In this document: positions 1 through 50,255 of the stretch, piece after piece
Numbering within the stretch: the first letter of the stretch is position 1
Layout of the letters: the number at the start of each line of letters is the position of its first letter
Assembly (NCBI GenBank): GCA_043803385.1
Contig: JAZDKA010000049.1
Location: forward strand, 1 to 50,255
DNA: 50,255 bases
Reading direction: 5' to 3'
DNA from: Patescibacteria group bacterium
Lineage (GTDB): Bacteria > Patescibacteriota > Minisyncoccia > Moranbacterales > JAKLHP01
Notes under the pieces: generated by a model
The model's database searches: none
Seen by the model: only the letters and a program-made list of their open reading frames with translations
What the model was told of the DNA's origin: nothing
Position numbers and translations under genes: made by a program

Positions 1-524
1 ATACATTAAGAGTTGCCCGAGATCTTCTCGGCTGTTTTTTGGTTCGAGAATATCGGGGAAAACCTATTCGCGTGATGATCACTGAAGTCGAGGCGTATAT
101 CAGCGAAGACGATCTGGCCTGCCATGCATCAAAAGGCAGAACATCGAGAACAGAAGTAATGTATGGCCAGCCGGGCCACGCTTATGTCTATATGATTTAT
201 GGAATGTATCACTGCCTTAATATTGTGACTGAAAAGAAAGCCTTTCCAGCCGCGGTTTTAATTAGAAGCATCAAAATCTTTAGAAGTCCGACTTCCAAAA
301 GGAAGTCGGACTTCCCTATATTGAATGGTCCCGGAAAACTTTGCAAATTTTTGAAAATTGATAAGAAATTAAATAGATGGGATATAATAAAAGGAGAAGA
401 ACTATGGGTAGAATCGGGAATAAAAGTTAAAAAATATAAAATTTATAAAGACAAGCGGATTGGTATCGATTACGCTAAGCACTGCAAGCATTATCCCTGG
501 AGATTCTATATTAAAGAGAAATAA
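1..524 (+). CDS. mpg: DNA-3-methyladenine glycosylase (Mpg/AAG family); N-terminus runs off the left window edge
   Basis: Frame is open from nt 3 (TLRVARDLLGCFLVREY), so the TTG at 39 is not the true start. Motifs ITEVEAY, DLACHA and PGHAYVYMIYGMYHCLN are typical of the AAG/Mpg family. Confidence 0.8.
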   Translation, partial: TLRVARDLLGCFLVREYRGKPIRVMITEVEAYISEDDLACHASKGRTSRTEVMYGQPGHAYVYMIYGMYHCLNIVTEKKAFPAAVLIRSIKIFRSPTSKRKSDFPILNGPGKLCKFLKIDKKLNRWDIIKGEELWVESGIKVKKYKIYKDKRIGIDYAKHCKHYPWRFYIKEK

Positions 525-575
525 ATAAAAATATTTGAGGTAATAATTAATATAATAACTAACCAATTAAAAAAT

Positions 576-1136
576 ATGGAGAAAAAAACACAAGAAAATC
601 TAGCCAAAGCTTTTGTTGGCGAATCGCAAGCGAGAAATAAGTACACATTTTTTGCTTCGGAGGCGAAAAAGGAAGGCTTTGAGCAAATCTCCGCTATTTT
701 TCAAGAAACCGCCGACAATGAGAAGGAACACGCTAAAAGATTATTTAAGTTATTGGAAGAAACAACCGTAGAAGTCCCAACTTCTGTGATGTCGGGGCTG
801 GGAGATACCAAAGCTAATCTCAAGCATGCGGCCGAAGGAGAAAAATATGAATGGGGAACGATGTATCCAAGTTTTGAAAAAGAAGCGCGGGAAGAAGGAG
901 AAACTGAAGCCGCTGATTTTTTCCGGGAAGTAGCTGAAGTTGAAGCCCAGCACGAGAAAAGATATTTAAAGCTTCTGGAAAACGTGGAAAATGGAAAAGT
1001 ATTTAAGAAAGACCAGCCGATGAAATGGAAATGCCGGAATTGCGGATATGTTTATGAAGGAATTGAGGCGCCGCAAGAATGCCCCGCCTGCAAGCATCCC
1101 CAAGTTTACTACGAACTTCTGGCGGAAAATTATTAA
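576..1136 (+). CDS. rbr: Rubrerythrin
   Basis: Ferritin-like diiron helices (NEKEHAKR, VEAQHEKR) plus a C-terminal rubredoxin-type CxxC...CxxC (CRNCGY, CPACKH). Confidence 0.9.
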   Translation: MEKKTQENLAKAFVGESQARNKYTFFASEAKKEGFEQISAIFQETADNEKEHAKRLFKLLEETTVEVPTSVMSGLGDTKANLKHAAEGEKYEWGTMYPSFEKEAREEGETEAADFFREVAEVEAQHEKRYLKLLENVENGKVFKKDQPMKWKCRNCGYVYEGIEAPQECPACKHPQVYYELLAENY

Positions 1137-1150
1137 TAATAAATAAAAAT

Positions 1151-1516
1151 GTGAACAAAATATACAAATGCAATATTTGCGGGAATATAGTCGAACTTCT
1201 TCATGAAGGCGATGGCGAACTGGTTTGTTGCGGAAAACCAATGGAATTGCTAATGGAAAAAATTGAAGATCAGGGGAAAGAAAAGCATATTCCGGTCGTT
1301 GAACAAGCAGAAGGCGACATCAAAGTAAAAATTGGATCTGTTGAACATCCTATGGAAGAAAACCATTATATCGAATGGATAGAAATAAATTTTGACGGGA
1401 AAGTGGAAAAGAAATTTCTCCATCCAGGAGAAAAACCGGAAGCAGAGTTTAATGTTAAACCAGAAAATGTCGTTATCAGATGCTATTGCAACATTCACGG
1501 ACTTTGGAAGAATTAA
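1151..1516 (+). CDS. dfx: Desulfoferrodoxin / superoxide reductase (2Fe-SOR)
   Basis: GTG at 1151 chosen because the upstream part of the tracked ORF overlaps the rbr 3' end. N-terminal CNICGN...VCCGKP desulforedoxin-like centre; C-terminal HPMEENHYIEW and CNIHGLW. Confidence 0.85.
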   Translation: MNKIYKCNICGNIVELLHEGDGELVCCGKPMELLMEKIEDQGKEKHIPVVEQAEGDIKVKIGSVEHPMEENHYIEWIEINFDGKVEKKFLHPGEKPEAEFNVKPENVVIRCYCNIHGLWKN

Positions 1517-1540
1517 TTCAATAAAGATTTTAGACTTTAA

Positions 1541-1568
1541 AAGCCCTGCAAACGCACAGGGCTTTTTT
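1541..1568 (+). terminator. Rho-independent terminator after rbr-dfx
   Basis: AAGCCCTG / CAGGGCTT stem followed by a T-run. Confidence 0.75.
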
Positions 1569-1682
1569 AAGTTCTTTAGCATATGCAGTTCGAACTGGGT
1601 TTATGGAGAAATGCTTCACTTAAGCTTCGCGGACTGAAGATGCTGTTAGAATCTATTTGATATAATTGTTTTTATTTCCTGA

Positions 1683-1955
1683 TTATTTTTTCTGTTCAAG
1701 AATGTCGCTTGCTTTTTTTAATAAAGTGTAATATCTATAAAGAAATTTTTTGTCATCTTCTGATAGCGTACTATGGTCTATTTCAAATCCACCGTCAATC
1801 CTATCACCAGTTGCTAATTCTTCAGGAACATTTTTAAGCCTTTTTAACTCATCTTGCTCGTCTTTTGGCAAAGCTAGTACTAATTCTTCAAAACTTGGAC
1901 CAGATGGCTTTTTTGGCTTTTCCTTCTTCTTGGAAGGGAAAAATTTTTCAAGCAT
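1683..1955 (-). CDS. Hypothetical small charged protein
   Basis: Uninterrupted 90-aa ORF in an otherwise empty interval; no recognisable motif. Confidence 0.4.
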   Translation of the reverse strand: MLEKFFPSKKKEKPKKPSGPSFEELVLALPKDEQDELKRLKNVPEELATGDRIDGGFEIDHSTLSEDDKKFLYRYYTLLKKASDILEQKK

Positions 1956-2019
1956 ACTTTTAGAGTTAACTCTTATACTATTTTATTTTATCACAAAAAG
2001 CTCTCTCGTCCTAATTTTG

Positions 2020-2090
2020 AGCGGGTAAGGGGAGTCGAACCCCTCTCAACAGATTGGAAATCTGTGGTAATACCGATATACGATACCCGC
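2020..2090 (-). tRNA. tRNA-Gly(UCC)
   Basis: Reverse complement GCGGGTA...ACAGA-TTTCCAA-TCTGT...AGGGGTTCGACTCCCCT-TACCCGC-T folds as a cloverleaf. No encoded CCA. Confidence 0.85.
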
Positions 2091-2312
2091 AGTTTAAAAT
2101 TTCTAATTTCTAATTAACCTAATTTCTAAATAATCTCCAATGATTAAATAATCGAATTTTGAAACCTTAAACACATAATCCATTATATCTAAAGTATATA
2201 TTTTGTCTAGTGTTTTTAAAGGGGTTAAAAATATTGTTTCTGAAAAATATTTAGCTATTGTCTTTCTATTTAATGAGATTATAATTAAAACATAAGCAAT
2301 AAACAAAAACAA

Positions 2313-2972
2313 ATGGACGAACAAATAAACCAACCTAGCCAGTCAGACCAAAGTGGCCAAACAAATCAAATCCCGCAAAAAAAATCTTCCTTAGTTTGGG
2401 TACTAATTATCATCGCCGCAATATTAATAATAATTGGCTTGGGAGTTTATTTATGGCAGAGAAGCATTGCTATAAAAAATGATTTGTCTCATCAAAAAGA
2501 TATCGAGGAATATAAAAAAGAAAATTCTGATCTTGAAAAACAATCGGATTTAAATAAGGAAACCGAATCGGTTGCGCAAAACGATTCCCAGAAAAATACG
2601 GCTGCTCCGGGGGAAAATCAGCCGGTCATCCAATTTATTCCTGGCACTTTTTCAGAAGCAGAAAAAAATGATTTAACGAATAAGGTTTTGAATCCTTTTA
2701 TTGACTATACAAAAGAAACTGAAGGAAGTCAGCCGATTACGATTACTGTTAAAAAATTCAGCGATGCTGAAATAGCCAGCCAGCAATACGCAAAATACAA
2801 ATACTCCATCGAGGCTATTTACCAAGTCGGGTATTCATCTTGGCTAGAAACAGAAACCGGAAAATCAATTGACTATTGGATGCCTGATTGCATGGGTAAA
2901 TGCGTTTTTTCCGACGCCTACAAAAACAAATACCCTGAGAATGTCAAAAAATACAATTCCAGCTTTGAATAG
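2313..2972 (+). CDS. Hypothetical membrane-anchored protein
   Basis: Gln/Ser-rich N-terminus, then one TM span (LVWVLIIIAAILIIIGLGVYLW) and an extracytoplasmic domain. Confidence 0.55.
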   Translation: MDEQINQPSQSDQSGQTNQIPQKKSSLVWVLIIIAAILIIIGLGVYLWQRSIAIKNDLSHQKDIEEYKKENSDLEKQSDLNKETESVAQNDSQKNTAAPGENQPVIQFIPGTFSEAEKNDLTNKVLNPFIDYTKETEGSQPITITVKKFSDAEIASQQYAKYKYSIEAIYQVGYSSWLETETGKSIDYWMPDCMGKCVFSDAYKNKYPENVKKYNSSFE

Positions 2973-2997
2973 TTTCAAGTTTTTAGATAAATAAAAA

Positions 2998-3026
2998 ATC
3001 GCCCCGCTAAAACGGGGTGATTTTTT
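2998..3026 (+). terminator. Rho-independent terminator
   Basis: ATCGCCCCG / CGGGGTGAT stem followed by TTTTTT. Confidence 0.7.
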
Positions 3027-3058
3027 AATTTTCGGCCGGAGAAAGCGGAATATAAAAG

Positions 3059-3589
3059 CTATTCAATACAGCAATCAATCACCTTTTTCACCAGCACTCC
3101 TAATTTCCCCATAAAACCAGCTTTTTCTTTATCATGAATATTTATAGCATCGCCATCTATCTTTTTTATATCTTTAGCGTCAACCAATTTCATATTAACT
3201 GCCCAGAACAACGAGTAGAGATTAAAAGCCTTATCGAACAAGTCCTGCGCTTCTTCCTTTTTTCCCATTCCCAATTGTTTCGTTCCTACTTCCATAAGCC
3301 GCATTGAAGCTGCCAATAAGTGTTTGGAAATGCACCAAATTTCCCCTTCATATTCCTTAATAATTTTTTTAAGCAGTTCTTTTCTCATTTCCCGAACCTC
3401 CTTGAGTAAATCAAGATATTCGGGTTTTCCGGTCTTTTCAGCCGTAAAAAAAAAGTGTTCTTCGATGCTGACTAAATTCATTATGGCAATCGAGAGATCC
3501 TGGTCGGAAGATAAATCCATCTTGTCCTGTTTTTTCATCTGATCAACTTTTTCGATAAGTTCATTGATATTTTTTATTGGATTTTCCAT
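3059..3589 (-). CDS. Hypothetical helical protein ending in CC (VIDCCIE)
   Basis: 176-aa ORF starting 1 nt downstream of the preceding gene in the same operon. Confidence 0.5.
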   Translation of the reverse strand: MENPIKNINELIEKVDQMKKQDKMDLSSDQDLSIAIMNLVSIEEHFFFTAEKTGKPEYLDLLKEVREMRKELLKKIIKEYEGEIWCISKHLLAASMRLMEVGTKQLGMGKKEEAQDLFDKAFNLYSLFWAVNMKLVDAKDIKKIDGDAINIHDKEKAGFMGKLGVLVKKVIDCCIE

Positions 3590-3590
3590 A

Positions 3591-4103
3591 TTAGTTTTTG
3601 GTTATAAAATAAAATATTGCGCTGAAAATTGCCAAAAACCCGACTGGCATCACAACTTTTTGAAATGGAAAATATGCCTTATCGTTGTTTTTCTTTTTTA
3701 AATTTTGGTACCACAAAGCGCTCGCCAAAAATACTATGCTCCCAATTATTATCCCGAGCAGAAGCTTGTCTATCCCCCAAATTTTATTAAAATAATGGCC
3801 AATTATTCCTTTCCAGTAAAGCGGAACTAATATGATTAAGCAATATCCGGCCGTGATAATAATTTTTCTTCCTTTAAACCTGATATTTTTGCTATTCATC
3901 CAGTTTATTGTCCACATTATGCTCGAAACTATCAGCGCGCCTATCCAAATTCCCGTTATGGTATCGTCGATTCCCAGCCATCTGGAAAGTCCGACTCCCG
4001 CTCCGACAGTGATAGTACAAATGGGACAAATCGCTTTAGCACTGCTGGAAAATAAAAGAAAAAAGAAAGATGAAACTAAGAATAAAAATATTATTTTTTT
4101 CAT
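3591..4103 (-). CDS. Polytopic membrane protein with a CPIC motif directly after a signal-like segment
   Basis: MKKIIFLFLVSSFFFLLFSSSAKA-ICPIC, then about four hydrophobic spans. Confidence 0.55.
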   Translation of the reverse strand: MKKIIFLFLVSSFFFLLFSSSAKAICPICTITVGAGVGLSRWLGIDDTITGIWIGALIVSSIMWTINWMNSKNIRFKGRKIIITAGYCLIILVPLYWKGIIGHYFNKIWGIDKLLLGIIIGSIVFLASALWYQNLKKKNNDKAYFPFQKVVMPVGFLAIFSAIFYFITKN

Positions 4104-4107
4104 TTAT

Positions 4108-4521
4108 TTATTGCTGTTCGCCAATCTGGCTCTTGAAAAAATTAATAATATCCGCATCTCCGCTCAAACACTGTCCCTTATCCCATAGAAAAGGAACTCC
4201 CAGTTCATTTAAATTTATTCCGCAAGCTTTTGCTTTTTCTTCCATCATGCTGGAATTTTCTTTATTTTTGAAAATTTCAAGTTCATCAAATTTTATTTTT
4301 TCTTTCACATTATTTTCTGCAATAAACTTGTCTACATTGGCGCAGTGTGAGCATCCATCTCCGTAAAAAAGAATAATATCCGCATTGCTTCTAGATGCAA
4401 CATTCCCTAAATTATTATTTTTTTTTACTGAAAAAAACATGATCATTCCCAAAACGGCCAGTCCTAAAACTCCTGTTAATAGTATTTTTTTATTCATGCT
4501 GTTGAATTTAAAAATTGACAT
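4108..4521 (-). CDS. Membrane-anchored thioredoxin/glutaredoxin-fold protein (CxxC)
   Basis: N-terminal TM span, then ILFYGDGCSHCANVDKFI, a typical thioredoxin-fold active site. Confidence 0.65.
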   Translation of the reverse strand: MSIFKFNSMNKKILLTGVLGLAVLGMIMFFSVKKNNNLGNVASRSNADIILFYGDGCSHCANVDKFIAENNVKEKIKFDELEIFKNKENSSMMEEKAKACGINLNELGVPFLWDKGQCLSGDADIINFFKSQIGEQQ

Positions 4522-4597
4522 TTACTAATCCATTTTAAACTTTTTTGCTGTTTTTAGCAATGTTGCTGGCTTCAGGTTTTTCTGATAACCTTGCTGT

Positions 4598-5323
4598 ATG
4601 TCAAAAATGCAAAAATTATTAACTTTTATCGGACTTTTAGCCATTTTATCTGGCATTGCCTTTTTCTTTCTTCCTTCCCGAAAAAAAGAAATAACAGCAG
4701 AAAAAAAATCAGAAACCGCCCAAAATAGTGGAATTCCGACCGAAGACAGCGAAACGCAAAATCAAGATAATAATACTGATAATAACGCTGACATTGAAAA
4801 AAATAAGCCCAGTGTGATTGATGATAGCGACAAAAAAACCACAACCAGTGAAGAAAAAAGTAATTCATCAATCAGTCAGAGATTGGTAAGCTGGGGTTAT
4901 TCTAGCGCAAGCGGCCGAACAATCGACACAATTATAATCCATTCATCCTATGATGCCATAGGCGAAGATAAGTATGATGTTCCCGGGCTTATTAAAGAAT
5001 ACAAATCCTACAGGGTAGCCCCGCATTATCTTATTGATAGAAAAGGAAACATTTATCAATTGGTTAAGGACAAGGATATTGCCTATCACGCTGGAGAAAG
5101 CAAAGTGCCTGACGGAAGAAGCGGAGTAAATAATTTTTCCATAGGCATAGAGCTTATGAATTCAGAGTCAGATTCATTTACTTCGGCACAATATTCTTCC
5201 TTGAATAATTTATTATCTATTTTGAAAAACAAATACAAGATAAAATATGTTTTGGGACATGACCAAATCGCTCCTGGAAGAAAAACCGATCCATGGAATT
5301 TTAACTGGAAAAAAATTAATTAG
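4598..5323 (+). CDS. N-acetylmuramoyl-L-alanine amidase (Amidase_2/PGRP-like), membrane-anchored
   Basis: IIIHSS, PHYLIDRKGNIYQLV, AYHAG, FSIGIELMN and LGHDQIAPGRKTDPW match AmpD/amidase_2 motifs. Confidence 0.8.
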   Translation: MSKMQKLLTFIGLLAILSGIAFFFLPSRKKEITAEKKSETAQNSGIPTEDSETQNQDNNTDNNADIEKNKPSVIDDSDKKTTTSEEKSNSSISQRLVSWGYSSASGRTIDTIIIHSSYDAIGEDKYDVPGLIKEYKSYRVAPHYLIDRKGNIYQLVKDKDIAYHAGESKVPDGRSGVNNFSIGIELMNSESDSFTSAQYSSLNNLLSILKNKYKIKYVLGHDQIAPGRKTDPWNFNWKKIN

Positions 5324-5334
5324 GCAAAATTACT

Positions 5335-5604
5335 ATGAATATCGAAATTTGGCTTAAAAAAGGCACTGTTTGCTTAAAAATAGTAAAAAATAGGAAGACC
5401 GTCGAATGCATCGAATTTTCTGAAAATAACAATCTTTCCATGATTTTGCTTGAAAAAATCGATGCTTTGCTCAAAAAAAACAAGCTTTCCAAAAAAGAGA
5501 CAAATAATATTTCTGTAAAAAGCGAGATGCCAGATTCTTATACTTCCAGCCGGATAGCCAGAAGCTTGGAAAAATCATTCAACTTTGCGATAAAATTAAA
5601 GTAG
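5335..5604 (+). CDS. Hypothetical protein
   Basis: 89-aa ORF, no recognisable motif. Confidence 0.35.
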   Translation: MNIEIWLKKGTVCLKIVKNRKTVECIEFSENNNLSMILLEKIDALLKKNKLSKKETNNISVKSEMPDSYTSSRIARSLEKSFNFAIKLK

Positions 5605-5620
5605 ACACTTTGCGTAAAAA

Positions 5621-5629
5621 TGTTATAAT
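5621..5629 (+). promoter_or_regulatory. Extended -10 promoter element (TGtTATAAT)
   Basis: TGTTATAAT lies 80 nt upstream of the GTG at 5709. It falls inside the N-terminal extension of the tracked ORF 5610. Confidence 0.45.
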
Positions 5630-5708
5630 CAATAAAGAAATAACCGATATTCGAGTCATTCGAGTTATCCGCCAGCTGGCGGATTCGGATAATTCGAGTC
5701 GCTATTGG

Positions 5709-6704
5709 GTGAAAATAAAAAAAGTAAAATTAACTTTTTTGATTTTTGCAATACTTGTGATCACAAGTTTCGCTGTTTTTGCCATGGCGCAAGAAAATTC
5801 AACGGCTGATAAAAATATTTTCCAAGATTCAGACCAGGATGGATTAAGCAATGATGAAGAAAAAACTTACGGAACCGATCCATACAATCCAGACACGGAT
5901 GGAGATGGGTATTCCGACGGAATTGAAGTTAAAAGCGGATATAATCCGCTAAAACCAGCGCCAGGGGATAAAATAGTAAACCAGGACAGCTTATTAATTA
6001 GTAGCAAACAAGAGAAAGTAGCTGGAACATCTGCGGAGAAAGAATCTGCTGTTAATTTGACCGAGGAGTTATCAGCAAAAGTAAATAGTTTAATAACCCA
6101 AAGCGAAAAAGACAGCAAAAATATCTCAATAGAAGATTTGGATAGCATTATTAATGAAACTACATCTAATCAATTAACCTTCGACGATCTTCCAAAGATT
6201 GACGAATCAACGATAAAAATAAAAGAGCAGACTTATTCCAAACTTTCTGAAGATGAAAGGAAAAAGAGAGAAAAAGAGGACGCAACGGAATATCTCACCG
6301 CCATGGGATATGTAGCGGCCACAAATTCTCCGCAATCGATCCAAACTCAAGACGACATCCAAAAATTATACAATGATCTGCTCGATAACATGACCGCATT
6401 TTCCAGCGATACCAGTTCTATTCCTGCATATTTCACAGATCTGTCAGACAAAGGAAAGCTGATGCTCGAACAAATGAAAGACATTGAGGTGCCAAGATCA
6501 ATGATTGATTATCACATAAAGGGATTGCAGTTAGCAAACTATGCGATATCAATAGGAGAAAAAACAAAAGAACAAAAGGATGATCCTATTGCGATGATTA
6601 TTTCTGTTTCAAAGTTGGATAGCTTGCTATATATGGCGCAGTCGCTTTTCAGCGAAATTTCTAATAAATTAAACTCTTTGGGAATTTCAACCATCGGTAA
6701 CTAA
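5709..6704 (+). CDS. Secreted protein with thrombospondin-type-3-like calcium-binding repeats
   Basis: GTG start gives the signal peptide KIKKVKLTFLIFAILVITSFAVFAMA. DSDQDGLSNDEE and DPYNPDTDGDGYSDGIE are Asp-rich repeats. The alternative TTG start at 5610 reads through a promoter and palindrome. Confidence 0.6.
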   Translation: MKIKKVKLTFLIFAILVITSFAVFAMAQENSTADKNIFQDSDQDGLSNDEEKTYGTDPYNPDTDGDGYSDGIEVKSGYNPLKPAPGDKIVNQDSLLISSKQEKVAGTSAEKESAVNLTEELSAKVNSLITQSEKDSKNISIEDLDSIINETTSNQLTFDDLPKIDESTIKIKEQTYSKLSEDERKKREKEDATEYLTAMGYVAATNSPQSIQTQDDIQKLYNDLLDNMTAFSSDTSSIPAYFTDLSDKGKLMLEQMKDIEVPRSMIDYHIKGLQLANYAISIGEKTKEQKDDPIAMIISVSKLDSLLYMAQSLFSEISNKLNSLGISTIGN

Positions 6705-6727
6705 AAAAATAATAAAAGTTAACTAAA

Positions 6728-7753
6728 ATGTTCTGTCAAAAACTGCTTGAAAAAAAATTTTTTCTTTATATTCTGTTAATTTTCGGATTTACTTTTGCTC
6801 CGAATTTTTCCTATGCTTTTTGGCCGGCTGATTGGTCATTAAACGCTGTCATGACCACGTCATTAGATAAGATGTACAGACAAATTGAAGGAGCGGTAAT
6901 GGGCTCCTTGAAACAAGCAGCAGAGCAAACTTATTATCAGACTATAAACAATGCCATATCCATGGGGCAAGGAGGAGGACCGATGTTCATAAGCAACTGG
7001 GAAGATTTTTTAGTCAATCAACCGGTCAGGAATGCCAACTTATATATGAATGATTTCTTTTCCGGCGTAACCAGCGGGAGAGGAAACAGCTTTAATTATT
7101 CAGGCTCCAGATTATTCGGATCTATGGAAGGAACCGGCAATGGTCAAAATGGAAAAGTAGCCGGAGCATCTTTGACTAGAGAAGGAATCGTAAAAGGAGA
7201 TTCTACTCTTTTTGGCATTCAAAACAACTATCAAAGCGCTCTTATTCAAGAAGCAAAACAAGCGACTACCGGAGCTTCTATTCGCCAATGCGATATTACA
7301 GACACTTCTGATATGTTCACCAGTGGAAATTGGTCTAAATTCAATACTGTTATTGGCGTGGATACTTGCAATAAATTTGGACTTAACAATCTGGCACAAA
7401 ATGCTTACTCTTCGAAAATAGCAAGCTACCAGGAATCAGCAAAGACTCAAGGAATAGCTTATCAAGGTTATAAACCATTGACTTCCGGAGGATATGTTTT
7501 GACTCCCGGTTCAACTATAGCTTCCATCCAATCCCAGGCTGAAGACCTTGGCACCAAGATTATTGCCGCTGCCAATAGCCCGGCGGAAGTTATAACTTCG
7601 CTTGTCACACGCTTGGCAACAAGAACGATCCAATCTGGAATAGGCCAAGCGCAAAGCTATGTGCAAAGAGAGATCAACAATAAAATGTACAATGCAACAA
7701 GGGACATACGCCAAGCCACTGATCCAAGACAAATTTTCAAGCCAAGATATTAA
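6728..7753 (+). CDS. Hypothetical secreted protein
   Basis: Signal-like N-terminus (FFLYILLIFGFTFAPNFSYA). Gly/Ser/Gln-rich, no known motif recognised. Confidence 0.55.
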   Translation: MFCQKLLEKKFFLYILLIFGFTFAPNFSYAFWPADWSLNAVMTTSLDKMYRQIEGAVMGSLKQAAEQTYYQTINNAISMGQGGGPMFISNWEDFLVNQPVRNANLYMNDFFSGVTSGRGNSFNYSGSRLFGSMEGTGNGQNGKVAGASLTREGIVKGDSTLFGIQNNYQSALIQEAKQATTGASIRQCDITDTSDMFTSGNWSKFNTVIGVDTCNKFGLNNLAQNAYSSKIASYQESAKTQGIAYQGYKPLTSGGYVLTPGSTIASIQSQAEDLGTKIIAAANSPAEVITSLVTRLATRTIQSGIGQAQSYVQREINNKMYNATRDIRQATDPRQIFKPRY

Positions 7754-7808
7754 ACTAATTGAAAATTAGATATTTAAAAACTGGCCATATGCGCCAGTTT
7801 TTCATTTG

Positions 7809-7882
7809 TGGATCTGTGCAGACTCGAACTGCAGACCTCTTCCATGTCAAGGAAGCGCTCTAACCATCTGAGCTACAGATCC
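7809..7882 (-). tRNA. tRNA-Val(GAC)
   Basis: Reverse complement GGATCTGTAGCTCAGATGGTTAGAGC...CTTCC-TTGACAT-GGAAG...TTCGAGT...CAGATCC-A. Confidence 0.9.
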
Positions 7883-7894
7883 TGAATAAACCAT

Positions 7895-8860
7895 CTATGC
7901 TCTTTCTGGATCAGGCAATGTTTTTTCAACAACTTCTTCGACAGATTCTACAGCTTTCTCTTCTTCCTTGATGCTAGCTATTTCCTTGAAAAACAGATAC
8001 CAGCTTGCCTGATATAAAACTTGGTAAACTGAACTCAATATAGCCAGGCAAATAATAAAAGCCAGGATTCCAAACAAAACAGCTATTATTATTCCAACTT
8101 TTGACAAGATAAAATAAAGAATGAATCCCATAGGAACAAATACAACAGCAGCTACTAATAAAATAATAAGCATAGCAAAAAGAAGTATCATGCTTATGGG
8201 AATAAAAACAAGAGCCATTATGATGCTCATTAAAATATTTTTTCTAAAAAGATAGTACCCTTTTTCCAGTGATTCTCTTATCCCAAGATCTGCAAGAACC
8301 AAATAAAATTGAGCATATTTTCTCGAAAAAGAAACCAGGATTACCAGGGGAATAAATATAATAATAGCCAGGAAGGCGGACAAGAATCCGAACAAATATG
8401 ATTTTAAGAAAAAAAGGAATGCTACCGGAACGCCAAGGATAATAAGAATTGCGATAATTAAAATCACAACTATTATTTCAAGCAAAAACAATTTCCAAAA
8501 ATACCTTTTCCCTTCCGCGATTCCTCTCTTGAAGCTTCCTTGATCATTTTTTTCTATTTTGTTTACTTCTTTGATTATTCCAGCTTGAGACAAAATTCGA
8601 AAAACAAAAACAGCTATCGCGAAAAGCGCCAGGATAATTCCCAGAGCAGCAACGATTTGCCAATATTGTTCAAAAAACCTGTTTAGCGTTTCTTCTTTCC
8701 CTGATATTCGTTTGTTAAAATCGCTTTCTCCTGGAAAATTGAAATTAAAGCTAGCGCCTCCTCCTAGTGCCAAAAACAGCCCGAACCACCAGAGATACCT
8801 GTTGCTCCAGGTGATTTTCCAGCCTTTTTTAATTATTTCCAAGAAATTTATATTATTCAT
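7895..8860 (-). CDS. Polytopic membrane protein, unknown function
   Basis: 321-aa ORF with many hydrophobic spans; overlaps the ftsH stop by 4 nt. Confidence 0.55.
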   Translation of the reverse strand: MNNINFLEIIKKGWKITWSNRYLWWFGLFLALGGGASFNFNFPGESDFNKRISGKEETLNRFFEQYWQIVAALGIILALFAIAVFVFRILSQAGIIKEVNKIEKNDQGSFKRGIAEGKRYFWKLFLLEIIVVILIIAILIILGVPVAFLFFLKSYLFGFLSAFLAIIIFIPLVILVSFSRKYAQFYLVLADLGIRESLEKGYYLFRKNILMSIIMALVFIPISMILLFAMLIILLVAAVVFVPMGFILYFILSKVGIIIAVLFGILAFIICLAILSSVYQVLYQASWYLFFKEIASIKEEEKAVESVEEVVEKTLPDPERA

Positions 8861-10674
8861 AAACCCTTAATTATTTGATTGAATTCATCTTTTTCTATCG
8901 TTTCTTTTTCAAGAAGTGTCCTGGCTATTTTTTCCAGCACTTGATTTTTTTCTTGGATAACCTTTGTTGAATTTTTGTATGCTTCATCAATAAATTGATG
9001 GACTTCTTTATCAATAGCTTCCGCCGTATGCTCGGAATAATTTTTTTCTTCGCTTATTTCTTTCCCAAGAAAAACAAGTTCTTCTTTTTTGCCGAAAGTT
9101 CTCGGTCCGAGCCCGCTCATCCCATAGCGAGTAACCATTTCTCTCGCTATATGAGTGGCTCTTTCGAGATCATTGGAAGCCCCGGTTGTAATATCGTTGT
9201 ATTTTATTTTTTCACTCGCATAACCACCCAGAAGAACAGCCAGTTCATCAATAAAATATTCTTTTGAATGAAGCCTTTTATCTTCAGTCGGAACTGCCAG
9301 AGTATATCCGCCGGCTTGGCCCCTGGAAATAATGGAAACTTTTTGGACAGGGTCAGCATTCTTCAGCTGTGACGCAACAAGCGCATGTCCGGCTTCATGG
9401 TAGGCAATAATCTCTTTTTCTTTTTCGTTTATTACCCTGCTTCTTCTTTCCGGTCCGAGAATCACTTTTTCAATTGATTCCGTAAGCTCTCTCATATCTA
9501 TCACTTTCTTTCCTCTTCTGGCTGAAAGTATTGCCGCTTCATTCACCAAATTAGCAAGATCAGCACCTGAAAATCCCGGAGTTCTTTCCGCTATTGTCCT
9601 TAAAACAACATTGCTAAAGAGAGGTTTTCCTTTAACATGAATTTTTAAAATTTCTTCTCGTTCATTAATATCAGGCAAATCCAGGACAACTCTTCTGTCG
9701 AATCTTCCGGGACGAAGCAGCGCCGGGTCAAGAACATCAGGGCGATTGGTTGCGGCTACTACAATTACATTTGTCTCGCTTTCAAATCCATCCATTTCCA
9801 CCAGTATCTGATTCAGTGTCTGCTCCCTTTCATCATGCCCTCCTCCGAGTCCCGCGCCTCTATGCCTGCCTACTGCGTCAATTTCATCTATAAAAACAAT
9901 AGCTGGAGCATTCTTTTTCGCTTGTTTAAATAAATCCCTAACTCGGCTTGCTCCAACCCCGACAAACATTTCCACGAATTCTGAACCGCTAATATTGAAA
10001 AATGGAACGCCAGCTTCCCCTGCTACCGCTTTAGCCATTAGCGTTTTTCCTGTTCCTGGAGACCCAAGAAGAAGAACTCCTTTTGGAATTTTCGCTCCTA
10101 TGGACAAAAACTTTTTCGGAAATTTTAAAAAGTCAACTACTTCGCAAAGCTCTTCCTTGGCTTCTTTGGCTCCGGCCACATCAGCAAAAGTTATCCTTTT
10201 TCTTTTGTCTTTCGGGTCAATCATTCTGGCTTTGCTTAGGCCGAATGAAAGTGCCTGCGAATTCCCTCTTTGCGCCTGGCGCATCATAAACCAGATAAAA
10301 CCAGCGATTAAAATAAAAGGAAGAAGAAATGGAAGGACAGTGCCGACCCAAAAACCAAGAGAGGATTCTCCCTTCACATTGATATTTAATTTTTGCAAAT
10401 TTTCAGTATCTACTCCATAGTTTTTGAGCGAGTCCGTAAGAGAACTATCAGTTTCTTTGGTAGCTTTCTGTTTGCTTCCATCCTGAAGCTCGACCTGCAA
10501 ATTGTTGCTTTCAACGGTTATTTGTTTGACTTTCCCATCATTAATTTCAGCCACTAGCTGACTAAGGTTAATTGTCTCCGTTTTTTGAGACGGTGAATTA
10601 TACAGGATAAATATTCCTGAAATAATGAGAAAAGTAATTATGATAAGGCTTATATTCTTTATCAATTTTTCCAT
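8857..10674 (-). CDS. ftsH: ATP-dependent zinc metalloprotease FtsH
   Basis: Two N-terminal TM spans, Walker A GSPGTGKT, the AAA second region of homology, and the zinc motif HEAGHA. Confidence 0.95.
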
Positions 10675-10710
10675 AAGATATTTTGGCTAATTCTTAATAA
10701 TTTTATAACT

Positions 10711-11664
10711 TTATTGCTTTTCTATGGTCAGTTTATCACCCCCGCGAGTTAATTTCAACCCTTTAAATAATACGGCCTGATTTTTGCTTTTAGTGCTCTT
10801 CAGAACTTTCAGCAATTCTTTCACATTAGAAATTTCAATATCTCTTAGGCTTCCCCTTTTTTCTTCAATAGCTTTCAAAATTATTCTTTTTTGGATAGCC
10901 GGATGTAGTTTTATAATTTCATTTGTTTTTAAAGCTTTGGTTTTTTTGAATATTTTTTCAGCAAAGCTAGAAATAAAATCGAGATCATCACTTATATTCA
11001 AAGAAGATTCAAGAATTGTTTTTTTGATATTGGGATTGAAATTTTTCTCAAGATACGGAATCAATTTATTCCTGATTTTATTTCTGAAAAACTTATCCGT
11101 CTTATTCGTCTTATCCATCCTATATTTTAACCTGTTGCTCTTCAAATATTCCAAAATTTCTTTTCTGGAAATTCCAAGAAGCGGCCTGATAATATTATTA
11201 CTTTTATATTTCATCCCGGAAAGTCCTTGAAGCCCCGCCCCGCGAAGAAGATGAAGAAAAAAGGTTTCTACCTGGTCGCCTTGGTTATGCGCCACCGTAA
11301 TATAATCAAAAGCTAATTTTTTCCTTGTCTTTTCAAAAAAATCATAGCGGATATTTCTTAAATTTTCTTCCGTAATCTCATTTTTCTTTAATTTATTTAC
11401 CTTTAATGCGCTTAATCCGAGCTGATATTTTTCAGCTAATTTTTGGACAAATTTTTCATCCTTTTCTGAATCCTTTCCCCGAAGCCTGTAATTTACATGA
11501 GCAATATGCAGCTCAATGTCATATTTTTCCTTTATTTTAGCCAAAATGTCCAAAAGGCAGGCACTATCCGGCCCACCTGAAACGCCAACAATAATCTTCG
11601 AATCTTTTTGCCAAAGATCATTAAGACTGGCAGTATTCTGGATGTTTTTAATCAGATTTTTCAT
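10711..11664 (-). CDS. tilS: tRNA(Ile)-lysidine synthase
   Basis: PP-loop SGGPDS near the N-terminus; tilS-ftsH adjacency is a common synteny. Confidence 0.85.
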   Translation of the reverse strand: MKNLIKNIQNTASLNDLWQKDSKIIVGVSGGPDSACLLDILAKIKEKYDIELHIAHVNYRLRGKDSEKDEKFVQKLAEKYQLGLSALKVNKLKKNEITEENLRNIRYDFFEKTRKKLAFDYITVAHNQGDQVETFFLHLLRGAGLQGLSGMKYKSNNIIRPLLGISRKEILEYLKSNRLKYRMDKTNKTDKFFRNKIRNKLIPYLEKNFNPNIKKTILESSLNISDDLDFISSFAEKIFKKTKALKTNEIIKLHPAIQKRIILKAIEEKRGSLRDIEISNVKELLKVLKSTKSKNQAVLFKGLKLTRGGDKLTIEKQ

Positions 11665-11781
11665 TCCCAGTAGTAGAATTTTGACATTTCAAAAACATAA
11701 TTATAACATCAAAATTCCAAAGCAGATTCTATTTTATTTATTAACTTACTTAAATTTGGGCAAAGCCCAGTCAAAATTTCA

Positions 11782-12345
11782 CTACTGGGCATTTAATTTA
11801 GATTTTATAAAATCCATCACTTTTTTAAATACTTCTTGAATGGAAAGATTAGTAGTATCTAGCACAAAATCATAATTCTTTTCATTTCGTATGTTTATCC
11901 CATAATAGTTTAGATACCTTCTGTCATCACGTATTCTTCTTTCCACAATACTTTTTAAAACTTTTTCTTCGGAATCTAAGCTATTCCCTTCATTCCGCTT
12001 ATTTTCCTTTTCCAGTTCTTTAAAAATTCTTTTAGCTCCTTCTTCATCACTAACTTTCAAATATATTTTTAAAGATTCAGGAATAAAGTGCCATAAAGTT
12101 CTGGTTTCAATTACTATATCTTTATGTTTTTTTGTCAGCTCAATTGCATAACTATCGACCTGCTTATCTGTTTCGGGACTTTCATCGCATAATTTGTGAA
12201 ATTCCTCCAGCGTTATTCTTTTTTCTTTCGCTATATCACGAAATATCTGACCCATATAAAATCTTGGATAGCCAAGTTCTTTGGCTATCATTTTAGCGAT
12301 TGTACTTTTTCCGGAACCGTGATCCCCGTTGAATGTAATTATCAT
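11782..12345 (-). CDS. cmk: Cytidylate kinase-like (d)CMP kinase
   Basis: P-loop GDHGSGKST at the N-terminus; located directly upstream of rpsA (conserved cmk-rpsA synteny). Confidence 0.7.
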   Translation of the reverse strand: MIITFNGDHGSGKSTIAKMIAKELGYPRFYMGQIFRDIAKEKRITLEEFHKLCDESPETDKQVDSYAIELTKKHKDIVIETRTLWHFIPESLKIYLKVSDEEGAKRIFKELEKENKRNEGNSLDSEEKVLKSIVERRIRDDRRYLNYYGINIRNEKNYDFVLDTTNLSIQEVFKKVMDFIKSKLNAQ

Positions 12346-12423
12346 AGCTTTATCTTTTTAATTATCTTTTGATTATAATCAAAAATGGACGCGCTGTCCA
12401 TTCTCGAAAATTATCATTTTCTC

Positions 12424-13821
12424 TTATTTTTCTTCTTTTTTAACCTTTTTTGCTTTTTTCTCTTTTTTACCTGTCAAAGCTTTCTTGTCCGCCAAAGCTT
12501 TAGCGTCAGCAGAAGCGGAAGCTGGCTTTTCTTCAATTTTTTCCTTCTTCTTCTTTTTCTTTTCGGTTTTTTTCTCTTCTTTTTTGTCTTTTTCGCCGGC
12601 CTTAATTTCTTCCGTATTAGTCGGCGTTAAGTCTGCGCTAGTCTGTGATTTGATCAAGATGAGACCCATTCGATGTTCTTTTGGCTCAATGGAAAGGATT
12701 TTCCAATCATAAATTTCTCCTTGAGCAAGCACGTCCTCCATTTTTTTATCCGGATAAATTTCCCGGAATTCGCTCACGTGAGCCAAACCATGGATATCTT
12801 TATCCAAATATACGAAAGCTCCGAAAGGATTAATTTTATCAACCTTTCCCTTGACTGTATCTCCCACTTTATATTTCTTTCCAATTTCGCTCCAAGGATC
12901 TTTTTTGAGAGCTTTTATAGAGAGCGAGATCCTGGTATCATCTATTCCGATAATTTGCGCTTCGACTTTATCTCCGGTTTTCACCACTTCCCTCGGATTG
13001 TCAATCAACTGCCAGGCTAATTCTGAAATATGGACCAGCCCTTCCAATTTGTCGGCATCGTTAGTTGAATCTCTTTTGGCGGGAGGCAGAAATTTAACAA
13101 AAGCTCCAAAATCAACTACCCCGCTTATTTCTCCTTCAACTACGTCTCCGACTTGAAGTTGAGAAACAACTTTTCTTTCTTTTTCGCTCATGGCGGCTTT
13201 TTCGCTAGCAATAAGTTTCTCCGATTCCCTATCGGCATCGATTATTTTTACCTGAATTTCTTTACCCACTAATCTCTTGAGAAGTTCCAGGATCTTATTC
13301 TTGTCTCCATCCTCTACTCGAGGATAATGTTCGCTGGAAAGCTGGGAAACAGGCAAAAATCCATTAATTCCGTTAATTTCAATGATAAGACCGCCTCGAT
13401 TAGCATCAAGAACTTTCGTATTAACAATATCCTGGGTATCTTTTTTTGATTCCAAATCATCCCAAGATTTTCCATAGCAGGCTTCTCTTATTGAAAGCTC
13501 GACATAACCGTCTTCATTTTCCAAATCAACAAGTGTTGCATTCACAATATCATCTTTTTTAATTTTGCTTGTTCCAAGTCCATCTTTTACTTCTTTGCCT
13601 AAAACAATTCCAGTTCCCAGATGTCCCAGATCAAGAAGAATGTAATTGGAATAAATTTCAATTACTTTTCCTTCCAAAATATCTCCGACATTAGGAATTT
13701 GTACCGGATTGTCATTAAGAAGATCTTCCATCGAAGATTTGCTCCCAGTTTTGCTTTTTACTTCCTTATCTTCTTTTATTTTATCAACTTCTTCGGCCAA
13801 TTTGTCTAAAATATTCGCCAT
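12424..13821 (-). CDS. rpsA: 30S ribosomal protein S1 with a Lys/Glu-rich C-terminal tail
   Basis: Repeated S1/OB motifs (GDILEGKVIEI, GDVVEGEISGVVDFGAFVKF, GDTVKGKVDKINPFGAFVYL). ATG at 13821 preferred over the TTG at 13860. Confidence 0.85.
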   Translation of the reverse strand: MANILDKLAEEVDKIKEDKEVKSKTGSKSSMEDLLNDNPVQIPNVGDILEGKVIEIYSNYILLDLGHLGTGIVLGKEVKDGLGTSKIKKDDIVNATLVDLENEDGYVELSIREACYGKSWDDLESKKDTQDIVNTKVLDANRGGLIIEINGINGFLPVSQLSSEHYPRVEDGDKNKILELLKRLVGKEIQVKIIDADRESEKLIASEKAAMSEKERKVVSQLQVGDVVEGEISGVVDFGAFVKFLPPAKRDSTNDADKLEGLVHISELAWQLIDNPREVVKTGDKVEAQIIGIDDTRISLSIKALKKDPWSEIGKKYKVGDTVKGKVDKINPFGAFVYLDKDIHGLAHVSEFREIYPDKKMEDVLAQGEIYDWKILSIEPKEHRMGLILIKSQTSADLTPTNTEEIKAGEKDKKEEKKTEKKKKKKEKIEEKPASASADAKALADKKALTGKKEKKAKKVKKEEK

Positions 13822-14022
13822 TTTATTACATTCAGCGATTGTGCCAATTCGCCTAATCAATTATTAAAAGCACAAAAAAATTTCCTAAAGATAGGAAATT
13901 ATTAAGAAATTAGACCGAGATTAAATCATCTCGAATATTCAATTTTCCTAATAATTAACCTTAAAACCAGTTTAACACACTATTTTTACTTTGGCAATAG
14001 ATAGATGGAAAATAAGTGTCGG

Positions 14023-14054
14023 AATACGTATTAAAGTAAGTATTAAAAAATATT
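14023..14054 (+). repeat. Direct repeat, left copy, flanking the 14.0-19.0 kb cassette
   Basis: AATACGTAT-TAA-AGTAAGTATTAAAAAA-TATT; 29 of 32 aligned positions match 18987-19017. Confidence 0.6.
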
Positions 14055-14064
14055 GAGCAAGCCA

Positions 14065-14092
14065 ACAAAAAACCAGCCCACGGGAGGCTGGT
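14065..14092 (-). terminator. Rho-independent terminator of the cassette operon
   Basis: On the minus strand: ACCAGCC-tcccgtg-GGCTGGT followed by TTTTTT. Confidence 0.75.
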
Positions 14093-14105
14093 AATTGTTC
14101 AACTT

Positions 14106-14942
14106 TTATACAAGGCTATATTTCATAAGCAAATCTCTGCAATCTATTGAGCTACAATTATCTCCTATAATTTTTTCACTTATGGTTCCTTTTTTGATAT
14201 GGCATTCTATCCCATTCTCTCTGCAAAATTTTATGACCTTATATGCCGATTCATTATAGAATTTTTTATTATCCTTAAAGTAGCTCACGATACTATTGTA
14301 ATTCCATTTTCCGAAAACTATCTTATCCACAAAGCTTATCTCTTTTAGAATTTTTTCAATATCTTGCCGAACAAAGTTAGCAGTTGGATACGGTTCCATA
14401 CTCACCCATGTTTTAAGGCCATTATTATGCAAAAATTTTAAAGCTTTTATTCTTTCTTTTACGGGAGCAGCAAACGGTTCGTGCTTTCTCTTAAATCCTT
14501 CGGACAAGGACACTATCGTTGAACCATATTCATTTTCTGATCCGTAGATTTCTTTTTTCGCCAATTGTTTTGAATAAACACCTTTGCTAATGCAAACGGA
14601 TTTTATCTTGTCCTGATTTAACCTTTTGATAACTTTCAAGCTCAAATCTATAATTTCTTCTTGTTTATACATAAATGGATCAGTCGCAAAACACATATAA
14701 ACATATTTTATATCATGCTTGTATTTGGGAATTTCTTTGTCTAGCAACTCAAGTGTATTTTCAACTATCTTAGGAGTTCTCCATTCTTTATAGCTATTGA
14801 TAATTCCGCAACGTTTTTTCATCATCATCGCGTAGCAAGGATATGTGCACCCATGAGAGCATCCTTCGGCATGATTCAGCCCATAATCGGCATACTCAAC
14901 ACCGCTTTTGTATAACAATGTTTTTCTTTTTATTTTCTGCAT
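14106..14942 (-). CDS. Three-Cys-motif radical-SAM-like protein (SplB/COG1533-like or Gp37/Gp68-like)
   Basis: NHAEGCSHGCTYPCYA gives C-x3-C-x3-C, one residue longer than the canonical C-x3-C-x2-C. Sits directly downstream of a TcmP-like gene. ATG at 14942 preferred; a TTG at 14960 is possible. Confidence 0.6.
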   Translation of the reverse strand: MQKIKRKTLLYKSGVEYADYGLNHAEGCSHGCTYPCYAMMMKKRCGIINSYKEWRTPKIVENTLELLDKEIPKYKHDIKYVYMCFATDPFMYKQEEIIDLSLKVIKRLNQDKIKSVCISKGVYSKQLAKKEIYGSENEYGSTIVSLSEGFKRKHEPFAAPVKERIKALKFLHNNGLKTWVSMEPYPTANFVRQDIEKILKEISFVDKIVFGKWNYNSIVSYFKDNKKFYNESAYKVIKFCRENGIECHIKKGTISEKIIGDNCSSIDCRDLLMKYSLV

Positions 14943-14965
14943 AAGCAAATTATAGCACAAAAAAA

Positions 14966-15799
14966 CTACAATCTAAATTTTTGCTGTCCGTCTAACTCTT
15001 TATTAAATATGTGGGACATTATTTTCTTTCCAGCTGGATGGTGAGTTGCTAAAATAAAATGATATAATGCCTTACCCCCTCTTAACCTTTTTCTTATTTG
15101 TTTGTATTCTACATAATCAAAGCCTAAATTTTTCAGATTGTTAATATAAAATTCTAATAATTTATTTTTCTTTTCACTTGGTCTTAAGATATTTTTGTCA
15201 TTATAGATTTCTGACCACTTATTAGTACCATAAAATTTATCTAATTTATTGCTATAATCTCTAGTTAATCTTACTAATGCCATATCGTAGGGATATAAAA
15301 TAAGAAGTTCCGCTTTTTTTATTTTTGATAAATATTTGATAGTTTCCCAGTCTAATTCTGGACCCTCTGGATCTAATAAAATTAAACAGCCAGTATATTG
15401 TGAAATATATTTATAAATATTCCTTAGGAGCAAGTTTGAATCAGTTTGCTTAATTAAAATTTTCTTTCTTTTTTCTAAATCTACTTCTTCATTTATAAAT
15501 TTTTCCAAATTTTTAATGTTTTTATTTTCAATTTCTATAAAAATATAACCCGTAAAATCTTTCTTTATTTTAAGAGATATCAATGCTGAGCCATCAACAA
15601 CTTTGCCCTTTCCACACTTAATACATCTGCAACCCCCTTTTGATGAACATTTCTGTTCACATAAAATACATTTACCAGTACCGGCAAAAGCATCAATATA
15701 AAATTTCCTTGGCAATCTCTTGGTGGCCACTAAATAGGCTTCGATATATTTTCTAAAATATTCCAATTTTTCTACCGTGTGCTCTTTTATTCTTCGCAT
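14966..15799 (-). CDS. tcmP: Three-Cys-motif partner protein TcmP-like (methyltransferase-fold-like)
   Basis: N-terminal HTVEKLEYFRKYIEAY...FYIDAFAGTGKC and a later LLDPEGPE fit my recollection of the TIGR04474 family pattern. Cys-rich insert CILCEQKCSSKGGCRCIKCGKG. Confidence 0.6.
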   Translation of the reverse strand: MRRIKEHTVEKLEYFRKYIEAYLVATKRLPRKFYIDAFAGTGKCILCEQKCSSKGGCRCIKCGKGKVVDGSALISLKIKKDFTGYIFIEIENKNIKNLEKFINEEVDLEKRKKILIKQTDSNLLLRNIYKYISQYTGCLILLDPEGPELDWETIKYLSKIKKAELLILYPYDMALVRLTRDYSNKLDKFYGTNKWSEIYNDKNILRPSEKKNKLLEFYINNLKNLGFDYVEYKQIRKRLRGGKALYHFILATHHPAGKKIMSHIFNKELDGQQKFRL

Positions 15800-15996
15800 A
15801 TATAATAGTCTAATAATACAGTGATATTATATCACTATAATATATCTTTGTCCTGTGGATAACTTTTTTTAGAAGTTTAAAAAAGCGTAATAAAGGGATT
15901 TTTTTGGATTTTTATTTATTTGTAATTTTTACTATTTTTGTAAATATTATTAACCAGTTTTATAAATTAAACCACTCTATTCGTATTAGAATAATT

Positions 15997-18492
15997 TTAT
16001 TTTAATAATTGATAATCAAATAATTTTGGCTGGATTTTTGTCTCGTAATATTTATTAAGTTTTGTCTTTAAAGCTAACAGTTTTGTATTTAATTGAGGAT
16101 AATCATAAACCGTCGTTTTATTCTCGTCTTTAAAGCTAGTATTAAGCTCGTTATCTATTTGATATGTCCCGTAAGTATATTTGGAATTGTAGTTTTTTGT
16201 CTTCTTCGCTTCATTTAATACTTCTTTAAATGAAGCTAGAAGTTCTTTCTCTGCTTCTGAAAGCTTAAATGATTTCAATTTTTCAATGGCAATAGTCTTA
16301 CCGTCAAAACATAATTCATTTCGGTAAAATCGGCCATCGGAACCATTAAATGATCTGCACTTATTAAAGTATGATAAACAAGTGTAAATCAAACAAGACT
16401 TTAGAAAATTATCGTCTCTCTTGTAATTATCGCCTCCATCGGAAGTCTTGAAGATAACTCCACTCTCCCACCACTTTTTACCAGAGTCATACTTTCCAGC
16501 ACAAAATAATGGTAACTTCTCAAAAAAATTATTAGTACGTAAATAAAAACCATGTTCGGCATACACTAATGTTCTAACTAGATTTGTTGAAAGTCGAGGA
16601 TGTTCAAATCCGAAATCTTGTGCAACCAAATATCCGATTATGTTGTAATTATAAAGTGGCTTTAATCTTGAATAACTTTTTCCCGACTCGTATCCACTCC
16701 AATCTAAGATTACCCCATTATTCATGTCATCCTCACAAATCGTTTTGTCATAATATGCACTAAGATTTTTATAAACCTTTTTAATTTCGACTTTCCCAAT
16801 TTTAACAACACTAGCTTGTGGCGACTGCGGATCATTCTGATCGTTTATATCGAAAATATCTAGCTCATAACTATCTCTTTCTTCTTCTTCAATATTTTGC
16901 CACCATACACATGATATGGCAGACCTGGAAGCGTGAAAGTAGTCGCGATTAAATATGCAACCGGTATGCATTCTCTTACTTATTAAATGGTGGGATTTAA
17001 AATACTTTGGAGGACTAAATATTATAGCGCTGTCATTTGGTTTCAATAAATAGTATTTAAATGCCGACCAAATAAATATATTAGCTAAGTCATTGCTTGA
17101 ACGACTATTTATTTCGGGATTTTGGGATATATCTAGTTTCATTTGCTCGGAGGCAAAGGAAGATTTCCAAGAAGTTTTAATACCCTTACTTGCGGGATTA
17201 TTCATAACTGCCCCAACATCACTGTATGGCGGATTCTCGAATAAAATAATATTAGTTTTTTTATTTTTGATAAAATTATTTAGCTCTACAATAGAATTAA
17301 TATACTCTTTGCTCATCTTAATTTTTGTTTTTCCTAGTATAAACTGCTCACTAAGAGCATCACCACCATTGACTAAGGCTTCTTTACCAGAAATTTCACT
17401 TGGTGGCGGAATAATCATTTTTACTTTATTGCCAAAACGTCCATTTAAAACAACCCATTCTTTTAATTCATAAGTGTTTACAATGGTATGTGATAATTCA
17501 TTATCAAAAATATAATCGTGAATATTTATTTTTGTTTTATATTTTTCTAGTTTACTTATGGTTATTTGATTAAAATCACTATGTTTAATAAGAGGAATAA
17601 TATTTGCTTTATCTTTTAAATATTTATCGACAAATTCATCTGACAAATATTTTCGCAATTCGCTGATAGTAATGTCGTTTACTTGTTTTTCAGTCAAAAA
17701 TTCCAAAAGATTGCCTGTACCCGCGCAACGGTCAAGGATAATATAATCATGATCCTTTGGAATCTGCGCAATAGCTTTGCGAACAAGTTCGGTGGCTTTT
17801 TTACAATAAGCAGGCGGTGTATAAAAAGCGCCTAGTTCCTTGCGGTGCATCTTATCGTTCAAAAGATCCATTATATATTTGAAATCTTTTTCCTTTCCTT
17901 TCCACGGATAAATTAACTTTTTAAAGTGCTTTGGCTCGCGAAATTCTTCGAAAAGTTTAATTTTGGTTGCTTTAGGATTTTCGTTATAAAAACGATTAGA
18001 CCATCCGACAACATCATAGATGTCAATTGTTATTTTGATAAAATTGTTTGTTTGAAGTAGCTCAGTGATACGTTGAATGCCGGCAGGTTTGTCATATTTA
18101 ATGACTTCTGGTTTTATTGCAGTACTAAATTCGTCGTTGCCCTTACTGGCAGCACCAATAAAAGGCGGGCGGTTTATGTAATCACGGGCAAAATCTTGAG
18201 AATTAAACAGGTAGGCAATTTCTTGATTTAGATCTGTCAATAAGATGTTAGCCGGAATGCTAACGCCCTTGATGCGCATATGGTTAAGATATTTTAGCGC
18301 TTGAAAAAGCGCTGTATTGATATTGTTGATATTAGGCTTGAACTCAAATATATTTCCGTTATAAATACCGTCGGTGTTATTACTAAGTTCGGTGTCCGTA
18401 ATCCCAAATTTTCTAAAAAATTCAATTTGACCATCACGTTCAGATAGAAAGTTATTCCCGGATTTTAATAATTTTCTTGTCATAAATTTCAT
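15997..18492 (-). CDS. MmeI-like Type IIG/IIL fused restriction endonuclease / N6-adenine DNA methyltransferase
   Basis: N-terminal FFRKFGI...DGIYNGNIFEFK (D-x8-ExK nuclease motif), GAFYTP, motif I DRCAGTGNLL and motif IV FENPPYS. ATG at 18492 is preceded by AAGAGGAAA. The tracked ORF extends to 18669 through regulatory sequence. Confidence 0.7.
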   Translation of the reverse strand: MKFMTRKLLKSGNNFLSERDGQIEFFRKFGITDTELSNNTDGIYNGNIFEFKPNINNINTALFQALKYLNHMRIKGVSIPANILLTDLNQEIAYLFNSQDFARDYINRPPFIGAASKGNDEFSTAIKPEVIKYDKPAGIQRITELLQTNNFIKITIDIYDVVGWSNRFYNENPKATKIKLFEEFREPKHFKKLIYPWKGKEKDFKYIMDLLNDKMHRKELGAFYTPPAYCKKATELVRKAIAQIPKDHDYIILDRCAGTGNLLEFLTEKQVNDITISELRKYLSDEFVDKYLKDKANIIPLIKHSDFNQITISKLEKYKTKINIHDYIFDNELSHTIVNTYELKEWVVLNGRFGNKVKMIIPPPSEISGKEALVNGGDALSEQFILGKTKIKMSKEYINSIVELNNFIKNKKTNIILFENPPYSDVGAVMNNPASKGIKTSWKSSFASEQMKLDISQNPEINSRSSNDLANIFIWSAFKYYLLKPNDSAIIFSPPKYFKSHHLISKRMHTGCIFNRDYFHASRSAISCVWWQNIEEEERDSYELDIFDINDQNDPQSPQASVVKIGKVEIKKVYKNLSAYYDKTICEDDMNNGVILDWSGYESGKSYSRLKPLYNYNIIGYLVAQDFGFEHPRLSTNLVRTLVYAEHGFYLRTNNFFEKLPLFCAGKYDSGKKWWESGVIFKTSDGGDNYKRDDNFLKSCLIYTCLSYFNKCRSFNGSDGRFYRNELCFDGKTIAIEKLKSFKLSEAEKELLASFKEVLNEAKKTKNYNSKYTYGTYQIDNELNTSFKDENKTTVYDYPQLNTKLLALKTKLNKYYETKIQPKLFDYQLLK

Positions 18493-18757
18493 TTTCCTCT
18501 TGATTTTATGGGACTTTTTTAGTATACTATACTTAAGAATAAATTTTATGCTTTCTAATAAATCGTTTATTTCTAGACTATCATTTATATTATTATTTTG
18601 GCAAATTATCTTGACAGAACAGTTTCTTTCAGGTAAAATTCCTTTAGGAATTTTACCTGAACAAATCATTAACCGCTTCGGCGGTTTTTTATTATTTACT
18701 TTGATAATCCCCCGGTTAAATATTGTTGAAGTAATTTAACGGGGCAAGCTTAACTGC

Positions 18758-18925
18758 CTATTTTTTCCAGTCTTTAATAAGTAGCCCGCCCCTTACCCTT
18801 TTGACGACTACTTTCTGTTTTTCTTTCCATCCTAATTCTTTTGCCATTTCAACCGGTAAAGTTACCGCCAGGCTGGTTTTGCCCACGCGGGTGATCTTCC
18901 TGGTGTTTTTGTCTTTTAACTTCAT
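18758..18925 (-). CDS. AbrB/MazE/SpoVT-type small DNA-binding protein (55 aa; below the ORF-track cutoff)
   Basis: Hand translation: MKLKDKNTRKITRVGKTSLAVTLPVEMAKELGWKEKQKVVVKRVRGGLLIKDWKK. The core SLAVTLPxExAKxLGW is the swapped-hairpin signature. Confidence 0.65.
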   Translation of the reverse strand: MKLKDKNTRKITRVGKTSLAVTLPVEMAKELGWKEKQKVVVKRVRGGLLIKDWKK

Positions 18926-18986
18926 ATTGTTTTTTGCCCCAGTTAAATATGCTTCGTATTTAACGGGGTAAATCTTTTAATTTCAT

Positions 18987-19017
18987 AATACGTATGGAAG
19001 TAAGTATTAAAAATATT
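18987..19017 (+). repeat. Direct repeat, right copy, flanking the cassette
   Basis: AATACGTAT-GGA-AGTAAGTATTAAAAA-TATT; see 14023-14054. Confidence 0.6.
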
Positions 19018-19083
19018 TGCTTCTTATACTTTTATCCTACGCCAAAATTAAATTGCGGTCAAAATGAAAAAGTTATACTTTGC

Positions 19084-20058
19084 TTAATTTGAAACAGGTT
19101 TTGTCTGTCCATTTCTTTCCATAATCAAAGGGATTTCTTGAAATTCCATACTCCTATTTTCAGCATCTATTTTTATTCTTACCGCCAGTCCGTTCATTGT
19201 TTCTGCGCTGAAATACTGGTCAAAAATGAAGTTTCCCAAGGAATAATAGATTCTCTTTCCTTTATATTCTTCCATATTTTGAACAACATGTGGATGGCTT
19301 CCGATAATCAAATCTGCTCCGGCATCAACGAAATTATGCGCTAAATTTTTTATTTTATCGCTTGGATTTTTTTCATATTCTTTCCCCCAATGGGCATAAA
19401 TCACGACAATATCAACTGTGTTTCTAAGCATCTCGATATTTTTATTTACTTCTTCGACACTAATTCCTCCGAATTGATTGTAATTTACCAAGCCAATTTT
19501 TATTCCGTTAATTTCTTTTACAATAGAATTATTTTCTTTATTTTTCGGATCGCCAAAATAATCAATCCCGTTTTCAGTTAAATATTTTTTTGTCTGGTCT
19601 AAACCATCGACTCCAAAATTCAAGACATGATTATTACCAAGACTAACCAGTTTAATATTATTTTTTGCCAAAGTATCAGCTAAACTTTTATCGAAAGTAA
19701 AAATAAAATGCCCTTTCTGTCCCGGCGTTGTCCCCACGCTGACTGATTTATTATCCGTTATCGGTCCCTCCAAATTTGCCACCACCAAATCATTACCTTT
19801 CAAAAAATCGGATATTTTCTCAAAAATAAAATCATTTCCTTTTCTATTGGTAAATTCCCGAATACTTCGATCAAACATCAAGTCTCCGACAAATAAAATA
19901 TAAACATCTTCTTTTAAATTTTCCTGAAGCTTATTTTGGGTTTTTTCCTCCAATTTGTCTGAAGCATTATCAATAATGCTACTCTTAGGCAAAGAACAGC
20001 CAGCTAGAAAAAATATTCCTATTAACAAGATTGCTATTTTTGCTTTAAAATAAGGCAT
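19084..20058 (-). CDS. CapA/PGA_cap family metallophosphatase-like lipoprotein
   Basis: Lipobox LAGCS; FVGDLMFDR, ANLEGPIT, LGNNHVLNFG and GSHPHV motifs. Confidence 0.7.
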   Translation of the reverse strand: MPYFKAKIAILLIGIFFLAGCSLPKSSIIDNASDKLEEKTQNKLQENLKEDVYILFVGDLMFDRSIREFTNRKGNDFIFEKISDFLKGNDLVVANLEGPITDNKSVSVGTTPGQKGHFIFTFDKSLADTLAKNNIKLVSLGNNHVLNFGVDGLDQTKKYLTENGIDYFGDPKNKENNSIVKEINGIKIGLVNYNQFGGISVEEVNKNIEMLRNTVDIVVIYAHWGKEYEKNPSDKIKNLAHNFVDAGADLIIGSHPHVVQNMEEYKGKRIYYSLGNFIFDQYFSAETMNGLAVRIKIDAENRSMEFQEIPLIMERNGQTKPVSN

Positions 20059-20247
20059 TGTGGCAATTTAATTTTATTGCTTAATTATACCAGAATTATC
20101 AAAAAATATCCTCGACAAACAACTATTTTCATGATAAACTGGATTAGTAAACTAATAGCGATACCAATCTGCGAATGCATACGAATGCTACGAATCGTTC
20201 GTTATATTCGTATGCAAATTCGTATCGTTCGCATCACTACTAACATT

Positions 20248-20904
20248 ATGAACATCCAATATTACGGACATTCTTGCTTCAAAATTACCACTAAGCCGGC
20301 TGGAAGAGCTACTGAAGATATCACTATTTTTTTTGACCCCTTTGATAAATCGGTAGGGCTTCGACCTCCGCAAGGACAGGCGGATATAGTTTTCGTTTCT
20401 CACCAGCATCCTGACCATAACAACATCGAAGCTTTGAAAGGAAACCCTATAGTAATTGACACTCCCGGGGAATATGCCATAAAAGGCATCAATGCCATCG
20501 GAATTGATTCTTTTCATGATGACAAAAACGGCGAAGTGAGGGGGAAAAATACTATTTTTACCATTGAATCGGAAGACTTGAAAGTATGCCATTTGGGAGA
20601 TTTGGGAGGAGAACTTACTTCCGACCAGATTGAAAACATGGAGGTTGATATTCTTTTTATTCCTATCGGAGGAAAATACACGATTGACGGAAAAAAAGCA
20701 GCAGAATTAGTGAGAAAAATAGAGCCAAAGATTATAATTCCGATGCATTATAAATTAAAGGAAACCATTATCGACATTGATGATGAGAAAAAATTCTGCA
20801 ATGATATGGGAAACTGTCCCAAAGAAAAAGTTTCAAAAATAAACATCAAGAGCAAGGATTTGGAAGAAAAAAACATGGAAGTTATTTTGATGGACATAGA
20901 ATAA
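20248..20904 (+). CDS. Metal-dependent hydrolase, MBL fold (UPF0173-like)
   Basis: MNIQYYGHSCFKI...FDPF...VSHQHPDH. The tracked ORF start at 20077 reads through an ACGAAT repeat array. Confidence 0.75.
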   Translation: MNIQYYGHSCFKITTKPAGRATEDITIFFDPFDKSVGLRPPQGQADIVFVSHQHPDHNNIEALKGNPIVIDTPGEYAIKGINAIGIDSFHDDKNGEVRGKNTIFTIESEDLKVCHLGDLGGELTSDQIENMEVDILFIPIGGKYTIDGKKAAELVRKIEPKIIIPMHYKLKETIIDIDDEKKFCNDMGNCPKEKVSKINIKSKDLEEKNMEVILMDIE

Positions 20905-20906
20905 AT

Positions 20907-21206
20907 ATGAATATTTCCCAAAAAATTGAAGAAATTAGGCAAAAGCCGGAGCATATTCGGCTTCGTTATGTTTGGGGTTCAGTAGCCATTTCAATGATTT
21001 TCATTATAATAATCTGGGTCTTTTCATTCAGCGAATCATTTAAAAAGAAAGAGGCAACTAGCGGAGCAGATATTTCCGGCATAAAGCAAAGCATGGAGGA
21101 TTTGAAAAGTGTAAAGGACTCTGTCCCCTCAATAAATGAAATTACTAAAAATGCCCAGACGATAAATAATCAGCTCCAAAAAAATCCTGCAACACCAACT
21201 AACTAA
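20907..21206 (+). CDS. Hypothetical single-pass membrane protein
   Basis: 99-aa ORF with one TM span (VWGSVAISMIFIIIIWVFSF). Confidence 0.45.
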   Translation: MNISQKIEEIRQKPEHIRLRYVWGSVAISMIFIIIIWVFSFSESFKKKEATSGADISGIKQSMEDLKSVKDSVPSINEITKNAQTINNQLQKNPATPTN

Positions 21207-21227
21207 AACTTACTAAATATTATATCC

Positions 21228-23678
21228 ATGAAAGAAGAGAAAAAAGAAAATAACAAAAATATCCATTCTCGCCAGATAACCGATGAAGTCCAGCAGTCAT
21301 ACTTGGATTACGCCATGAGCGTAATTGTTTCTCGCGCCCTTCCGGATGTTCGCGATGGAATGAAGCCGGTCCACCGAAGAATTTTGTATTCCATGTGGAA
21401 CACCGGACTTCGAGCTAGCGCCAAATTCAGAAAATCCGCCACTGTTGTCGGAGAAGTGCTGGGAAAATACCATCCGCACGGAGACAGCGCCGTCTACGAA
21501 TCAATGGTCCGAATGGCACAGGATTTTTCTTTGAGATATCCGCTTGTCTGGGGCCAGGGAAATTTCGGATCAATGGACGGCGACAGCGCCGCGGCTTATC
21601 GTTATACTGAAGCCAAGCTCAAGCAAATCGCTGAAGAAATGCTTTTTGACATCGAAAAGGAAACGGTTGATTTTGTGCCTAATTTCGATGGAACTCATCA
21701 AGAACCGGTAGTTCTTCCCGCCAAACTCCCTCAACTTCTTCTTAACGGAACTATGGGAATTGCGGTGGGAATGGCAACTAACATTCCTCCACATAATCTA
21801 AACGAGCTCGTTGACGCTATCGCCTATTTGATTGATAATCCCGAAGCTACCATTGACGACCTGCTGAATTTCGTTAAAGGCCCTGATTTTCCGACTGGAG
21901 GAATAATCTATAACGCCAGAGATATTAAGGAAGCTTATTCTCTTGGAAAAGGAAAAATTACTACTCGCGGAAAAGCTGATATCGTTGAAACTAAAAGCGG
22001 AAGTTTTCAAATTGTTATTTCTGAAATAACTTATGCTACCAACAAGGCTGCTATGATTACGAAAATTGCTGATTTAGTTAAAGAAGGAAAACTTCAGGGA
22101 ATCAAAGACCTTCGCGATGAATCGGACAAGGATGGAGTGCGGGTCGTGATTGAACTTAAAAAAGACGCTTATCCGCAAAAAATTCTTAACAGCCTTTATT
22201 CCAATACTGATCTTCAAAAAAATTTCAATGTAAACATGCTGGCGCTGGTTGATGGGATTGAACCAAGGATCCTAAATCTCAAATCAATGCTCGAATATTT
22301 TATCGTTCACAGGCAGAAAGTAATAACCAGGCGCACCGAATATGAACTTAAAAAATCCAAAGAAAGAGCTCATGTTCTTGAAGGGCTCAAAAAAGCTCTC
22401 GACCATATTGATGCCGTGATTGAAACCATCAAAAAATCAGCTACAAAAGAAGTCGCCCATGATAATTTGATGAAGAAATTCAAGCTCTCTGACATCCAGG
22501 CTACCGCCATTTTGGAAATGAGATTGCAAACTTTGGCTGGGCTCGAAAGAAAGAAACTAGAAGATGAGCTCAAAGAAAAATTAGCTCTTATTGCTGAACT
22601 TGAAAATATTCTCAAGAGCCCAAAGAAAATTTTGGGAGTAGTAAAAAAAGAAATTCTGGAAATCAAAGAAAAATACGGAGACGAAAGAAAAACCAGAGTA
22701 ATCAAAACCGGCATCGGAGAATTTAAACAGGAAGACTTAATTCCCAACGAAGAAGCAATCATTACCCTCACCCAGGACGGATATATAAAAAGAATGGATC
22801 CTAATTCATACAAGGTTCAAAAAAGAGGTGGAAGAGGAGTGATTGGCGCTACTACCAAAGAAGGAGATTCAATTGAACAAGTGACCAGTGTGATGACTCA
22901 CGATAATCTGATGTTTTTCACTAACACCGGAAAAATTTTTCAGACCAAATCTTATGAAATTCCGGTTTCTCAAAGAACCGCCAAAGGACAAGCGATTGTT
23001 AATTTTCTCCAGCTTTCACAGGATGAAAAAATAACCGAAATGATTGCCTTCAACAAAGAAGACAATTATAAATTTTTCTTTATGACCACCGAGAATGGAA
23101 CGGTAAAGAAAGTAAAAATAGAAGATTTTGAAAACGTTAGAAGATCCGGGCTTATTGCTATAAATCTAGACAAGGGAGATACGCTTGGCTGGGTGAAACC
23201 GACTACTGGAACTGATGAAATTATTGTCACTACTTCACGGGGACAAGCCATTCATTTCAAGGAAACAGATGTACGCGCTATGGGAAGGAATGCCGCCGGA
23301 GTTCGAGGAATCAAACTCAAAAAAGATGACCGAGTTGTCGGGACAGATTCAGTTCTTAAAAACCAAAAAGGAAACCAGCTTCTCATTATTTCTGAAAATG
23401 GATTTGGAAAAAGAACGGATCTTAAATTCTACAAGATCCAAAAGCGCGGAGGAAGCGGAATAAAAACTTCCAGTGTTACTGCCAGAACTGGAAAACTGGT
23501 CGCCGCTAAAATGGTTAATATTGATGATATCGAAGTAGATATGCTCATTACTTCAGAACAAGGACAGATTATTAGAATTCCGCTCAAAAGCGTTTCAGTT
23601 CTGGGCCGAGCTACTCAAGGAGTTCGAATTATGAAACCAACTTCCGGAGACAAAGCTTCTGCTATGGCAGTACTCTAG
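21228..23678 (+). CDS. gyrA: DNA gyrase subunit A
   Basis: [24 protein letters not shown], catalytic Tyr context [10 protein letters not shown], and a C-terminal beta-pinwheel repeat region. Confidence 0.95.
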
Positions 23679-23791
23679 ACAAAAATTCAATAATATAATA
23701 GAATACGAATCCGAAGCACGAATAATTATTTTATTAGCAAACAATGGTGTTCGATTTTATTTATACGACACGATTGTTCTGCCCCAAGTTT

Positions 23792-24058
23792 ATGCTTAAC
23801 CACAAGCAAAAAGAGAGAGTGACCAAAGAAGTAAAAAGACACGAGAAAGATACCGGTTCTCCTGAATATCAAATCGCCCTTTTCACCGAAAGAATTAAAA
23901 AGCTTACTGGCCACCTCAAAAAGAATGTTAAAGATTTCCATTCCCGAAGAGGACTTCTAAAAATGGTTTCCAAAAGAAGAAAATTGATGGAATATCTCAA
24001 AAAGACTAACGAAAAGATGTATAAAGCAACCGTAAAGAAACTGGGGCTTAAGGGATAA
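23792..24058 (+). CDS. rpsO: 30S ribosomal protein S15
   Basis: DTGSPEYQIALFTERIKKLTGHLKKNVKDFHSRRGLLKMVSKRRKLMEYL. ATG at 23792 chosen. Confidence 0.9.
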   Translation: MLNHKQKERVTKEVKRHEKDTGSPEYQIALFTERIKKLTGHLKKNVKDFHSRRGLLKMVSKRRKLMEYLKKTNEKMYKATVKKLGLKG

Positions 24059-24087
24059 ATCAAATTTCCAATATTATGCTATAATAA

Positions 24088-24109
24088 AAGCAGGAGTAAT
24101 CCTGCTTTT
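24088..24109 (+). terminator. Rho-independent terminator after rpsO
   Basis: AAGCAGGA-gtaa-TCCTGCTT followed by a T-run. Confidence 0.7.
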
Positions 24110-24184
24110 ATTTATTAATAATTAATAATATAAATCTCGTATAAATTATTTGTATATTTGTATAGGATTTGTAAATTCGTAGTT

Positions 24185-24682
24185 ATGGCGAAATTTTTAG
24201 AACAACGAGTTGGCGTTTTGGTCGATATTCAAAATTTATATTACAGCGCCAAAGTTCTTTACGGGAAAAAAGTTAATTTCAAGAAAGTTCTGGAAGATGC
24301 GGTTTCGGGAAGAAAATTAATTCGCGCCATTGCTTACGGTATCAAAACGCTTGAGGGTCAGGAAGAAAAATTTTTCGAGGCATTAGGAAAACAAGGATTT
24401 GAAGTAAAAACCAAAGATCTTCAAATTTTTCCCGGCGGGCAAAAAAAGGGAGACTGGGATGTTGGCATCGCCGTCGATGCGATAAAAATGTCAAAAAGCT
24501 TGGATGCGGTAGTTTTAATTTCCGGAGACGGTGATTATATTCCCGCTGTTGAATATATCCAAAATACCACCGGCTGCCGGGTCGAAGGAATAGCCTTTCT
24601 CGAGTCTGCCAGCAATAAACTTATTGAAAAACTCGACGACTTCACAAACTTAAGCGAAAACAAAAAGAAGTTTTTGATATAA
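24185..24682 (+). CDS. NYN-domain (LabA/DUF88-like) putative ribonuclease
   Basis: VGVLVDIQNLYYSA and VVLISGDGDYIPAVEYIQ are typical of NYN/LabA domains. Confidence 0.7.
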   Translation: MAKFLEQRVGVLVDIQNLYYSAKVLYGKKVNFKKVLEDAVSGRKLIRAIAYGIKTLEGQEEKFFEALGKQGFEVKTKDLQIFPGGQKKGDWDVGIAVDAIKMSKSLDAVVLISGDGDYIPAVEYIQNTTGCRVEGIAFLESASNKLIEKLDDFTNLSENKKKFLI

Positions 24683-24769
24683 ACTCTTGCGTGTCATTCC
24701 CGCGAAAGCGGGAATCTAGAAGAAATCAGCTCTTAAAAGCTGATTTTTATTGCTTAAGCTAATGTTTTC

Positions 24770-25627
24770 TTATAAATTTTTAATGTCTGCAGGGATAAAA
24801 AATATTTTTTCGAATCTCCTCTTTAGTTTTCTTGCCTTATCCGAACTTACAGAAACAACTATTTTAAATTTTGATTTTTCATCCATAATCTTTCTTATTT
24901 CATCGGAAGCATCTTTTTCTTTTTCAAATTTATTATAAATTATGTTGATCCTATCGGCTAGTTTCTTCTCTAAAAAAGTTTCAATTAGATAATTTCCCAA
25001 AATAGCCAAATAATAATTGTTTTCAAAACCCATTTTTTCTCCGGTTGAAAATTCAATTAGCTCTGAAGAATATTTTTTTCTCATTGCAATATCTAAGATA
25101 TTATTTCCTCCAATTGCATAAAAAGTTTTTGGTTTATTTTTTTTAATCCAATTGTACATATACTTCTCACTTTTTTCTCTAGCGAACAAAAACCATTCAT
25201 GCGGATTATATAAATAAAGCGGAGCAAGAATATTGGTTTTTTTGATTATTAGCGAAAAAATATGATTCCAAAAAGAATCGAATGAATCTAGCTTTTTAAA
25301 CAAATAGATTATCCTATCTCCTTCAGCCATTTTATCCAATTCATTTTTCATTTTAGATCCTCTGTAATTTTCCAGATAATTTTTATCTACCTTACTAACA
25401 AACTCATTTAGCTGATTTATCCAGACTTGATTAAGCATTACTTTCTTGCTGTATTTAATAACTACTTCTTCCTTTATCAAATTCCGCAACGCAAGATAAA
25501 CTGCCTGCTTAGTGGTGCTAGGTTTTGTTGATTTAATAATTTCAACAACATCTGTTGCTTTTTCAGAACCGCAAGAAAGCGAATCAATAATCAAATTCTT
25601 TATATTATTTTTTCCTAAATTTACCAT
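24770..25627 (-). CDS. Putative winged-helix transcriptional regulator with an uncharacterised C-terminal domain
   Basis: The N-terminal ~70 aa look like a wHTH (TTKQAVYLALRNLIKEEVVIKY). Divergent from two small genes. Confidence 0.45.
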   Translation of the reverse strand: MVNLGKNNIKNLIIDSLSCGSEKATDVVEIIKSTKPSTTKQAVYLALRNLIKEEVVIKYSKKVMLNQVWINQLNEFVSKVDKNYLENYRGSKMKNELDKMAEGDRIIYLFKKLDSFDSFWNHIFSLIIKKTNILAPLYLYNPHEWFLFAREKSEKYMYNWIKKNKPKTFYAIGGNNILDIAMRKKYSSELIEFSTGEKMGFENNYYLAILGNYLIETFLEKKLADRINIIYNKFEKEKDASDEIRKIMDEKSKFKIVVSVSSDKARKLKRRFEKIFFIPADIKNL

Positions 25628-25754
25628 AAAAAGTAAACAAAAACTTTACTTTCAAGTCAAAAAACGCCATTTTTTTGACCTTTTTTGATTTATATAATAA
25701 TTTTACACTGCTATTAAAATAATGGCAAATATAACAATATTAAGGAGGCTACTC

Positions 25755-25988
25755 ATGCCGATATGTGGATTTAACCCAAAAATGTTAAAAGGATTGACGC
25801 TTTTTGCTCAAGGTTTGTATGAACAAGCAAAAAAACGTTCAGAAGAAGATGGTGTCGATTTAAAAGAATCATATGATAAAGAAATCGAGGAGATGAACAT
25901 TTTTCTGTCTGAATTAGATAGAAGATACTACGAAGAATTACGACCTAAATTCGGAGTTGAAGAGGGTATCAAAAAATTATTCGAATAG
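25755..25988 (+). CDS. Small hypothetical protein (paralog 1)
   Basis: ATG preceded by AAGGAGG. N-terminus PICGFNPKMLKGLTLFAQGLYEQAKK resembles the next gene. Confidence 0.55.
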   Translation: MPICGFNPKMLKGLTLFAQGLYEQAKKRSEEDGVDLKESYDKEIEEMNIFLSELDRRYYEELRPKFGVEEGIKKLFE

Positions 25989-26001
25989 AAGGAGGTATGA
26001 T

Positions 26002-26214
26002 ATGGCACCACCATCAGGATTTGGTAAAAAAGCAGTAAATGGAGCATTAGAATTTGTAGGAGCTTGCTACGAAGATCTGCAAAAAGAAGTAAAGTCAGGT
26101 AAATATGCAACCCTTGAAGAGGCTATCGAGATAGAACTGGCGCAAATACGTAAAGCACTTTCTAAGATGCACATTGACGCTGAAGGTAATTTAACTGAAA
26201 AAAAGGAGTTGTAA
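26002..26214 (+). CDS. Small hypothetical protein (paralog 2)
   Basis: ATG preceded by GAAGGAGG. PPSGFGKKAVNGALEFVGACYEDLQKE parallels paralog 1. Confidence 0.55.
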   Translation: MAPPSGFGKKAVNGALEFVGACYEDLQKEVKSGKYATLEEAIEIELAQIRKALSKMHIDAEGNLTEKKEL

Positions 26215-26224
26215 AAGAAGTCAG

Positions 26225-26251
26225 AAAGCGATTGAATTCAATCGCTTTTTT
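26225..26251 (+). terminator. Rho-independent terminator
   Basis: AAAGCGATTGA / TCAATCGCTTT followed by a T-run. Confidence 0.75.
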
Positions 26252-26291
26252 ATTTCAAACCAAACAACATAATTTGTTGTTTGTCAAGTTA

Positions 26292-27845
26292 TTAGGCTTT
26301 ATCCTGTGGATAAGCATTAGTTTTATTACTTATCCACACTTTGCTCCCAATAATAAGCCCTAGAATAAGCCAAAATATTATTTGTCCTTGCTGAATATCC
26401 CAAAAATAATGATCAAAAAGCATTATAAATAAAAAACCGAAAAACAAGCTTTTTAATGTCAAATGAAGTTTATCTTCTGGGAATTTCCTGTACGGAAAAT
26501 TTTTCGCTACTTCCCAAATAAACCAAACAAATAATATAAGTCCAATTATTCCTAATTCGTTTAAAATAAGCAGAAACACGTTATGAACTGGCTGAAACTG
26601 CCAATTCTGAATTCCGGAAACATTAGCTAATTGATAAACATATTGTCCTATTCCGACTCCTATGACCGGATTTTCCAAAAATGTTCCACGTGAAACATTT
26701 AGATAAAACATCCTATCCTCAATGCTTTTCCCTATTATCGAGTACCAATTTGGCCTTATTATAAAAATTAGCAGAAAAATTATACTCACTATCAAGCCAA
26801 AGTACTTAAGTTTTCTAGCCACGAACTTCAAAAATGTTCCGCGCCTGCCCCGTAGAATGTTCCACGTGGAACATTTGTACTGGGGTGGAACATTTTTATA
26901 CCACAAATACAAAACTGCGATAATTAACCCAATCCAGGCAGATTTAGAGAAAGTTAAAACTAGGGTTAAAAGCTGAATTCCTAAAACTGAATAATACATA
27001 CTATTGTTCCACGCTTGCCCCGTCAATTGTTCCACGCTTGCCCCGTCAATTGTTCCACGTGGAACAATTTGACTGGGATGGAACACCTTAAAATACAAAA
27101 CTGTTAAGATTATAGATAAAACTAAAAATCCGCCGAGAATATTAGGATGCGGAAATAAGCCGTAAGATCTAATATATTTCTCTCCATTAAGCACTATTTT
27201 GGCTACTCCTGAAATATCCGATGAAATTATGCTTTCTTTAAGCCAAATAAGGCCAATTGACTTTTGAACAATAAATTGCCAAATTCCAATGAAGGATTGA
27301 GCTATCCCGATAGATATAATTATTAGAAATAAATTCTTTTTTATTGTGTTCCACCCCAGTAGCAAAGAAAATGTTCCACGTGGAACATTTTCTTGCAACG
27401 GGGCAGGCGTGGAACAATTGGTTGCTATGAGACAAGCGTGGAACAATCTAAAGATAACCCAGAGATAAAGTAAATAAAATTCCAGTAATTTTATAGATCT
27501 AAAAATAGCTACTTGCCAGTTATCTGACCAAAAGGCGCTAATAAAGGAAAAAATGACTAACAGCAGGGGAATTATAACAACTTTTTGCTTTAAATAAGCT
27601 ACAAAGTAAGGATTACTCCTTGACTTTGATAGTATTTTATTGTATAATATAGATAACCCAGTGATTATTAGCACAAACAAAAGAAAAATATCAGATAAAT
27701 ATATATAAATTCCGGTATATTCATTAAACTGTTCCCTTATTGGGTAAAAAAACAAAACTTTCCTGATTGAAAGCGTAAAAGTCAAAAGAAAACCGTAAAA
27801 AAACCAGATTTCTAATTTATTTAAAAAATTTATTATCCTTTCCAT
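26292..27845 (-). CDS. O-antigen ligase (Wzy_C)-like polytopic membrane protein carrying in-frame palindromic inserts
   Basis: About 12 hydrophobic spans. GLFPHPNILGG, GVGIGQYVY and QPVHNVFLLILNELGIIG resemble the O-antigen ligase domain. Four VPRGT/CSTWN-type peptide islands come from parS palindromes. Confidence 0.65.
   Translation of the reverse strand: MERIINFLNKLEIWFFYGFLLTFTLSIRKVLFFYPIREQFNEYTGIYIYLSDIFLLFVLIITGLSILYNKILSKSRSNPYFVAYLKQKVVIIPLLLVIFSFISAFWSDNWQVAIFRSIKLLEFYLLYLWVIFRLFHACLIATNCSTPAPLQENVPRGTFSLLLGWNTIKKNLFLIIISIGIAQSFIGIWQFIVQKSIGLIWLKESIISSDISGVAKIVLNGEKYIRSYGLFPHPNILGGFLVLSIILTVLYFKVFHPSQIVPRGTIDGASVEQLTGQAWNNSMYYSVLGIQLLTLVLTFSKSAWIGLIIAVLYLWYKNVPPQYKCSTWNILRGRRGTFLKFVARKLKYFGLIVSIIFLLIFIIRPNWYSIIGKSIEDRMFYLNVSRGTFLENPVIGVGIGQYVYQLANVSGIQNWQFQPVHNVFLLILNELGIIGLILFVWFIWEVAKNFPYRKFPEDKLHLTLKSLFFGFLFIMLFDHYFWDIQQGQIIFWLILGLIIGSKVWISNKTNAYPQDKA
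26305..26338. promoter_or_regulatory. Two perfect DnaA boxes in inverted orientation
   Basis: TGTGGATAA at 26305-26313 and TTATCCACA at 26330-26338. Confidence 0.6.
26682..26697. promoter_or_regulatory. parS: parS site S1
   Basis: TGTTCCACGTGAAACA is identical to the Bacillus-type parS consensus TGTTNCACGTGAAACA. Confidence 0.75.
26858..26873. promoter_or_regulatory. parS: parS site S2
   Basis: TGTTCCACGTGGAACA, a perfect 16-bp palindrome one step from the parS consensus. Confidence 0.7.
27051..27066. promoter_or_regulatory. parS: parS site S3
   Basis: TGTTCCACGTGGAACA. Confidence 0.7.
27372..27387. promoter_or_regulatory. parS: parS site S4
   Basis: TGTTCCACGTGGAACA. Confidence 0.7.
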
Positions 27846-28035
27846 CTTTTAATTATACATCATTCTTTCACCCCCACACCAGAAGATTATAAATGCAAAG
27901 CGAATTAAGTTCAACTAACTTAGTCGATCTCTCGGTGTGGGGGTTTATTCTTAAACATTACTTATAAATTGTTTCTGTGATATAATCTTGATATTGCGTT
28001 TGTTCTTTGCAAAATAAAAAAATAGGGGTGAAAAA

Positions 28036-29133
28036 ATGAAAAACGAAAATGTTTTTAAACCCCTTACGGTTAAGGGGAAAGTGATTAAGATACCCATTAT
28101 CCAAGGAGGAATGGGAATTGGGGTCTCGCTTGCCCCTCTCGCCAGCGCTGTTGCGAGAGAAGGAGGTGTCGGTATTATATCGAGTGCCTGCCTCGACAGG
28201 CTTATATCAAGAAGAAACGGTAAACAATATAACACCTATGAGGCAACTTATGAAGAAATATCACTGGCAAAGGCAAATGGGGGTCTTGCCGGCATAAATA
28301 TAATGGTTGCCCTCATAAAAGATTACGATAATTCCGTGAAAGGCGCTATCGATGCCGGTGCAGATGTTATTATTTCCGGCGGGGGTTTACCCCTTAATCT
28401 GCCAAATATTACGAAACCAAAGGACACTGCGCTTATCCCTATCGTCTCATCTGCAAGAGCCCTCGAATTAATATGCAGGAAATGGGAAAGGGCAGGCTAT
28501 AGGCCTGATGCGGTTGTGCTTGAAGGACCATTGGCAGGCGGCCATCTGGGATTCAAATTTGAAGAAATAAACCTCGAATCAAATAGGCTAGAGAATCTTT
28601 TTCTTCCCGTCAAAGAGATATCTATAGAACACGGTGGATTTCCCGTGATAGTTGCAGGCGGTATATATACGTATGCCGATATTGTAAGATTTCTGAAAAT
28701 GGGAGCAGACGGCGTGCAAATGGGAACACGTTTTCTTGTTACCGAGGAAAGTAGCGCATCGGCAGCATATAAACAGGCTGTTATTGATGTTAAAAAGGAA
28801 GATATAGTTATTACTCAAAGACCTGGTTCACCCTGTGGCTTGCCTTTTATGGTTATAAGGAACTCACCCATGTTTTTAAGCGCTCTTGAAAAAAGAAGAC
28901 AGCCTGAGTGCAACAAGGGATATTTGCTATCCAAAGATGCGAGTGGCCAATATACACGGTGCAACTCAAGAAATGATAATAAAGTCAGCTTCTGCATTTG
29001 CAATGGGCTTCTCTCTTCGGCAGGATATAATCCCCATGATGAAGAGCCGCTCTATACCGTAGGCGCAAATGGTTACAGGATCGATAAGCTTACGACGGTC
29101 AAAGCATTAATGAAGGAGCTCAAAGGAGGATGA
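28036..29133 (+). CDS. Nitronate monooxygenase / FabK-like NAD(P)H-dependent flavin oxidoreductase
   Basis: IPIIQGGMGIGVS near the N-terminus and a later GADGVQMGTRF. Visibly more GC-rich than its neighbours. Confidence 0.75.
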   Translation: MKNENVFKPLTVKGKVIKIPIIQGGMGIGVSLAPLASAVAREGGVGIISSACLDRLISRRNGKQYNTYEATYEEISLAKANGGLAGINIMVALIKDYDNSVKGAIDAGADVIISGGGLPLNLPNITKPKDTALIPIVSSARALELICRKWERAGYRPDAVVLEGPLAGGHLGFKFEEINLESNRLENLFLPVKEISIEHGGFPVIVAGGIYTYADIVRFLKMGADGVQMGTRFLVTEESSASAAYKQAVIDVKKEDIVITQRPGSPCGLPFMVIRNSPMFLSALEKRRQPECNKGYLLSKDASGQYTRCNSRNDNKVSFCICNGLLSSAGYNPHDEEPLYTVGANGYRIDKLTTVKALMKELKGG

Positions 29134-29134
29134 A

Positions 29135-29175
29135 AGAGGTATGTTTAGCAATGCTAACATGCCTCTATTTTTTTT
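29135..29175 (+). terminator. Rho-independent terminator
   Basis: Long stem AGAGGTATGTTTAGCA / TGCTAACATGCCTCT followed by a T-run. Confidence 0.75.
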
Positions 29176-29203
29176 ATTGACCAATCACCACAAGTTGATA
29201 TGA

Positions 29204-30772
29204 TTAGTTATGTAGTTTTAAAATAATTTGGGCCGTTAGCTCATTTGGTAGAGCGCATCCATGGCATGGATGAGGCGACCGGTTCGATCCCGGTACGGTC
29301 CACCAGACAGGAAATTGCAAGCAAGAGGTGGTCGCCTCGCTTCGCTCGGCGACCAAATCGTAAGGAATTTTGGGCGAAAAAATCAGTTGGCGATTCTGTA
29401 AAATGCAGTTCGAGCCGATATTTTTAAGAAATGTTGTCATTTCTGATTTGTTTTCCGTTTCAAGTAGTTTTGCGGCTTGATTAAGCGATAAAACGAACTC
29501 ACGTGCCGGTTCGAGCCACGACAGACCTTTCTGTTCAAAATCTCGGATTTTTTCCTGCAGACCGACCTTTTCCTTAACCAACCTTTCTTTGCGAGAGGCA
29601 TATTCCTCGGCAGTAATTATTTCTTCCAAATAAACATCAAGTAGTTTTTCGAGTTTTTTCTCAATTTCCAAAAATGTCGTCTTGAGGTTTTGAACAGTAA
29701 TTTTGGTTTGCTCTTTTGCTTGCGTTTCCTCCTTGTTTAACTCGGCCAAAACTTTTTCTGTGTCGTGGTTCGGCAAAGAAATTTTTTGAAGAAAGGTTTT
29801 GATTTGTTGATATAATTCTTCTTCCCGCAAAAAGTGTTTTTCTTGGCATGGTCCTTTCTTTTTCGTACAGCGATAGTAAATATATTCTCTGCCGCTCGGC
29901 TTGATTTTCTTTTCAGCGGTTATTGCCGCTGAGCAAGGGCATTTCATTAAACCAAGAAAAGCAAAATTATGTTTTTTCACTTTTTGCGGCTTGCCTTTTT
30001 CTCGCATAATTTCCTGCACCTTATCAAAAAGTTTCTTTGAAATTAACGGCTCGTGAGTGGCTTCGTGGATTTCGCCTTTGTACTTCATGAGACCAATGTA
30101 GAAAACATTTTGCAAAAGCGTATGGACTTTTCCAATTGAAATTTCATTGCCCAAATTGCTTTTGAGATCTATTCGTTTGCACCGCTCGGCTATTTCTCGA
30201 AGGTTGTAATTTCCGGTGGCATAAAGCTCAAAAATTTTTTTCAACTTCGGTGCTTTCTCGGTATCAACATCAATTCCTCTGGTTTTTGGATTGTTGAGGT
30301 AGCCGAGTGGTGCCTTGCTGGGCCAAACGCCGTTTCTAACTTTCTGCCTCATGCCGCGAGTGACATTTTCTCTTAAACTATCCACATAATATTTTGATTG
30401 GCCAAAAGCAATTTGGAGCATGAAAAGTCCTTGAGGTGTCGGTTCAAACCAAAATGTTGGAAACTTTAATGATTTAATCAAGCCGCGATCAATCATGTGA
30501 ATTATTTTTCCGCCGTCCACAGAATTGCGCGCCAATCTATCCGGATTCCAACTCAAAATTCCTTCTGCTTTTCCATTTTCTATCAATGACAACATTTCTG
30601 CGAATTTAATTCGCCCAGGTTCTTTGGCGGTTTTTGCCTCTTGAAAAGAGGCGACAATTTCAAGTTTTTCTTTGGCGGCAAATTCTTTTAATTCAAAAAT
30701 CTGGGCCTCAATACTCAAGACCTGTCGGTCATCTTCTTCGGTAGATTTTCTTGCATAAAGTATATATTTCAT
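29204..30772 (-). CDS. Large serine recombinase (resolvase domain + recombinase domain + zinc ribbon + coiled coil); true 3' end uncertain
   Basis: N-terminal YARKSTEEDDRQVLSIEAQ (catalytic Ser context), PDRLARN, and zinc-ribbon-like CPCS...YYRCTKKKGPC. The ORF runs on antisense through the att arm and the whole tRNA-Ala gene. Confidence 0.85.
   Translation of the reverse strand: MKYILYARKSTEEDDRQVLSIEAQIFELKEFAAKEKLEIVASFQEAKTAKEPGRIKFAEMLSLIENGKAEGILSWNPDRLARNSVDGGKIIHMIDRGLIKSLKFPTFWFEPTPQGLFMLQIAFGQSKYYVDSLRENVTRGMRQKVRNGVWPSKAPLGYLNNPKTRGIDVDTEKAPKLKKIFELYATGNYNLREIAERCKRIDLKSNLGNEISIGKVHTLLQNVFYIGLMKYKGEIHEATHEPLISKKLFDKVQEIMREKGKPQKVKKHNFAFLGLMKCPCSAAITAEKKIKPSGREYIYYRCTKKKGPCQEKHFLREEELYQQIKTFLQKISLPNHDTEKVLAELNKEETQAKEQTKITVQNLKTTFLEIEKKLEKLLDVYLEEIITAEEYASRKERLVKEKVGLQEKIRDFEQKGLSWLEPAREFVLSLNQAAKLLETENKSEMTTFLKNIGSNCILQNRQLIFSPKIPYDLVAERSEATTSCLQFPVWWTVPGSNRSPHPCHGCALPNELTAQIILKLHN
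29230..29305 (+). tRNA. tRNA-Ala(GGC), CCA encoded
   Basis: GGGCCGT...CATCC-ATGGCAT-GGATG...GGTTCGATCCCGG...ACGGTCC-ACCA, with the G3:U70 alanine identity pair. Confidence 0.9.
29306..29396 (+). repeat. IR1 copy a (att arm 1; encodes the recombinase C-terminal tail on the minus strand)
   Basis: Inverted match to 30820-30910. Perfect blocks: ACAGGAAATTGCAAG, GCTCGGCGACCAAAT and TTTGGGCGAAAAAATCA. Confidence 0.75.
29399..29426 (+). repeat. IR2 copy a
   Basis: 28 of 28 nt are the reverse complement of 31023-31050. Confidence 0.85.
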
Positions 30773-30819
30773 ATTTTTATTGGATTAAGGATTAAAAAAT
30801 TTTCTTTCCCCAAAATGCA

Positions 30820-30910
30820 TAATCGCAAAATGATTTTTTCGCCCAAATTTCTTTTTTATTTGGTCGCCGAGCTACGCGTGGCGAATCTTGAAAACTTGCA
30901 ATTTCCTGTT
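30820..30910 (-). repeat. IR1 copy b
   Basis: See 29306-29396. Confidence 0.75.
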
Positions 30911-30917
30911 TGGTGGG

Positions 30918-31001
30918 CTATTCTTAAAATAGTTCGGACGCATTTCGCCGCCACAGGCGGCGAGGGTCTGGCCAAAAATTACGAACCGAAATCCTGAACT
31001 T
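30918..31001 (-). repeat. IR3 copy a (att arm 3)
   Basis: 84-nt near-perfect reverse complement of 32489-32572. Differences lie mainly in the 3-nt loop of the CGCCGCC-nnn-GGCGGCG hairpin, plus one other position. Confidence 0.85.
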
Positions 31002-31022
31002 AAAAACTGCCAAAGAACCTGA

Positions 31023-31050
31023 TAAAAATATCGGCTCGAACTGCATTTTA
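31023..31050 (-). repeat. IR2 copy b
   Basis: See 29399-29426. Confidence 0.85.
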
Positions 31051-31157
31051 ATTTTGGGAAAAGAAAATTTTTCATTTGAAGTATTAAGAAATGAGTGTTA
31101 AAATTTTTAAAAGGTCGAACAAAATTAAAAGTAATAATTACCAAAAAAGAAATTGAT

Positions 31158-32357
31158 ATGAAAAAATTTACTTTAGGCGCAATAACCCTCTTTGCCATCT
31201 TTGGCCTAACGCTATTTGTGGTTCAAGCCATGGCTCAAACCAATGGCGTTGGTGGACGTAAAATTGTCGTTTTTCAGACTGGCCTGAACGATGCCGCTAA
31301 AGACGAAATCATTGTCCGCGCTGGCGGCGCCAAATTGAAGAATCTTGATCTTATTGGCGCTAAAGCGGTGTGGGTGCCAGATCGTTCGGCGGCAGCGAAA
31401 TTGGCTGCTTATCCCGGTGTAGTGCGAGTGGACGATGATGTAATAGTGGAAGCGCTTGTTAAAGAAGGATTTGTGGCAGTAAAGGGAGTATCTTTTCAAC
31501 CAGTTGAGGTGCTTCCCTGGGGAGTTGATCGCGTAGACGCAGAACTTGTCTGGCCCTCGGGCAACACTGCTGACCCAATCAAAGTTGGCATTATTGACAC
31601 GGGCATTTCCAACACACACCCTGACCTTTTGGCTAACGTGAAAGGCGGTGTCAATACCATCAATCCACGTAAAAATTGGAATGATGATAATGGTCATGGT
31701 TCGCATGTAGCCGGAATTGTCGGAGCGATTGATAATACGATTGGAGCGATTGGTGTTGGACCAGCCATTGATCTCTTCGCCATTAAGGTATTGGACAGGA
31801 ACGGTTCAGGATACCTCTCAGACGTGATTGAAGGAATCCAGTGGGCAGTTGCACACAATATGCAGGTGGTCAATATGAGCTTGGGTACGGCTTCAGATAT
31901 CCAGTCATTTCACGACGCTGTGATTGTTGCCAAAAACGCCGGTGTTGTGGTGGTGGCAGCCGCAGGAAACAGTGGCGGCTCGGTTATCTTTCCGGCGAAA
32001 TATCAGGAGACAATTGCGGTTTCGGCCACTGACCAGAACAATGTAATTGCTTCTTGGTCCAGCCGCGGCCCCGAAGTGGACTTAGCTGCTCCTGGCGTGA
32101 GCATTTATTCAACCTACAAAGGCACGGGTTACGCCACACTTTCTGGGACTTCAATGGCCGCTCCACATGTTGCCGGCTCCGCTGCTCTTGTCTTGAATAC
32201 GTCAGTCGGCGGGTATGATGTTAATCTCAATGGGAAGTGGGATTCGGATGAAGTGCAGAAGAAACTTCAAGATCGCGCCGTTGACTTGGGAAATACAGGA
32301 TTTGATAATCTCTATGGTTGGGGGTTGGTAAATGCATATAGTGCCGTGCAGCAGTAA
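31158..32357 (+). CDS. Secreted subtilisin-family (S8) serine protease with an N-terminal I9-like propeptide
   Basis: Signal peptide MKKFTLGAITLFAIFGLTLFVVQAMA. Catalytic triad contexts VGIIDTGI, GHGSHVAGIVGA and SGTSMAAPHVAGSAAL. GC-rich relative to the host genes. Confidence 0.9.
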   Translation: MKKFTLGAITLFAIFGLTLFVVQAMAQTNGVGGRKIVVFQTGLNDAAKDEIIVRAGGAKLKNLDLIGAKAVWVPDRSAAAKLAAYPGVVRVDDDVIVEALVKEGFVAVKGVSFQPVEVLPWGVDRVDAELVWPSGNTADPIKVGIIDTGISNTHPDLLANVKGGVNTINPRKNWNDDNGHGSHVAGIVGAIDNTIGAIGVGPAIDLFAIKVLDRNGSGYLSDVIEGIQWAVAHNMQVVNMSLGTASDIQSFHDAVIVAKNAGVVVVAAAGNSGGSVIFPAKYQETIAVSATDQNNVIASWSSRGPEVDLAAPGVSIYSTYKGTGYATLSGTSMAAPHVAGSAALVLNTSVGGYDVNLNGKWDSDEVQKKLQDRAVDLGNTGFDNLYGWGLVNAYSAVQQ

Positions 32358-32488
32358 CTTCACCGTGCAAGGGCTTCGCGATGATTCAAGCAAAACTCGC
32401 CATTCGGCGGGTTTTGTGTATTCGACACCAGTATTTATGCTAAACTAAATATAAAATAGAGCCGCCAAAGAAAAACTTGAAATTGTCA

Positions 32489-32572
32489 AAGTTCAGGATT
32501 TCGGTTCGGAATTTTTGGCCAGACCCTCGCCGCCGCAGGCGGCGAAATGCGTCCGAACTATTTTAAGAATAG
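32489..32572 (+). repeat. IR3 copy b
   Basis: See 30918-31001. Confidence 0.85.
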
Positions 32573-32656
32573 TCCACAATAAATATGACTTAAATCAAAA
32601 GTCGTATTTTTTGTTAAATTTTTTCAATAGTGATATTGTATAAATAGTATTAATTT

Positions 32657-32728
32657 GCTCTCGTAGTTCAACGGATAGAACAAGGGACTCCTAAGCCCTA
32701 GATCCAGGTTCGATTCTTGGCGAGAGCA
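32657..32728 (+). tRNA. tRNA-Arg(CCU)
   Basis: GCTCTCG-TA-GTTCAACGGATAGAAC...AGGGA-CTCCTAA-GCCCT...CCAGGTTCGATTCTTGG-CGAGAGC-A. Confidence 0.85.
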
Positions 32729-32739
32729 CTAGAATAAAT

Positions 32740-34212
32740 ATGCTTAACAAAATACCAAAACCAGTCATAGATATTTTGAAAAAACTTGAAGAGAATAATT
32801 TTGAAGCGTACATTGTCGGTGGCTGTGTGCGTGATTTGCTAATGGTCGATCCGCCAGCTGGCGGACCAAAAGATTGGGATATCGCTACCAATGCTAAGCC
32901 GGAAGAAATAATGAAAATTTTTCTTGACAGTTTCTATGAAAATAAATTTTTTACTGTCGGAGTGAAAACGGAAGATGAAAAATTTCCAGTAGTGGAGGTC
33001 ACGACATTTCGCATTGAACAAAAATATTCAGATAAGCGCCATCCCGATGAAGTTAAATTTGCGAAAACTTTAGCAGAAGATTTAGGAAGGCGTGATTTTA
33101 CCATTAATGCGTTAGCTATCGGAGTCAAAAGTCAAAAGTCAAAAGTCAAAAACGGATTTGAGATAATTGATTCATTTGACGGGCAAAAGGATTTGAAAAA
33201 TAAAGTTATCCGAGCAGTTGGAAATCCTAACGATAGATTTAATGAAGACGCGCTTCGAATGATGAGGGCAGTGCGATTTGCTTCGGAATTAAACTTTACA
33301 ATTGAAAAGAAAACTCTGGAAGCAATAAAAAAGAACGCCAAAAATCTGGAATATATCGCCCGAGAAAGAATTAAGGATGAATTGGACAAAATTATTTTAT
33401 CAGACGAGCCCTCGGAGGGAATAGATATGCTTCATGAAATAGGACTTTTGAATTATATAATTCCGGAGCTGGAAAAAGGATACGGAGTTGAGCAAAACAG
33501 ACATCATATTTACACAATTTATAAGCATAGCCTAATGTCTCTCAAGTTTGCCAAGCCAAAAAAATTAGACTTGAGGCTAGCCGTGCTTCTTCATGATATT
33601 GCTAAGCCCGAAACCAAAAGAGGAGAGGGGTTATATTCCACTTTCTATAATCACGACCACGCAGGCGCAAGGGTATCGGAAAATATTTTAAAACGTCTCC
33701 GATATCCAAATAACATAATTCAAAAAGTAAGGCTCCTGGTTGACAACCACATGTTTTATTATAATCCGGAGGAAGTGGGGGAAAGTTCAGTAAGAAAATT
33801 AATAAGAAAAGTTGGACTGGAAAATATGAAAGATTTGATCGAGCTTCGAATGGCGGAAAGATTAGGCTCCGGAGTTCCTAAGGCCAAGCCATATAAGCTT
33901 CGCCACCTTGAATATATTATTGAAAAAGTTTCCCATGATGCCATTTCTGTAAAGATGCTCAAAATAAACGGCAACGATTTAATGAAAGTTCTAAATATCA
34001 AACCAGGACCAAAGATCGGAGCAATTTTGGATGTGCTTCTGGCGGAAGCAATTGAAGATCCTGCAAGGAATACCAAAGAATATTTAGAAAGGCGCGCATT
34101 GGAATTAGATAAAGAAAATTTAGAAAAACTTCGCAAAATGGCCAAAGAAAAAATTGAAGAAAAGAAAGAAGAAGAAGATAAGGAAATCAAAAAGAAACAT
34201 TGGGTTAAATGA
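32740..34212 (+). CDS. cca: CCA-adding tRNA nucleotidyltransferase with an HD domain
   Basis: VGGCVRD...DWDIAT, RDFTINA and LLHDIAKP. Contains a 17-nt GC palindrome and a 7-nt x4 tandem repeat in frame. Confidence 0.9.
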   Translation: MLNKIPKPVIDILKKLEENNFEAYIVGGCVRDLLMVDPPAGGPKDWDIATNAKPEEIMKIFLDSFYENKFFTVGVKTEDEKFPVVEVTTFRIEQKYSDKRHPDEVKFAKTLAEDLGRRDFTINALAIGVKSQKSKVKNGFEIIDSFDGQKDLKNKVIRAVGNPNDRFNEDALRMMRAVRFASELNFTIEKKTLEAIKKNAKNLEYIARERIKDELDKIILSDEPSEGIDMLHEIGLLNYIIPELEKGYGVEQNRHHIYTIYKHSLMSLKFAKPKKLDLRLAVLLHDIAKPETKRGEGLYSTFYNHDHAGARVSENILKRLRYPNNIIQKVRLLVDNHMFYYNPEEVGESSVRKLIRKVGLENMKDLIELRMAERLGSGVPKAKPYKLRHLEYIIEKVSHDAISVKMLKINGNDLMKVLNIKPGPKIGAILDVLLAEAIEDPARNTKEYLERRALELDKENLEKLRKMAKEKIEEKKEEEDKEIKKKHWVK

Positions 34213-34290
34213 TTACTATGGATGTATAGTCCCGACGTAAAGTCGGGATCCCGATTCCGCTTTCAGCGGACATCGGAACTCAGAAAATAA

Positions 34291-34364
34291 GGACGACTAG
34301 CTCAGCCGGTTAGAGCGCTACGTTCACATCGTAGAGGTCACAAGTTCGAATCTTGTGTCGTCCA
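34291..34364 (+). tRNA. tRNA-Val(CAC)
   Basis: GGACGAC-TA-GCTCAGCCGGTTAGAGC...CTACG-TTCACAT-CGTAG...CACAAGTTCGAATCTTGTG-TCGTCC-A. Confidence 0.9.
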
Positions 34365-34365
34365 C

Positions 34366-34620
34366 ATGAAATATTTTATTTATATTGCTTATAACAAAAC
34401 TTTTGATAAATTTTATATTGGCCAAACAAATAACCTAGCAAGAAGAGAATTTGAGCATAATAACAAATTATCAAAATATACAGCAAAGTATAGCGGGGAT
34501 TGGAAAATATTATATACTGAAAATTATAATTCTAGAGCAGAAGCAATGAGAAGAGAAAAATTTCTCAAAAATCAGAAAAATAAAGACTTTTATAGAAAAT
34601 TATGCAGCTCAGTTGGTTAG
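34366..34620 (+). CDS. GIY-YIG nuclease-domain protein (UPF0213/YhbQ-like size)
   Basis: YIAYNKTFDKFYIGQTNNLARREFEHN. Starts 1 nt after tRNA-Val and ends inside a tRNA-derived D-arm. Confidence 0.75.
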   Translation: MKYFIYIAYNKTFDKFYIGQTNNLARREFEHNNKLSKYTAKYSGDWKILYTENYNSRAEAMRREKFLKNQKNKDFYRKLCSSVG

Positions 34621-34679
34621 AGTCCCGAGTGCTCGGGATTCACATGCGCAAGGTCAGAGGTTCGAGCCCTCTATTGCCC
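34604..34679 (+). pseudogene. Disrupted tRNA-Val(CAC) remnant
   Basis: D-arm AGCTCAGTTGGTTAGAG, loop TTCACAT, 3' anticodon stem GCGCA, T-arm AGAGGTTCGAGCCCTCT and 3' acceptor ATTGCCC-A are present. The 5' acceptor strand GGGCAAT is absent. The 5' anticodon stem is replaced by the palindrome GTCCCGAGTGCTCGGGA. Confidence 0.6.
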
Positions 34680-34753
34680 ACAAAATAAATTTGAATTTTG
34701 ATCATTGGGATTTATTTGGTCATTGGAAATTGGTAATTGGTAATTCCGATTAT

Positions 34754-35368
34754 ATGGCTTCGCAAGTTGCGCACATTATTTATGCCAAAAAATATTTTGA
34801 AAAGAGCGACTTTCTCTCTGAAGAGAAAGATGAATTTATTTTGGGCTGCACATTTCCCGATATCAGAAGAATTGACGGGAATATTAAAAGAAAGGATACG
34901 CATCTCCGGTTTTATCCGCTGGATCTTAACCTTGAAAACCTTACGCCATTTGAAGCTGGATGGAAATTTCATCTCTATTGCGATATGCGAAGGGAGGAAA
35001 TCTTGAATAGCTATGATTTTTATTCATTGAAATATACGAATGAATTTTGGAATCATCCAGCAAAGATGTTTGAAGACGAACTTCTATATGAAAAATATGA
35101 CAATTGGGAAAAATTAGCGAATTATTTCAATGACGTGCCGATTATTTCCAATGGCATAAATGTTCCACAAGGAACTTTTGAACTTTGGTACTCAATTTTA
35201 GCCAGTTATATAAAGCAAAAGCTAAACAACAATTCGATAAGCACCTTTCTTTCCAAACAACCCGGTATTGCGCCAATCGCCAACGATATAATTAAGATAG
35301 TGGACAAACTTCGCAAAAATGATAAAGTTATTGAGATACTTGGAAAAGTTTCAGAAGAAATAATATAG
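34754..35368 (+). CDS. Hypothetical protein
   Basis: ATG at 34754. The tracked ORF start at 34613 reads through the tRNA remnant and a low-complexity repeat. Confidence 0.5.
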   Translation: MASQVAHIIYAKKYFEKSDFLSEEKDEFILGCTFPDIRRIDGNIKRKDTHLRFYPLDLNLENLTPFEAGWKFHLYCDMRREEILNSYDFYSLKYTNEFWNHPAKMFEDELLYEKYDNWEKLANYFNDVPIISNGINVPQGTFELWYSILASYIKQKLNNNSISTFLSKQPGIAPIANDIIKIVDKLRKNDKVIEILGKVSEEII

Positions 35369-35419
35369 TATTTGGTATCTGGTATTTAGTATATTGTATT
35401 TGGTATTTTTTAATTTTAC

Positions 35420-35490
35420 CGGAGCGTGGTATAACGGTATTACGCACGATTCGGGTTCGTGTAATCCGAGTTCAATTCTCGGCGCTCCGA
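35420..35490 (+). tRNA. tRNA-Pro(CGG)
   Basis: CGGAGCG...CACGA-TTCGGGT-TCGTG...CCGAGTTCAATTCTCGG-CGCTCCG-A. Confidence 0.85.
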
Positions 35491-35517
35491 CATCTTTAGC
35501 ACTTAGTGTTATTAATT

Positions 35518-35811
35518 ATGAAACTAGTTTTTCAAAAAATAAAAGAAAATCCGACGAGTCTTTTGCGCCGGGCTGGATATATTTTTCAAAGAAACGAAGG
35601 GATCGAAATGAGCTTTGTTTTGCCGATGGCAAGAAGCGGTTTCCCAAGATTCCATATTTATTGCCATCTGGAAGATAGCGATTTAATAGCGAACTTGCAT
35701 TTAGACCAGAAGAAAAACACTTATGGCGATAATACCCGCCACCATGGAGAATATGAAAATAGTGAATTAATAGAAAAAGAATTTGAAAGAATAAAAAATC
35801 TTATAAAATAA
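35518..35811 (+). CDS. Hypothetical protein
   Basis: ATG at 35518 (GTG at 35506 possible). No motif recognised. Confidence 0.45.
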   Translation: MKLVFQKIKENPTSLLRRAGYIFQRNEGIEMSFVLPMARSGFPRFHIYCHLEDSDLIANLHLDQKKNTYGDNTRHHGEYENSELIEKEFERIKNLIK

Positions 35812-35813
35812 AA

Positions 35814-37541
35814 ATGGACTGGGTAAAAAAATATTTTGAAATAAAGAATGCAAGCACTAAAAAAATAGTTTTAATCTTAATAGCGATTGGATTTATTATT
35901 TATTGCAATACTTTTTTCAATCAGTTTTTCTGGGATGATTTCGATAGCATTGTAAACAATCAATATATCAGAAGCTGGAGTAATTTTCCAAAATTTTTTA
36001 GCCAAAATCTCACCGCTGGGGCGGGAACTATCAATAACTATTGGCGTCCCCTTCTTCTTATTTCTTTCGCTGCTGATTACAGCATTGGAAAAATAAGTCC
36101 GTTTATTTATCATCTTCAAAGCACTTTTTGGCATATTTTATCAGCTATTCTTATTTTTCTGATTTTCTCTAAAATATTAAAAAATAATTTCATCTCTTTT
36201 CTGACTTCCTTGCTGTTTTTAATCCATCCTCTTCAGACTGAAGCAACAACTTACGTGGCCGGAAGAGCCGATCCGATGCATTCCGCCCTTATGCTTTTAT
36301 CCTTTCTCTTTTTTCTTAAATCAATAGAAATTCCGAGAATCTTTAATAAAAAATATCTACTGTCAATTTTATTTTTTATTCTGGCACTCTTGGTAAAAGA
36401 GCGGGCAATTATTTTTCCGTCATTGATTGTTTTGTATTTCATTACCTTATGCCCGGAAAAAATAAAAAATAATTTGAAAAGGAAATTTAAAATTGTTCTT
36501 CCCTTCTTTTTGGTTTCTTTCCTTTATTTTATTTTAAGAATTAAATTCATCCACTTTAATGAAACTTTTGATTTTGGACAACGAAATAATATTGGAGCAG
36601 AAAATTTGCTTCATCAATTATTTGCCTATTTTAAGGGAATTTGGGTTTATACTGGCTTAATATTTTGGCCAGCTAGGCTTTATATGGAGAAATCTATTGG
36701 AATATCAAAAACTTTTTTTGATTTTCAAACCATTTTAGGATTTTTAATCATCATTTTATCCTTTATTGCAACAATATATTCCTTCAAGAATAAAAAAATA
36801 ATTGCTTTTGGACTAATTTGGTTTTATGCCACTCTTTCTCCGTCACTTCACATTTATCCGATTCAGGGACTCCTCTATGAACACTGGCTATATTTCCCGC
36901 TTATTGGAATATTTTTCATCTTTTCATCTTTAATTCATAGCCTTATAAACCAAACAAAAAATGAAAATATCAAGAAAATAATTCTTTTTTTAGTTTTAAT
37001 GTCCGCCTTGTCTTTAGGAATAAGAACTATGATTAGAAACCGCGATTGGGATAATCCCACCCGATTTTACGAAAAAAATATTTCGCTTGGAGGATATTCA
37101 GCCAGAGTTTATACCAATTTGGGAATGGCTTATTCGGAAAACAAAAAAGAAGAAGAAGCGCTTGCTTATTACCAAAAATCTATTGAGCTAAGTCCTTATA
37201 ATTATCAGACTTGGTATGATATGGGAAATTCTTATTCTTCGCTCAAGGAAAAGGATAAGGCGATAGATAGCTATACAAAAGCTATTGAAGTTAATCCTTA
37301 TTTTTTCCCGTCTTATTATAATCAAGCAGCAATTTATATAGATCAAAAACAAGTGAAAGAAGCCATTGACATTTTGAATAAAGCGCTTGAAAAAGATCCC
37401 GATAATCTGCAAACTATTTATAATCTTGGAGTCGTTTATTATAATGATGGAAACAAAGAGAAAGCCAGAGAAAATTTCAAAAAAGTATTAGAAAAAGACC
37501 CATATAATCCGGACTTGATAAGATTGATAAATAGCCTATAA
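35814..37541 (+). CDS. Polytopic membrane protein with C-terminal TPR repeats (PMT/GT39-like glycosyltransferase architecture)
   Basis: About 10 N-terminal TM spans followed by TPR-like repeats (AYYQKSIELSPYNYQTWYDMG, AIDSYTKAIEVNPYFF, ALEKDPDN). Confidence 0.6.
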   Translation: MDWVKKYFEIKNASTKKIVLILIAIGFIIYCNTFFNQFFWDDFDSIVNNQYIRSWSNFPKFFSQNLTAGAGTINNYWRPLLLISFAADYSIGKISPFIYHLQSTFWHILSAILIFLIFSKILKNNFISFLTSLLFLIHPLQTEATTYVAGRADPMHSALMLLSFLFFLKSIEIPRIFNKKYLLSILFFILALLVKERAIIFPSLIVLYFITLCPEKIKNNLKRKFKIVLPFFLVSFLYFILRIKFIHFNETFDFGQRNNIGAENLLHQLFAYFKGIWVYTGLIFWPARLYMEKSIGISKTFFDFQTILGFLIIILSFIATIYSFKNKKIIAFGLIWFYATLSPSLHIYPIQGLLYEHWLYFPLIGIFFIFSSLIHSLINQTKNENIKKIILFLVLMSALSLGIRTMIRNRDWDNPTRFYEKNISLGGYSARVYTNLGMAYSENKKEEEALAYYQKSIELSPYNYQTWYDMGNSYSSLKEKDKAIDSYTKAIEVNPYFFPSYYNQAAIYIDQKQVKEAIDILNKALEKDPDNLQTIYNLGVVYYNDGNKEKARENFKKVLEKDPYNPDLIRLINSL

Positions 37542-37646
37542 TTAGTTGATCTCTCAATAGATATTTGAAGCCGGGATGGTGTAAACCCGGCACTAAACTC
37601 GAGGCGAGTTAGTGCGGGACAAGTTGGTATACGCCAGAAATAAAAT

Positions 37647-37730
37647 GCCTTGGTGGCGGAATTGGCATACGCGCTAGGTTTAGGACCTAGTTCTCGAAAG
37701 AGATTGAGAGTTCAAATCTCTCCCAAGGCA
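37647..37730 (+). tRNA. tRNA-Leu(UAG)
   Basis: GCCTTGG-TG-GCGGAATTGGCATACGC...CTAGG-TTTAGGA-CCTAG, long variable arm, GAGAGTTCAAATCTCTC-CCAAGGC-A. Confidence 0.9.
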
Positions 37731-37887
37731 CAAAGTCCCGCACCAATTCCGAAGATAAGTTTGTAAATATTTATAGTCTTATCCTCAGAATCGCCTGCGG
37801 CTTAGCTAGCTATTATAGAAAATTTATATTGCGAACTGGTACGGGATGCTCATTTTTATAGCTTCTCGCTATCGCTCAAAGATAAAA

Positions 37888-38817
37888 ATGGCAAAAATAA
37901 TTAAAATTGAAAAAAATAATGTCAGAGAAAGGATTGATAAGTTCCTAGCACAGGAATTTTTTTCGCTTAGCCGCGGAGAAATAATCAAAAATATTAAGGA
38001 AGAAAAAATATTGGTAAACAAAAAATTGGTAAAGCCTAGTTACCGCCTTAAAGAAAATGACGAAATCGAATCTAAAATTTCTTTCGAGCGGGAGGAAATT
38101 ATTCCCAACAGCAAAATTAAATTAAATATAATTTATAGCGACGATAATATCATTGTTATTAATAAGCCGGCTGGAATTCAAGTTCATCCTGACAGCAACG
38201 AAAGAAAAAATACGCTGGTCAATGCTTTAATTTCAAAATTTCCGGAAATCAAAGCTGTGCATGATGAATCGCTCGGAGCATATCTTCGTCCGGGAATTGT
38301 TCATCGCCTCGACAAAGATACTTCTGGAGTTATTGTCATTGCTAGAAATCAGAAAGCCTTCGATGAACTTAAGGAAATGTTTCAAGAAAGAAAAATTAAT
38401 AAAAAATATATTGCTCTTGTTTATGGACAGCTTAAGGATAGAAAGGGAATTATAACCAAAGCAATTGCCAGATCGGGAAACTATAAAAAACAATCCATAG
38501 CTGGAGCAAAAACGAAAACCAAAGTTCGAGGCGCAGTAACCGAATACAAACAACTGCAGAGATTTGATAATTATTCCTTACTAGAAGCTCGTCCCTTGAC
38601 CGGAAGAATGCATCAAATCAGAATTCATCTCTTTTCAATTGGCCATCCGATAATAGGCGACAAACTATATAAACTAAAATCAATAAAAGCGACTGATTTG
38701 GCCAAGAGACAGCTTTTGCACGCCGAAAAGATTGATTTTACGCTTTTTGGACAAAAATTCAGCTTTTCAGCGCCTCTTCCGGAGGATTTTAATGTTTTTC
38801 TTAAGAATATTGACTAA
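37888..38817 (+). CDS. rluD: RluA-family 23S rRNA pseudouridine synthase (RluD-like) with an S4 domain
   Basis: HRLDKDTSGVIV catalytic motif and an N-terminal S4-like RIDKFLAQ. Confidence 0.85.
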   Translation: MAKIIKIEKNNVRERIDKFLAQEFFSLSRGEIIKNIKEEKILVNKKLVKPSYRLKENDEIESKISFEREEIIPNSKIKLNIIYSDDNIIVINKPAGIQVHPDSNERKNTLVNALISKFPEIKAVHDESLGAYLRPGIVHRLDKDTSGVIVIARNQKAFDELKEMFQERKINKKYIALVYGQLKDRKGIITKAIARSGNYKKQSIAGAKTKTKVRGAVTEYKQLQRFDNYSLLEARPLTGRMHQIRIHLFSIGHPIIGDKLYKLKSIKATDLAKRQLLHAEKIDFTLFGQKFSFSAPLPEDFNVFLKNID

Positions 38818-38917
38818 ACAAGCTTTTATCTGTATGATAAAAAAGCTTTTAATTTATAACTTTCCCTGCCTATAAGCACTAACTTGACCAGCTTGTAGCT
38901 TTGCAGGATGTTTTTTT

Positions 38918-39340
38918 ATGAAAAAGAAAATTGTAGAATTTAATTTAAGCCAACGAAGCAAAAAACTGCCCGGGCTTAGAGCCGGAGATATTGTAAAAAT
39001 AACCAGAAAAATTAAAGAGGGGTCCAAGGAAGTTTCCCAGACTTTTGAATGGATCGTCATCGCGGTAAAAGGAAAACAGAGTTCTTCTCCAATGATAACC
39101 GTGAGAAAAGTTTCCCACGGAGTAGGAGCAGAATTGATTCTCCCTCTGTTTTCATCAAGTATTAGCAAGATAACTTTAGTAAAAAGAGCTGAAGTAAGAA
39201 AAGCAAAGCTTTATTATATCCGCGAAAAATCAGCTAAATCTATGAAAATGAAATATAAAGAACTTTCCGAATTTGCTAAGATAGAAGATGAGCCCAATAA
39301 AGAGGAGGCCGAAGAAGAAACGGAAGAAGCTGAAAAATAA
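38918..39340 (+). CDS. rplS: 50S ribosomal protein L19 with an acidic C-terminal extension
   Basis: LPGLRAGDIVKI...SQTFEWIVIAVKG...ITVRKVSHGVGAE...RKAKLYYIRE. Confidence 0.9.
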   Translation: MKKKIVEFNLSQRSKKLPGLRAGDIVKITRKIKEGSKEVSQTFEWIVIAVKGKQSSSPMITVRKVSHGVGAELILPLFSSSISKITLVKRAEVRKAKLYYIREKSAKSMKMKYKELSEFAKIEDEPNKEEAEEETEEAEK

Positions 39341-39350
39341 TAACCAGCAA

Positions 39351-39434
39351 GCGGACGTGGCGGAATTGGTATACGCGCAAGCTTGAGGTGCTTGTGGGAG
39401 CAATCCCGTGGAGGTTCAAGTCCTCTCGTTCGCA
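39351..39434 (+). tRNA. tRNA-Leu(GAG)
   Basis: GCGGACG...CAAGC-TTGAGGT-GCTTG, long variable arm, GGAGGTTCAAGTCCTCT-CGTTCGC-A. Confidence 0.9.
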
Positions 39435-39440
39435 CATCTT

Positions 39441-39514
39441 GGATGGTTAGCTCAGTTGGTTAGAGCATTGCGCTTACATCGCAAGGGTCGCTGGTTCGAA
39501 TCCAGCACCATCCA
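39441..39514 (+). tRNA. tRNA-Val(UAC)
   Basis: GGATGGT...TTGCG-CTTACAT-CGCAA...CTGGTTCGAATCCAG-CACCATCC-A. Confidence 0.9.
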
Positions 39515-39542
39515 CTTTGATGATATAATGAACATAGCTAAT

Positions 39543-39614
39543 GCCTGGGTAGCTCAGTGGTAGAGCACATGACTGAAAATCATGGTGTCGGCAGTCCGAT
39601 CCTGCCCCCAGGCA
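39543..39614 (+). tRNA. tRNA-Phe(GAA)
   Basis: GCCTGGG...CATGA-CTGAAAA-TCATG...GGCAGTCCGATCCTGCC-CCCAGGC-A. Confidence 0.9.
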
Positions 39615-39625
39615 CAATTTATCGA

Positions 39626-39698
39626 GGGTCTGTAGCTCAGCGGTTAGAGCGGACGACTCATAATCGTTTGGTCGCTGGTTCGATTCCAGCCAGACCCA
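39626..39698 (+). tRNA. tRNA with CAU anticodon (elongator Met or lysidine-modified Ile2; not an initiator)
   Basis: GGGTCTG...GACGA-CTCATAA-TCGTT...CTGGTTCGATTCCAG-CCAGACCC-A. The paired 1:72 position argues against an initiator. Confidence 0.8.
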
Positions 39699-39800
39699 CA
39701 ATGAATTAGTTAAAAGTTTATAAAGTTATAAAGTTTCTAAAGCACTTTAGATATTTTCGTTTAGTTAACCTTAAAAACTTTTTACTTGATGAACTTATTT

Positions 39801-39875
39801 GCGGGTATCGTATAGTGGCTATTATATTACCTTGCCAAGGTAGAGATACGGGTTCGACTCCCGTTACCCGCTCCA
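39801..39875 (+). tRNA. tRNA-Gly(GCC), CCA encoded
   Basis: GCGGGTA...TTACC-TTGCCAA-GGTAG...CGGGTTCGACTCCCG-TTACCCGC-TCCA. Confidence 0.85.
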
Positions 39876-39895
39876 ATTGAAAACTTCATGAACCT

Positions 39896-39966
39896 GCGGG
39901 ATTAGTATAGTGGTAGTATGTGACCTTCCCAAGGTTAAGACGCCAGTCCGATTCTGGTATCCCGCT
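39896..39966 (+). tRNA. tRNA-Gly(CCC)
   Basis: GCGGGAT...TGACC-TTCCCAA-GGTTA...CCAGTCCGATTCTGG-TATCCCGC-T. Confidence 0.85.
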
Positions 39967-40085
39967 CAAAAAATTTAATAAAAAAATTGCTTTAAATAGG
40001 GCTTTATTTTAGAGCTGTTTTTCCCCTTAGCTAAGGGGTTTTTTCTTTTTTATGGCTTTTGTAAGCCTTTTTTTATTAAAATGGT

Positions 40086-40114
40086 TTGACTTCCGGCTTT
40101 TCTTATGCTATTAT
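40086..40114 (+). promoter_or_regulatory. Sigma-70-type promoter TTGACT-17-TATTAT
   Basis: Hexamers at 40086-40091 and 40109-40114 with exactly 17 nt between them. Leaves a leader of about 100 nt before the ATG at 40224. Confidence 0.55.
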
Positions 40115-40223
40115 ATCAGGTTGGTGAAAAAAGAGTTTTTGCCAGCCTAGCACCTTAAAACTAGCCCCGCCTGCAACGCTTTTGCGTAGCAATGCGGGCA
40201 GATAATAATTAAACTCTAAAAAT

Positions 40224-40787
40224 ATGGATATTTTTAGTATTATTGCGACTGTGCCTATGGCATTGAACGTAAGTTCTGTGCCAATAAGCAATCCAGTAGT
40301 TGAACCAATAAATACTAATACAAAAATAGAGTTTGAAATAAAAAAAGATATTTTAATAGCAAATGGCAAGGTCATTAATAAAAGCATTCCTTACAATTCT
40401 GAAGATTATGCGCCTGTAAAATCTGAAGAAGACAAAAAAAACGAGGGAAAGCTTAATAAATGGAAAGATAAGCAAGAAGCCATGTGGAAAAATCTTCCTT
40501 CGGGAAAATTTACCATCAATGCTTCAGCTTATACCGCTGCCGCTGATGAATGTGGAAAAAGTGATGGAATTACTTCCAGCGGGTTGAAGGTCAAAGAAAA
40601 TAGAACCTTAGCCTGTCCTCCAGGCTACCCTTTCGGCGCCAAGGTTAAAATTGAGGGCATTGGAACGTTAGTTTGTGAAGATCGCGGAGGAGCGATCAAG
40701 GGAAATCACTTTGACATCTACATGGAAACCAAAAAGCAAGCTTTCGCTTTTGGACGAAGAAATCTTTTAGCGGAAGTTGTGGAATAA
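40224..40787 (+). CDS. 3D-domain (RlpA/MltA-like double-psi beta-barrel) cell-wall-associated protein
   Basis: ASAYTAAADECGKSDGITSSG...ACPPGYPFGAKVKIEGIGTLVCEDRGGAIKGNHFDIYM. Confidence 0.75.
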   Translation: MDIFSIIATVPMALNVSSVPISNPVVEPINTNTKIEFEIKKDILIANGKVINKSIPYNSEDYAPVKSEEDKKNEGKLNKWKDKQEAMWKNLPSGKFTINASAYTAAADECGKSDGITSSGLKVKENRTLACPPGYPFGAKVKIEGIGTLVCEDRGGAIKGNHFDIYMETKKQAFAFGRRNLLAEVVE

Positions 40788-40795
40788 AAACATTA

Positions 40796-40823
40796 AGCGT
40801 CCCGAGTGCTCGGGACGCTTTTT
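40796..40823 (+). terminator. Rho-independent terminator built on a GTCCCGAGTGCTCGGGAC palindrome
   Basis: AGCGTCCCGAG / CTCGGGACGCT followed by TTTTT. Confidence 0.75.
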
Positions 40824-40830
40824 GTTTTGC

Positions 40831-40898
40831 TTTACCCTGTTGAATAGCTTTCTAAGAGAAAGCAATTTTGCAGAACAAAATTTATTCAACAGGGTAAA
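40831..40898. repeat. 68-nt Y-shaped palindromic element (candidate ncRNA or MITE-like element)
   Basis: Perfect 16-bp outer arms TTTACCCTGTTGAATA / TATTCAACAGGGTAAA. They enclose two hairpins: GCTTTCT-aag-AGAAAGC and ATTTTG-cagaa-CAAAAT. Confidence 0.5.
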
Positions 40899-40945
40899 AT
40901 TGACGCTGTTTATTTACTTTGTTAATATGATTTTGTACTTAAGCT

Positions 40946-41018
40946 GGCCATGTGGTGAAGTAGCTAACACGGCGGTCTGCAAAACCGCTATTCGTGGGTG
41001 CAAATCCCACCGTGGCCT
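40946..41018 (+). tRNA. tRNA-Cys(GCA)
   Basis: GGCCATG...GCGGT-CTGCAAA-ACCGC...GTGGGTGCAAATCCCAC-CGTGGCC-T (U73 discriminator). Confidence 0.85.
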
Positions 41019-41035
41019 CATTTATTATCTAGTCT

Positions 41036-41119
41036 GGTCCAGTGGCGGAATTGGTATACGCACAGCACTTAAAATGCTGCGCTCGAAAGGGCTTGTGGGT
41101 TCGAGTCCCACCTGGACCA
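41036..41119 (+). tRNA. tRNA-Leu(UAA)
   Basis: GGTCCAG-TG-GCGGAATTGGTATACGC...CAGCA-CTTAAAA-TGCTG, long variable arm, GTGGGTTCGAGTCCCAC-CTGGACC-A. Confidence 0.9.
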
Positions 41120-41120
41120 C

Positions 41121-41150
41121 AAAAAAATCCTCTTTTCGGAGGATTTTTGT
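41121..41150. terminator. Bidirectional rho-independent terminator between tRNA-Leu and udg
   Basis: A-run, AAATCCTC / GAGGATTT stem, T-run. Confidence 0.7.
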
Positions 41151-41151
41151 T

Positions 41152-41799
41152 TCAAAATAAAGTTTTTTGCTTGTCTTCAGCAACATTATTTTTGTTTTCT
41201 TCAATAATTTCATTTCCGGCTTTTTCCACCGCTTCCAGAACTTTAGGAATTTTTTTAAAATCTTGGATTAAGACTTCCCGCATTGAACCGTTATAAAGCG
41301 CGGCGGCAGGATGGTAGAGCGCATAAAAAACCCTTGCACCGAGTCCAGGAATATTTCTTCGCATGGCTTTTCCGTGAATCTGGGATATTTTTTGATTGAG
41401 TAAAAATCTTTCCATTGAATGCCTGCCGAGCATCACTATTAATTTTGGGTCTATTATTTCTATCTGTTTTTCCAGCCATGGCCAGCAAGCTTCAGCTTCC
41501 TCCGGGAGTGGATCCCTGTTGCCAGGAGGGCGGCATTTTACTATGTTGGCAATATAGACTTCTTCTCTTTTCAAATTAATCGAGGCGAGCATTTCATCCA
41601 GAAACTTTCCGGCCGCACCGACAAAAGGGCGGCCTAATTCATCTTCTCTCTGTCCAGGACCTTCGCCGATGAACATAATTTCCGCTTCAGTGCTTCCTTC
41701 TCCGGGAACAACCCTTTTACAAGTTCCACGTAGAACACAAAGAGAACATTCTAACATTTTTTTATTTAGTTTTTCTAATTGTTCTTTTTTTGGAGACAT
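41152..41799 (-). CDS. udg: Uracil-DNA glycosylase, family 4
   Basis: CSLCVL...VVPGEGS...MFIGEGPG..EDELGRPFVGAAGKFL...NIVKCRPPGNR. Confidence 0.9.
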   Translation of the reverse strand: MSPKKEQLEKLNKKMLECSLCVLRGTCKRVVPGEGSTEAEIMFIGEGPGQREDELGRPFVGAAGKFLDEMLASINLKREEVYIANIVKCRPPGNRDPLPEEAEACWPWLEKQIEIIDPKLIVMLGRHSMERFLLNQKISQIHGKAMRRNIPGLGARVFYALYHPAAALYNGSMREVLIQDFKKIPKVLEAVEKAGNEIIEENKNNVAEDKQKTLF

Positions 41800-41804
41800 A
41801 TTAA

Positions 41805-42311
41805 TTATGTTAACTGATTTATTCTTATTAAATTAAACTTACCATCCTCCGTGTTCCAGATTGCAAACGTTGCCGGATAAAATTGCCCGGCTACATTTCC
41901 CGGATTTAGCATCATGCATCCGTTAATACTTTCTTCCCACGGTTTATGTGAATGTCCGTAAAATACAAAGTTATATTTTCCAGTTTTGCATAAACCCTTG
42001 GCAATTCTTAGAAAATGAACAAAGGCAACTCTAAGCCCATTAATTTCTACTTCTCCCTCTTCTTTAAATATTTTTGTTTTCTTGAATTCATTATTTTTGA
42101 AGAAATAATTTTTAAAATAATCATTATCCATATTTCCAAAAGTAAAATAAATTTCACCTTTAAAATTATCGTTGAGAAATTCTAAAGTTTCAATGGAAGC
42201 CAAGTCCCCGCAGCAAATTATTTTTTCAACCTTATCCAAAACACAATACTCCAAAACCTTCTTGAGATTTGGGATGTTATCATGCACATCTGATATAATC
42301 GCAATTTTCAT
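41805..42311 (-). CDS. YfcE/MJ0936-family metallophosphoesterase
   Basis: MKIAIISDVHDN, CCGDL, GNMD and YGHSH. ATG at 42311; the upstream extension reads through an ACGAAT repeat. Confidence 0.8.
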   Translation of the reverse strand: MKIAIISDVHDNIPNLKKVLEYCVLDKVEKIICCGDLASIETLEFLNDNFKGEIYFTFGNMDNDYFKNYFFKNNEFKKTKIFKEEGEVEINGLRVAFVHFLRIAKGLCKTGKYNFVFYGHSHKPWEESINGCMMLNPGNVAGQFYPATFAIWNTEDGKFNLIRINQLT

Positions 42312-42364
42312 GATTTCTTTACGAATTATGAATTTAATACGAATATACGAATCGAAGCAAAAAA

Positions 42365-43135
42365 CTATCTCTTTATTTCCTCTTTGGTCAGTTTCCAAAC
42401 CAAATTAAATATTTGCTTCATTACATCAGCAATATCGGGATTTTTGATAAGGATTCCTTGAATATAGCGATGGGAAACAATAAGAACATAGCTATCAAAA
42501 ATCTCTACTGAGATATTACTGGAATAATCCCTTTCTGGCAAAGCTTTCAACTCGACTCCAGAGTTTTTTATCATTTCTTTTTCCAGGTATTTTTTAATAG
42601 AAGGATGCAAACTAGTGATATATCTTCTTTTAATTTTATTTTCTTTGTATTCTTCATTTAATTCAATCCAGTATTTTTGAAGAAATTGCGGAGTATCTTT
42701 TTGATGAGCGTAAAAAGCTACAAAATTTCTTTCCGACTCTGGTTTCGTTTTCATAATCTTTACTAATTTTCTGTATATTTCCTTGAGACCCTCTATTTTT
42801 TCGTAATAAGAAACGCTGGCTTTTTCTTCTGTCTTTTTTTGTATCGCTAAAAGTTCTGGGAGTATTTCTTCAGCCGTTGAAATTTTTTCTTTAGCCAGAG
42901 CAATGCACTCTTGAGGAGATTTAGCTAAGAACATATGCTTTTCCTTATATGGAGTTTTAAGAACAAAACTTTTACTGACTAAATTATCCAGAATCACATA
43001 AGCAGTAGGCTTCTTAAGCCCGCTCCGTACAGCCACAGTATAGGCAGTCGCTTTTTCCAAAGACAAAAGCGCCAAATAAACTTTAGCCTCTTTTTCATTT
43101 AAACCAAGGTTTATTAACGATTCAATCAGTTCCAT
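42365..43135 (-). CDS. TrmB-family transcriptional regulator
   Basis: LGLNEKEAKVYLALLSLEKATAYTVAVRSGLKKPTAYVILDNLVSKSFV is a typical TrmB wHTH. Confidence 0.75.
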   Translation of the reverse strand: MELIESLINLGLNEKEAKVYLALLSLEKATAYTVAVRSGLKKPTAYVILDNLVSKSFVLKTPYKEKHMFLAKSPQECIALAKEKISTAEEILPELLAIQKKTEEKASVSYYEKIEGLKEIYRKLVKIMKTKPESERNFVAFYAHQKDTPQFLQKYWIELNEEYKENKIKRRYITSLHPSIKKYLEKEMIKNSGVELKALPERDYSSNISVEIFDSYVLIVSHRYIQGILIKNPDIADVMKQIFNLVWKLTKEEIKR

Positions 43136-43337
43136 ATCTCTGTTTTATCATTATTTTTAAAAATAGTCAATAATTTTGATGAATAAATGATAACATTTAT
43201 TTTATGCCTTATTTATGGCATTTTTATAACATATCCTATTCGTTTTTATTGATTAATTAATAAAAATATGCAAAAATATGTTGTTACCTAAAAATCGCAT
43301 AGGAGGTCATAAAAATGCTATCAAGGAGGGGAAAAAG

Positions 43338-43748
43338 ATGAAAAAAGATAAAGAAAGAGCAGCAGCGGTTTTGATTTTGATTAATATCCAGAAGGAGTTT
43401 AGCAAAAACAACACTAAAGTTGATTTGTGGTGGAAATCGGAACCCTACGAAGATGGAGATGGAATTACCATAGGATGGTATTGGCAATCATATTCTTTTC
43501 AAAAGGGTAAGTTTTGGCTAAGATCCACCACTAAATGGAAACGGTTTCGCTCTCGTGATGATGAATTTACAGAAAAAGAAAATGAGATTTGTCCGGAGGT
43601 TTTGTTGTCTTACTCTTTTGGTGAATACGACTTTTCAATCAGTGGGTGGGGGAAGGCTGTATCTTGTGTGAAAGGTGCGGAGGGTAAAAATTTTTTTGAA
43701 AAAGCACAGTTGATAGCCAACTACATACAATCTAAAATTCAAAAATGA
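43338..43748 (+). CDS. Hypothetical protein (Trp-rich)
   Basis: ATG preceded by AAGGAGGGG. Divergent from the TrmB gene. Confidence 0.5.
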   Translation: MKKDKERAAAVLILINIQKEFSKNNTKVDLWWKSEPYEDGDGITIGWYWQSYSFQKGKFWLRSTTKWKRFRSRDDEFTEKENEICPEVLLSYSFGEYDFSISGWGKAVSCVKGAEGKNFFEKAQLIANYIQSKIQK

Positions 43749-43814
43749 AAGAATTAAAATGAAGGCAGGGCTTAGCTAATCAAGCTCCTGCCTCTTTTGT
43801 TTCTGCAAGGAAAA

Positions 43815-44642
43815 TTATTTTTTGTCGCGCAATAATCGCAAGAGCTTGATATCTTCCCTGATCGCCGGCCATTCGGTTTCGCAGAGCATATCGATATTTT
43901 GGGATTTGGCAAAATTAACGATATTTTTAAAAGCTTCCAGGCCGATTTTTCCTTTTCCAATATGTTCGTGGCGATCTTTTTTGGATCCAAGTTCCGACTG
44001 ACTATCGTTGGCATGGATTAATTTTATATTTTTAATTCCTAATTCTTTATCAATTTGCTTAATTGTTTTTTTAAAATCTCGCCAATCATAGCCCGAAGCG
44101 AAACTATGCTGGGTATCGAGACAAATTCCGGCTATAGCGGAATTGTTTACTTTTTTAATAATTTCTCCGAGTTCTGAAAGATTGTCTCCGATAATTTCTC
44201 CTGTCCCCGCGCTATTTTCCAAAAGAAGCTTGGTTTTCCCATTGTAATCATCGAGCATTTTTTTAAGCATTTCTACTATTATATCGATTGATTCTTTTTG
44301 TCCCAATTCTCTGGCTGAACCAAGATGGGTCATTACATACTTAGCTCCAATCAACGATCCTCTTTCCAGTTCATCTCTAATAACACTCGCTGAACCATAA
44401 CGAATGCGATTATTCTTTGAAGCGAAGTTGATATAATAGGGAGCGTGGATATAAGTATTTTGTATCTGGTATTTAGTATTTTGTATTTTGAAGTTCTTTA
44501 TAATTTCCTCTGCTAGTTCCGGGGCTTTTCCGCCTTGAGGGGCGCGGGTAAAAATCTGCATTACTTCACAGCCCAAATCATGCGCCCTTTGGGGAGCATT
44601 TTCAATCCCGCCGTCGATAGAAACATGGCAACCAATGTTCAT
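43815..44642 (-). CDS. nfo: Endonuclease IV
   Basis: IGCHVS, IHAPYYINFAS, THLGS, LLENSAG, CLDTQHSF, IHANDS and HEHIGKG metal-ligand contexts. Confidence 0.9.
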   Translation of the reverse strand: MNIGCHVSIDGGIENAPQRAHDLGCEVMQIFTRAPQGGKAPELAEEIIKNFKIQNTKYQIQNTYIHAPYYINFASKNNRIRYGSASVIRDELERGSLIGAKYVMTHLGSARELGQKESIDIIVEMLKKMLDDYNGKTKLLLENSAGTGEIIGDNLSELGEIIKKVNNSAIAGICLDTQHSFASGYDWRDFKKTIKQIDKELGIKNIKLIHANDSQSELGSKKDRHEHIGKGKIGLEAFKNIVNFAKSQNIDMLCETEWPAIREDIKLLRLLRDKK

Positions 44643-44793
44643 ATAATAAAGTCTGAGAGTTTATTATAGTCTAATTTTACCACTAAAACTTTCTTAATTA
44701 AACCAAGCGCTCAAATTTCTAATTAACCTAATTTCTAAAATTTTTTAATTGGGATTTATTTAGATCAATTAGAAATTAGAATAATTATAAATT

Positions 44794-45753
44794 CTAAATA
44801 ATTTCCCACCCCTCTTCCGTTTCGATAATTTTTCCCCTTACTTCAAATCCGCTGGCTAGCCTGTGGCCGCCGCCGCCGAACCGATGGGCAATTTCAGAAA
44901 CATCTGTTTCCTTGTATTCTTCCGAACGGAGGCTTCCTTTAATAACATCTCCCTCTCTTTGGGAAAGAATAAGTGAAAATCTGGTTCCGGGAACAGTGTT
45001 GAGTATCGACGCAACCTGAGCGATATCTTCAGTAGATGCATCGCATTCCTTAATATCGTCTTGGGTGAGAACGGTGGCTATCATTCCGTTTTTTCGATTG
45101 ATCTTAGCTTTTTCAAAAGCTCTTCCCCAAAGTTTCAGGGTTGATATTTTTTTATTGGCAAAAACTATATCGACTATTTTTGAAATTGGCGCTCCTTTTT
45201 TCATAAGATCGGAGGCAATATTCATTACATGAGTCGAGGTATTGGCATGCTGGAAGCTCCCAGTGTCTCCCAAAATTCCAACCATAAGACAAGTAGCAAT
45301 TTCTTTGGTTATTTTGAGATTGTAGAAAGAAAAAAAGCGATAAATTATTTCGCAAACTGATGAGCGAGTCGAATCGATTATATTCACATCACCTTGAATA
45401 ATGATGTCGGGATGATGATCGATTAGAATTGTAGCTTGACTTTCGTTAAGTTTGGGAATTATTTTGCTAAATCCTCTTTCCACGCTATCGCAAGCAATAA
45501 TTGCATCGTAAGAAGCTATGTTTAGCCTGTCCGGAAAAATAAACTCAGAGGAAAAAAGTTTTTCAAGGTACTCAGGAAACGGATCGTAGCAGGCGATATC
45601 TGCTTTTTTTCCAAGCGATTTTATATACTCTTTCAAAGCAATATTAGCTCCGACAGTATCTCCGTCCGGGCCCGTGTGCGCAAAGAGAAGCACATTCTTC
45701 GATTTGTTGATTATATAATTTAAGGTATTGAATTCTTTAACAAAAAAGTTCAT
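44794..45753 (-). CDS. nrnA: DHH/DHHA1 phosphoesterase (NrnA-like oligoribonuclease / pAp phosphatase)
   Basis: HTGPDGDTVGA, IDHHP and GGGGHRLASG. Confidence 0.8.
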   Translation of the reverse strand: MNFFVKEFNTLNYIINKSKNVLLFAHTGPDGDTVGANIALKEYIKSLGKKADIACYDPFPEYLEKLFSSEFIFPDRLNIASYDAIIACDSVERGFSKIIPKLNESQATILIDHHPDIIIQGDVNIIDSTRSSVCEIIYRFFSFYNLKITKEIATCLMVGILGDTGSFQHANTSTHVMNIASDLMKKGAPISKIVDIVFANKKISTLKLWGRAFEKAKINRKNGMIATVLTQDDIKECDASTEDIAQVASILNTVPGTRFSLILSQREGDVIKGSLRSEEYKETDVSEIAHRFGGGGHRLASGFEVRGKIIETEEGWEII

Positions 45754-45777
45754 AGGGGCATATAAAAAACTTGCTAA

Positions 45778-46116
45778 CTAGCCCCTATCAATATCCCTTA
45801 AAATTTTTTCAACCTTATCTGCCTTCAATTCGGTCAAATCCACAGTAAATTCAATCCTCGGCATGATTTTAATAGCAAGCTTTTTATTAAGTTTTCCTTG
45901 AAGAAAATGAATTTCTTTTTTTAGAGTTTTTAGAACGTAGTTTGTTTCCTTCTCTGGAAAAATGCTAATGAATATACGAGTATAGCGAAGATCTTTGGTG
46001 GTGTCAACCTTAGCCACAGTTAAAAAAATCCCTGGTTTCAAATTAAGTTCCCGAGGTATAATTTCCGATATTTGCTGTTTTATAAGTTCATTTATTTTTT
46101 CAATTCTATGTCCCAT
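45778..46116 (-). CDS. rbfA: Ribosome-binding factor A
   Basis: Size, position directly downstream of infB, and LTVAKVDTTKDLRYTRIFIS. Confidence 0.85.
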   Translation of the reverse strand: MGHRIEKINELIKQQISEIIPRELNLKPGIFLTVAKVDTTKDLRYTRIFISIFPEKETNYVLKTLKKEIHFLQGKLNKKLAIKIMPRIEFTVDLTELKADKVEKILRDIDRG

Positions 46117-46121
46117 AGATT

Positions 46122-47882
46122 TTACAGTTTTCTCTTTTTCTCTTCTTCTCGATAGCAGATTAGATTGTCTCCTTCTGCTATTTTAACGCTTCCTTCGAAA
46201 GTGAGCCCGCATTCATTGCCCTGATTTACTTCCTGGATATTTTGCTTGTTCTGCTGAAGATTGGGAAGTTTTCCTTTCCCAATAATTTCTCCGCCTCTTT
46301 TTACTTCAATATTTTCTCCCTTAACTACTTTTCCTTCGCTTACTCTTCCTCCAACAATCATATCCTTTTTCCCAGTTTTAAAAACCGCCAAAACTTTCAA
46401 AATCCCGAGGTCAGTTCTGATTATTTCTACTGGCAAAAGATCGGAAAGCATTTTTTTCACTTCTTCTACTAGTTCGTAAATTATATTATATGTCTTTATG
46501 GAAATTCCCGCTCCTTCAGAGAGGCGTTTGGCGACTGGAGTAGCGATGACATTAAACCCAAAGATTACTGCTCCTGCACTTTCTGCGATTTTTACATCAG
46601 ATTCGGTAATGTTTCCAACTCCAATTCCAATGTACTGAATCGCGACTTCTTCTGCTTTTATGGTAGAAAGTATCTGTTCAATAGCCTCGAGAGACCCCTG
46701 CACATCAGCTTTCAAAACTACTTTTAATCTCTTCGTTTCGTCTTCAGGTGACCCCTGATCTATTTTGGCTTTAAATGATTTACTTCCATTAGCCCGAGCT
46801 TTCATTTGAGAGAATGACTTTTTACTCACAATCTGTAAAATATCATTAGTTTTTGGAACATTTCCGAGTCCCATTATTGTAACTGGCGTGGAGGGCTCGG
46901 CTACGTTGATGCTTCTCCCGACAAAATCTTCCATTCTTCTTATTCTCCCAGTGGAGGATCCGGCCACAACATCTTGACCTACTTTAAGTGTCCCGGTTTT
47001 TACTAGGGCTGTTGCAACTGGTCCCTTTTTCGAATCAAGATGAGCTTCAAGAATTATAGCTAGCCCGTCTCTTTTAAAATCAGCTTTAAAATCTTCAACT
47101 TCTGCCACTAAGAGAATATCTTCCAGCAATTTGTCTACCCCTAATCCTTGTTTAGCGCTCACCTCGACTGCTATTACATCTCCGCCCCATTCCTCAATAA
47201 CGATTCCGTTGTCAGCCAACTCTTGTTTGACTTTAGCAATATTCGCTTCTGGTTTGTCAACTTTATTAATTGCCGCTATCACCGGCATCTTTTTTTCCTT
47301 AAGATAGGAAATCACTTCTTTTGTCTGCGGTCTTACTCCGTCATCAGCTGCTACAACTAAAACAACAATGTCGGCAATGCTTGCGCCGCGTTCGCGCATT
47401 GCCGAAAAAGCTTCGTGTCCTGGAGTATCAACAAAAGTAATCCACTTTCCTTTCTTTTTAACCTGATAGGCGCTAATGTGCTGGGTTATTCCTCCGGCTT
47501 CTTTGGCTGCTACGCTGGTTTTCCGAATTGTATCCAGAAGAGTAGTTTTTCCGTGGTCTACGTGGCCCAAAATAGTGACTACTGGAGCACGGCGTTCAAG
47601 AACTCTGCCTGATTCTTTTTCTTTTTTGATTATATCAATAAGTTTTTCTAGCGTTATAACCTCATTTTCATAAGTAGAAACATCTTCTTCCGTTGAAAAT
47701 CCCAGGTCCTGAGCAATAATGCTAGCTGTTTCAAAATCAACTTCCTCATTAATAGTTGCCAGTATTTTATTTCTCATCAATTCGGAAATTATTCGAGAGA
47801 CAGGCATATTTAAAATTTCAGCCAGTTTTTTGACAGTGACTGTCTGGGGAATTTTTATCGATTTTTGGCTTTCTGCTATCAT
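46122..47882 (-). CDS. infB: Translation initiation factor IF-2 (short form)
   Basis: [24 protein letters not shown] and the C-terminal IF-2 domains. Confidence 0.95.
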
Positions 47883-47900
47883 AAAAATATTTCTATCCTC

Positions 47901-48407
47901 TTAATCTTTATTTAATTTGTTCTGTAATGCGATGTTTATTGCTTTTTTTTCTTCTTCGGTAAGAGGGTACTTTACCGCTTCTCCTTTATTAACGGGTTTT
48001 GCATATACCCTTGTTCCTTCTTTGGTGTGGAGAGATGAGATAACCACTCCTGAATTTTTGCCATCGAGAAAAGCAACTGAAAAACTTTGATCTCCTCCGA
48101 TATCATTAAATGGGTTAAACCTAATTATTCCAAACTTATGTATGCTTTTTAGAGTTAACTTGTGTATTTTATTAGAAATATTATATATTTCCTGAATTTC
48201 ATTGTCTAGCAGCTTTAGATTGGCTATATTTTTTACTACCAGTTCTTCTAAGTCTTTCCCATTTTTTCCTTCAAAAAATACCTTGCTTTTTTTATTTACC
48301 CTTGAAATTTTAATCAGGCAAATGCTTAACAAGAATATAGCAATAACGACTATCCCCGCAATAATTCCAAAAAATAAGCTTATATTTTGAGCAATAAAGT
48401 TGTTCAT
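47901..48407 (-). CDS. DUF4446-like membrane-anchored protein
   Basis: N-terminal TM span, then IIRFNPFNDIGGDQSFSVAFLD..NSGVVISSLH, as I recall for DUF4446. Confidence 0.55.
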   Translation of the reverse strand: MNNFIAQNISLFFGIIAGIVVIAIFLLSICLIKISRVNKKSKVFFEGKNGKDLEELVVKNIANLKLLDNEIQEIYNISNKIHKLTLKSIHKFGIIRFNPFNDIGGDQSFSVAFLDGKNSGVVISSLHTKEGTRVYAKPVNKGEAVKYPLTEEEKKAINIALQNKLNKD

Positions 48408-48636
48408 AACAAAAAAGCGCTTGTTTATTGTGATATCTTAATATAAACTAGCACTCATTTTTTAATTTGTCCACTATTTTTCAACATGTGCTTTTTATTT
48501 GCTTTTCTCCTGCTTAAACAAATCACAGATTGTAAACAATTTATTAACTTTTATTCCTGGAAGCCGTGCTTTGACTATGCTATAATTTTCAGTACATAAT
48601 CAAAATATTTCTTAAGGGATTCTAGCCCAATTTTTT

Positions 48637-50019
48637 ATGACAAATGAGGAACTTTGGCAAGCGGCGCTGGGAGAGATAGAGCTTTCTATTTCCAGGGCAA
48701 ATTTCATTACTTGGTTCAAAAATACCGCCATTTTATCAATTGAGGGTGGAAAGATTGTAATTGGGGTTCCTAACGGATTTTCGAAGGAGTGGTTGGAAAA
48801 TAAATACAGAAATTACATAATAAAGGCTTTACGAAACTTTCAAGATGAGGTTAAGGAAATAAGCTGTACTATCTATAATCCTTCAATTAATACTTTAAAT
48901 AAAGCAAAAACTGTCGATGCGATAAAAAATCCTAATCCCGTAAAAAATATTTCCGTTCCCTCTTTTCAGAGTAACTCTTCTCTTCTCTTAAAAGCCAACC
49001 TTAATCTCCGTTATTTATTTGAAAATTTTATTGTTGGCGAAAGCAATGAACTGGCCAGAGCCGCTTGTTTCGCTGTTTCCCAAAATCCCGGAAAAGTATA
49101 CAATCCTCTTTTTATTTATGGTGGAGTGGGACTGGGAAAAACTCATCTTTTGCAGTCAATTGGCAATGAGGTTCTGAAAAATGATCCTCAAAAAAGCGTA
49201 CTCTATATAACCCTGGAAAAGTTTGCCACCGATCTCATCGAATCGATAAAAAGCAACAAAGTAGCCGAATTTAAGGTAAAATTCCAGCAAATCGACCTTT
49301 TGATAATAGATGATATCCAGTTTTTGTCAGGGAAAGAGAAGACGCAGAATGAATTTTTCCACATATTTAATGCCCTGTACCAGCTAAACAAGCAAATTGT
49401 GCTAAGTAGTGATAGGCCTCCGAAGTCGATTGCTACCGTAGAAGACAGACTTAGGTCGCGATTTGAGGGTGGCATGATGGCTGACATCGGAAGACCCGAT
49501 CTTGAGACAAGAATGGCTATTTTAAAGGAAAAATCGATTGAACGAGGCCTTCCCCTAAATGATGACATAGCCAGATTTATAGCTGAAAACATTAAAAACA
49601 ACATCCGGGAGCTTGAAGGAGCTTTAAATAAGATAGTCGCCTCGTCAGAACTTCAGGGGAAAGAGCCAACCCTTGAATTTGTCAAAAAAACCTTGATTCC
49701 AATAATTTCGAGCAACAAAAAGAAGGGGGTTGGCCACCAAAATATCGTGGAGTTGGTTTCTGAATTTTACAATATAAACCCGGAAGATCTCTTAACTAAG
49801 GGAAGGAAGCAGGAAGTTGCCTGGGCAAGGCAAGTGGCTATGTTTTTAATGCGAAGCGAGTTAAATCTTTCTTATCCTAGCATTGGAGAAAAATTTGGCG
49901 GCAGAGACCACACAACCGCTCTTCACGCCTTTGAAAAAATAAATAAGGAACTCGAAGAAAATGAGAAATTAAAGGATGCCATCTTTGTTCTAAAAGAAAG
50001 ACTCTACACTATAGGATAG
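48637..50019 (+). CDS. dnaA: Chromosomal replication initiator protein DnaA
   Basis: Walker A GGVGLGKTHL, IDDIQF, box VII/VIII region and C-terminal DNA-binding helix GGRDHTTALHA. Confidence 0.95.
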   Translation: MTNEELWQAALGEIELSISRANFITWFKNTAILSIEGGKIVIGVPNGFSKEWLENKYRNYIIKALRNFQDEVKEISCTIYNPSINTLNKAKTVDAIKNPNPVKNISVPSFQSNSSLLLKANLNLRYLFENFIVGESNELARAACFAVSQNPGKVYNPLFIYGGVGLGKTHLLQSIGNEVLKNDPQKSVLYITLEKFATDLIESIKSNKVAEFKVKFQQIDLLIIDDIQFLSGKEKTQNEFFHIFNALYQLNKQIVLSSDRPPKSIATVEDRLRSRFEGGMMADIGRPDLETRMAILKEKSIERGLPLNDDIARFIAENIKNNIRELEGALNKIVASSELQGKEPTLEFVKKTLIPIISSNKKKGVGHQNIVELVSEFYNINPEDLLTKGRKQEVAWARQVAMFLMRSELNLSYPSIGEKFGGRDHTTALHAFEKINKELEENEKLKDAIFVLKERLYTIG

Positions 50020-50255
50020 GGGATAAACTGTTGATATTGTATTGTTTTTTAAATTTTAGCCGTTGATAAATATTTTTAAATGTTGTTAATAACTAGTGGG
50101 TAATAATGAGGTTTTATTTTAATTTATCTTAAAAACAGATTATTTAATTTATTTCCCCTACCTTATCCACATCATAAATTATAATTTTTTACTTCATATA
50201 AAGTAAAAAATTATAATTTATGGGTTATATATAATAATAGTAATAAAATATTAAA
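50020..50255. other. oriC: Candidate oriC segment downstream of dnaA
   Basis: Perfect DnaA box TTATCCACA at 50163-50171. Degenerate boxes at about 50029-50037 and 50061-50069. 22-bp perfect inverted repeat at 50173-50194 / 50201-50222, followed by an extremely AT-rich tail. Confidence 0.55.

Follow-up and report, generated by a model that had tools for sequence, protein, structure and literature searches.

The question raised by this locus is whether two closely similar direct repeats, which enclose a set of minus-strand genes between rpsA and a capA-like gene, are scars left by an integration event, as a sequence-only reading had proposed, or have a different origin. The repeats lie at positions 14023-14054 and 18987-19017, exactly where that reading had placed them, in a window of 50,255 nucleotides (that is, the whole stretch of DNA analysed here). 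They share a 27-nt core (14023-14049 and 18987-19013) that differs only in a 3-nt TAA/GGA block, and 29-30 of 32-33 aligned positions are identical, with one gap, when the A-run and the TATT are included. Searching for AATACGTATNNNAGTAAGTATTAAAAA with up to three mismatches returned just these two copies in the 50,255 bases, against a chance expectation of 0.00 copies (100 dinucleotide-preserving shuffles). Each repeat consists of a 22-bp imperfect palindrome, AATACTTAC-N4-ATACGTATT, with 7/9 pairs formed in both copies, plus a shared A/T-rich flank. The distal copy (site L; 14023-14054, minus strand) reads AATACTTAC-TTTA-ATACGTATT at 14023-14044 and carries the flank CAATATTTTTT, while the abrB-proximal copy (site R; 18987-19017, minus strand) reads AATACTTAC-TTCC-ATACGTATT at 18987-19008 and carries the flank AAATATTTTT. 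The answer that we favor, as a moderately probable one, is that positions 13998-19083 represent a horizontally acquired restriction/defence island without a recombinase of its own, which entered the genome of an uncultured Moranbacteria (Patescibacteria/CPR) bacterium precisely where the capA stop codon meets the promoter of rpsA (the gene for ribosomal protein S1), and that the repeats are copies of a putative operator for the island's own 55-aa AbrB/MazE-fold protein rather than junction scars, the link between protein and site being one of co-occurrence.

The insertion itself is evident from the comparison with relatives. The gyrA-orf99-MBL / rpsA-(cmk)-tilS-orf605 synteny (orf605 being a 605-aa ORF) is kept across 80 rpsA loci of related Moranbacteria, and none of the 80 carries any of the four cassette genes near rpsA. 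In the closest relative (locus L001), which provides a fairly distant empty site at 83% RpsA identity against which the junctions were defined, the rpsA leader follows the capA stop codon without a gap; homology to this locus stops at 19084 and restarts at 13997, delimiting an island of 5,086 bp (13998-19083, minus strand). The flanks are, as previously read, cmk-rpsA on one side and a PGA_cap/CapA gene on the other. The block also differs in composition, with a GC content of 31.2% vs. 36.5% elsewhere, and is a mosaic by GC3 (0.52 for abrB and 0.23 for tcmP, with the neighbours of abrB at 0.23-0.34). No recombinase was found in the island, nor did a Pfam scan of 10 other window proteins return one, and no tRNA is present at the junctions. 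Hence, the 80 loci, the empty site and the GC content all support the earlier view of an inserted defence or DNA-modification island lacking an integrase. The empty rpsA-capA interval that this view had anticipated in relatives was found, but without a copy of the repeat.

With respect to L001, both repeats are located inside the inserted DNA, the left copy by 25 nt and the right copy by 75 nt. It is exceedingly unlikely, then, that they represent attL/attR sites or target-site duplications from the integration of a mobile element. Such an origin would fit the position of two direct copies, unique in the window, close to either end of a genuine insertion, and there is precedent for direct repeats flanking inserted restriction systems (PMC2853133). 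However, both copies are part of the imported DNA, no copy exists at the empty site, the proximal copy corresponds to the conserved 5' region of abrB in unrelated loci, and neither an integrase nor a tRNA at the junctions accompanies them. Further, such repeats are absent where methyltransferase homologues (L095-L099) and relatives of the tcmP-radical-SAM pair (L105-L108) occur elsewhere, an outcome that the sequence-only reading had itself named as refuting it. The scar interpretation is thus already contradicted. The real junction scar may be a short, diverged duplication (15-18 nt) of the 3' end of capA. Its candidate right-hand copy is a second, diverged capA 3' end at 13980-13997 (minus strand; TTGCCAAAGTAAAAATAG), which matches the final 18 nt of the L001 capA gene at 15 positions and is contiguous with the conserved rpsA leader; the rpsA promoter predicted by the promoter scan, TTGCCA-17-TAAACT with a TG extension, takes its -35 box (TTGCCA) from this copy. 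The candidate left-hand copy is the functional capA 3' end at 19084-19098 (minus strand; CCTGTTTCAAATTAA, encoding P V S N and the stop), which is 11/15 identical, in a by-eye count, to its L001 counterpart (cca aat tca aat tag); a MAFFT alignment places this stretch differently from the by-eye comparison, and the two proposed copies share just ~8/15 identity with each other.

What the repeats do accompany is abrB. The abrB gene of the island (18758-18925, minus strand) encodes the 55-aa AbrB/MazE/SpoVT-fold DNA-binding protein (PF04014, E 2e-8), which has 458 homologues, the named ones being mostly from Moranbacteria and other CPR. Comparison of sequences around such genes shows the site to be associated with abrB: in 15 of the 18 abrB loci, a site in sense orientation precedes the gene by no more than 61 nt. 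When only contexts found via the protein, not the motif, are considered, the site lies upstream of abrB in four of five distinct contexts and, in the fifth, upstream of a co-directional gene fused in front of abrB. By comparison, 1.3 Mb of Moranbacteria rpsA loci, used as background, yielded no match at two or fewer mismatches and one at three or fewer. The 22-mer of site R is also found 5' of abrB in L089 and L093 (95-97.5% identity over 39-40 nt to window positions 18972-19011), and in these two loci and L111-L116 the site directly adjoins the real abrB ATG; in L100-L104 it forms a perfect inverted repeat (9-4-9) immediately downstream of a TATAAT box. The TTTA-spacer variant seen in site L recurs in L092, in L086 (alone) and in L088, where it is the upstream member of tandem copies preceding abrB. 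In L089, the genes abrB, HNH, LexA-like, hsdM and hsdS are followed by a second site in the same orientation, a TTTA-spacer variant with one mismatch (GATAC for AATAC), and then by a RhuM/Fic gene. Among the variants the left arm is conserved and the right arm degenerate, and changes in one arm are not compensated in the other; the window copies, folded as single-stranded DNA, have a predicted energy of 0 kcal/mol. The lack of compensation and of folding suggests that the site is recognised by a protein and does not act as a structured strand.

In the window, a relic abrB start, ATGAAATTAAAAGAT (18972-18986, minus strand), adjoins site R and is 13/15 identical to the real start, ATGAAGTTAAAAGAC (18911-18925), from which it is separated by a 46-nt insertion. 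This insertion carries a GC-clamped hairpin, CCCCGTTAAAT-N9-ATTTAACTGGGG (18937-18968, minus strand; folding z-score -4.45), and a second such hairpin, CCCCGTTAAAT-N13-ATTTAACCGGGG (18710-18744, minus strand; z-score -2.7), lies just downstream of abrB. These are the only two copies in the window (0 expected), and they bracket the gene. The predicted abrB promoter, TTGACC-17-TAGGAT (19034-19062, minus strand; promoter scan), has by-eye counterparts of its boxes in L089 (TTGATT-17-TAGAAT) and L093. At the other end of the island, site L is positioned 12 nt past the T-run of the cassette terminator; no single-strand DNA fold was predicted for it, the promoter scan returned no convincing promoter or good -35 box, and neither a gene directly downstream within the island nor an abrB remnant was found.

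Alternatively, the 22-bp sites might be recombination sites at cassette boundaries, on which a recombinase encoded elsewhere would act to shuffle defence modules among Moranbacteria in the way that integron cassettes or dif-flanked modules move, with the window holding one module between two sites and abrB being merely the first gene of many modules. In L109, a variable region has six sites, mostly not beside abrB and all in gene sense, that occupy nearly every gap between its transcription units, and three of the six are part of a 63-nt composite repeat that also includes a GC-clamped hairpin; a regulon and a series of boundary sites fit this arrangement equally well. Consistent with shuffling, L089 and the window have two direct copies each that bracket different restriction cargo, abrB and its site border regions that vary from one close relative to another, and the window abrB is itself bracketed by two hairpins. 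Nonetheless, we regard this explanation as unlikely. The scans of the island and the 10 other window proteins gave no recombinase, the junctions against L001 fall 25 and 75 nt outside the sites with no copy in the empty site, and between L100/L102 and L101/L103 homology breaks ~12 nt upstream of the site, not within it. In addition, a 4-bp spacer is short for a tyrosine recombinase, the sites lack the single-strand fold of attC sites, L103 and L100 have variable cargo yet one site each, and the methyltransferase and tcmP modules occur elsewhere without sites.

Two further explanations concern the function of the sites. The distal copy could be a functionless by-product, that is, a duplicated or hitch-hiking piece of an abrB promoter-operator region left over from the assembly or truncation of the donor island, and the pair of repeats would then have no joint role; the lack of a good -35 box, a following gene and an abrB remnant at site L, the TTTA variant serving as upstream tandem-operator member in L088 and standing alone in L086, and the mosaic GC3 values would all agree with such an origin. 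We nevertheless consider it improbable, since L089 independently has the same proximal-plus-distal arrangement and, at site L, both arms and a 10-nt A/T flank are intact and identical to those of site R; differences confined to the spacer suggest that the sequence has been maintained. The palindrome could also act in RNA, as a stem-loop in the 5' leader that stabilises the transcript or controls translation. The perfect 9-bp inverted repeat of L100-L104, just after the -10 box, would form the 5' end of the mRNA, and where the site adjoins the abrB ATG (L089, L093, L111-L116) no Shine-Dalgarno sequence lies between. However, the variants lose base pairs with no compensating change (7/9 pairs in each window copy, with the left arm conserved and the right arm degenerate), the predicted folding energy of the window copies (as single-stranded DNA) is nil, and site L comes after a terminator, making an RNA role very unlikely.

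If the repeats are operators of AbrB, the protein would bind the 5' leader of abrB at site R, setting its own expression and that of the large enzyme downstream, the same job that C proteins perform in classical restriction-modification systems. Co-transcription of the two genes is not assured in the window, where 265 nt with stem-loops separate them. Elsewhere, abrB is linked to restriction genes: in L095 an abrB homologue (63% identical) is located 4 nt upstream of a 73%-identical methyltransferase, abrB heads Dcm-Vsr clusters in L109 and L110, and in L103 and L104 a Dcm-Vsr cluster follows ~3.5 kb downstream of abrB. Site L would be a second operator, most simply that of the next transcription unit of the donor island, carried along at excision, and may also let AbrB act at the island edge beside the rpsA promoter.

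The cargo has the order previously read (AbrB-like, methyltransferase, TcmP-like, radical-SAM-like, terminator, all on the minus strand). The large ORF, spanning 15997-18669 (890 codons) with methyltransferase motifs, most likely has its start at M60 (18492), judging from homologues of ~815 aa whose alignments begin there; the resulting 831-aa protein (15997-18492, minus strand) is predicted to be a divergent single-chain type IIG-like restriction-methyltransferase. Its layout comprises an N-terminal D-x8-E-x-K, motif I (LDRCAGTGN), motif IV (NPPY) and a C-terminal domain, and D41, E50, K52, D254, G258, G260 and N420-P421-P422 are invariant among 30 homologues. No Pfam, NCBIfam, PADLOC or PDB sequence match was obtained, and the family (>2,578 homologues, with CPR lineages accounting for every named one) has no Pfam domain. 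Foldseek searches with a model of moderate quality (pLDDT 71) retrieved BpuSI as the best match (E 2e-6 over 605 columns) along with CamA, DrdV (789 columns), BsaXI and LlaGI, at low TM-scores (~0.2). The earlier designation of this protein as MmeI-like therefore holds for the architecture but not for family membership, given that MmeI Pfam domains gave no hits and BpuSI is the best structural match. The enzyme would methylate adenines in host DNA and cut unmodified incoming DNA.

The remaining two genes probably form a separately promoted module. TcmP, a three-Cys-motif partner protein of 277 aa (14966-15799, minus strand; TIGR04474, E 1e-44, 153 bits vs. a cut-off of 53), matches PADLOC model PDC-M41A (E 1e-37), which makes the pair a defence candidate. 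Its AlphaFold2 model (pLDDT 90) shows a Rossmann methyltransferase-like fold with a Cys-rich insertion, its best PDB matches are to RlmJ (E 3e-8, TM 0.52-0.56), and D36-F38-G40-G42 and D143-P144 are invariant. Its partner, a three-Cys radical-SAM-like protein of 284 aa (14106-14960, minus strand; PF04055, 33.2 bits vs. a cut-off of 29.5), has the Cys motif GCSHGCTYPCYA (C-x3-C-x3-C) and weak matches to DUF5131, the PA0069/Rv2578c families and 'radical SAM mobile pair protein B'; partners 66-76% identical to it come after tcmP in L105-L108. The predicted promoter of the pair (15820-15854, minus strand; boxes at 15854-15826), AGGACA-17-TG-TATAAT by consensus match only, overlaps a perfect palindrome, AGTGATAT-A-ATATCACT (15820-15836), and an intrinsic terminator (14072-14092, minus strand; 8-bp stem with five G-C pairs and a T-run, folding z-score -3.7) closes the unit. 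The RlmJ-like methyltransferase-fold protein and the SPL/DUF5131-like radical-SAM enzyme probably modify or process nucleic acid as a second defence function. The module is repeatedly met beside restriction systems: tcmP directly follows a canonical Eco57I/MmeI-type IIG gene in L105, adjoins BREX genes on a Nostoc plasmid and an N6-methylase with an AAA ATPase and McrC on a Nocardioides plasmid, and lies near a gene for a 921-aa DNA methyltransferase on a Deinococcus plasmid.

The four minus-strand cassette genes (abrB, a large methyltransferase gene, tcmP, and a three-Cys radical-SAM-like gene, hereafter rSAM) represent an inserted block, as a sequence-only reading of the region had proposed. 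RpsA relatives placed the window in Moranbacteria, a CPR lineage, and tblastn searches with all window proteins showed that synteny is kept in 80 related rpsA loci (gyrA-orf99-MBL divergent from rpsA-(cmk)-tilS-orf605, orf605 being a 605-aa ORF), none of which (0/80) carries any of the four cassette genes. Among these loci, only the closest relative (L001, 83% RpsA identity) resembles the window in having capA between MBL and rpsA, and there the capA stop is followed directly by a 150-nt leader near-identical to window positions 13972-13821. Read codon by codon, the window capA keeps its homology to that of L001 as far as the stop codon at 19084 (PVSN* vs. PNSN*, 11/15 nt). On the rpsA side, homology restarts at 13997; the sequence there, TTGCCAAAGTAAAAATAG, matches the final 18 nt of the L001 capA at 15/18 positions, and the insert therefore spans 13998-19083 (5,086 bp). 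Its composition is also distinct, with a GC content of 31.2% vs. 36.5% elsewhere, tcmP being two standard deviations low in GC and abrB having an unusually high GC3, well above its neighbors. The case illustrates how a genome-reduced CPR bacterium gains defense genes, namely as a compact block without an integrase, placed precisely in the gap that separates the capA stop codon from the promoter of an essential gene for a ribosomal protein.

The block is integrase-free, as had also been noted from the sequence: no recombinase or integrase was found in or beside the island, no tRNA gene at the insert junctions, and no known RNA (Rfam) within the island. Scans of viral contigs returned nothing, or chance matches lacking abrB, and thus gave no sign of phage origin. 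Exact look-ups found no proteins identical to the CapA or RpsA of the window, so that the comparison had no same-species contig with an empty site, and L001 is a different species-level genome. At least eight tRNA genes are clustered elsewhere in the window (within 39351-39966 and 40946-41119), and other, single tRNAs are scattered through it, but none adjoins the island.

The insert flanks overlap by ~15-18 nt on the L001 empty site, and the two window copies of this stretch are ~8/15 identical, a candidate signature, at the sequence level, of a short target duplication whose copies would since have diverged. The predicted rpsA promoter (TTGCCA-17-TAAACT, 13997-13969) takes its -35 box from the right-hand duplication copy, which would explain why this copy was retained; in L001, the rpsA -35 box falls inside the capA 3' end. 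The ~150-nt region upstream of rpsA (13821-13997 in the window, 6183-6380 in L001), almost identical between the two and including a hairpin, TCGAGATGATTTAATCTCGG, at 13915-13934, may represent a conserved leader that regulates rpsA. Further, 1.4-4.2 kb of unrelated DNA lies between MBL and rpsA in six other Moranbacteria loci (L021, L035, L039, L041, L046, and L075); given this, and the restriction of capA to the window and L001, the region ahead of rpsA may be a place of repeated insertion.

Insertions of restriction-modification (R-M) genes without mobility genes, and with target duplication, were described by Furuta, Abe and Kobayashi (2010; PMC2853133), with duplications of 45-49 nt (their Table 2) and a search threshold of >30 bp. 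Our island is similar to these cases in that putative R and M functions reside in a small insert (<20 kb) with no integrase or transposase and a GC content below that of the genome, a gene's 3' end is the insertion point, and the flanks overlap when set against a relative's empty site. However, although the insert is 5.1 kb and has a putative fused R-M gene, the candidate duplication is only ~15-18 nt here, diverged and below the >30-bp criterion, the 32-nt repeats discussed below are not the target duplication, and the empty site comes from another species-level genome. The island is real and its cargo is partly uncharacterized; by analogy, its insertion resembles the integrase-free R-M insertions of that study, and its putative regulation resembles C-protein control with an AbrB fold.

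The two direct repeats near the ends of the island are meaningful but are not integration scars. Their core, AATACGTAT-NNN-AGTAAGTATTAAAAA, is present at 14023-14049 and 18987-19013 as described previously, with no further copies in the 50,255-base window at ≤3 mismatches and none in 100 shuffles, and the match reaches ~32 nt, with one gap, once an A-run and TATT are counted; the gene order between the repeats, all on the minus strand, was described correctly as well. The sequence-only reading had taken the repeats for att-like sites or target-duplication scars. We found, instead, that both lie inside the insert, the abrB-distal copy (site L, 14023-14054) 25 nt and the abrB-proximal copy (site R, 18987-19017) 75 nt from the junctions, that the L001 empty site has no copy, and that there is neither an integrase nor a junction tRNA. 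Homologous methyltransferase and tcmP modules also occur elsewhere without the sites, which further argues against scars, whereas the alternative raised with that reading, a common intergenic motif, was not borne out: the 80 rpsA loci (1.3 Mb) gave 0 matches at ≤2 mismatches and 1 at ≤3, so the site is no generic feature of intergenic DNA.

In gene-strand orientation, the two repeats share a flank, (C)AATATTTTT, followed in each by an imperfect palindrome of 22 bp; site R reads AATACTTAC-TTCC-ATACGTATT and site L reads AATACTTAC-TTTA-ATACGTATT. A motif scan of metagenomes returned 14 loci, eight of which were chance-like, mostly within coding sequence (L081-L083, L085, L087, L090, L091, and L094), and three of which (L088, L089, and L093) carried the site immediately before an abrB homologue (67-85% identity), abutting the abrB ATG exactly in L089 and L093. 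Among the loci found independently, through the AbrB protein, L100-L104 have a perfect inverted repeat, AATACTTAC-N4-GTAAGTATT, right after TATAAT and ~30 nt before abrB, and L111-L116 have a site variant abutting the ATG. Overall, a sense-oriented site is found ≤61 nt upstream of abrB in 15 of the 18 abrB loci. The site arms vary without compensation, the left arm being conserved and the right arm degenerate, and no single-strand structure is predicted for the window copies, which together indicate a duplex DNA site bound by protein. AbrB itself would be the obvious candidate binder, by analogy with autoregulated AbrB/MazE-fold proteins. One further locus (L084) has two near-perfect 22-bp sites (5105-5126 and 12221-12242) in direct orientation, 7.1 kb apart, and no abrB homologue; these surround a 1,172-aa ORF and an ORF resembling ATP-binding proteins (translations judged by eye), have other TACGTA palindromes beside them, and may belong to an unrelated regulator with a similar site. 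A reading as a dif/XerCD-like or T7-promoter-like site was dropped since the likeness is limited to a few A/T-rich bases.

Two loci with more than one site bear on the distal copy. L089 has the two-site layout of the window around other cargo, i.e., a site with the TTCC spacer at abrB, followed by HNH, LexA-like, hsdM, a 273-aa gene, and hsdS, and a second site in the same orientation 5.7 kb downstream, with the TTTA spacer and one mismatch (GATAC for AATAC); a RhuM/Fic gene follows 140 nt after this second site. In L109 (JGI Ga0130016_10000298), six sites, all gene-sense, lie in nearly all intervals that separate the transcription units of a variable region (7898-18580), some of them embedded in a 63-nt composite repeat (GC-clamped hairpin, TAAAC, site). 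It is possible to read these arrays as boundaries of exchangeable modules, marked in Moranbacteria by the 22-bp palindrome and the GC-clamped hairpins, that is, as a CPR-specific cassette system that shuffles defense genes and is driven by a trans-acting recombinase or by AbrB-family proteins; the window would then show a single module that combines a controller with a new type IIG family and TcmP/rSAM. Both the two-site layout of L089 and the six-site array of L109 fit this alternative, which, if correct, would represent a new way of organizing defense islands. Nonetheless, we consider it improbable and prefer to view the 22-bp site as the operator of a small regulon, because the junctions relative to L001 lie outside the sites, L100/L102 and L101/L103 cease to be homologous ~12 nt upstream of the site and not within it, the variable abrB regions of L100, L101, and L103 have one site only, the methyltransferase and tcmP modules are found elsewhere without sites, and no recombinase is at hand.

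According to the preferred operator model, AbrB would control each unit of such islands, and site L would be the operator of the donor's next unit, truncated 25 nt beyond the site. This would resemble the KorA/KorB operators of IncP plasmids, a multi-operator regulon of a mobile element, where a short palindrome recurs ahead of many transcription units in accessory DNA, as it does in L109; here, however, the DNA is chromosomal and from CPR, the window has two sites, and the regulator is a presumed one. Two further intergenic motifs recur in L109, AATTACGTAATTAATTAC, which is also found beside the site in L092, and CACCCTGTTAAAT.

The abrB gene (18758-18925, minus strand; PF04014), with a predicted promoter at 19062-19034, shows signs of a possible rearrangement of its own. 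Site R abuts a relic start, ATGAAATTAAAAGAT, and the real abrB start, ATGAAGTTAAAAGAC, lies 61 nt further, past a 46-nt insertion that splits the two and contains the upstream one of two GC-clamped hairpins, CCCCGTTAAAT...ATTTAACNGGGG, that bracket abrB (within 18926-18986 and at 18710-18744) and are the only copies in the window. From its sequence, this arrangement looks like the insertion of a small hairpin element that duplicated 15 nt, or like the replacement of an abrB allele. An attC reading of the hairpins was dropped since they are only 32-35 nt long and their core-like heptamers are misordered (GTTAAAT...ATTTAAC, the reverse of the R''...R' order of attC sites). Likewise, there is no indication of an integron-like array: the 22-bp sites lack attC-type folding and no IntI or other integrase was found. 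Pfam searches revealed no MazF/PemK toxin gene in the island and thus no MazEF/PemIK pair.

In its position, AbrB is reminiscent of the C proteins of restriction systems, i.e., small DNA-binding proteins encoded at the head of restriction genes, with a palindrome in their own promoter/leader region. Known C proteins are of the Xre-type helix-turn-helix, whereas ours has the AbrB/MazE fold (swapped-hairpin beta-barrel, PF04014); further, a second site lies 5 kb away, and the operator is a predicted one. The classic delay of R after M would not be needed here because the enzyme is a putative fused R-M polypeptide. Our literature search found no AbrB-type restriction controller. An AbrB-fold "controller" with a defined 22-bp putative operator, where restriction systems usually have a helix-turn-helix C protein, is a first testable lead.

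The surroundings of abrB in other genomes are also variable. In several Moranbacteria (L100-L104), abrB and its putative operator lie behind a GIY-YIG gene, where they border a region of differing content in close relatives (OLD-family nuclease; SNase; HTH-Dcm-Vsr restriction genes; pyrF inserted or absent) and looks like a defense hot spot. The abrB neighbors of L095 (a locus of a large-methyltransferase homologue), L109, and L111 showed no Pfam domains, and pairwise BLAST comparisons among the neighbors in L095, L109, L111, and L106 (a tcmP-rSAM locus) gave as the sole link the genes beside Dcm in L103 and L109.

The large ORF (15997-18669, minus strand), characterized by the motifs LDRCAGTGN and NPPY, is a divergent, putative single-chain restriction-methyltransferase based on its invariant motifs and on structural matches led by BpuSI. 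Specifically, D41-x8-E50-x-K52, LDRCAGTGN (D254, G258, and G260), and N420-P421-P422 are invariant in 30 homologues, and the motifs of gamma-class N6-adenine methyltransferases are present with motif I before NPPY; the nuclease-like D41-x8-E50-x-K52 region is modeled with low confidence (pLDDT 45-70). The AlphaFold2 model (pLDDT 71) best matched BpuSI (type IIG, E 2e-6, 605 columns), followed by CamA, DrdV (789 columns), BsaXI, and LlaGI, and Foldseek gave a probability of 1.0 to CamA, BpuSI, M.BseCI, and type I methylation subunits. The earlier description of the protein as MmeI-like holds for its domain layout; it does not extend to sequence membership, since no model in Pfam, NCBIfam, or PADLOC, those of MmeI, Eco57I, and N6_Mtase included, was matched at E ≤ 0.01 and the best structure is BpuSI. 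DrdV belongs to the MmeI family and is classed as type IIL.

The protein is like type IIG/IIL enzymes (BpuSI, MmeI, and DrdV) in combining an N-terminal D...ExK motif, here a candidate nuclease motif, with a predicted gamma-class N6-adenine methyltransferase and a C-terminal domain in one ~830-aa chain, but it has no sequence-level similarity to them in Pfam, NCBIfam, or the PDB (no sequence or profile match) and represents a separate family. This family comprises >2,578 proteins of ~815 aa, mostly from CPR here, with no Pfam domain and with every named member from CPR and annotated as hypothetical; such a big, unannotated type IIG-like family is a second lead. The start of the protein is probably M60 (18492), preceded by a GAGG ribosome-binding sequence. 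The 890-codon ORF extends 59 codons (18493-18669) beyond the start of its homologues, beginning right after a stem-loop (18671-18686), and this extension is probably not translated. Homologues occur in varied housekeeping contexts. In one case (L095), the gene directly follows, and is translationally coupled to, an abrB homologue (AbrB/MazE fold) at its head, and in another (L096-L098) a PemK/MazF toxin gene comes directly after it; these gene orders hint at a link between the enzyme family and MazEF-type modules.

The remaining two genes, tcmP (14966-15799, minus strand) and rSAM (14106-14960, minus strand), are adjacent, the latter starting 5 nt downstream of the former, and a strong intrinsic terminator (14072-14092) closes the cassette. 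TcmP matched TIGR04474 at full length (153.2 bits, cut-off 53) and PADLOC PDC-M41A (E 1e-37). Its model (pLDDT 90) is nearest to RlmJ, an rRNA adenine-N6 methyltransferase, and DUF519 relatives (E 3e-8, TM 0.52-0.56), with an invariant motif-I-like D-x-F-x-G-x-G and a D-P pair; this RlmJ-like adenine-methyltransferase fold points to nucleic-acid modification. The partner matched PF04055 (33.2 vs. a cut-off of 29.5), with C-x3-C-x3-C (GCSHGCTYPC, kept in L105 and L106) in place of the canonical radical-SAM CX3CX2C motif, which is absent. It is weakly similar to the PA0069/Rv2578c families, "radical SAM mobile pair protein B", and DUF5131, and its L106 homologue has a weak match to spore-photoproduct lyase (SPL); the partner is nearer to the radical-SAM/SPL-like branch than to DUF5131. 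Neither protein had a sequence or profile match in the PDB.

The arrangement is similar to the known pair of TIGR04474 with DUF5131/Gp37-Gp68 or radical-SAM proteins (PADLOC candidate PDC-M41), with TcmP above cut-off, the partner immediately downstream, and a defense context as on plasmids of Nostoc, Nocardioides, and Deinococcus, although our partner is radical-SAM/SPL-like and has no PADLOC match. The pairing recurs in L105-L108 and on plasmids: in L105 it lies 2 nt behind a canonical Eco57I/MmeI-type IIG gene, and elsewhere it adjoins a PIF1 helicase in L106-L108, BREX genes on the Nostoc plasmid, and an N6-methylase with AAA ATPase and McrC on the Nocardioides plasmid, and is near a 921-aa DNA methyltransferase on the Deinococcus plasmid. 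The two genes before tcmP in L106 had no Pfam domains. Our literature search found no functional study of TcmP, the mentions found being annotation tables. A TcmP/three-Cys rSAM pair repeatedly linked to restriction and BREX systems is a third lead. Finally, tcmP-rSAM has its own predicted promoter (15854-15826), whose -10 box is overlapped by a perfect palindrome, AGTGATAT-A-ATATCACT (15820-15836), that could be an operator for another regulator.

Follow-up and report, generated by a model that had tools for sequence, protein, structure and literature searches.

A nested parS array written into a conserved Wzy_C-like gene: a probable chromosomal centromere of Moranbacteria

The DNA analysed here, referred to as the window, is a stretch of 50,255 nucleotides from a Patescibacteria group bacterium. 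It carries a minus-strand gene within which all of its full parS sites are located, as well as dnaA, our reference point for the origin (Table 1). The 517-aa product of the host gene matches the Pfam family PF04932 (Wzy_C) with an E-value of 1.3e-11 (44.9 bits, cut-off 31.7), shows about 12 helices or hydrophobic spans, indicative of a polytopic architecture, and retains the invariant residues. By its profile score and helices it is a member of the Wzy_C family. We found 869 homologues of this protein, and the best named ones are from Moranbacteria; on these names we place the window in the GTDB order Moranbacterales. As structural information we used the secondary structure alone of an AlphaFold model with a pLDDT of 59.7; a Foldseek search of this low-confidence model against the PDB gave no match below E = 1.

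Table 1. Position of the host gene, its parS sites and half-sites, and origin-related features in the window.
Feature	Position	Strand	Description
Host gene (Wzy_C / O-antigen-ligase-like, polytopic membrane protein, 517 aa)	26292..27845	-	Open ORF and Pfam match; contains every full site
Inverted pair of perfect DnaA boxes	TGTGGATAA 26305-26313, TTATCCACA 26330-26338		Last codons of host ORF, read as KVWIS and AYPQDK
parS site 1, TGTTCCACGTGAAACA	26682..26697		Exact match; extended palindrome 26678-26700; read as NVSRGT, aa 383-388
Composite A	26830..26897		Full parS 26858-26873, read as CSTWNI; hairpin -19.5 kcal/mol, z -5.3; loop aa 319-338
Composite A, left arm	26835-26842		Degenerate half-site TGTTCCGC, then GCCTGCCCCG
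Composite A, right arm	26885-26892		Half-site GTGGAACA, CTGGG directly before
Composite B	27003..27085		Full parS 27051-27066, read as VPRGT; hairpin -19.3 kcal/mol, z -5.1; loop aa 256-277
Composite B, arm units	27005, 27028		Half-site TGTTCCAC in each, and GCTTGCCCCG
Composite B, right arm	27078-27085		Degenerate half-site ATGGAACA
Composite C	27346..27447		Full parS 27372-27387, read as VPRGT; hairpin -25.3 kcal/mol, z -5.6; loop aa 134-169
Composite C, left arm	27347-27354		Half-site TGTTCCAC
Composite C, right arm	27409-27416, 27438-27445		Two units, half-site GTGGAACA in each
dnaA (origin reference point)	48637..50019	+	Pfam Bac_DnaA, E 7e-69

The window contains four exact 16-bp parS sites, and the three at the centre of composites A, B and C are copies of TGTTCCACGTGGAACA. 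When up to two mismatches to the pattern TGTTNCACGTGNAACA were allowed, six sites were found (the four exact ones included) where 0.09 were expected, and six or more were obtained in none of 100 shuffles. The half-site GTGGAACA occurs 15 times against 0.63 expected, with 13 of the copies inside 26682-27445; nine half-sites are additional to the full sites and are distributed around the four exact parS sites, within the three nested palindromes. Scans for parS and half-sites revealed no composite unit in any other gene of the window. Composites A, B and C are imperfect nested palindromes, and when they were folded as single-stranded DNA, equal folding was seen in 0 of 200 shuffles. The full parS of composite C is embedded in a perfect 30-bp palindrome (27365-27394), and the arm units of composite B consist of the 23-mer ATTGTTCCACGCTTGCCCCGTCA in tandem (27003-27025 and 27026-27048, spacing 23), while parS site 1 (26682) is plain and lacks outer arms (hairpin z -1.2). 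An earlier sequence-only reading of this DNA had pointed to the four sites, with TGTTCCACGTGAAACA as an exact match to the canonical parS, to the three larger palindromes with half-site arms, to the duplicated 23-mer, to dnaA at a distance of about 21 kb, and to an open O-antigen-ligase-like ORF including the peptides VPRGTF, CSTWNI, DGASVEQ and TGQAWNN, and all of these were recovered in our analysis. It had also described the sites as being all in frame. The ORF indeed stays open, but the gene reads three of the sites as V(P/S)RGT and the fourth as CSTWN, so that they are not all in one frame of the gene but in two.

The same reading regarded the sites as inserts in loops of a membrane protein, and for the composites this holds: the alignment of orthologues and the structure model place A-C in inter-helix loops that are variable, both the length and the content differing between orthologues. 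The loop of composite A is a low-confidence inter-helix segment in the model. Helix alternation and K/R counts on this low-confidence model suggest that the loops holding the sites are cytoplasmic. The site at 26682 is of another kind. An exact parS is present at this position in 36 of 72 aligned orthologues, distant homologues carry a hydrophobic motif where the window protein has NVSRGT, and the site arose by substitution in a conserved region rather than by insertion.

To see the array in its wider setting we surveyed 80 species-level Moranbacteria loci, each comprising the orthologous gene and its ±10 kb flanks (~20-50 kb covered per genome). At least one exact parS was found within the orthologous gene in all 80 loci, with a median of 7 and a maximum of 17 exact sites per gene among the 72 complete genes. 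Allowing at most one mismatch, there were 625 parS sites in 142 kb of gene versus 3 in 1,151 kb of flanks, a density ~1,700-fold higher in the gene, so that the 16-mer is distributed non-uniformly over these loci. The exact sites in 81 orthologous genes amount to 584, with TGTTCCACGTGGAACA making up 512 of them, and the array spans 0.8-1.9 kb within the host gene. They concentrate at six hot spots, five in variable inter-helix loops and one at a substituted conserved position, and the ORF is intact in 78 of the 81 genes. At the protein level, parS-derived peptides were found with a median of 5 in 120 homologues and in none of 120 DnaA controls, and the pattern holds down to E 1e-52 among representatives at 50% identity. 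No parS was detected in paralogous Wzy_C genes, nor in the ±10 kb around dnaA in seven relatives. As the clusters reside in one gene in all 80 species, a single DNA stretch seems to serve both as gene and as centromere. We consider it likely that the array is the chromosomal centromere of a Moranbacteria-type (Patescibacteria/CPR) genome, written into a conserved Wzy_C coding sequence.

The repeated peptides could in principle be what is selected, with VPRGT and the others acting as functional loop motifs of the protein, and NVSRGT, which is close to the invariant R378 in a conserved part of the protein, would fit such a role. However, the sites occupy all three reading frames (141, 184 and 260 sites), so that one DNA sequence yields three unrelated peptides, CSTWN, FHVEH/Q and VPRGT, and distant homologues hold another motif at the NVSRGT position. 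Furthermore, the synonymous codons are frozen: VPRGT is encoded by exactly GTTCCACGTGGAACA in 210 of 212 peptides, where CGT accounts for just 11% of the Arg codons elsewhere in the orthologous genes, and the codons of CSTWN are identical in 138 of 141. The use of three frames with identical parS codons argues that selection acts on the DNA and not on the peptide, and the frame and codon tests effectively refute the peptide motif, which we regard as having practically no chance of being correct.

Another possibility is a mobile palindromic element of the Rickettsia palindromic element or MITE type, whose core resembles parS by chance and which inserts in frame. The strong hairpin potential of the palindromes (z -5.1 to -5.6) is compatible with it, as is the lengthening of the protein by in-frame insertions (site number and ORF length correlate with r = 0.64). 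Some parS sites in the orthologous genes are also split, exactly in the middle, by a GC-rich hairpin, and these resemble targeted insertions. Against such an element, units composed of a half-site and a GC box were found 58 times in the orthologous genes and not once in 1.19 Mb of flanks, no second gene of the 50-kb window has a composite unit, all 80 species share one and the same host gene, and the elements have no associated transposase. We therefore rejected a dispersed mobile element on the flank count, and consider a mobile origin with a chance parS core very unlikely. The claim of a palindromic element that had spread as those of Rickettsia have is thus contradicted, and the spread is better described as local array growth within one gene.

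More difficult to decide is whether the nested arms have a role. The full 16-bp sites may constitute the functional centromere while the arms, with their half-sites, GC-rich spacers and tandem units, are functionless by-products of palindrome-driven slippage and template switching, tolerated in the loops. Single full sites make up 343 of the ~580 clusters across the clade, arms are often degenerate or interrupted by indels (composites A and B are examples from the window), and arm-unit sequences vary between species, as would be expected of such by-products. Yet the half-sites show regularities of their own. In the 81 orthologous genes there are 275 isolated half-sites, and half-site 8-mers, including the two of each full site, reach 10.4/kb in the gene vs 0.09/kb in the flanks. 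Isolated half-sites share with full sites the outer flank AAA[AT], in many species they are followed by GC[CT]TGCCC, and their orientation is non-random (lF 14 vs rF 1; Fr 17 vs Fl 2). The l..F..r layout, with half-sites facing the full site, is found again in other species, which agrees with the composite of a full site and flanking half-sites proposed for the window. This pattern would fit also recurrent birth of half-sites from full sites, and hence is not decisive; we give functionless arms a little less than an even chance.

If the array is a centromere, a ParB protein should bind it, and we looked for parB and parA in its vicinity. None was found in the 50-kb window (all ORFs, examined by Pfam, the GERRxRA arginine-patch regular expression and phmmer), within 10 kb of the host gene in 80 relatives, or in the 10 kb on either side of dnaA in 7 relatives (both by the regular expression and phmmer). 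The phmmer queries were the B. subtilis Spo0J and Soj sequences. As a positive control, among the matches listed, the ParB query found matches in 27 of 120 unrelated metagenome loci; as the query works there and found nothing here, parB seems not to be located near the array or near dnaA. The 20-mer comprising the 16-mer and its immediate flanks adjoins parAB operons in 27 of 120 random metagenome loci among the matches listed, and so is an ordinary parS elsewhere. The loci with this 20-mer, again among the matches listed, are from other phyla only, with no Moranbacteria. The lack of parAB near the array or dnaA would be consistent with a binder other than the segregation ParB, such as a regulator of the host gene or an orphan protein resembling ParB or Noc, with a role in regulation or nucleoid organisation and not in segregation; orphan ParB proteins are widespread (PMC12704722), and the perfect DnaA boxes in the host gene hint at a general platform for DNA-binding proteins. 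However, the 16-mer is an exact canonical parS, in many phyla its 20-mer adjoins parAB operons, as many as 17 sites in one gene would be too many for an operator, and chromosomal parB was reported in 81 of 84 (96%) Moranbacterales species (PMC12704722, Dataset S1). We consider a non-ParB binder quite unlikely.

The parS array is origin-proximal, judged by the distance between dnaA and the gene in four genomes (21.2, 23.6, 17.6 and 35.0 kb); in the window dnaA lies 21.2 kb from the last composite. A perfect DnaA box was found at 50163, within the 236 bp ahead of the contig end, and the dnaA-dnaN spacers of relatives contain 2-5 DnaA boxes. Perfect TTATCCACA boxes are also present in the host gene, 40 in the 81 orthologous genes (0.29/kb vs 0.04/kb in flanks), of which ~30 fall in a single loop hot spot, and the position of the boxes at the 3′ end of the gene in the window is shared by just 3 of the 81. 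We considered whether oriC itself might be at the host gene, as the DnaA boxes and a local GC-skew minimum could indicate, and did not adopt this, because the box clusters of relatives are in the dnaA-dnaN spacer and the skew in the window merely follows gene orientation. That the host gene serves the whole order as a dedicated location for cis-elements of the origin region, both parS arrays and DnaA boxes, is conceivable but unlikely.

From established ParB biology, the centromere may be envisaged to work as follows. ParB dimers would load at every full 16-bp palindrome and, as CTP-dependent clamps, spread over the origin-proximal region (dnaA/oriC are ~18-35 kb away) to form a partition complex. 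The sites would occupy short variable loops of the protein, predicted to be cytoplasmic, and one substituted position in a conserved region. The gene would tolerate the TGTTCCACGTGGAACA palindrome because none of its frames contains a stop and the peptides it encodes are small, polar or positively charged. The array would grow and turn over locally as arm units are duplicated in tandem and palindromes become nested, with each change a multiple of 3 bp, and the flanking half-sites would be either weak auxiliary ParB contacts or leftovers of array growth. More speculatively, since the host product is a polytopic membrane protein, the centromere could be anchored to the membrane during segregation by coupling of the gene's transcription and translation to the insertion of its product, and, equally speculatively, split parS sites and nested palindromes might extrude as cruciforms, thereby restoring or masking ParB sites with supercoiling.

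Such an array would illustrate dual coding with unusual clarity, as a protein-binding DNA array is kept by selection inside a functional ORF, in three frames and across a whole order, and would show how very compact CPR genomes accommodate cis-elements despite little intergenic DNA. It may provide a sequence-only landmark for the centromere of uncultivated Moranbacteria, and hence for their origin region, which would help to orient MAG contigs and to estimate replication rates. The full, half, split and nested parS sites offer a natural series for testing the rules of ParB loading. For annotation there is a warning: where members of this protein family vary in length or carry odd repeated peptides, these are footprints of DNA-level selection and not protein motifs.

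The site itself matches a known kind, the chromosomal parS, and its arrangement as a nested array embedded in a gene appears not to have been described, as the earlier reading had supposed: a literature search for parS in CPR/Patescibacteria/Moranbacteria and in O-antigen ligase genes, and for the insert peptides, found no description. The 16-bp consensus of chromosomal parS is reportedly TGTTNCACGTGAAACA. The array shares with chromosomal ParABS systems an identical core sequence, a palindromic dimer-binding site and origin-proximal clustering, but differs in being packed order-wide into 0.8-1.9 kb of one conserved coding gene, where the window has 4 sites and relatives have as many as 17, with almost bare flanks (3 in 1,151 kb). 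The coding sequence of B. subtilis spo0J is said to hold a parS read as NVPRET, which is likewise within an ORF and shares its frame with the VPRGT sites here; that is a single site in one frame, whereas the sites here are multi-copy, in three frames, and include loop-lengthening insertions. Dense parS clusters exist in Myxococcus (~24 sites), Corynebacterium (10), Caulobacter (~7) and Streptomyces, and there too many copies near the origin presumably raise ParB loading. Those clusters extend over ~10-200 kb, across many genes or intergenic spacers, in contrast to the one gene here, and to our knowledge none has been described as confined to a single gene or as nested palindromes. P. aeruginosa ParB reportedly binds half-parS heptamers, whose sequence (GTTCCAC) is the same as that of the isolated half-sites here. 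The Pseudomonas heptamers are scattered genome-wide, while the half-sites here flank and face full sites and are confined to one gene. Rickettsia palindromic elements are also palindromic and in frame within coding genes, at permissive positions of the protein, but they are dispersed over many unrelated genes, unlike the units here, which are restricted to one orthologous gene (58 vs 0). We know of no DNA-binding function for the Rickettsia elements, whereas the core of the units here is a known protein-binding site, parS. Finally, among plasmid centromeres, sopC of F consists of 12 repeats of 43 bp, and this array and parC of R1 are, as here, tight tandem arrays of binding sites for partition proteins; they are non-coding, have other sequences and other partition-protein families, and are built of regular direct repeats, where the Moranbacteria array is built of nested palindromes.

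The parS sites of the window are concentrated in a single gene. Allowing up to two mismatches, the parS pattern occurred at six window sites, four of them exact, where 0.09 were expected, and none of the shuffled sequences reached six. The four exact sites, all of which the sequence-only reading had named, lie within a gene for an O-antigen-ligase-like protein (Pfam Wzy_C match above cut-off). The half-site GTGGAACA was found in 15 copies versus 0.63 expected, 13 of them in 26682-27445. The three larger palindromes proposed around the full sites were confirmed, as imperfect and nested, as was the tandem duplication of a 23-nt unit; the 26682 site is without outer arms. The claim that all sites are in frame held in that the 517-aa ORF is open, but the sites occupy two frames, since three encode V(P/S)RGT and the fourth CSTWN.

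Coordinates of features in the window and of site hot spots in the encoded protein
Feature	Position	Remark
Host gene (Wzy_C)	26292-27845(-)	517 aa
Exact parS 16-mer TGTTCCACGTGAAACA	26682	pattern search
Exact parS 16-mer TGTTCCACGTGGAACA	26858, 27051, 27372	pattern search
Imperfect nested palindromes	26830-26897; 27003-27085; 27346-27447	ssDNA folding z -5.3; -5.1; -5.6 vs shuffles
23-nt unit ATTGTTCCACGCTTGCCCCGTCA, tandem duplicate	27003-27048	
Degenerate parS-like 16-mer TATTCCATGTGGAACA	21387-21402	2 mismatches; within gyrA
Degenerate parS-like 16-mer AGTTCCACGTAGAACA	41722-41737	2 mismatches; within UDG gene
Solitary half-site	35161	
Inverted pair of perfect DnaA boxes	26305-26338	last codons of host gene, read KVWIS and AYPQDK
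18-nt inverted repeat ACCCCCACACCAGAAGAT / ATCTCTCGGTGTGGGGGT	27870-27944	190-bp divergent spacer, host gene/NMO gene; no Rfam match
gyrA	21228-23678	
Region with large serine recombinase ORF	29204-32357	ORF with Resolvase + Recombinase + Zn-ribbon; 108-aa ORF and subtilase S8 gene follow
tRNA-Ala	29230-29305	opposite strand, overlaps 3′ end of recombinase ORF
ftsH, tilS, S1, infB, CCA-adding enzyme		housekeeping genes
DUF4446 gene	47901-48407	divergent neighbour of dnaA (also L081, L083, L084)
dnaA	48637-50019	right end, adjoining DUF4446 gene
Hot spots (aa, window protein)	77-89; 134-169; 252-280; 319-346; 380-386; 449-457	site mapping

We examined the orthologous gene with 10 kb on either side in 80 species-representative Moranbacteria genomes. 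The gene contained one or more exact parS sites at all 80 loci, with a median of 7 and a maximum of 17 in the complete genes (n = 72). With up to one mismatch there were 625 sites in 142 kb of gene and 3 in 1,151 kb of flanks, a contrast of about 1,700-fold, and the ORF was intact in 78 of 81 genes. When 28 homologues were aligned, NVPRGTF, KCSTWNI and KMFHVEH/Q, the peptides that AATGTTCCACGTGGAACATT gives in its three reading frames, recurred at shifting positions, and the exact sites within long ORFs (n = 585) were divided among the frames as 141, 184 and 260. VPRGT was encoded by exactly GTTCCACGTGGAACA in 210 of 212 cases and CSTWN by TGTTCCACGTGGAAC in 138 of 141, while in the rest of these genes CGT accounted for just 11% of Arg codons; the conserved word, flanks included, was aAA[AT]-TGTTCCACGTGGAACA-[TA]TTt. 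The use of three frames, the frozen codons and the gene/flank contrast together indicate that the target of selection is the DNA word rather than the peptide. The proteins had a median of 5 parS-derived peptides (120 homologues) versus none in 120 DnaA controls, and the pattern was still present in 50%-identity cluster representatives, to E 1e-52. A few orthologues without exact parS peptides (P0030, P0025, P0114, P0015) had the near-variants IVPCGT (= TGTTCCATGTGGAACA), MFHVEY, CSMWN and CSLWN, which may be decayed sites or reflect a lineage with shifted ParB specificity. Many public MAG records with the Moranbacteria-type gene (L001, L004, L009, L012, L013, L022, L065 and others) are titled 'uncultured Bdellovibrionales', 'Ignavibacteriaceae' or 'Methanosarcinales', labels that look wrong.

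Across the clade the commonest form was a single full site, but 81 genes also held 275 isolated half-sites, and half-site 8-mers (including two per full site) reached 10.4 per kb in the gene versus 0.09 per kb in the flanks. Isolated half-sites and full sites had the outer flank AAA[AT] in common, and GC[CT]TGCCC followed about 80 of the former. Left halves (l) preceded and right halves (r) followed the full site (F), with lF 14 times versus rF once and Fr 17 times versus Fl twice; lFr, lFrr, llFrr and similar patterns occurred about 20 times. Tandem full sites at 37-41 bp spacing and tandem arm units recurred as well. The orthologous gene of several species (L011, L014, L026, L063, L066, L078, L080) also held, at several positions, 'split' parS sites, whose parts TGTTCCAC and GTGGAACA are separated, exactly between CAC and GTG, by a GC-rich hairpin of 20-36 nt (e.g., TTGCCTGCCGGCAGGCAAGT). 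Given these recurring half-site, tandem and split forms, the window composites are, by sequence comparison, typical members of a recurring pattern. The sequence-only reading had them spread as a palindromic element, yet units of a half-site plus GC box numbered 58 in the genes and 0 in 1.19 Mb of flanks. This speaks against a dispersed palindromic mobile element and in favour of an array that grows locally, by duplication and palindrome nesting.

When 552 sites were mapped onto the window protein they fell into six hot spots. Five coincide with low-confidence inter-helix segments of an AlphaFold model (poor, pLDDT 59.7; a fold search with it gave no informative match) and with gaps between hydrophobic spans, so the proposal that the inserts are tolerated in loops appears sound for these. 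It fails for the sixth, the 26682 site, a substitution within a conserved region (YLNVSRGTF), where a hydrophobic motif, e.g., YQSIAFNLI, stands in the more distant homologues. Site number correlated with ORF length (r = 0.64), which indicates that the arrays lengthen loops. By side alternation over about 12 helices the five hot spots would share one membrane side, opposite the conserved loops YGLFPHPN, R378...H421 and DHYFWDIQQG. K/R residues, counted by reading the sequence, were about 27 on the insert side versus about 15 on the other, which by the positive-inside rule would make the insert side cytoplasmic. The gene was also enriched in perfect DnaA boxes, with 40 in the 81 orthologues (0.29 per kb versus 0.04 per kb in the flanking DNA). 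Loop hot spot 1 (nt 200-290) accounts for about 30 of these, which occur in either orientation and in several frames (LWIT, VDN, LST, IH[KR], YPQ).

The window, a complete contig of 50,255 bp, is AT-rich, with 15 tRNA genes and housekeeping genes, and named homologues of the host ORF and DnaA are from Candidatus Moranbacteria, Parcubacteria or Patescibacteria. The conserved gene order is CCA enzyme, NMO, host gene, NYN, S15, gyrA. Between NMO and CCA enzyme relatives have a single small gene only (L082); here the recombinase ORF, followed by a 108-aa ORF and a subtilase S8 gene, has a GC of 0.40-0.45 versus about 0.33 nearby and is probably a small element integrated at the tRNA gene. In an unrelated AT-rich bacterium (L162; GyrA 40% identical, GC 0.28) the 466-bp intergenic spacer that directly follows gyrA contains four identical copies of the parS 20-mer (1448-1760). 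They form a counterpart, between genes, to the array embedded in the host gene, and are likewise next to gyrA.

In the window dnaA lies 21.2 kb from the gene, in agreement with the roughly 21 kb proposed; the corresponding distances are 17.6 kb for CAYTRS010000003.1, 23.6 kb for a 231,922-bp ENA contig and 35.0 kb for JBAXDL010000001.1. DnaA-box clusters were found in the dnaA-dnaN spacers of relatives, so these spacers are likely oriC. Within 10 kb of dnaA we found no parS in seven relatives, and the Wzy_C paralogues in these regions were free of it as well. A second Moranbacteria lineage (L085, L206-L208) instead has rpmH-rnpA-yidC-jag to the left of dnaA, followed by a polysaccharide cluster; neither of the two Wzy_C paralogues in this cluster has a parS. 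The window contains no ParB or ParA domain. A search for parB in the window, the flanks of the 80 orthologous loci and the seven relatives' dnaA loci gave no match. A GTDB-based survey counts 81 of the 84 near-complete Moranbacterales species as having a chromosomal parB (PMC12704722, Dataset S1), and we infer on good grounds that ParB would bind and spread at the sites. The parS 20-mer adjoins parA-parB operons in 27 of 120 metagenome loci (random, of varied GC) among the matches listed. The array is quite probably a centromere, a reading strongly supported by the comparative evidence.

Searches of the literature that is open without subscription gave no published description of this arrangement, consistent with the earlier impression that the composite architecture is undescribed. 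The suggested likeness to Rickettsia palindromic elements extends to in-frame tolerance of palindromic DNA and nothing more, as their defining dispersal was not seen for window-type units. Sites within genes are known for parS, e.g., the B. subtilis spo0J site, read NVPRET, as are origin-near multi-site clusters and half-site binding by Pseudomonas ParB. In contrast to these, here the whole array lies within one conserved protein-coding gene, order-wide, packs as many as 17 sites into about 1.9 kb, makes use of all three frames and has nested or split palindromes.

Follow-up and report, generated by a model that had tools for sequence, protein, structure and literature searches.

A large-serine-recombinase element of two inverted-repeat modules at the 3' end of a tRNA-Ala gene in Patescibacteria

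In the window, a 50,255-nt stretch of a contig from a Patescibacteria group bacterium, a 7-nt core stands three times at and downstream of a tRNA-Ala gene, each time with another combination of arms, and one of the three sites is internal and inverted. This raises the question of what brought these sites together and what the internal one is for. A sequence-only reading had taken sites A and C for the attL and attR ends of a large-serine-recombinase element and site B for an attP-like junction, owed either to a second, inverted element copy or to a circle whose halves flip in the manner of the yeast 2-micron plasmid.

An insertion behind tRNA-Ala(GGC)

The tRNA-Ala(GGC) gene (29230-29305, plus strand) was called by ARAGORN, scored 57.5 bits with the Rfam tRNA model and has an ortholog without an element in the syntenic relative L109, in which an NMO gene, tRNA-Ala(GGC), 80 nt and tRNA-Arg(CCT) succeed one another with no element between them. 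L109 is collinear with the window over 29134-29303 and 32578-32760, the alignment breaks immediately past CCAC (29300-29303, plus strand; the core at attL, also read directly), and the empty site reads ...TCCA-CAT. The comparison with an element-less relative, which the sequence-only reading had proposed, came out in its favor, the flank of site C following tRNA-Ala in L109 and arm 1 being absent. Because tRNA-Ala(GGC) is joined there straight to the right flank of the window (B', 32578-32729, plus strand, with tRNA-Arg(CCT) at 32657-32729), the window holds a 3274-bp insertion at CCAC, that is, 29304-32577 give or take the 4-nt core, whose copies lie at 29300-29303 and 32574-32577. The stretch 29304-32577 is thus an integrative element, put into the 3' end of tRNA-Ala(GGC) by a large serine recombinase (LSR). 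The element comprises about 3.3 kb with one LSR gene and one cargo gene, for a secreted S8 protease to judge by eye from its leader, and the tRNA gene remains intact after the insertion, its T-arm and the 3' strand of its acceptor serving as the target's left arm (B).

A CCA end is encoded only by tRNA-Ala and tRNA-Gly(GCC), as had been noticed, and is absent from the other 13 of the 15 tRNA genes, 11 of which continue with C plus A or T and two (tRNA-Gly TCC and CCC) with a run of A. Set against the empty site of L109, the CA of the CCA encoded by tRNA-Ala is supplied by the element arm, in agreement with the earlier suggestion.

Three junctions and their arms

Site A (attL) reads tccacca at 29299-29305, the 3' end of tRNA-Ala(GGC), followed by gacaggaaattgcaag; site B, on the minus strand of 30895-30932, reads ctattttaagaatag-cccacca-aacaggaaattgcaag; and site C (attR), at 32558-32589, reads ctattttaagaatag-tccacaa-taaatatgac. 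Direct reading bore out all three core strings with their swapped arms. CCAC, which in tRNA-Ala covers the two final bases of the acceptor, the discriminator and the C after it, is common to the three sites, and the crossover therefore falls within it.

The arms were present as first described but proved much longer, with 89 nt for arm 3 and 22 plus 67 nt for arm 1. In arm 1, 29300-29321 pairs in inverted orientation with 30895-30916 (22 nt, 95%), and the pairing continues between 29332-29398 and 30818-30884 (67 nt, 84%); in arm 3, 30913-31001 and 32489-32577 are 94% complementary over 89 nt. At attL, arm 1 (P' arm; 29304-29398, plus strand) is defined by the inverted repeats I6 and I2 and by a peptide kept in relatives, since its complementary strand holds the final ~32 conserved recombinase codons (...LVAERSEA..LQFPVWW). 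Arm 3, here also called E (P arm), makes up attR (32489-32577, plus strand) together with the core CCAC at 32574-32577, as judged from the repeats, the comparison of junctions and the T-loop offset, for it carries GTCCGAAC, a T-loop mimic lying 5 nt farther from the core than the GTTCGA of the tRNA. Site B as a whole, assigned by its repeats and by junction logic, is an inverted attP-type junction (30818-31001, minus strand) composed of an arm 1 copy (30818-30912), the core (30913-30916, GTGG on the plus strand) and an arm 3/E copy (30917-31001), and a virtual ORF spans arm 1, core and E. Its arm 1 copy is partly decayed, with 21/100 mismatches to the attL copy, and looks like the arm of another lineage.

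In the 50-kb window, the start of arm 1 (15 nt) and the end of arm 3 (22 nt) occur only at these sites, with 0.20 and 0.00 occurrences expected, which argues against the generic repeat that had been named as the alternative. The 7-nt core alone would be a matter of chance, the arms are not, and the A/B/C pattern is far beyond chance.

A recombinase gene that crosses its attachment site

The recombinase ORF (29204-30772, minus strand; 522 aa) contains the Resolvase domain PF00239 (aa 4-150, E=1.2e-20), with the motif YARKST and Ser10, the nucleophile of the resolvase-type catalytic domain, read from the translation; the Recombinase domain PF07508 (E=7.4e-16); and the zinc ribbon PF13408 (Zn_ribbon_recom; E=2e-06, 28.5 bits where the cut-off is 25.3). 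The A118 integrase 4KIS is matched by residues 169-306 (E=6.3e-09). With the empty site of L109, these domains and this homology support the earlier claim of an LSR element in tRNA-Ala. By eye, residues ~330-440 are heptad-like and rich in E, K and L.

The conserved protein stops at the core (aa 491, nt 29300), many homologue matches ending at aa 490, and the last 31 codons are read-through into the antisense strand of the tRNA. Since arm 1, the right arm, is the 3' end of the recombinase gene itself, this gene crosses attP. A crude consensus scan found no promoter-like site upstream of the recombinase and two upstream of tRNA-Ala. When candidates for a directionality factor were considered, the called genes of the element were the recombinase and the protease, and a 60-aa ORF across B had no Pfam match; recombination directionality factors are diverse, and sequence alone cannot exclude one.

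A cargo module framed by pieces of the recombinase gene

The cargo gene (31158-32357, plus strand) encodes a subtilisin-like S8 protease (Pfam Peptidase_S8, 1.1e-57) with an N-terminal hydrophobic leader, judged by eye, and its G+C content is ~0.50 versus 0.36-0.40 in the recombinase gene and the flanks. The element consists of two modules joined at B, a recombinase module between inverted arm 1 copies and a cargo module between inverted E copies, each bounded by inverted repeats of ~100 nt.

Around the cargo gene, as around every cargo gene of the family, stand repeats of four short stretches from the recombinase gene (F, Cc, G and H); these four inverted pairs had been overlooked in the sequence-only reading. 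At the 3' region of the recombinase gene, Cc (29399-29426) and D2 (29427-29441) form a segment kept in relatives (29399-29441). Cc, which carries a second GTTCGAG motif that resembles the E arm, is paired with 31023-31050 (I3, 28 nt, 100%), and D2 is paired with D1 at 30585-30599 (I21, 15 nt, 100%). The 5' coding region (30585-30679), the pairs of which recur in more than 45 relatives, contains D1, F (30616-30635), the 17-nt palindrome h (30636-30652) and H (30653-30679); F is paired with 31002-31021 (I12, 20 nt, 95%) and H with 32461-32487 (I4, 27 nt, 100%). G (30795-30816), a leader just 5' of the recombinase start that is also kept in relatives, is paired with 31051-31072 (I7, 22 nt, 95%), its second copy lying upstream of the cargo gene. 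An F-Cc-G leader defined by these repeats and likewise kept in relatives (31002-31072, plus strand) thereby stands between site B and the cargo, and the crude consensus scan gave a promoter-like site past it (31076-31104). The H copy (32461-32487, plus strand), between the cargo and the distal arm as in relatives, corresponds to recombinase codons ~32-40 in sense orientation.

The layout recurs at many tRNA genes

The recombinase family counts at least 7773 proteins at E<=1e-30, and species-representative genomes contain at least 347 relatives. The 80 genome loci that were fetched all came from metagenome-assembled genomes, most of them labelled Patescibacteria, and in most of these loci the 3' end of the recombinase gene overlaps or abuts the 3' end of a convergent tRNA gene, with ~15 tRNA identities represented. 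The A/B/C junction logic, in which A is attL, C is attR and B an intact inverted attP-type junction, was found as proposed in the window and equally in 29 relatives at other tRNAs, with the core fitting the end of each tRNA. The internal inverted site B and the F, Cc, G and H copies keep a constant order and orientation in more than 45 loci, and the fragment breakpoints recur with that order and orientation among elements whose recombinases are only 50-70% identical. Many of the relatives lie on contigs broken inside the element, and contig ends are often exactly at cores.

In most elements the repeat copies differ from each other at 0-2 of 100 positions (usually 98-100% identity), the closest recombinase genes differing by at least 11%, and copies co-vary between elements, as in L012 and L041, whose F variants occur in both copies. 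The cargo genes are diverse, unrelated even between the closest elements and never common to close elements, and every cassette bears a G leader of the same kind. Tandem cassettes are present in L031, where the spacer between them reads H-h-F-Cc-G, following the order of the gene itself minus its body, and in L061, where one joint was formed at the core-like CTGCCA/CCGCCA inside F. Extra H copies lie further upstream in L022 and L027, and L022 also has an extra Cc. These comparisons show the two-module layout to be the norm of the family in Patescibacteria, with a cargo of one gene or a short array of cassettes that is rapidly exchanged.

The arrangement of the window is found in at least 45 loci, and the recombinase module is reversed in three (L034, L077 and L162). 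None of the 80 genome loci has a flipped cargo module, the sole cargo inversion being that of the pair L162 and L163, which share an identical 504-aa recombinase and 99.8-99.9% nucleotide identity and carry a methyltransferase cargo in opposite directions with different joints. In L162 the methyltransferase unit, with arm 1 at one border and E at the other, lies in direct orientation between tRNA-Ile and the recombinase module. L034 and L015 have the recombinase in opposite orientation at the same tRNA-Ala(CGC). In L161, 262-nt inverted repeats flank the recombinase, with cargo on either side, and a unit of arm 1, core, E, F, Cc and G stands before the cargo genes. L077 has two arm 1 copies ~60% alike (by eye) and an attP core, CCGCCA, unlike the adjacent tRNA-Trp end GTGCCA, so that a clean flip does not describe it. 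Some of the rare alternative orientations could reflect the way in which an assembler resolved a 100-nt inverted repeat.

A T-loop motif shared by tRNA and element arm

The left arm E of the element imitates the T-arm and acceptor arm of the tRNA, with GTTCGAAC 5 nt further out, and of 39 elements, 36 have the GTTCGA-like motif of the E arm 5 nt farther from the core than that of the tRNA. This shift agrees with the LSR half-site model, reportedly that of Rutherford and Van Duyne in 2013, which is said to include an attP/attB offset. The LSR att sites studied so far have dyad symmetry. The att sites of this family are not quasi-palindromic, their best dyad match averaging 10.8/27 versus 12.4/27 for random sequence, and since the attP-type arms lack this symmetry, recognition may differ from the textbook LSR model. 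The right-hand arm, the attB flank, is unconstrained across relatives.

A probable mechanism and its alternatives

Overall, the locus is probably best explained as an LSR element in tRNA-Ala with two modules, in which B is a second recombinase site with roles that we infer from its position. Integration would have occurred via an attP overlapping the 3' end of the recombinase gene, and B, from which the recombinase and cargo genes diverge, would have been left as a further site for the recombinase to bind. Our best guess is that it may act there as an operator and also as the partner repeat for inversion of the recombinase module, by RecA on the 100-nt repeats or by the recombinase itself. Such an inversion would put the recombinase gene under the tRNA promoter and give it back its native end, encoded by E, as an ON state; the usual orientation would be stable and silent, and swapping of modules and cassettes at shared joints would lead to cargo turnover. 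Without a directionality factor, canonical LSRs are known to recombine attP with attB only, and inversion between attL and attP is not known as an LSR reaction; the lack of a candidate for such a factor in the element counts against this explanation. The conserved F, Cc, G and H copies are left unexplained by it.

The free flip-flop of the sequence-only reading, in which a circle with two ~200-bp inverted attP repeats flips its halves and integrates by either attP, is unlikely. A circle formed from attL and attR would necessarily bear two inverted attP-type repeats, repeat identity is maintained and some rearranged forms are known, but four integrated forms in similar numbers are predicted, and instead one form dominates (at least 45 loci versus three), the cargo module being never and the recombinase module very seldom flipped among the 80 genome loci. 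Neither a replication gene nor an origin candidate fits the 3.3 kb, and recombination of attP with attP by an LSR is not known to us. Nor does the other earlier proposal, a second inverted copy, agree with B and its surroundings, which form a conserved, ordered mosaic and no decayed copy. We find it quite improbable that B and the recombinase fragments are the functionless wreck of a second, head-to-head element later deleted: the recombinase-gene fragments (arm 1, F, Cc, G and H) around the cargo, the L031 spacer in natural gene order and the diverged arm 1 of B in the window would suit such a history, yet identical breakpoints, order and orientation at 50-70% recombinase identity, and copies near-identical within an element that co-vary between elements, are no pattern of random decay.

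An integron-like platform, in which the recombinase would insert circles of arm 1, G, gene, H and E at tRNA-type junctions and the B joints would be a by-product of capture, is possible but in our view doubtful. The total cargo turnover, the direct-orientation unit of L162, the tandem cassettes of L031 and L061 and the L061 joint within F are in agreement with it, and since the right-hand arm of the target is unconstrained, attL could still be used as a target. Against it, neither a free cassette circle nor an orphan cassette at a recombinase-less tRNA was found, direct-orientation cassettes are rare relative to the inverted-repeat form, and the model does not account for how the inverted joint arose. 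That the inverted copies are chimeric assembly joins or REP-like hairpin repeats is hardly credible. Inverted repeats longer than the k-mer can mislead assemblers, and many contigs end inside the element, but the architecture recurs across sites and pipelines (by contig names, SPAdes-style NODE, megahit-style k141, RIFCS and GW2011); with this recurrence, the uniqueness of the arms in the window and the empty site of L109, an assembly artefact or generic repeat was rejected.

Relation to known systems

No published description of this element family was found. Like serine-integrase prophages and islands (phiC31, Bxb1, A118/LI, TP901-1, SCCmec Ccr and Tn4451 TnpX), the element has a three-domain recombinase, a short shared core and an attP motif 5 nt farther out than in attB; unlike them, it targets the 3' ends of many tRNAs via the T-loop without dyad symmetry, its recombinase gene crosses attP, an extra inverted attP is retained inside, and it consists of a recombinase gene and a single cargo gene and offers no candidate for a directionality factor. 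P4-like islands with tyrosine integrases also insert at tRNA 3' ends, the element restoring the gene end (Islander database, PMC4383910), but with another class of recombinase and with a repeat that is a tRNA fragment of tens of nucleotides, whereas here the core is 4-7 nt and the element even adds the CA of CCA. Prochlorococcus tycheposons similarly bring cargo to tRNA genes of streamlined genomes, and 27 of 937, a minority, encode a large serine recombinase; most of them rely on tyrosine recombinases, and replication genes are frequent in them, unlike in the element here, and the preprint describes neither two inverted-repeat modules nor an internal attP (bioRxiv 10.1101/2020.12.28.424599).

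The excised circle would share with the 2-micron plasmid two unique halves and two inverted repeats, each with a recombinase target, but that plasmid is an autonomous replicon with the tyrosine recombinase FLP, which inverts for copy-number amplification, whereas here there is no replicon and the orientation is biased. Hin, Gin and Cin likewise lie inside a segment bounded by inverted repeats; they are small serine invertases with ~26-bp sites, an enhancer and Fis, in contrast to ~491 conserved residues, LSR domains and ~100-nt repeats. In SSV1-type elements attP also lies within the recombinase gene, whose end is changed by integration, although that integrase is a tyrosine recombinase and its gene is truly split. 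Integrons resemble the family in their unrelated single-gene cassettes, occasional tandem arrays and quick turnover beside a recombinase gene, but they rely on the tyrosine recombinase IntI, attI, folded attC and mostly promoterless cassettes, in place of an LSR, attP-type joints and a G leader.

Tentatively, and with more doubt than confidence, the family may represent a previously undescribed serine-recombinase gene-shuffling system of Patescibacteria, with integron-like arrays at tRNA genes and no directionality factor. The enzyme would read one arm per site, either the tRNA T-loop or its mimic shifted by 5 nt, and joints that begin with a tRNA would therefore stay live targets and those that begin with the mimic live donors. 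Recombinase modules and single-gene cassettes, with leaders copied from the recombinase gene, would then be inserted, inverted and exchanged at these joints.

Organization of the Element and Its att Sites

The sequence-only reading had proposed three junctions with exchanged arms around a recombinase gene and a protease gene, and direct inspection of the sequence found them placed and composed as claimed. Site A is the 3' end of tRNA-Ala(GGC) (29230-29305) followed by arm 1, site B (30895-30932, minus strand) runs from arm 3 through CCCACCA into arm 1, and site C (32558-32589) runs from arm 3 through TCCACAA into the flank. Arm 3 (hereafter E) is present as an inverted pair at 30913-31001 and 32489-32577 (89 nt, 94% identity), and arm 1 as an inverted pair in two parts, 29300-29321 with 30895-30916 (22 nt, 95%) and 29332-29398 with 30818-30884 (67 nt, 84%). 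Both arms are unique to these sites in the 50-kb window, where 0.20 and 0.00 matches, respectively, were expected. In four more inverted pairs, short stretches from within the recombinase gene recur at the cargo-gene borders, i.e. Cc (29399-29426 and 31023-31050), H (30653-30679 and 32461-32487), F (30616-30635 and 31002-31021), and G (30795-30816 and 31051-31072). In an Rfam search the matches were the two tRNAs and a single chance match below threshold over E.

The large serine recombinase (LSR) is encoded on the minus strand (29204-30772) and shows Resolvase, Recombinase, and zinc-ribbon domains and homology to the A118 integrase structure. Its conserved sequence stops at ...LQFPVWW, which is coded by the core-proximal end of arm 1, and the last 31 codons are tRNA antisense only. 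The cargo, a subtilisin-type protease gene (31158-32357), has a G+C content of ~0.50 versus 0.36-0.40 in the recombinase gene and flanks, and its origin therefore differs from that of its carrier. Exact look-ups of the window recombinase and protease sequences returned zero records.

A 17-nt palindrome, GCCTCTTGAAAAGAGGC (h), lies between H and F in the recombinase coding region (30636-30652) and, together with the adjoining 3' AAAAACCGCCA, has the appearance of a T-arm plus acceptor-CCA mimic. At 3440-3460 of the related locus L031, two cargo cassettes are divided at the position of this palindrome, and in single-cargo elements the E arms occupy the place where it would be.

Insertion into tRNA-Ala

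A metagenome scan with the protein encoded by NMO, the gene upstream of tRNA-Ala, returned 80 loci, one of which (L109) shows an empty site, with NMO, tRNA-Ala(GGC), 80 nt, and tRNA-Arg(CCT) in succession and the element absent. The comparison with a relative devoid of the element, suggested as a check in the sequence-only reading, was thus in favor of insertion, the tRNA-Ala of L109 being followed directly by the right flank of the window. The alignment was collinear with window 29134-29303 joined to 32578-32760, the junction being ...GGTACGGTCCAC|A(A/T)T(A/G)AATATGACTTAA, and therefore the window holds 3274 extra bases and the crossover lies within CCAC, the core present at 29300-29303 (A), 30913-30916 (B), and 32574-32577 (C). 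The expected form of the window's own empty-site junction is tRNA-Ala...TCCAC|AATAAATATG; an exact 23-nt pattern of the predicted empty site was unmatched in metagenome contigs. The native tRNA-Ala ends in ...TCCA followed by CAT or CAA. The proposal that the element arm supplies the CCA of tRNA-Ala was borne out by the L109 alignment and the window tRNA ends for the CA, which comes from arm 1, rather than for the complete triplet. Support is good for the insertion, for the assignment of the att sites, and for the LSR mechanism.

Besides tRNA-Ala, the only tRNA gene of the window that encodes its CCA is that of tRNA-Gly(GCC), in the stretch 39801-39895, which is followed by ATTGAAAACTTC, similar to the arm 1 start of Ser/Trp-type relatives (CCA|ATTGGGAAATG); judging from this sequence, ATTGAAAACTTC may be an old attL scar. 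The gap between this gene and tRNA-Gly(CCC) is 20 nt only. Immediately after tRNA-Val(CAC) (34291-34365) begins a GIY-YIG nuclease-domain ORF (34366-34620, 84 aa, Pfam E=4.7e-14), another gene that adjoins a tRNA and is possibly mobile. Elsewhere in the window, a perfect 16-nt palindrome, TGTTCCACGTGGAACA, occurs as three exact copies and one one-mismatch copy (26682-27387) in an O-antigen-ligase-like ORF (Wzy_C; 26292-27845, minus strand), and also at 21387 and 41722, with 0.01 matches expected; in the protein it appears as repeated VPRGTF/CSTWNI, as if a small palindromic element had inserted in frame.

Size and Spread of the Family

At least 347 relatives were found in a species-representative genome collection, and the loci of the best 80 were retrieved. 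These 80 are 50-88% identical, and all of them come from metagenome-assembled genomes, most labelled Patescibacteria. The protein collection contains at least 7773 homologues with E<=1e-30, annotated only as "recombinase family protein" or "Pin-like invertase." A convergent tRNA gene overlaps the recombinase 3' end in most of the 80 loci, and the tRNAs involved include those for Ala, Leu, Arg, Phe, Ile, Val, Asn, Lys, Glu, Met, Gln, Ser, and Trp. The same rule (A, tRNA plus arm 1; B, E plus arm 1 inverted; C, E plus flank) is obeyed by 29 relatives, whose common core of 4-7 nt matches each tRNA's own end, that is, CCACCA for Ala and Val, GCACCA for Leu, Arg, Ile, and Phe, GAGCCA for Asn, CAGCCA for Gln, and CCGCCA for Ser. 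One 3520-bp contig (L007) spans exactly core to core, and many predicted recombinase proteins stop one residue past the core because the contig ends there. One genome contains two copies with unlike cargo, L053 and L054, and one of these copies occupies a site outside tRNA genes that has the same core.

Further serine-recombinase elements of other sub-lineages lie beside or near the first one in L017 (5707-6796, with a second recombinase start at the end), L005 (11202-12949, the second element being at tRNA-Ala(GGC)), and L022 (10063-13457), and hence multi-element islands exist. In L164-L167, from one Patescibacteria population, LAGLIDADG homing-endonuclease ORFs are located a few kb from the recombinase element (near 5344-5772 in L164); they probably belong to rRNA introns and have no bearing on the element. 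The H motif had no match among IMG/VR viral contigs, which argues against a phage link. Full-text literature searches retrieved no account of these elements, whose nearest concept is the tycheposon; they combine an LSR integrative element that targets the tRNA T-loop with a build of two inverted-repeat modules, an attP inside the element, and cargo resembling cassettes.

Target Recognition

The E arm contains G(T/C)TCG(A/G)AC, a copy of the T-loop GTTCGA, located exactly 5 nt farther from the core than the tRNA motif in 36 of 39 elements. In the LSR half-site model put forward by Rutherford and Van Duyne in 2013, attP and attB reportedly differ in the placement of the zinc-ribbon domain, and the 5-nt offset corresponds to this difference. 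The right-hand arms follow another pattern, the chromosomal flank being unconstrained. Within the attP-type site, the two halves E and arm 1 have no more dyad symmetry than random sequence. Because arm 1 codes for the recombinase C terminus, its conservation may stem from coding constraint. A second, E-arm-like GTTCGAG motif is present within Cc, a segment that, from its sequence, may be a candidate accessory binding site.

Cargo Genes

Most elements carry between the E copies one gene of 110-360 aa, and L076 carries several, of up to 470 aa. The functions are unrelated and include methyltransferases, a short-chain dehydrogenase, the S8 protease, NAD(P)HX dehydratase, a DNA methylase, Mrr, CfrBI, HEAT repeats, and radical SAM, among others. 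No cargo was common to any two of 34 elements, even at 82-89% recombinase nucleotide identity. Some loci contain two cassettes: the spacer of L031 reads H-h-F-Cc-G, and in L061 a joint arose at a core-like CTGCCA/CCGCCA within F. In L161, cargo genes lie to either side of the recombinase gene behind the unit formed by arm 1, core, E, F, Cc, and G, which generates 262-nt inverted repeats.

Conservation and Proposed Role of Site B

In more than 45 loci the stretch upstream of the recombinase gene consists, in inverted orientation, of G, Cc, F, E, core, and arm 1, and H adjoins the distal E. The repeat copies within an element mostly differ by 0-2 mismatches per ~100 nt, whereas the closest recombinase genes in the set are at least 11% different, and variant F segments co-vary between both copies (e.g. 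L012 and L041). The window element is an outlier, since arm 1 at B shows 21/100 mismatches to the attL copy and resembles the arm of another lineage, with just the 22 nt adjoining the core retained. Nearly all elements have an open frame running through arm 1, core, and E, which codes (S/C)ILK(I/V)VRTHFAA, the P-arm motif itself, and the stop position varies between elements.

As to rearrangement, L162 and L163, from different samples, share an identical 504-aa recombinase and DNA that is 99.8-99.9% identical. L162 reads tRNA-Ile, core, (arm 1, G, methyltransferase, H, E), core, (arm 1, G, recombinase...arm 1), core (inverted), E2..., and in L163 the methyltransferase is in the usual inverted-repeat cargo module, in the orientation opposite to that of L162. 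The recombinase module lies opposite ways round at the same tRNA-Ala(CGC) in the related genomes L034 and L015, and among the top 120 homologues (some 100 with a complete C terminus), about 11 run into a P-type arm, not a tRNA. On the side of stability, L077 does not represent a clean flip, and the way in which assemblers resolved the 100-nt inverted repeat could account for some of the orientations. The recombinases P0092, P0025, and P0016, on 4-19 contigs each, showed one arrangement in every sample, indicating that rearrangement is not common within populations, and the window's form is dominant across genomes.

Several explanations for site B were weighed against these data. A dead second copy would account for an internal attP-type junction, and it is contradicted by the conservation and co-variation of the copies. 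RNA pairing might likewise select for inverted repeats, but the mismatches are not biased towards G:U-compatible changes and are often transversions (36 of 86 in arm 1), and therefore the constraint is on DNA identity. The flip-flop of the two halves in the manner of the yeast 2-micron plasmid, which the sequence-only reading had considered, was abandoned given the lack of a replicon, and the strongly biased orientation, and because attP x attP is not known as an LSR reaction. Attempts to derive the F/Cc/G/H mosaic on paper, by way of single inversions, of deletions, or of a single-strand intermediate that folds, were not adopted: a G x G inversion would convert the form of the window into a plain recombinase element with a cassette in tandem, which was found in none of the loci, and a single-strand dumbbell predicts strand-specific products and requires a replication function, which is absent from the element.

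In the reading that we favor, site B is a putative binding site for the recombinase that has been kept between the divergently oriented recombinase and cargo genes, and it would also provide the second repeat needed to invert the recombinase module. In the common form the recombinase gene lacks its own promoter-like site and is oriented against tRNA transcription; once flipped, it would be placed behind the tRNA promoter and would regain the E-encoded end. With a length of 100 nt, the repeats would be suitable substrates for gene conversion and for flipping that depends on RecA. A strong second interpretation is that cassettes are exchanged at these same joints.

Significance

LSRs with predictable, reprogrammable targets are wanted for genome integration, and this natural lineage is aimed at a universal, highly conserved motif, the tRNA T-loop, with many natural core variants each matched to different tRNAs. 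Its att sites without the usual symmetry are of interest to recombinase biology, and the conserved internal inverted attP raises the question of its purpose. How Patescibacteria, with their tiny genomes, acquire new genes is little known; the family represents a concrete route of gene gain for them, with thousands of copies, carrying one variable gene each, at tRNA genes.
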